A stretch of DNA of 14,611 nt, from assembly GCF_003334255.1 (NCBI RefSeq), contig NZ_QOWU01000079.1; one strand, written 5' to 3'. Origin of the DNA: Escherichia coli (GTDB taxonomy: Bacteria > Pseudomonadota > Gammaproteobacteria > Enterobacterales > Enterobacteriaceae). This document shows positions 1-14,611 of this stretch, piece after piece. How positions within the stretch are numbered: the stretch's first letter is position 1; every line of letters begins with the position of its first letter. A program made the position numbers and the translations under genes. The notes beneath the pieces were generated by a model. That model was given only the letters and a program-made list of their open reading frames with translations. It was not told the origin of the DNA and did no database searches.

Positions 1-5492: not shown

Positions 5493-6038
5493 ATGGCTAC
5501 GATCCCAACCCTCACTCAACCTGAAATTGCCATCGTTGATGGTCAGGCTGTTACTTCATCCCTGGCTGTTGCCAACTTCTTCTCCAAACGTCATGACGAT
5601 GTACTGAAAAAGATCCGCACGCTTGAATGTTCCGCATCATTCACTGCCCGCAATTTTTCGGTGAGTGATTACACCGATTGCACAGGCCGCAAACTACCTT
5701 GCTATCAAATAACCCGCGACGGCTTTGCGTTTCTTGCTATGGGTTTCACGGGTAAACGTGCTGCCCAGTTCAAAGAGGCATACATCAATGCCTTTAACCA
5801 GATGGAAAAACTGCTTTCAAAGCCATCCACGCTGAGCGATGCCGCAGATAACGCCAGCGTGCTTTACTCCCACCTGTCGGTAATCCACAAGGTCTGGCTG
5901 CAGCAGCTTTATCCCATGTTGGCAAAAGCCGAATCCCCGCTGGCTGTAAGTCTGTATGACCGCATCAACGACGCGGCGCTACTGGCCAGTCTCATAAATT
6001 TGTCGCTGAACCCTTCAGAGGTAAGGGGGCGCAAATGA
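5493..6038 (+). CDS. rha: Rha-family phage regulatory protein
   Basis: ATG 5493 has a strong SD (GGAGG 5480-5484, 8-nt spacing). MATIPTLTQPEIAIVDGQAVTSSLAVANFFSKRHDDVLKKIR...YQITRDGFAFLAMGFTGKRAAQFKEAYINAFNQME matches the Phage_pRha pattern I recall. The same frame stays open upstream to ATG 4890 (the 382-aa track ORF), which I treat as doubtful. Confidence 0.8.
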   Translation: MATIPTLTQPEIAIVDGQAVTSSLAVANFFSKRHDDVLKKIRTLECSASFTARNFSVSDYTDCTGRKLPCYQITRDGFAFLAMGFTGKRAAQFKEAYINAFNQMEKLLSKPSTLSDAADNASVLYSHLSVIHKVWLQQLYPMLAKAESPLAVSLYDRINDAALLASLINLSLNPSEVRGRK

Positions 6039-6259
6039 TCCGGAATATTTTCAAACGGTTTACCAATCATACTTTCCGTTGTCCTCGTCCGGGTCAGTGG
6101 TACACCACGCCTGCAGGGCATGTTCTACGTGTTAGCCTGGTTGACCGTGAATGTCAGAAGGTGATTTGTGAACCGCTGGGCCGTAATTACCGCGTCAGTA
6201 TGCCGCTTATAGCCTTTTGCTCCGGAAAAATGTTTAAGCGTCTGGGAGGTGTGGCGTGA
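6035..6259 (+). CDS. DUF4222-like small protein (74 aa)
   Basis: ATGA overlap with the rha stop. The pattern is GQWY...G.V.RV......Q.VI.......Y.VS.PL..F....F. Confidence 0.6.
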   Translation: MIRNIFKRFTNHTFRCPRPGQWYTTPAGHVLRVSLVDRECQKVICEPLGRNYRVSMPLIAFCSGKMFKRLGGVA

Positions 6260-6555
6260 ACTGTTTTCAGTTTGTGTGCGGATGTGCTTTCGATAACCCG
6301 ATTCAGCGCCTGATTATGTTGCGTGTTTTGATGTCGGGTTCTTCAGACGGTGAAGGCGAGAGAGTTATTGATCATCAGGTGCTTGCTGATTTCTGCTGTT
6401 GTTCTAAGCAAGCGATATTCAGGGAAACCCTGGCACTGGAAAGAGCTGGTTATCTTCATATCCGAAAAATTGCAACGCTTACTATTGATGCAAAAGCCAG
6501 ACTACAACCTGCGCGTGGCTACACAATTCTCATGCTGCGGAAGGAGGTTGTATGA
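6256..6555 (+). CDS. small winged-helix/HTH-like protein preceding the replication initiator
   Basis: 99 aa with a GTGA overlap upstream and an ATGA overlap downstream. The HTH-like segment is HQVLADFCCCSKQAIFRETLALERAGYLHI. Confidence 0.5.
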   Translation: MNCFQFVCGCAFDNPIQRLIMLRVLMSGSSDGEGERVIDHQVLADFCCCSKQAIFRETLALERAGYLHIRKIATLTIDAKARLQPARGYTILMLRKEVV

Positions 6556-7535
6556 GCCGTTACGCCCCCACACCGGAAGTTATGGCTATTGGTCAAATTA
6601 ATATTTCCGGCAATGTTACACCTGCGACCTGGTGGAAATATATTCGACTACCCAGTGGGCGTCCGGATGCGACGGCTATCGCTCTGCTTTCAGAGATCGT
6701 TTACTGGTACCGCCCGACAGAGGTCAGGGATGAGCACACCGGAGCGTTGCTGGGATATCGCAAGCGTTTTCAGGGCGACAAACTGCAAAGAAGCTACCAG
6801 GCGTTTGCTGAGCAGTTTGGTTTCGGGAAAAGGGAAACCGCAGATGCGCTGAAGCGTCTGCGCGATGCAGGGTTTATTACTCTGGATTTACGCACGGTGG
6901 AAATGCTCGATGGGGTGAAATGCAGCAATATTTTGTTTGTCGGGATCAACCCACAGGCAATTGCGGCCATCACCACACCTTCTTCTGTTTCGCCAGAAAG
7001 TAACAGCAATAATGCAATCAGCGATACAGCTATTACGTTAAAACGGAACACCCCCCGACGTCATAACGGAACAGGGGATACGCCGAATGTTGATACAAAT
7101 ACAGAGATTACTACAGAGATTACAACGGAGACTAAAAACACTATTGATGCATCCGCTGACGCGTCTGCGCCAGCGCGTTCTGCCCGACAGGAATATTCAC
7201 CGGAATTTGAACAGGCCTGGCAGGAATATCCCAAACGTGCTGGTGGCAATTCAAAATCAGCAGCCTTCAAAGCCTGGAAAGCCCGTTTGAACGAGGGGGT
7301 AAACCCCGAAACCATGCTGGAAGGTGTGAAACGCTACGCGGGCTGGGTATCTGCGATGGGCAATAGCGGCACACAATTTGTGAAACAGGCTGTCACGTTC
7401 TTTGGTCCGGATCGTCATTTCGAAGAATCCTGGGAAGTTCCTGCGGTATCTGCAGCCAGACGCGAGGACCCGTACTTCAAAGCCAGTTACGACAACGTGG
7501 ACTACAGCCAGATCCCGACAGGATTCAGGGGGTGA
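6552..7535 (+). CDS. phage replication initiation protein (lambda O / P22 gp18 functional analogue)
   Basis: 327 aa. The N-terminal wHTH-like domain includes AIALLSEIVYWY...FGFGKRETADALKRLRDAGFI. A low-complexity linker encoded by DNA iterons follows. The C-terminal motif is EFEQAWQEYPKRAGGNSKSAAFKAWKARL...FVKQAVTFFGPDRHFEESW, which I recall from phage DnaD/O-like replication proteins. Confidence 0.7.
   Translation: MSRYAPTPEVMAIGQINISGNVTPATWWKYIRLPSGRPDATAIALLSEIVYWYRPTEVRDEHTGALLGYRKRFQGDKLQRSYQAFAEQFGFGKRETADALKRLRDAGFITLDLRTVEMLDGVKCSNILFVGINPQAIAAITTPSSVSPESNSNNAISDTAITLKRNTPRRHNGTGDTPNVDTNTEITTEITTETKNTIDASADASAPARSARQEYSPEFEQAWQEYPKRAGGNSKSAAFKAWKARLNEGVNPETMLEGVKRYAGWVSAMGNSGTQFVKQAVTFFGPDRHFEESWEVPAVSAARREDPYFKASYDNVDYSQIPTGFRG
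7024..7132. repeat. iteron cluster (candidate ori) inside the initiator gene
   Basis: One repeat family is ATACAGCTATTAC (7024-7036), ATACAGAGATTAC (7099-7111) and TACAGAGATTAC (7112-7123). It is interleaved with AACGGAACA (7042-7050, 7065-7073) and AACGGAGAC (7124-7132). The cluster encodes the TEITTEITTE linker. In lambda, ori is likewise an iteron cluster in the O linker. Confidence 0.45.
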
Positions 7536-8026
7536 TCATGAGTCTGATGAACGATGTACAGAAATTCATTGAAGCCCATCCGGGGTGTACTTCAGGTGAC
7601 ATTGCGGATGCTTTTGCTGGTTACTCACGACAGTGCGTTCTGCAGTCAGCAAGCAAGTTACGTCAGAGTGGCCGTGTGGCTCACTGTTGTGAAGGGAAAA
7701 CACGCAGACATTTCCCACACCAGGCTGAGAGAGCGCAGGAGGCGGAACCGCAACCAGTTCTTGAAACCATACCTGTGCGCAATTTCTATGTCGGCACTAA
7801 CGATCCCCGGGTGATTTTGTGCCTGACCCGCCAGGCGGAAGAACTGGAGTCCAGGGGCTTATACCGTCGTGCTGCAACCGTGTGGATGGCGGCATTCCGT
7901 GAAAGCCACTCCCAGCCAGAACGAAACAATTTTCTGGCGCGTCGTGAGCGGTGCTTACGGAAAAGCAGAAAGCGCGCTGTAGCGGGTGATGAGTGGTATC
8001 TGTCAGGGAATTACGTGGGGGCTTAA
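7532..8026 (+). CDS. PerC-family (Pch-like) transcriptional regulator with an N-terminal wHTH-like extension
   Basis: AEELESRGLYRRAATVWMAAFRESHSQPERNNFLARRERCL matches the PerC motif (LE..G.YRRAA.RW ... RR..C) as I recall it. GTG 7532 forms a GTGA overlap with the upstream stop. ATG 7538 (AGGGGG-N6) is an alternative start. Confidence 0.6.
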   Translation: MIMSLMNDVQKFIEAHPGCTSGDIADAFAGYSRQCVLQSASKLRQSGRVAHCCEGKTRRHFPHQAERAQEAEPQPVLETIPVRNFYVGTNDPRVILCLTRQAEELESRGLYRRAATVWMAAFRESHSQPERNNFLARRERCLRKSRKRAVAGDEWYLSGNYVGA

Positions 8027-8679
8027 TGAGTAATAAATATTGCCAGGCGCTGGTGGAACTACGGAACAAACCAGCCCATGAACTGAAGGAAGTGGGCGAT
8101 CAGTGGCGCACGCCGGACAACATTTTCTGGGGAATTAACACCCTGTTTGGCCCGTTTGTTCTGGATCTGTTTACTGACGGTGATAACGCCAAATGTGCCG
8201 CGTATTACACGGCGGAAGACAACGCGCTGGCACATGACTGGTCAGAACGTCTTGCGGAGCTTAAAGGTGCTGCCTTTGGTAATCCCCCGTACAGCCGCGC
8301 CAGTCAGCATGAGGGACAATACATCACCGGCATGCGTTACATCATGAAGCATGCCAGTGCCATGCGTGATAAAGGCGGGCGCTATGTTTTCCTGATCAAA
8401 GCGGCCACCAGCGAAGTGTGGTGGCCGGAAGATGCAGATCATATTGCTTTTATTCGCGGGCGTATTGGTTTTGAACTGCCAGCCTGGTTTATCCCGAAAG
8501 ACGAAAAGCAGGTGCCAACAGGTGCTTTCTTCGCTGGTGCTATTGCTGTTTTCGACAAGACCTGGAAGGGAGCGGCAATCAGCTACATCGGGCGCGATGA
8601 ACTTGAGGCATGTGGTGAGGCATTTCTGGCGCAGGTTCGCCAGCAGGCGGAAAAACTGGTCAGGGAGATGGCGGCATGA
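8026..8679 (+). CDS. dam: phage DNA N6-adenine methyltransferase (Dam family)
   Basis: ATG 8026 (TAATG overlap with the upstream stop; GTGGGGG upstream) is preferred over the track start 7993. DQWRTPDNIF...GAAFGNPPYS contains the NPPY catalytic motif typical of the phage Dam family. Confidence 0.85.
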   Translation: MSNKYCQALVELRNKPAHELKEVGDQWRTPDNIFWGINTLFGPFVLDLFTDGDNAKCAAYYTAEDNALAHDWSERLAELKGAAFGNPPYSRASQHEGQYITGMRYIMKHASAMRDKGGRYVFLIKAATSEVWWPEDADHIAFIRGRIGFELPAWFIPKDEKQVPTGAFFAGAIAVFDKTWKGAAISYIGRDELEACGEAFLAQVRQQAEKLVREMAA

Positions 8680-9002
8680 CGACATTAACTCAATGCCAGC
8701 AGCAGGTGCTGGATATGCTGATTTCTTATCAGAAAGAACGTGGCTTCCCGCCAACCAATCAGGAGGTGGCAACCATGCTGGGATACCGTTCGGTGAATGC
8801 AGCGGTGGAGCATCTTCGCGCACTGGAGAAAAAAGGTGTCATCACGATAAAGCGTGGCGTGGCCCGGGGTATCACTCTTCATACCGCGGTGAAGGACGAC
8901 GACAGCGAGGCGGTCGGGATTATCCGCGCCCTGCTTGCCGGTGAGGCAAACGCCAGGCTGCGTGCAGCCCACTGGTTACATGAGAGGGGCCTGAAAGTAT
9001 GA
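8676..9002 (+). CDS. LexA N-terminal DNA-binding-domain protein lacking the S24 peptidase domain
   Basis: 108 aa. LTQCQQQVLDMLISYQKERGFPPTNQEVATMLGYRSVNAAVEHLRALEKKGVITIKRGVARGITL aligns by eye with E. coli LexA residues 4-68 ([65 protein letters not shown]). It has no Ala-Gly cleavage site and no Ser/Lys dyad domain. ATGA overlaps occur at both ends. Confidence 0.8.
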   Translation: MTTLTQCQQQVLDMLISYQKERGFPPTNQEVATMLGYRSVNAAVEHLRALEKKGVITIKRGVARGITLHTAVKDDDSEAVGIIRALLAGEANARLRAAHWLHERGLKV

Positions 9003-9394
9003 AGCTAATACTGCCTTTTCCGCCCAGCGTGAACACGTACTGGCGACACCCCAACAAAGGGGCGTTTGCTGGTAAGAGCCTGATAAGCGCGGCGGGGCGA
9101 AAATTCCAGAGCGCGGCGTGTGCAGCAATAGTTGAGCAGTTACGTCGTCTGCCGAAACCAACGTCGGCACCTGCTTCAGTGGAGATCGTGTTGTTTCCTC
9201 CGGATAACCGGATCCGCGATCTGGACAACTATAACAAGGCGCTGTTTGACGCCCTGACCCACGCGGGTGTGTGGGAAGACGACAGCCAGGTGAAAAGAAT
9301 GCTGGTGGAGTGGGGACCGGTTATCCCGGAAGGGAAGGTCGAGATCACTATCAGTAAGTACGAAAAAGCGAGTTGCAAATTAGCAACTCGGTAA
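8999..9394 (+). CDS. rusA: RusA Holliday-junction resolvase
   Basis: LPFPPSVNTYWRH...RIRDLDNYNKALFDALTHAGVWEDDSQV matches E. coli RusA (LPWPPSNNRYYRH...[28 protein letters not shown]). Confidence 0.9.
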   Translation: MKLILPFPPSVNTYWRHPNKGAFAGKSLISAAGRKFQSAACAAIVEQLRRLPKPTSAPASVEIVLFPPDNRIRDLDNYNKALFDALTHAGVWEDDSQVKRMLVEWGPVIPEGKVEITISKYEKASCKLATR

Positions 9395-9439
9395 CGGAAT
9401 TGAGCAACACCCTAAATTTGGGTATTACCTCGTTAAAGA

Positions 9440-9459
9440 TACTGTATTTATGAACAGTG
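9440..9459. promoter_or_regulatory. LexA (SOS) box upstream of the KilA-N gene
   Basis: TACTGTATTTATGAACAGTG has CTG-N10-CAG spacing. It matches 16 of 20 positions of the consensus TACTGTATATATATACAGTA. It lies in the 162-bp AT-rich gap after rusA. A possible promoter, TTGAGC (9400-9405), 17 bp, TATTAC (9423-9428), sits just upstream. Confidence 0.7.
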
Positions 9460-9556
9460 TATCCTTGATAACTATTAAAAATCGCAGTAAGTTCATCCTG
9501 CATCAACGAAAAGGGAGTGCAGTCCCGCTCGTGGATAAAAATTTGTGGAGAAACCA

Positions 9557-10372
9557 ATGAATCAGTTGCTTGTAATTGATGGCGTTTCTGTGCGCCAGTA
9601 CTTCGAATCTAACTACTGTCTTAACGACCTTCAGAAAGCTGCTCTTCTTGCCGCTGGTGAGAATCGCTCCTCCCGTTCGCTGGAAGTTCACGAGTTTATG
9701 CGTCGTCCTGAAACGAAGGCTCTTGTGGAATTATTGGAAGAAGAAACTACGGGAGATTCCCGTAGTATTCCTGTCATCACCATTCAGGGGCGCAATGGTG
9801 GGACGTATGTCTGTAAAGAGCTGGTCTATGCATATGCAATGTGGATCAGCCCGGCATTCAGCTTAAAAGTGATACGTACTTTTGATGCGCTTCATAATTC
9901 ATCACCAGAAGAAACCACATCCGACAAAATTAAATCCGGGGTCATTCTGCTTGAATCAGCAGCAAAGACTCTAAATCTGTCAAACTCCTCGAAACTTGGT
10001 GCATACCAGAAATTATCAAAGGTAGCTGGTCTTCCTGAACTTATGCCGATCTATGCCATTGATGCACCTGCTGATGCGCCAGATGGTTCAAGCCGCCCTA
10101 CGCTGTCGCTGAGTGCACTGCTGAAGCAGTATGGTATCCGCCTGACGGCTAATCAGGCATATCACCAGATGGCGAAGCTGGGGATCGTTGAACAACGCGA
10201 ACGATACAGCCGTACCGCGATTAACAACATCAAAAAATTCTGGTCGCTGACAGCGAAAGGCTGCATGTTCGGCAAGAACATCACCAGTCCTGCAAATCCG
10301 CGCGAGACGCAGCCGCATTTCTTCGAATCCCGATTCCCTGAGCTGTTAAAGCTGCTCGATACCGTTCATTGA
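9557..10372 (+). CDS. KilA-N domain protein (antirepressor-like)
   Basis: ATG 9557 (GGAG-N6) is preferred over GTG 9545. MNQLLVIDGVSVRQYFESNYCLNDLQKAA...EFMRRPETKALVELLE...VITIQGRNGGTYVCKELVYAYAMWISPAFSLKVIRTFD fits the KilA-N pattern I recall. Confidence 0.7.
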   Translation: MNQLLVIDGVSVRQYFESNYCLNDLQKAALLAAGENRSSRSLEVHEFMRRPETKALVELLEEETTGDSRSIPVITIQGRNGGTYVCKELVYAYAMWISPAFSLKVIRTFDALHNSSPEETTSDKIKSGVILLESAAKTLNLSNSSKLGAYQKLSKVAGLPELMPIYAIDAPADAPDGSSRPTLSLSALLKQYGIRLTANQAYHQMAKLGIVEQRERYSRTAINNIKKFWSLTAKGCMFGKNITSPANPRETQPHFFESRFPELLKLLDTVH

Positions 10373-10373
10373 G

Positions 10374-11369
10374 GTGACCGTGAGAGCACTACTGACCCCT
10401 GAAATCGCCCCGCGTATGGGGATCGTATTGTTCAGGCCAGGTTCAGAGCTGATGCCCCTGTTTATGCAGGGGCGTGTCCTGCTGGAGCCTGAGCCGGAAC
10501 GTTATTCATCTTTTGCCAGTGGTGCCGTTCCGGCATCATCACAACCGCTGGCGGATGATCCTGCCGTTCGGGCCGTGTTCCGCCATGAGGCGGTGATCCG
10601 TCGTGCTGGTGGCGTGGAATGCCTTGAGAGCTGGTTACTTCGTGAAAAGGGCTGTCAGTGGCCTCATTCCGACTGGCACAGCGAGAACATGACCACAATG
10701 CGGCACGCGCCAGGCGCAATCCGTCTGTGCTGGCACTGTGACAATCTTCTCCGTGACCAGTTCACGGAACGGCTGGAAGCAATGGCAACGGATAACTGTG
10801 CCCGCTGGGTGTTGTCTGTTGTGCGCCGTGATCTTGGTTTTGATGACAGTCACGTTGTGACAATGCCGGAACTGTGCTGGTGGCTGATTCGTAATGACCT
10901 GGCGGATGCTTTACCGGAAAGTGCAGCCCGTAAGGCCCTGAGATTACCGAAGCCTGTTTTGCCGTCTGTCACCCGGGAGAGTGACCTTGTACCTTCGGTT
11001 ACTGCCACCAGTATTATCCGGGATAAAGCGAAAAAGGTGCTGGCGCTGAAAGTGGATCCGGAGTCGCCGGAGTCTTTTATGTTACGCCCCAAACGTCGTC
11101 GCTGGGTTAATGAAAAGTACACTCGCTGGGTTAAGACGCAGCCGTGTGCATGTTGTGGAAAGCCAGCTGATGATCCGCATCATCTGATTGGTCACGGCCA
11201 GGGTGGTATGGGGACAAAAGCGCATGATCTCTTTGTGTTGCCTTTGTGCAGAAAACACCATGACGAACTGCATGTGGATACCGTGGCATTTGAAGAGAAG
11301 TATGGTTCCCAACTGGAGCTGATATTTCGTTTTATCGATCGCGCACTGGCGATTGGTGTGCTGTCCTGA
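10374..11369 (+). CDS. DUF968 protein (YdfU family) with a C-terminal Ref-like HNH motif
   Basis: The C-terminus reads CACCGKPADDPHHLIGHGQGGMGTKAHDLFVLPLCRKHHDELH, a Cys/His HNH-type motif I associate with DUF968 and P1 Ref. The start is uncertain (GTG 10374 or GTG 10380 after GAGG). The gene begins 1 nt after the KilA-N stop. Confidence 0.7.
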   Translation: MTVRALLTPEIAPRMGIVLFRPGSELMPLFMQGRVLLEPEPERYSSFASGAVPASSQPLADDPAVRAVFRHEAVIRRAGGVECLESWLLREKGCQWPHSDWHSENMTTMRHAPGAIRLCWHCDNLLRDQFTERLEAMATDNCARWVLSVVRRDLGFDDSHVVTMPELCWWLIRNDLADALPESAARKALRLPKPVLPSVTRESDLVPSVTATSIIRDKAKKVLALKVDPESPESFMLRPKRRRWVNEKYTRWVKTQPCACCGKPADDPHHLIGHGQGGMGTKAHDLFVLPLCRKHHDELHVDTVAFEEKYGSQLELIFRFIDRALAIGVLS

Positions 11370-11386
11370 TTTTGTGGAGAAAGTTG

Positions 11387-11779
11387 ATGCGTGATATTCA
11401 GATGGTTCTTGAACGCTGGGGGGCATGGGCGGCAAGTGGTAACACCGGGGTGGACTATTCTCCGATAGCTGCTGGATTTAAAGGCCTTTTACCATCCACC
11501 GCTAAACCTCGCCCGGCCTGCAGCGATGATGACGGCCTTATCATCGAAAACTGCCTTACGCGCCTGAAGAAGAAAAAACCGGACGAGTATTCGCTGCTGG
11601 TAGCTCATTATCTGCTGCGCATATCAAAAAGGCAGATTGCCAGAACAAGAAAGAAGAGCGAAAAGGCAATACGAATTGAGATGCAGATTGCTGAAGGATT
11701 TATTGACGGATGTCTGTCGATGCTGGGTGTAAGGCTGGAGATGGACGACTGGCTGCCCAAAAAAGTAAAAAATGATTAG
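11387..11779 (+). CDS. Q: late-gene antiterminator Q (QuuD-like)
   Basis: ATG 11387 (GGAGA-N6) is preferred over TTG 11372. MRDIQMVLERWGAWA...IAAGFKGLLPS...CSDDDGLII is close to E. coli DLP12 QuuD as I recall it. Confidence 0.85.
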   Translation: MRDIQMVLERWGAWAASGNTGVDYSPIAAGFKGLLPSTAKPRPACSDDDGLIIENCLTRLKKKKPDEYSLLVAHYLLRISKRQIARTRKKSEKAIRIEMQIAEGFIDGCLSMLGVRLEMDDWLPKKVKND

Positions 11780-11839
11780 CGCGGTCCGCAAAAAGTATGT
11801 CAGTATGTTAAGAGTGGTTACTACGCCACACAACTTAAA

Positions 11840-11862
11840 CCCGCCGCCTGGCGGGTTTTTTA
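11840..11862 (+). terminator. intrinsic terminator about 60 nt after Q
   Basis: CCCGCC-GCCT-GGCGGG followed by TTTTTTAT. Confidence 0.75.
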
Positions 11863-11983
11863 TGACTGAAATCGCATCAGTACAGTAAACGTGCTGGTGG
11901 TGGTGAATACCGGTCTTTCAGCTTGCTGGCTTTTTCGACAAGAGTTATTGGTGTGTCACGTTAACCGGAAAAGGGAAAAAGAC

Positions 11984-12181
11984 ATGCTAAAACAGCAGGA
12001 TATGACAGAAACCGCCAGAGTGGTGTTTAATGAATTAAGTGCCACCGAACCGGCGACAGTCGGGGAGATTGCGCAGAATACTTACCTTTCACGCGAACGC
12101 TGCCAGTTAATACTGACCCAGCTGGTTATGGCGGGTCTGGCAGACTATCAGTTCGGTTGTTACAGACGCCTTCCGCAGTGA
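11984..12181 (+). CDS. small hypothetical protein (65 aa), possibly winged-helix; moron-like unit
   Basis: ATG 11984 (AAGGGAAAAAGACATG) is preferred over the track start 11891. The translation is MLKQQDMTETARVVFNELSATEPATVGEIAQNTYLSRERCQLILTQLVMAGLADYQF. The gene is flanked by terminators at 11840 and 12168. Confidence 0.5.
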   Translation: MLKQQDMTETARVVFNELSATEPATVGEIAQNTYLSRERCQLILTQLVMAGLADYQFGCYRRLPQ

Positions 12182-12192
12182 AGGCTTTTTTA
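12168..12192 (+). terminator. intrinsic terminator overlapping the small-ORF stop
   Basis: GCCTTC-CGCAGT-GAAGGC followed by TTTTTTAT. Confidence 0.7.
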
Positions 12193-12510
12193 TTTGTGGT
12201 AAATGGGCGGCTGGTGGGTGTGGTGGTTGTTGCTTTCCCGTTGCTGAAAAAGAAAGCATCAGGCGATTAGCAGGGTATCAGTTACCCGTTGAAATTTTTA
12301 AATACCTCACAATTCAGGCGGTTGACTGTTGTCTGGTTTGCGGGGAGTTTGTTAAAAGAAACTGGCATGGTGAATCCCCCTGTGCGGAGGGGCAATCAGC
12401 AACTGGTGTTTTGTCACCGACCCTTATCCTTTCTGTGCGGGTTCAGGTGCTGATACTGAACTCACCGGGAGGCACCCGGCACCATGCAATGGCACATAGC
12501 GCCACTCTCC

Positions 12511-12537
12511 AGCCCCTCTCCGGAGGGGCTTTCTTAT
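12511..12537 (+). terminator. intrinsic terminator (tR'-like candidate)
   Basis: AGCCCCTC-TCCG-GAGGGGCT followed by TTCTTAT. Confidence 0.65.
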
Positions 12538-12541
12538 GGAC

Positions 12542-12570
12542 AAAAAAAGCCCGCGCTGGGAGACGCGGGC
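12542..12570 (-). terminator. minus-strand intrinsic terminator, convergent with the previous one
   Basis: The minus strand reads GCCCGCG-TCTCCCAG-CGCGGGC followed by TTTTTTT. Confidence 0.7.
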
Positions 12571-12610
12571 GGCAAGGAATAAACAACAAAACGTGAAGTA
12601 ATATTTCAGC
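12542..12610 (-). ncRNA. candidate small RNA of about 70 nt (promoter 12646-12617, terminator 12570-12542)
   Basis: The minus strand carries TTGCGC (12646-12641), an 18-bp spacer and TATTAT (12622-12617). The predicted RNA is GCUGAAAUAUUACUUCACGUUUUGUUGUUUAUUCCUUGCC followed by a GC hairpin and U7. It contains no ORF. Confidence 0.35.
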
Positions 12611-12764
12611 TGGCGAATAATATCCGACAGTAATCACTCTGCGCAATAGCGCGGCCTTTTTCGTATTGCGGGCTGTAGTCTTCCTCCTGCCATTGTCCTG
12701 TAACTTCCGGACTTCAGCCCGTTCCCTCATCTGACTCACAACATTATCCCGACCGGGAGGATTC

Positions 12765-14611
12765 ATGACATTTAAACACTATGACGTGGTCAGGGCGGCG
12801 TCGCCGTCAGACCTTGCGGAGCGACTGACACAAAAACTGAAGGAGGGGTGGCAGCCATTTGGCAGCCCTGTGGCCATCACGCCTTATACCCTGATGCAGG
12901 CCATTGCGGCGGAAGGTGATGTCACCACACCGGTGGTGGTGCAACCGTCGGGTGATGGTGGCGCTGTTATCAGCACCACCAGCGAACCGGAATATTACTT
13001 TGTCATTGCGCTGGCCGGGCAGTCCAACTCGATGTCTTTTGGCGAGGGGCTGCCGCTGCCGGATACGTATGATCGTCCTGACCCGCGTATTAAGCAACTG
13101 GCGCGTCGCAGCACGGTGACACCGGGCGGTGCGGCCTGTGCATATAACGACATTATTCCTGCAGACCATTGTCTGCATGATGTGCAGGACGTGAGTAATC
13201 TGAATCACCCGAAAGCAGACCTCAATAAAGGGCAGTATGGCTGTGTGGGGCATGCCCTGCATGTGGCCAAAAAACTGCTGCCGTTTATGCCTGCCCGTGC
13301 GGGGATCCTTCTTGTCCCGTGTGGACGTGGCGATTCGGGATTTACTGCGGGAGCAGAGGGCGCGTTTAATGAGGCGTCGGGTGCGACAGCGGGCTCTTCC
13401 CTGTGGGGGGTGGATAAACCGTTGTATCGTGACCTGGTCAGCAGAACGCGTGCAGCCCTGAAGAAAAACCCGAAAAACGTGCTGTTGTCGGTGATCTGGA
13501 TGCAGGGGGAAAAAGATGTCAGTTCGGGGAGACATGCAGAGCACAATGCACTTTTTCTTGCCATGGTAAATAAATACCGTGCAGACCTGGCAGATATTGC
13601 AGACCAGTGTATTGGCGGGACAACGTCCGGCGTCCCGTGGATTTGCGGTGACACCACGTACGACTGGAAGGCGAAGTATGCAGTGCAGTATGAGGCGGTT
13701 TACGGAGGCTATAAAGGCAAGGCGGCGCAGAATATTCACTTTGTGCCGTTGATGACGGATGAGCATGGTGCGAATGTGCCGACAAACGAGCCGTCAGAAG
13801 ATCCGGACATTATCACGGCGGGATACTATGGTGCCGCGTCACGCAGTAATGGTAACTGGACGACAGCCGATCGTAAAACGCACTTCAGCTCCTGGGCGCG
13901 AAGAGGCATTGTTTCAGATCGGCTGGCAGGAGAGATACTGGTGCGAGCCGGGCGTTTGCTGCCGTTCCTGAGCGGGCAGTCTGCACCGCTGGCGACCACG
14001 CCAGCCTCCACGGGGGATGCACAGTCTGGCTCTGCGGGTCCGACGCAACAGCAGGGTGCAGGTACTTCTGCAGGCGGTCATACTGAAGCCGTAACAAGAA
14101 TGGTGGCCGGATATGATGCGAACAGTGGCAGTGGTGTATGGACAGAGCAGCAGTGGAATGCGTCCGGTGGTAAAGGCACTGTGACGGATGACAGTGGCAG
14201 GAAGGCGCTGCGACTGGAAAAACAGCCGGGTAAACTGACCTCCTGGAAGATGTTCCGTACTGTTGCGGTGGAGGAGGCAAAAAATCTTCTCAGTAAGGGA
14301 GGTGAAATTGCCGTGCGGTTTAAGATCCCGGAGGGTGTCGAACTGGTTAACGGTCAGTTTGTCTTTGGTCTGTACTGGCCGGTGTCGCAGTGGGCGTCAG
14401 GCGCGACAGCAAACAGCATGCTGGCGTCCTTCTTCCTTCAGACGGATGCATCAAATCTGAATCTGATGTACCACAAGGGGGAGTCGAATGCGCAACTGGG
14501 CACATTTGGGGCATTTGACCATAACTGGCATACAGTTGTTTTCCGCTTTGCGGGAAATAACAGCGAAAGAGTCGTTCCGGTGATTGATGGTACAGAGCAG
14601 ACGGCGTTTGA
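12765..14611 (+). CDS. nanS-p: NanS-p-type prophage sialate O-acetylesterase (DUF1737 N-terminal domain plus SASA/SGNH esterase), 5' 615 codons; 3' end beyond the window
   Basis: Absent from the ORF track because it is open-ended. I translated 12765 to 14611 codon by codon and found no stop. GGGAGG lies at 12755-12760. The N-terminus is MTFKHYDVVRAASPSDLAERLTQKLKEGWQPFGSPVAI, which looks like DUF1737. YYFVIALAGQSNSMSFGEG carries the GQSN esterase serine motif. Its position between Q and the lysis genes is the same as nanS-p in EHEC lambdoid prophages. Confidence 0.85.
   Translation, partial: MTFKHYDVVRAASPSDLAERLTQKLKEGWQPFGSPVAITPYTLMQAIAAEGDVTTPVVVQPSGDGGAVISTTSEPEYYFVIALAGQSNSMSFGEGLPLPDTYDRPDPRIKQLARRSTVTPGGAACAYNDIIPADHCLHDVQDVSNLNHPKADLNKGQYGCVGHALHVAKKLLPFMPARAGILLVPCGRGDSGFTAGAEGAFNEASGATAGSSLWGVDKPLYRDLVSRTRAALKKNPKNVLLSVIWMQGEKDVSSGRHAEHNALFLAMVNKYRADLADIADQCIGGTTSGVPWICGDTTYDWKAKYAVQYEAVYGGYKGKAAQNIHFVPLMTDEHGANVPTNEPSEDPDIITAGYYGAASRSNGNWTTADRKTHFSSWARRGIVSDRLAGEILVRAGRLLPFLSGQSAPLATTPASTGDAQSGSAGPTQQQGAGTSAGGHTEAVTRMVAGYDANSGSGVWTEQQWNASGGKGTVTDDSGRKALRLEKQPGKLTSWKMFRTVAVEEAKNLLSKGGEIAVRFKIPEGVELVNGQFVFGLYWPVSQWASGATANSMLASFFLQTDASNLNLMYHKGESNAQLGTFGAFDHNWHTVVFRFAGNNSERVVPVIDGTEQTAF

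Follow-up and report, generated by a model that had tools for sequence, protein, structure and literature searches.

A candidate LexA operator heading the kilA-N leader of a lambdoid prophage, upstream of DUF968 and Q

A 20-nt sequence at positions 9440–9459 of the window (the whole 14,611-nt stretch of Escherichia coli DNA analyzed here) is, as judged from its letters, a strong and non-random candidate LexA site in the early operon of a prophage. This putative SOS box, TACTGTATTTATGAACAGTG, lies in front of kilA-N, DUF968 and Q, and probably gives these three genes a damage-inducible promoter of their own. The reading we favor, with a probability of roughly 55%, is that the box heads the kilA-N leader as an operator for host LexA and gates a promoter in the intergenic gap, and that the transcript in part reaches Q. 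Specifically, one kilA-N allele of a lambdoid prophage, located in its nin region, would have the 20-mer as a working operator for host LexA at the head of its leader. As long as the prophage is dormant, LexA sitting on this operator would shut a sigma-70 promoter in the 162-nt gap, one of three candidates, and LexA cleavage after DNA damage would release transcription from the gap independently of PR and cI. The resulting kilA-N mRNA would carry a conserved (G/U)UGCAG stem-loop, and part of the transcript would probably run on through DUF968 into Q and end at the terminator at 11840. LexA binding, the activity and direction of the promoter, read-through into Q, and the effects on late genes or other prophages are what we infer from the features described below, and expression of Q from the box site is pure conjecture.

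The LexA box and the distribution of its leader

The box was assigned on the basis of consensus match, heterology index (HI) and conservation. It has the form CTGT-N8-ACAG with the CTG-N10-CAG spacing, and 16 of its 20 positions agree with the consensus TACTGTATATATATACAGTA, exactly as a preceding sequence-only reading of this DNA had described; a consensus search allowing ≤3 mismatches misses the site, as expected from its 4 mismatches. The CTGT-N8-ACAG pattern occurs four times in the window, against 0.14 occurrences expected. The same reading had proposed HI scoring as a check, and the box scored ~5.4, within the range spanned by the recA and sulA operators; note that all HI values given here rest on an informally compiled matrix of ~29 E. 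coli LexA sites and are approximate. The best non-box site in the window had an HI of 14.35, and none of 100 shuffles of the window attained the score of the box (best 7.6, median 13.9). As a positive control, the scorer returned the validated Gifsy-1 dinI box (HI 4.0) as the sole strong site in 48.5 kb, and in whole-genome scans of phages SfIV and PhiR49_1 the kilA-N leader box was the single strong site in each. With its CTGT-N8-ACAG palindrome, AT-rich center and low HI, the site has the features of an E. coli-type LexA operator. A full-text literature search for the box strings found no paper, and searches for KilA-N or DUF968 together with LexA, and for LexA, Shiga toxin and Q, found nothing specific.

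The box-bearing leader was present in 186 of 5426 complete E. coli genomes, invariably between rusA and kilA-N, and also in SfIV and PhiR49_1; in 144 of the 186 genomes it was ≥99% identical. In SfIV, PhiR49_1 and the E. coli variants the box itself was either unchanged or closer to the consensus (last G to A). All substitutions among five aligned genomic leaders fell outside CTGT-N8-ACAG, the box-bearing IMG/VR loci all had an identical box, and the core was unchanged in the ~70 IMG/VR and metagenome loci examined as well as in the five aligned leaders. Furthermore, LexA-like boxes occurred at −92 to −185 from the kilA-N ATG in sequence-unrelated leaders of other lineages. These were weaker, with HI values of 7.9 (L147), 9.6 (L164), 10.4 (L096), 10.8 (L154 and L197), 11.5 (L055) and 13.8 (L095), and each of the seven had p ≤0.003 by dinucleotide shuffling. 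In L164 a box lies upstream of kilA-N though no rusA is found upstream. Because such boxes recur before kilA-N in unrelated leaders, the box, on comparison of these leaders, goes with kilA-N and not with rusA. No box was present in six related leaders (L006, L056, L146, L149, L100 and L151), nor in the gap-less allele of the Stx2a_WGPS2 type found in many Stx phages. L006, L056 and the Stx2a_WGPS2 type are the closest relatives; control through the box is therefore dispensable, which counts against the favored reading. No boxes were found at distant KilA-N homologues (Chromobacterium, Pantoea, Janthinobacterium and others), where the gene context is different and the result is thus uninformative.

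The intergenic gap and the genes from kilA-N to Q

The gap at 9395–9556 is 162 nt long, has a GC content of 0.39 as compared with 0.50 in the window, and is the lowest-GC stretch of the operon. It is the sole intergenic gap from cro to Q, the other junctions overlapping or nearly abutting, so that the box does lie, as noted earlier, in the only sizeable AT-rich gap of the rightward operon. Around the box, a sigma-70 PWM scan found three rightward and two leftward promoter-like sites, none of them decisive, and no promoter in the gap passed a consensus-rule scan. The promoter named in the sequence-only reading, TTGAGC-17-TATTAC (plus strand, −35 at 9400–9405, −10 at 9423–9428), is present with its hexamers and spacer, but it is weak (6.9 bits, rank 107 of 145,760) and two other rightward candidates compete with it, as does a candidate structured minus-strand RNA that has a terminator-like site of its own; it fails the consensus rule because its −10 hexamer has no final T. 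A start from this site would put the box at about +5 to +24. The candidate TTGGGT-16-TACTGT (plus strand, 9418–9445, 6.2 bits) uses the left arm of the box as its −10, and leaders of Serratia (L096) and Rahnella (L095), read by eye, show a comparable TAC(G)(T/G)T where the left arm of their box-like motif lies. The top-scoring rightward candidate is TTGATA-17-TAAGTT (plus strand, 9465–9493, 11.5 bits, rank 5 of 145,760), with a predicted start at ~9500, and the TAnnnT at 9488–9493 is invariant among four diverged leaders. From that start the box would lie at about −60 to −41, upstream of the −35, which is an unusual position for repression and counts against the favored reading. A 36-codon uORF that starts within the box (ATG at 9450) and whose TGA overlaps the kilA-N ATG was also considered and rejected; it has no Shine-Dalgarno (SD) sequence, its frame is altered by an 11-nt deletion variant, and it is missing from diverged leaders.

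Downstream of these sites, a stem-loop, GGGA-GUGCAG-UCCC (plus strand, 9513–9526), lies 31 nt upstream of the kilA-N ATG. A 4–7 bp stem around a (G/U)UGCAG loop was found in 15 of 16 kilA-N leaders, with at least seven different stem sequences, in leaders with and without the box alike. Conserved and covarying across leaders in this way, the stem-loop points to a post-transcriptional control specific to kilA-N.

The kilA-N gene (plus strand, 9557–10372) encodes 271 aa from an ATG preceded by an SD sequence, GGAG, at 9547–9550. Its product has an N-terminal KilA-N domain and a C-terminal domain common to the box-less allele, and belongs to PHROG 129, labeled "transcriptional regulator". Even at E ≤10, Pfam found the KilA-N domain alone, with no ANT/KilAC, Tum or DinI, and the C-terminus had only annotation-level similarity to "antirepressor" or Rha-like proteins; the earlier label of antirepressor is thus not borne out by homology. 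The next gene (plus strand, 10374–11369, starting at a GTG at 10374 or 10380) encodes a DUF968/HNH (His-Me finger) protein, matching PF06147 (E 5.9e-80), HNHc_6 (E 7e-6) and PHROG 96, "HNH endonuclease". Its description as Ref-like holds at the level of the HNH superfamily but fails at that of the family: RecA_dep_nuc (PF16786) gave E 0.28 and 11.8 bits, below the cut-off of 26.9, a phmmer search against PDB gave no match to Ref (structure 3PLW), and the His-Me finger classification assigns DUF968, together with YbcO/DUF1364, to group 7 but Ref to groups 26 and 31 (PMC5714182). Membership of the P1 Ref family was ruled out on these three grounds.

The third gene, at 11387–11779 on the plus strand, encodes a Q antiterminator (PF06530, E 3e-52; PHROG 79), and both its family profile and its place immediately ahead of a terminator and the late region are those of a lambdoid Q. 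The kilA-N stop at 10372 is followed by the GTG at 10374 or 10380, and the DUF968 stop at 11369 by the Q ATG at 11387, giving spacings of 1–17 nt; all coordinates of this packing agree with those given before. A tR'-like intrinsic terminator, CCCGCC-GCCT-GGCGGG-TTTTTT (plus strand, 11840–11861), lies 61 nt past the Q stop codon and is the first canonical one after the box; it was not called by the automated terminator scan, presumably because the scan lets the stem run into the T-tract, and was established from sequence and folding. On the plus strand from 9395 to 11840, scan, sequence and folding revealed no canonical terminator, in line with the earlier statement that no hairpin with a T-run separates the genes and that the first terminator is at 11840. 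With the genes abutting and no intrinsic terminator between them, read-through into Q by part of the transcript is probable. As for the nanS-p gene mentioned in the sequence-only reading, the complete gene is not in the window, although 12295–12901 matches the region around the start of the SASA esterase gene of a related O104:H4 prophage.

Phage-encoded regulators and alternative readings

The cI gene (minus strand, 3293–3985) encodes an HTH and a Peptidase_S24 domain (E 5.9e-19), which upholds the earlier assignment of an S24 cI. A further, conserved LexA box was observed within cI. In SfIV the cI annotation reads "UmuD-like protein", and in PhiR49_1 only "repressor protein cI". The kilA-N box is part of the nin region, 5.4 kb rightward of cI/cro and thus outside the immunity region. 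However, the phage's own repressor, with its Peptidase_S24 domain, is not of the uncleavable kind that antirepressor modules serve, and the phage therefore has no evident need for an antirepressor. A second LexA-related gene (plus strand, 8676–9002) encodes a 108-aa paralogue consisting of a DNA-binding domain without an S24 domain. Its residues 1–65 match LexA_DNA_bind over the full length of the domain (E 2.9e-19), TIGR00498 covers positions 1–91 only with a score below the cut-off, and the best PDB match is 1LEA, the structure of the E. coli LexA NTD (6e-16). The recognition helices are nearly identical (RSvNAAvEHLrAL in the paralogue and RSpNAAeEHLkAL in LexA). By its domain matches the ORF encodes a truncated LexA homologue, a winged HTH without the cleavage domain.

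Given these regulators, the main ligand of the box might be the uncleavable paralogue, made from PR and acting as repressor or activator, rather than host LexA. Its LexA-like DNA-binding domain and recognition helix, the position of its gene ~440 nt upstream of the box and the precedent of GIL01 gp6 at P3 (PMC6182141) speak for such a role, which we nevertheless consider very improbable. In L147, L164, L096 and L197 a box is present, but the upstream DNA available for them contains no paralogue; conversely, L006, L056 and L002 encode the paralogue and lack a box, and ST64B has a cI-internal box and no paralogue. The presence of the paralogue thus varies independently of the kilA-N and cI boxes, giving no sign of a functional tie; as an obligate partner of the box it was rejected on this co-occurrence, and host LexA is favored as the ligand since the paralogue does not co-vary with the box. 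Slightly less remote, though still improbable, is a circuit in which both proteins act in two stages. Cleavage of host LexA would open the kilA-N and cI-internal boxes, giving a cI-independent, SOS-only pulse of KilA-N, HNH nuclease and Q that would be enough for PR' and the late and lysis genes, and the paralogue made from PR would later re-occupy SOS boxes in phage and host DNA. If this were true, induction and infection would follow different timing programs, and LexA would act directly on toxin release in relatives with toxin genes after Q. The lowest probability of all goes to the box being a decaying or neutral relic without regulatory effect. It has been lost in the close relatives L006 and L056 and is degraded in L055 and L095, and the phage is already SOS-responsive via its S24 cI; yet its quality is on par with strong chromosomal operators, the invariance of its core in the loci examined and the near-identity of the leader in most genomes argue against decay, one variant betters the consensus match, and boxes recur independently in unrelated leaders.

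Two further readings accept control by LexA and differ in the direction or reach of transcription. Control might stop at kilA-N, with the leader hairpin or Rho-dependent termination limiting transcription or translation to this gene, so that Q would stay PR-dependent and late genes would have no bypass; we regard this as unlikely, but as deserving more weight than any other alternative. The covarying stem-loop of the kilA-N leaders, with or without a box, is consistent with it, as are weak hairpins and T-rich sites inside DUF968. Moreover, the Q type downstream of the module is freely exchanged (PF06530 vs PF03589), which makes the kilA-N leader, and not Q, look like the unit under selection. 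On the other hand, none of the hairpins inside DUF968 is a canonical terminator, the genes lie 1–17 nt apart, each with its own SD sequence, and the kilA-N/DUF968/Q synteny of E. coli is still seen in Serratia and Rahnella.

Somewhat less probable again is that the box controls, instead or in addition, a leftward promoter for an SOS-induced, oop-like small RNA of ~70–110 nt. Such an RNA would start at ~9434 or ~9471, pass through a minus-strand-only hairpin and end at a hairpin with U5 at 9390–9362, and it would be antisense to the rusA 3' end and the rusA/kilA-N junction of the PR transcript. Folding and the terminator scan do indicate a structured minus-strand segment at 9362–9434, with a 10-bp hairpin at 9429–9403 that works on the minus strand only (−13.4 kcal/mol vs −7.2 on the plus strand) and an 8-bp hairpin at 9390–9369 followed by U5, terminator-like on the minus strand only; the whole segment folds far better on the minus strand (−26.3 kcal/mol, z −5.7) than on the plus strand (−20.7 kcal/mol, z −3.4). 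The hairpin at 9369–9390 encodes the last 8 codons of rusA (plus strand, 8999–9394), so that an antisense terminator would overlap the 3' end of the upstream gene, as is typical of oop. In AZ187, two of three substitutions in the 9429–9403 hairpin pair only as minus-strand G-U (read by eye), and minus-strand promoter candidates are TTGATG-17-GATTTT (rank 16) and TTATCA-19-TACAGT, whose −10 is inside the box. The LexA site of lambda oop/pO, as mentioned in PMC5869508, provides a precedent. However, neither of these promoters is good (one has a GATTTT −10, the other a 19-nt spacer), the A-run behind the U-tail is made of conserved rusA codons (Y-E-K) also found in box-less phages, and the hairpin cassette does not occur outside the E. 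coli/Shigella leader, a phage search returning the same leader only. L147 and L164 are without the cassette, yet their boxes are just as far from kilA-N. Rfam gave no match in 9250–9650 at E ≤10, and in a search of the whole window at the gathering threshold nothing in the gap.

If, as in the favored reading, LexA gates a promoter upstream of Q, late genes including lysis would receive an input that bypasses cI, and the cargo located after Q in Stx-phage-like relatives would be affected as well. Such an input would help to explain how lysis or cargo release can follow sub-inducing DNA damage or antibiotics and, if KilA-N acts in trans, would be relevant to cross-talk between prophages. SfIV and PhiR49_1, which are isolated and inducible, offer one LexA box, one conserved leader hairpin and one LexA paralogue to test.

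Comparison with known SOS-controlled systems

SOS-controlled modules inside prophages are already established, and only a demonstrated Q bypass would make the advance more than incremental. By analogy, the putatively LexA-controlled kilA-N block is probably a variant of the scheme known from Salmonella Gifsy prophages, in which Gifsy-1, -2 and -3 carry a LexA-controlled dinI-gfoA(gftA/gfhA)-irsA operon (Lemire et al. 2011, PMC3121763). Both are lambdoid prophages with a single strong LexA box in the nin region, replication genes before it and Q after it, and in both the box heads a small co-oriented gene block, the distance from box to Q being ~2.2 kb in Gifsy-1 and ~1.9 kb here. However, the cargo is KilA-N and DUF968 here and DinI with a small antirepressor in Gifsy, and the Gifsy repressors are not cleaved, whereas cI here has an S24 domain. 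In Gifsy two plus-strand terminators stand ahead of the box, which itself overlaps the −10; here none precede the box, and this lack of insulation from PR read-through speaks against the favored reading. Coliphage 186 Tum (p95) and N15 AntC are LexA-controlled antirepressors, as cited in PMC3121763, and share with the present case a LexA operator, putative here, that controls a phage regulator encoded outside the immunity region. Unlike them, KilA-N, which by Pfam is unrelated to Tum or DinI, has a hypothetical antirepressor role, and the phage needs no antirepressor for its own induction.

For the leftward RNA, the parallel is lambda oop, whose pO promoter carries a LexA site according to PMC5869508, citing Lewis et al. 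1994. In both cases a LexA box lies beside a short leftward unit whose intrinsic terminator reaches into the 3' end of the rightward gene before it, but the genes are rusA/kilA-N here and cII/O in lambda, there is no sequence or Rfam similarity, and the unit here is a candidate RNA from a cassette restricted to one lineage. GIL01, a Gram-positive tectivirus with no cI, encodes the truncated LexA homologue gp6, an activator of its late promoter P3 (PMC6182141); the prophage likewise encodes a LexA DNA-binding-domain-only protein alongside LexA boxes, which in GIL01 stand in phage promoters. On the other hand, the site recognized by gp6 has diverged whereas the paralogue here keeps a LexA-like recognition helix, and the paralogue does not co-vary with the kilA-N box. 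Finally, a direct SOS route to late and lysis genes is already claimed for the LexA-repressed ExPEC prophage endolysins Epel1/2, where it bypasses the phage repressor (PMC9621596). The route proposed here would similarly lead through LexA from SOS to late functions of a prophage, but whereas the Epel1/2 boxes lie in the endolysin promoter regions, it would reach the lysis genes indirectly, with Q acting at PR'.

A predicted LexA site in the rusA–kilA-N gap

We applied a Lewis-type heterology index (HI, for which lower values are closer to consensus) to all 20-mers of the window; the matrix was derived from ~29 E. coli LexA sites in the literature, and absolute HI values are approximate. The SOS box proposed in the sequence-only reading at 9440-9459 (TACTGTATTTATGAACAGTG, hereafter the kilA-N box) was borne out. 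It has the form CTGT-N8-ACAG, matches 16 of 20 consensus positions and has an HI of 5.4, adjoining recA and sulA on the scale, as compared with a lowest (best) HI of 7.6 in 100 shuffles of the window. Only a site at 3757 ranked better (HI 3.35), and the nearest other 20-mer followed at 14.35. Note that a consensus search allowing up to 3 mismatches missed the kilA-N box, and that the window contains 4 occurrences of CTGT-N8-ACAG where 0.14 would be expected. In a positive control, the scorer found the Gifsy-1 dinI box (HI 4.0), an experimentally validated LexA site (PMC3121763), as the sole strong site in 48.5 kb. In the complete SfIV and PhiR49_1 genomes it found one site each, the homologue of the kilA-N box.

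The gene map, based on Pfam and PHROGs, comprises cI with HTH and S24 domains (3293-3985, minus strand), an Ash/Rha protein (4890-6038), Dam (7993-8679), a 108-aa protein with the LexA DNA-binding domain only (8676-9002, plus strand), RusA (8999-9394), KilA-N (9557-10372, with the Shine-Dalgarno sequence GGAG at 9547-9550), DUF968/HNH (10374/10380-11369) and a PF06530-type Q (11387-11779). Rfam matches to isrK and C4 antisense RNA (5250-5326 and 5351-5438, plus strand) lie inside the 382-aa Ash/Rha ORF and overlap its Phage_ASH-matching part. The order Dam-(LexA-like)-RusA-KilA-N-DUF968-Q was also found in Serratia and Rahnella prophages and is an old lambdoid module. As claimed previously, the kilA-N box lies in the only sizeable AT-rich gap: the 162 nt at 9395-9556 are the sole intergenic gap from cro to Q, all remaining junctions overlapping, and hold the lowest-GC 100-mer of the operon.

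Promoters and RNA structures around the box

The promoter suggested earlier, TTGAGC(9400)-17-TATTAC(9423), is present but weak (6.9 bits, rank 107, with a -10 lacking the final T), and a consensus promoter scan did not call it. TTGATA(9465)-17-TAAGTT(9488) is a far better match, ranking 5 across the window; when four diverged leaders (the DNA just 5' of kilA-N) were aligned, the first two bases and the last base of its -10 (TAnnnT) were the only locally invariant ones, and its geometry would put the kilA-N box at about -60 to -41. In a third candidate, TTGGGT-16-TACTGT, the -10 is the left arm of the box, and a hexamer analogous to TACTGT was read by eye in the leaders of two related loci, Serratia L096 and Rahnella L095.

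A minus-strand RNA at 9362-9434, likened to lambda oop, might be a rival or additional function of the region, and lambda's oop promoter region does contain a LexA site (PMC5869508). An 8-bp hairpin (9390-9369) followed by U5 exists on the minus strand only, a hairpin with G-U pairs at 9429-9403 is stable solely as minus-strand RNA (-13.4 vs -7.2 kcal/mol), and the 73-nt segment has a z of -5.7 on the minus strand as against -3.4 on the plus strand. However, this hairpin cassette is restricted to the E. coli leader and is missing from the box-bearing loci L147 and L164, the A-run behind U5 stems from conserved rusA codons, and minus-strand promoter candidates are poor, so that we regard an oop-like function as improbable. 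The segment, with its two hairpins and U5, might act as a short RNA that is antisense to the 3' end of rusA and to the rusA/kilA-N junction.

On the plus strand, 15 of 16 leaders carry a stem of 4-7 bp closing a (G/U)UGCAG loop ~20-60 nt 5' of the kilA-N ATG: at 9513-9526 in the window, at ~3073-3088 in L002, and also in L055, L056, L006, L095, L096, L146, L147, L149, L154, L164, L197 and L068. It occurs with both kilA-N alleles, whether the box is present or absent, and its stems comprise at least 7 different, fully complementary sequences; in L055, a G-U pair is workable on the plus strand only. This covariation clearly points to an RNA element, for which no Rfam entry was matched. A 36-codon uORF (9450-9560, plus strand), whose ATG is inside the SOS box and whose TGA overlaps the kilA-N ATG (ATGA), is probably non-functional: it has no Shine-Dalgarno sequence, is frame-shifted in an 11-nt deletion variant and is missing from diverged leaders.

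Recurrence of the motif and other LexA-related features

Of 5426 complete E. coli genomes, 186 contain the box-bearing leader, each time between rusA and kilA-N, and among sequenced phages it occurs only in SfIV, the near-identical record VIT_AJPSC, PhiR49_1 and its _star record. In five aligned leaders all substitutions fall outside CTGT-N8-ACAG, and in one variant the last G of the box is A, which is closer to consensus; the box is identical in all box-bearing IMG/VR loci. This leader goes with one KilA-N N-terminal allele (MNQLLVIDGVSV...). Since the other common allele, found in Stx2a_WGPS2, SfII, cdtI and many Stx2 phages, has rusA abutting kilA-N and neither gap nor box, predicted control by the kilA-N box is lineage-specific and dispensable.

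Diverged homologues of the box-linked allele were taken from viral, genomic and metagenomic collections, and the 180 nt 5' of each ATG were scored against 2000 dinucleotide shuffles. LexA-like motifs were present in leaders that otherwise could not be aligned, at similar distances from the kilA-N ATG (p ≤0.003 each): L147 (HI 7.9, -116, TGCTGGATAAAAACACAGGT), L164 (9.6, -137, without rusA upstream), Serratia L096 (10.4, -92), L154 (10.8, -128), L197 (10.8, -185), L055 (11.5, -115) and L095 (13.8, -92). Six leaders scored in this way had no such motif. This recurrence before kilA-N as the upstream context changes is the best evidence that the putative operator serves the rightward kilA-N unit.

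As to its ligand, the 108-aa protein (8676-9002) is a LexA paralogue that keeps the recognition helix RSvNAAvEHLrAL and, having no S24 cleavage domain, is presumably uncleavable; it resembles GIL01 gp6, likewise a truncated LexA homologue, which activates a late promoter (PMC6182141). The paralogue is common in this nin module, and since its presence co-varies with neither the kilA-N box nor the cI box, host LexA would be the likelier ligand of the kilA-N box.

The better box at 3757-3776 (TACTGTTTTTACATACAGTA, HI ~3.4) lies inside cI, in linker codons T-V-C-K-N-S. Homologues of this cI in SfII, ST64B, Klebsiella phage Kp4872-1 and phage Flotzy, at 69-93% nucleotide identity, keep CTG(T/G)-N8-ACAG despite diverging box flanks, and it is the sole strong box of the ST64B genome. 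A conserved TTTACC-17-TACTGT on the cI sense strand has its -35 at 3799-3794 and its -10 at 3776-3771; LexA might gate an internal promoter here or form a roadblock inside the gene. Strong boxes (HI 3.9-4.8) also occur in L002 (7448-7467, TACTGTAAAAATATCCAGTT), L004 (6861-6880) and L093 (both TACTGTAAAAATAAACAGTG), and L065 (TACTGTAAATATAAACAGTG), those of L065 and L093 being ~3.2-3.6 kb past the kilA-N start. In L002 and L004, which are Stx-phage-like prophages, the box is at the very start of a DNA-methyltransferase gene 3' of Q.

Reach of the predicted unit and related systems

We give a probability of roughly 0.55 to the reading that host LexA, bound to the kilA-N box, would shut a rightward promoter in the gap, and that SOS induction would yield kilA-N mRNA independently of PR. 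Continuation of this transcript into DUF968 and Q is plausible because the genes are packed and a terminator is absent. The kilA-N/DUF968/Q junctions were confirmed on the sequence, and the first terminator is indeed at 11840, the hairpin at 11840-11861 being the sole compact GC hairpin with a T-run 3' of the box; loose hairpin/T-rich sites also occur within DUF968, at a frequency not above chance. That such transcription would amount to a biologically meaningful Q bypass appears rather doubtful.

Other parts of the sequence-only reading were not borne out. Calling the kilA-N product an antirepressor is a guess, because only the KilA-N domain was found (ANT/KilAC, Tum and DinI were not, even at permissive thresholds), and the proteins similar to its C-terminal half are antirepressors or Rha-like by annotation only. 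The DUF968 product belongs to the HNH/His-Me finger proteins but is not Ref-like at family level: it stayed below the cut-off of the Ref profile (E 0.28), matched no Ref structure, and is classified in a different His-Me finger group from Ref (PMC5714182). Nor is a complete nanS-p gene present in the window. The window is ~93-96% identical as far as mid-Q to L203, an stx-less, Stx-phage-like prophage of the E. coli O104:H4 outbreak strain C227-11, and then diverges (11456-14611 compared), with only 12295-12901 matching L203, around the start of its SASA esterase (nanS-p) gene. An Rfam match to STnc100 lies at 12336-12541 (plus strand), 3' of Q.

The kilA-N box system is well defined, and SfIV or PhiR49_1 would be suited to easy testing. 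For the endolysins of ExPEC prophages, LexA has been claimed to act directly on lysis genes (PMC9621596). The closest known system is the LexA-controlled dinI-gfoA-irsA operon of Gifsy, located in the nin region at a distance of ~2.2 kb from Q, on its upstream side (PMC3121763); the transcription start site of an 'antQ operon' in Gifsy-1 lies 1.6 kb upstream of antQ (PMC4825925). The window resembles Gifsy in having a predicted LexA-controlled block in the nin region upstream of Q, but differs in its cargo, its cleavable cI, the absence of plus-strand terminators upstream of the box, and its several candidate operator-promoter geometries.

Follow-up and report, generated by a model that had tools for sequence, protein, structure and literature searches.

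On its minus strand the window, by which we mean the whole 14,611-nt stretch of Escherichia coli DNA analysed here, very probably carries the gene of EcOnc08, a lambdoid-prophage sRNA that is associated with Hfq and RNase E, runs antisense to the late operon and lies between an STnc100-type sRNA and nanS-p. The element is EcOnc08/EcOnc21 of prophage Sp4 and EcOnc42 of the Stx1 phage. It is a rediscovery and not a new RNA: an earlier note on this DNA, made from the letters alone, had called it an undescribed prophage sRNA, and it has carried these names since 2014. What we add is a gene model for a short form (promoter, predicted start at A12611, compensated terminator and a seed at 12601-12576), a promoter anchor held in common with AsxR and AgvB, and a picture of two transcripts in which the long RNA would be antisense to the nanS-p leader. 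EcOnc08 adjoins the Shiga-toxin insertion site, and among its carriers are roughly one in five complete E. coli genomes, Stx1 phages, a subset of Stx2a phages and inducible phages that lack stx.

Identity of the minus-strand element

By its Pfam gene content the window covers the late-regulatory region of a lambdoid prophage, and the element sits inside the 580-nt gap between a small ORF and nanS-p (Table 1), the position that stx occupies in Stx phages and the moron slot of the prophage, bounded by Q/PR' and nanS-p. The ATG of the nanS-p-type gene is at 12765, a small correction to the first reading of this region.

In the Sakai genome the element belongs to prophage Sp4, flanked on one side by the tRNA genes ileZ, argN and argO and on the other by ECs_1088. 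The alignment with this copy has a single mismatch, a loop base, across 12534-12680, and the Sakai coordinate is the window coordinate plus 1167394, valid for 12534-12723. Orphan Hfq-crosslinking peaks in Sp4 were listed by Tree et al. in 2014 (Table S2; PMC4104026), and EcOnc05, EcOnc08 and EcOnc21 are placed on the window in Table 1. The Hfq-CRAC peak EcOnc08 was present in five datasets and EcOnc21 in three (PMC4104026); the delta-hfq column has a blank entry for this RNA. The suggestion of an Hfq-binding minus-strand sRNA ending at the terminator was therefore correct, as the same sequence in Sakai is the published peak EcOnc08. The published Northern probe for EcOnc08/21/42, which is identical to the window plus strand and detects a minus-strand RNA, lies where these two minus-strand peaks meet.

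Because Tree et al. worked on an older Sakai sequence, we checked the coordinate frame with both published probe sequences. The EcOnc05 probe is the antisense of the variable part of Sakai STnc100, at the start of the EcOnc05 peak. A shift of +142 at Sp4, which would move EcOnc05 onto the plus strand of the element, was rejected, since the probes fit their own peaks only at zero shift. NC_002695.1 and NC_002695.2 agree at the Sp4 locus (offset 0) but differ by +142 at Sp5 and by +135 at Sp15, and these offsets affect the coordinates given in the EHEC sRNA papers of 2014-2020 relative to the current RefSeq record.

The sequence 12538-12665 is present in 1192 of 5426 complete E. coli genomes (about 22%), and the element is 99.2% identical in O157:H7 genomes and occurs in 57 sequenced phages. 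Overall, the published EcOnc08/21/42 loci and the window share 99-100% identity, the strand and the neighbours (an STnc100-type sRNA and nanS-p). The Stx1-phage copy in Sp15 (EcOnc42) is identical here save for one mismatch in the terminator stem, which is intact in the window. This C-to-A change within the equivalent of 12549-12570 weakens the hairpin from about -18 to -12 kcal/mol; this may be why Tree et al. had no terminator prediction at the site, and read-through could become possible. A 2021 review lists EcOnc42 (aliases EcOnc21 and EcOnc08) from Northern probing and Hfq-CRAC, with its target unknown, and papers that followed Tree et al. describe EcOnc42 as the sRNA that bookends stx1AB on the 3' side. 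A literature search by sequence found nothing. Esr41, which a 2026 preprint finds near PasD, was set aside as a candidate: it lies in SpLE1, and its Rfam model has no match here.

Table 1. Features of the window, with published peaks and probe placed on its coordinates
Feature	Position	Strand	Basis and remarks
RusA	8999-9394		Pfam
KilA-N	9545-10372		Pfam
DUF968	10374-11369		Pfam
Antiterminator Q	11372-11779		Pfam
Small TrmB-like ORF	11891-12181		Pfam
STnc100-family sRNA	12336-12541	+	Rfam RF02076, 143 bits, E = 3e-32; EcOnc05 in Sakai Sp4
Peak EcOnc05	within STnc100	+	Sakai 1179806-1179914; Northern ~222 nt (PMC4104026)
Plus-strand terminator	12511-12537	+	stem 12511-12530 and tail TTTCTTAT; terminator scan
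Minus-strand intrinsic terminator	12542-12570	-	stem 12570-12549 (8 pairs, 7 G-C, 6-nt loop), T7 at 12548-12542; terminator scan and folding
Short form (predicted, ~70 nt)	12542-12611	-	published EcOnc08; 5'-AGCUGAAAUAUUACUUCACGUUUUGUUGUUUAUUCCUUGCC-hairpin-U7
Long form (predicted)	12542-12735	-	includes the EcOnc21 Hfq peak 12622-12707; antisense to nanS-p leader
Peak EcOnc08	12544-12616, +/- 1 nt	-	Sakai 1179938-1180010; Northern ~271 nt (PMC4104026)
U/G-rich single-stranded region	12576-12601	-	UUACUUCACGUUUUGUUGUUUAUUCC; likely seed and Hfq site; CLASH chimeras; 80% between clades
EcOnc08/21/42 Northern probe	12616-12650	+	AATAATATCCGACAGTAATCACTCTGCGCAATAGC, exact match; ~271 nt reported (PMC4104026)
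Proximal sigma-70-type promoter (predicted)	12617-12646	-	-35 TTGCGC 12646-12641, 18-nt spacer, -10 TATTAT 12622-12617
Peak EcOnc21	12622-12707	-	Sakai 1180016-1180101; Northern ~271 nt (PMC4104026)
Terminator-like hairpin	12639-12661	+	CTGCGCAATAGCGCGG then CCTTTTT; scan; encloses minus-strand -35
Long-range stem in long form	12669-12721	-	CGGGCUG 12721-12715 with CAGCCCG 12675-12669
Distal promoter-like site	12743-12771	-	ATGTCA-17-GATAAT; overlaps nanS-p start codon and ribosome-binding site; sole promoter-like match of the scan
nanS-p-type sialate O-acetylesterase gene	12765-14611	+	DUF1737, SASA, DUF6645 (Pfam); annotation of identical loci; incomplete, past window end

Proposed promoters, terminator and transcripts

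The terminator scan recovered the two intrinsic terminators that had been described as facing each other, with 4-5 nt between their tails. Over 2 kb the scan gave six terminator-like sites, against 2.3 +/- 1.4 in shuffled sequences. Since an STnc100 match occupies 12336-12541, the plus-strand terminator ends a known prophage sRNA. The predicted minus-strand RNA folds into an open U/G-rich body followed by the terminator hairpin (-18.1 kcal/mol, z = -2.8). This agrees with the layout foreseen in the earlier note and typical of Hfq-dependent sRNAs, in which an intrinsic terminator with a long U-tail is preceded by a U-rich single-stranded stretch.

The hexamers of the proposed proximal promoter are where they had been placed, and they are conserved and homologous to those of AsxR and EcOnc03. 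However, the match to consensus is weak (three of six positions in the -35), the site is absent from the output of the promoter scan, and published reads cross it. Its support comes from conservation and homology and not from the motif match. We infer that the short form starts near A12611, the sixth nucleotide after the -10, as in AsxR and EcOnc03, and a short form of about 70 nt is likely. EcOnc08/21/42 appears in the literature as an RNA of about 271 nt, whereas a ~70-nt form transcribed from a separate promoter is proposed in the present work.

From 80 viral and 6 genomic loci with nanS-p relatives, 52 allowed the start codon to be anchored and the upstream minus strand to be read. The window element (type A) was present in 34 and an RNA of the AsxR/AgvB/EcOnc03 type (type B) in 18. 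The type A loci fall into two diverged clades. Between the clades the -35 and -10 hexamers are each fully identical (1.00), the T-tract is at 0.96, the body 12599-12571 at 0.80, the spacer at 0.71, the area around the predicted start at 0.57, the terminator stem-loop at 0.51 and the upstream flank at 0.32-0.48. In the terminator stem, GCCCGCGU/GCGCGGGC of one clade is replaced by AACCGCUC/GAGCGGUU in the other, with three pairs changed on both sides, and all variants fold as a hairpin followed by a U-run. These statements are based on folds of the individual sequences, the automatic pair count on the MAFFT alignment being off by one column through unequal loop lengths. Conservation is nearly complete in the hexamers and T-tract against 32-57% in the flanks, with a compensated stem. 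A compact gene that possesses a promoter and a terminator would be expected to show this pattern, which is our chief reason to regard the proximal promoter as genuine.

Two further observations concern these loci. The plus-strand hairpin at 12639-12661, about 100 nt upstream of nanS-p, is shared by clade 1 and AsxR-type loci; in the diverged clade its equivalent is gone but TTGCGC remains. At one locus (L062), in which nanS-p starts at 1447, the sRNA ends after CACGTTTTG, some 180 nt ahead of that start, and unrelated sequence replaces the terminator, which could be the result of an insertion or rearrangement.

Published reads bear directly on the transcripts. Waters et al. (PMC5286369) give read sequences in their RNase E-CLASH tables, and ten fragments labelled EcOnc8, EcOnc21 or EcOnc42 are exact matches to the minus strand within 12717-12562, with matches at 12717-12687 and 12623-12595. 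One chimera joins ...GCGCGGGCUU to an mRNA fragment and so marks a 3' end in the terminator U-tract, which provides the minus-strand transcript ending near 12542 that had been anticipated. Several fragments, among them ATATTATTCGCCAGCUGAAAUAUU (12623-12600) and AUUAUUCGCCAGCUGAAAUAUUACUUC (12621-12595), cross the proximal -10 and the predicted start, and therefore some transcripts originate upstream of it. For two independent fragments the 5' end corresponds to about 12734-12735, which is 8-9 nt downstream of the distal GATAAT. The distal site is itself conserved, a conservation confounded by the translation start of nanS-p. In addition, an intramolecular hybrid from Sakai, with 108 reads, joins GCGGGCUG to CAGCCCGC and defines the stem of the long form; the diverged clade retains both arms of this stem around a different loop. 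The earlier idea of a single RNA of about 70 nt is too simple in view of these reads and of the band of about 271 nt seen with a probe upstream of the proposed start. Table EV2 of the same study (PMC5286369) uses the label 'asxR1' for the Sp4 locus and 'asxR2' for EcOnc22, which could mislead database users. We discarded 'asxR1' as a name for the Sp4 locus, because it is apparently a find-and-replace artefact in which 'EcOnc2' became 'asxR' (from 'EcOnc21').

The predicted long form, from 12735 to the terminator, is about 193 nt and does not match the Northern estimate of 271 nt. Read-through from 12735 to the base of the next hairpin (CCGGGUGCCUCCCGG, end at 12465) would give 271 nt, and the band could conceivably be such a read-through product, eased by the weakened terminator of the Sp15 copy.

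Taken together, we propose two transcripts that end at a common terminator, 12570-12542. The short one would arise from near A12611 by way of TTGCGC-18-TATTAT, a putative homologue of the AsxR/EcOnc03 promoter in position and -35. The long one would arise from near 12735 by way of ATGTCA-17-GATAAT, overlapping the ribosome-binding site of nanS-p. Action would most likely be in trans, with Hfq offering the U/G-rich segment 12601-12576 to mRNAs at C/A-rich sites; RNase E may also be recruited. Pairing in cis would be possible as well once late transcription is on, given the full complementarity of the RNA to the part of the late transcript that precedes nanS-p.

A competing explanation that we hold possible, though less probable, is that there is only a long RNA of about 190-270 nt from the promoter at the nanS-p ribosome-binding site, working mainly as a cis antisense RNA or by transcriptional interference against the late transcript and the nanS-p leader. 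TTGCGC and TATTAT would then be conserved for another reason, perhaps as a recombination anchor or protein site. The Northern result, the reads that span the proximal -10 and start, the fragment ends just past GATAAT, the stem backed by 108 reads and the full complementarity to the nanS-p leader are all consistent with this explanation. However, the probe lies upstream of the short-form start and is blind to the short form, and the Hfq signal is split at 12616/12622, with EcOnc08 recorded in more datasets than EcOnc21. The perfect conservation of the hexamers amid divergent flanks, the finding that the homologous AsxR-type promoter drives sRNAs of 51-60 nt with mapped starts, and the existence of trans chimeras also argue for a short form alongside the long one.

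It is unlikely that the minus-strand hairpin is a mere insulating terminator that keeps stray antisense transcription from entering STnc100 and PR', the released RNA being a by-product bound by Hfq through its U-tail and regulating nothing. The back-to-back terminators would suit such a role, no target has been validated, the CLASH chimeras are single reads and the stem mismatch is tolerated in the Sp15 copy. Against it, the clades agree at 80% in the body that precedes the hairpin and the promoter hexamers are invariant, the element persists in inducible phages as well as in about 22% of complete E. coli genomes, and the RNAs of the neighbouring slot, AsxR and AgvB, are proven regulators. That the minus strand codes for a small protein, be it the 107-aa ORF or a shorter one, is extremely improbable: the ORF at 12766-12443 begins with ATG and PGAP sometimes calls pseudo-CDS fragments here, but it has no Pfam match, must traverse the two terminator hairpins and in homologues is broken by variable T-runs and by indels of 1, 4, 5 and 8 nt, which are not multiples of three and show that it is not coding.

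Convergent partner and surroundings

The convergent partner of the element belongs to the STnc100 family (RF02076), together with EcOnc05 and EcOnc27, and a 2026 preprint groups this family with PasD. The two sRNAs form one module, but they are encoded on opposite strands and are not related to each other. On the plus strand TTGACT and GAGTTT, separated by 17 nt, are found at 12322-12350, immediately ahead of the STnc100 match; the site is about 540 nt downstream of Q, beyond a separate terminator at 12168-12185, and could be the own promoter of the STnc100-type sRNA. In one viral contig (L043) the 1.3 kb that precede nanS-p contain three members of the STnc100 family (139-351, 821-1016 and 1081-1282).

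Elsewhere in the window, Rfam models match isrK at 5250-5326 (+, 59 bits) and, directly after it, the C4 antisense RNA at 5351-5438 (+, 81 bits). This pair at 5250-5438 suggests an immunity or antirepressor control region of the P1/P7 type in the prophage.

Likely seed region and relation to known sRNAs

The proposal that the U/G-rich stretch is a pairing region agrees with published CLASH chimeras, each of them a single read with a weak p-value. The segment 12576-12601 is carried by the chimeras with yodD (CACGUUUUG with CAAAACGUG), with the csgD coding sequence (UUGUUGUUUAUUCC with GGAAAAACAACAA), and with sppA and ECs2888. Within it, 11 nt (UUACUUCACGU, 12591-12601, minus strand) are identical to nt 40-50 of Spot 42. 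We rejected kinship with Spot 42, since the identity touches its base-pairing region III only at the edge and is expected by chance across many sRNAs.

GcvB, with its GU-rich R1 seed, resembles the element in having a U/G-rich single-stranded stretch, and the established GcvB site of the dppA leader contains a perfect match of 10 nt (UUUGUUGUUU with AAACAACAAA). It is otherwise without homology to the element. In a comparison of duplexes with those of composition-matched shuffles of the seed, pairing with the dppA leader, the oppA leader and AgvB was no better than for the shuffles (z = -1.07, -0.21 and -1.3), and the GcvB-like targeting that had been hinted at was not upheld. A plus-strand decoy resembling AgvB, an RNA of 12549-12661 that would use the C/A-rich stretch, was also rejected: its fold is unremarkable against shuffles (z = -0.9) and the published reads are all from the minus strand.

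A relation also exists with AsxR, AgvB and EcOnc03 (RF02703, RF02702), of which AsxR and AgvB are proven regulators. These RNAs occupy the same minus-strand slot, next to the STnc100 terminator and ahead of nanS-p, and share with the element an intrinsic terminator, binding to Hfq, and the sequence signals -35 TTGCGC, an 18-nt spacer and an A/T-rich -10. Their arrangement, a convergent sRNA pair 3' of PR' and between the moron or STnc100-type sRNA and nanS-p, is the one found in the window. In Sp5 (L008), AsxR at 2182-2130 abuts STnc100 at 1923-2128 (Rfam) with the same geometry. The AsxR promoter there is TTGCGC, 18 nt, TAAAAT, with the RNA beginning at the sixth base after the -10, and EcOnc03 is alike; both starts were mapped by RLM-RACE (Tree et al. 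2014, PMC4104026). Types A and B share the block that adjoins nanS-p as far as TTGCGC, are unrelated beyond it, and become similar again at the STnc100 terminator.

Body and terminator of the AsxR group are unrelated to those of the window element. With AsxR in Sp5 as positive control for the model search (88 bits), no Rfam family, RF02702 and RF02703 included, matched the minus strand at the element at E values up to 10, nor did any match the minus strand of the other type A loci, and the conserved 3' region of about 42 nt of AsxR/AgvB/EcOnc03 (GUAUCUCAUGC..UUGCCCGAACCCACUCGGGCUUUU) is absent from the element. The members of the group are also shorter, at 51-60 nt against a predicted 70 nt. 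Perhaps the stretch from TTGCGC to the STnc100 terminator is an exchangeable sRNA cassette, with AsxR/AgvB/EcOnc03 or EcOnc08 as alleles behind a shared promoter anchor. The EcOnc08 allele would then be a second family, an sRNA of about 70 nt whose U/G-rich seed represses C/A-rich host mRNAs, the mirror of AgvB sponging the GcvB seed; taken as a whole, we regard this extended scheme as rather doubtful. The contrast on which it draws is that the decoy of AgvB is C/A-rich, whereas the single-stranded region of the window element is U/G-rich and resembles an sRNA seed.
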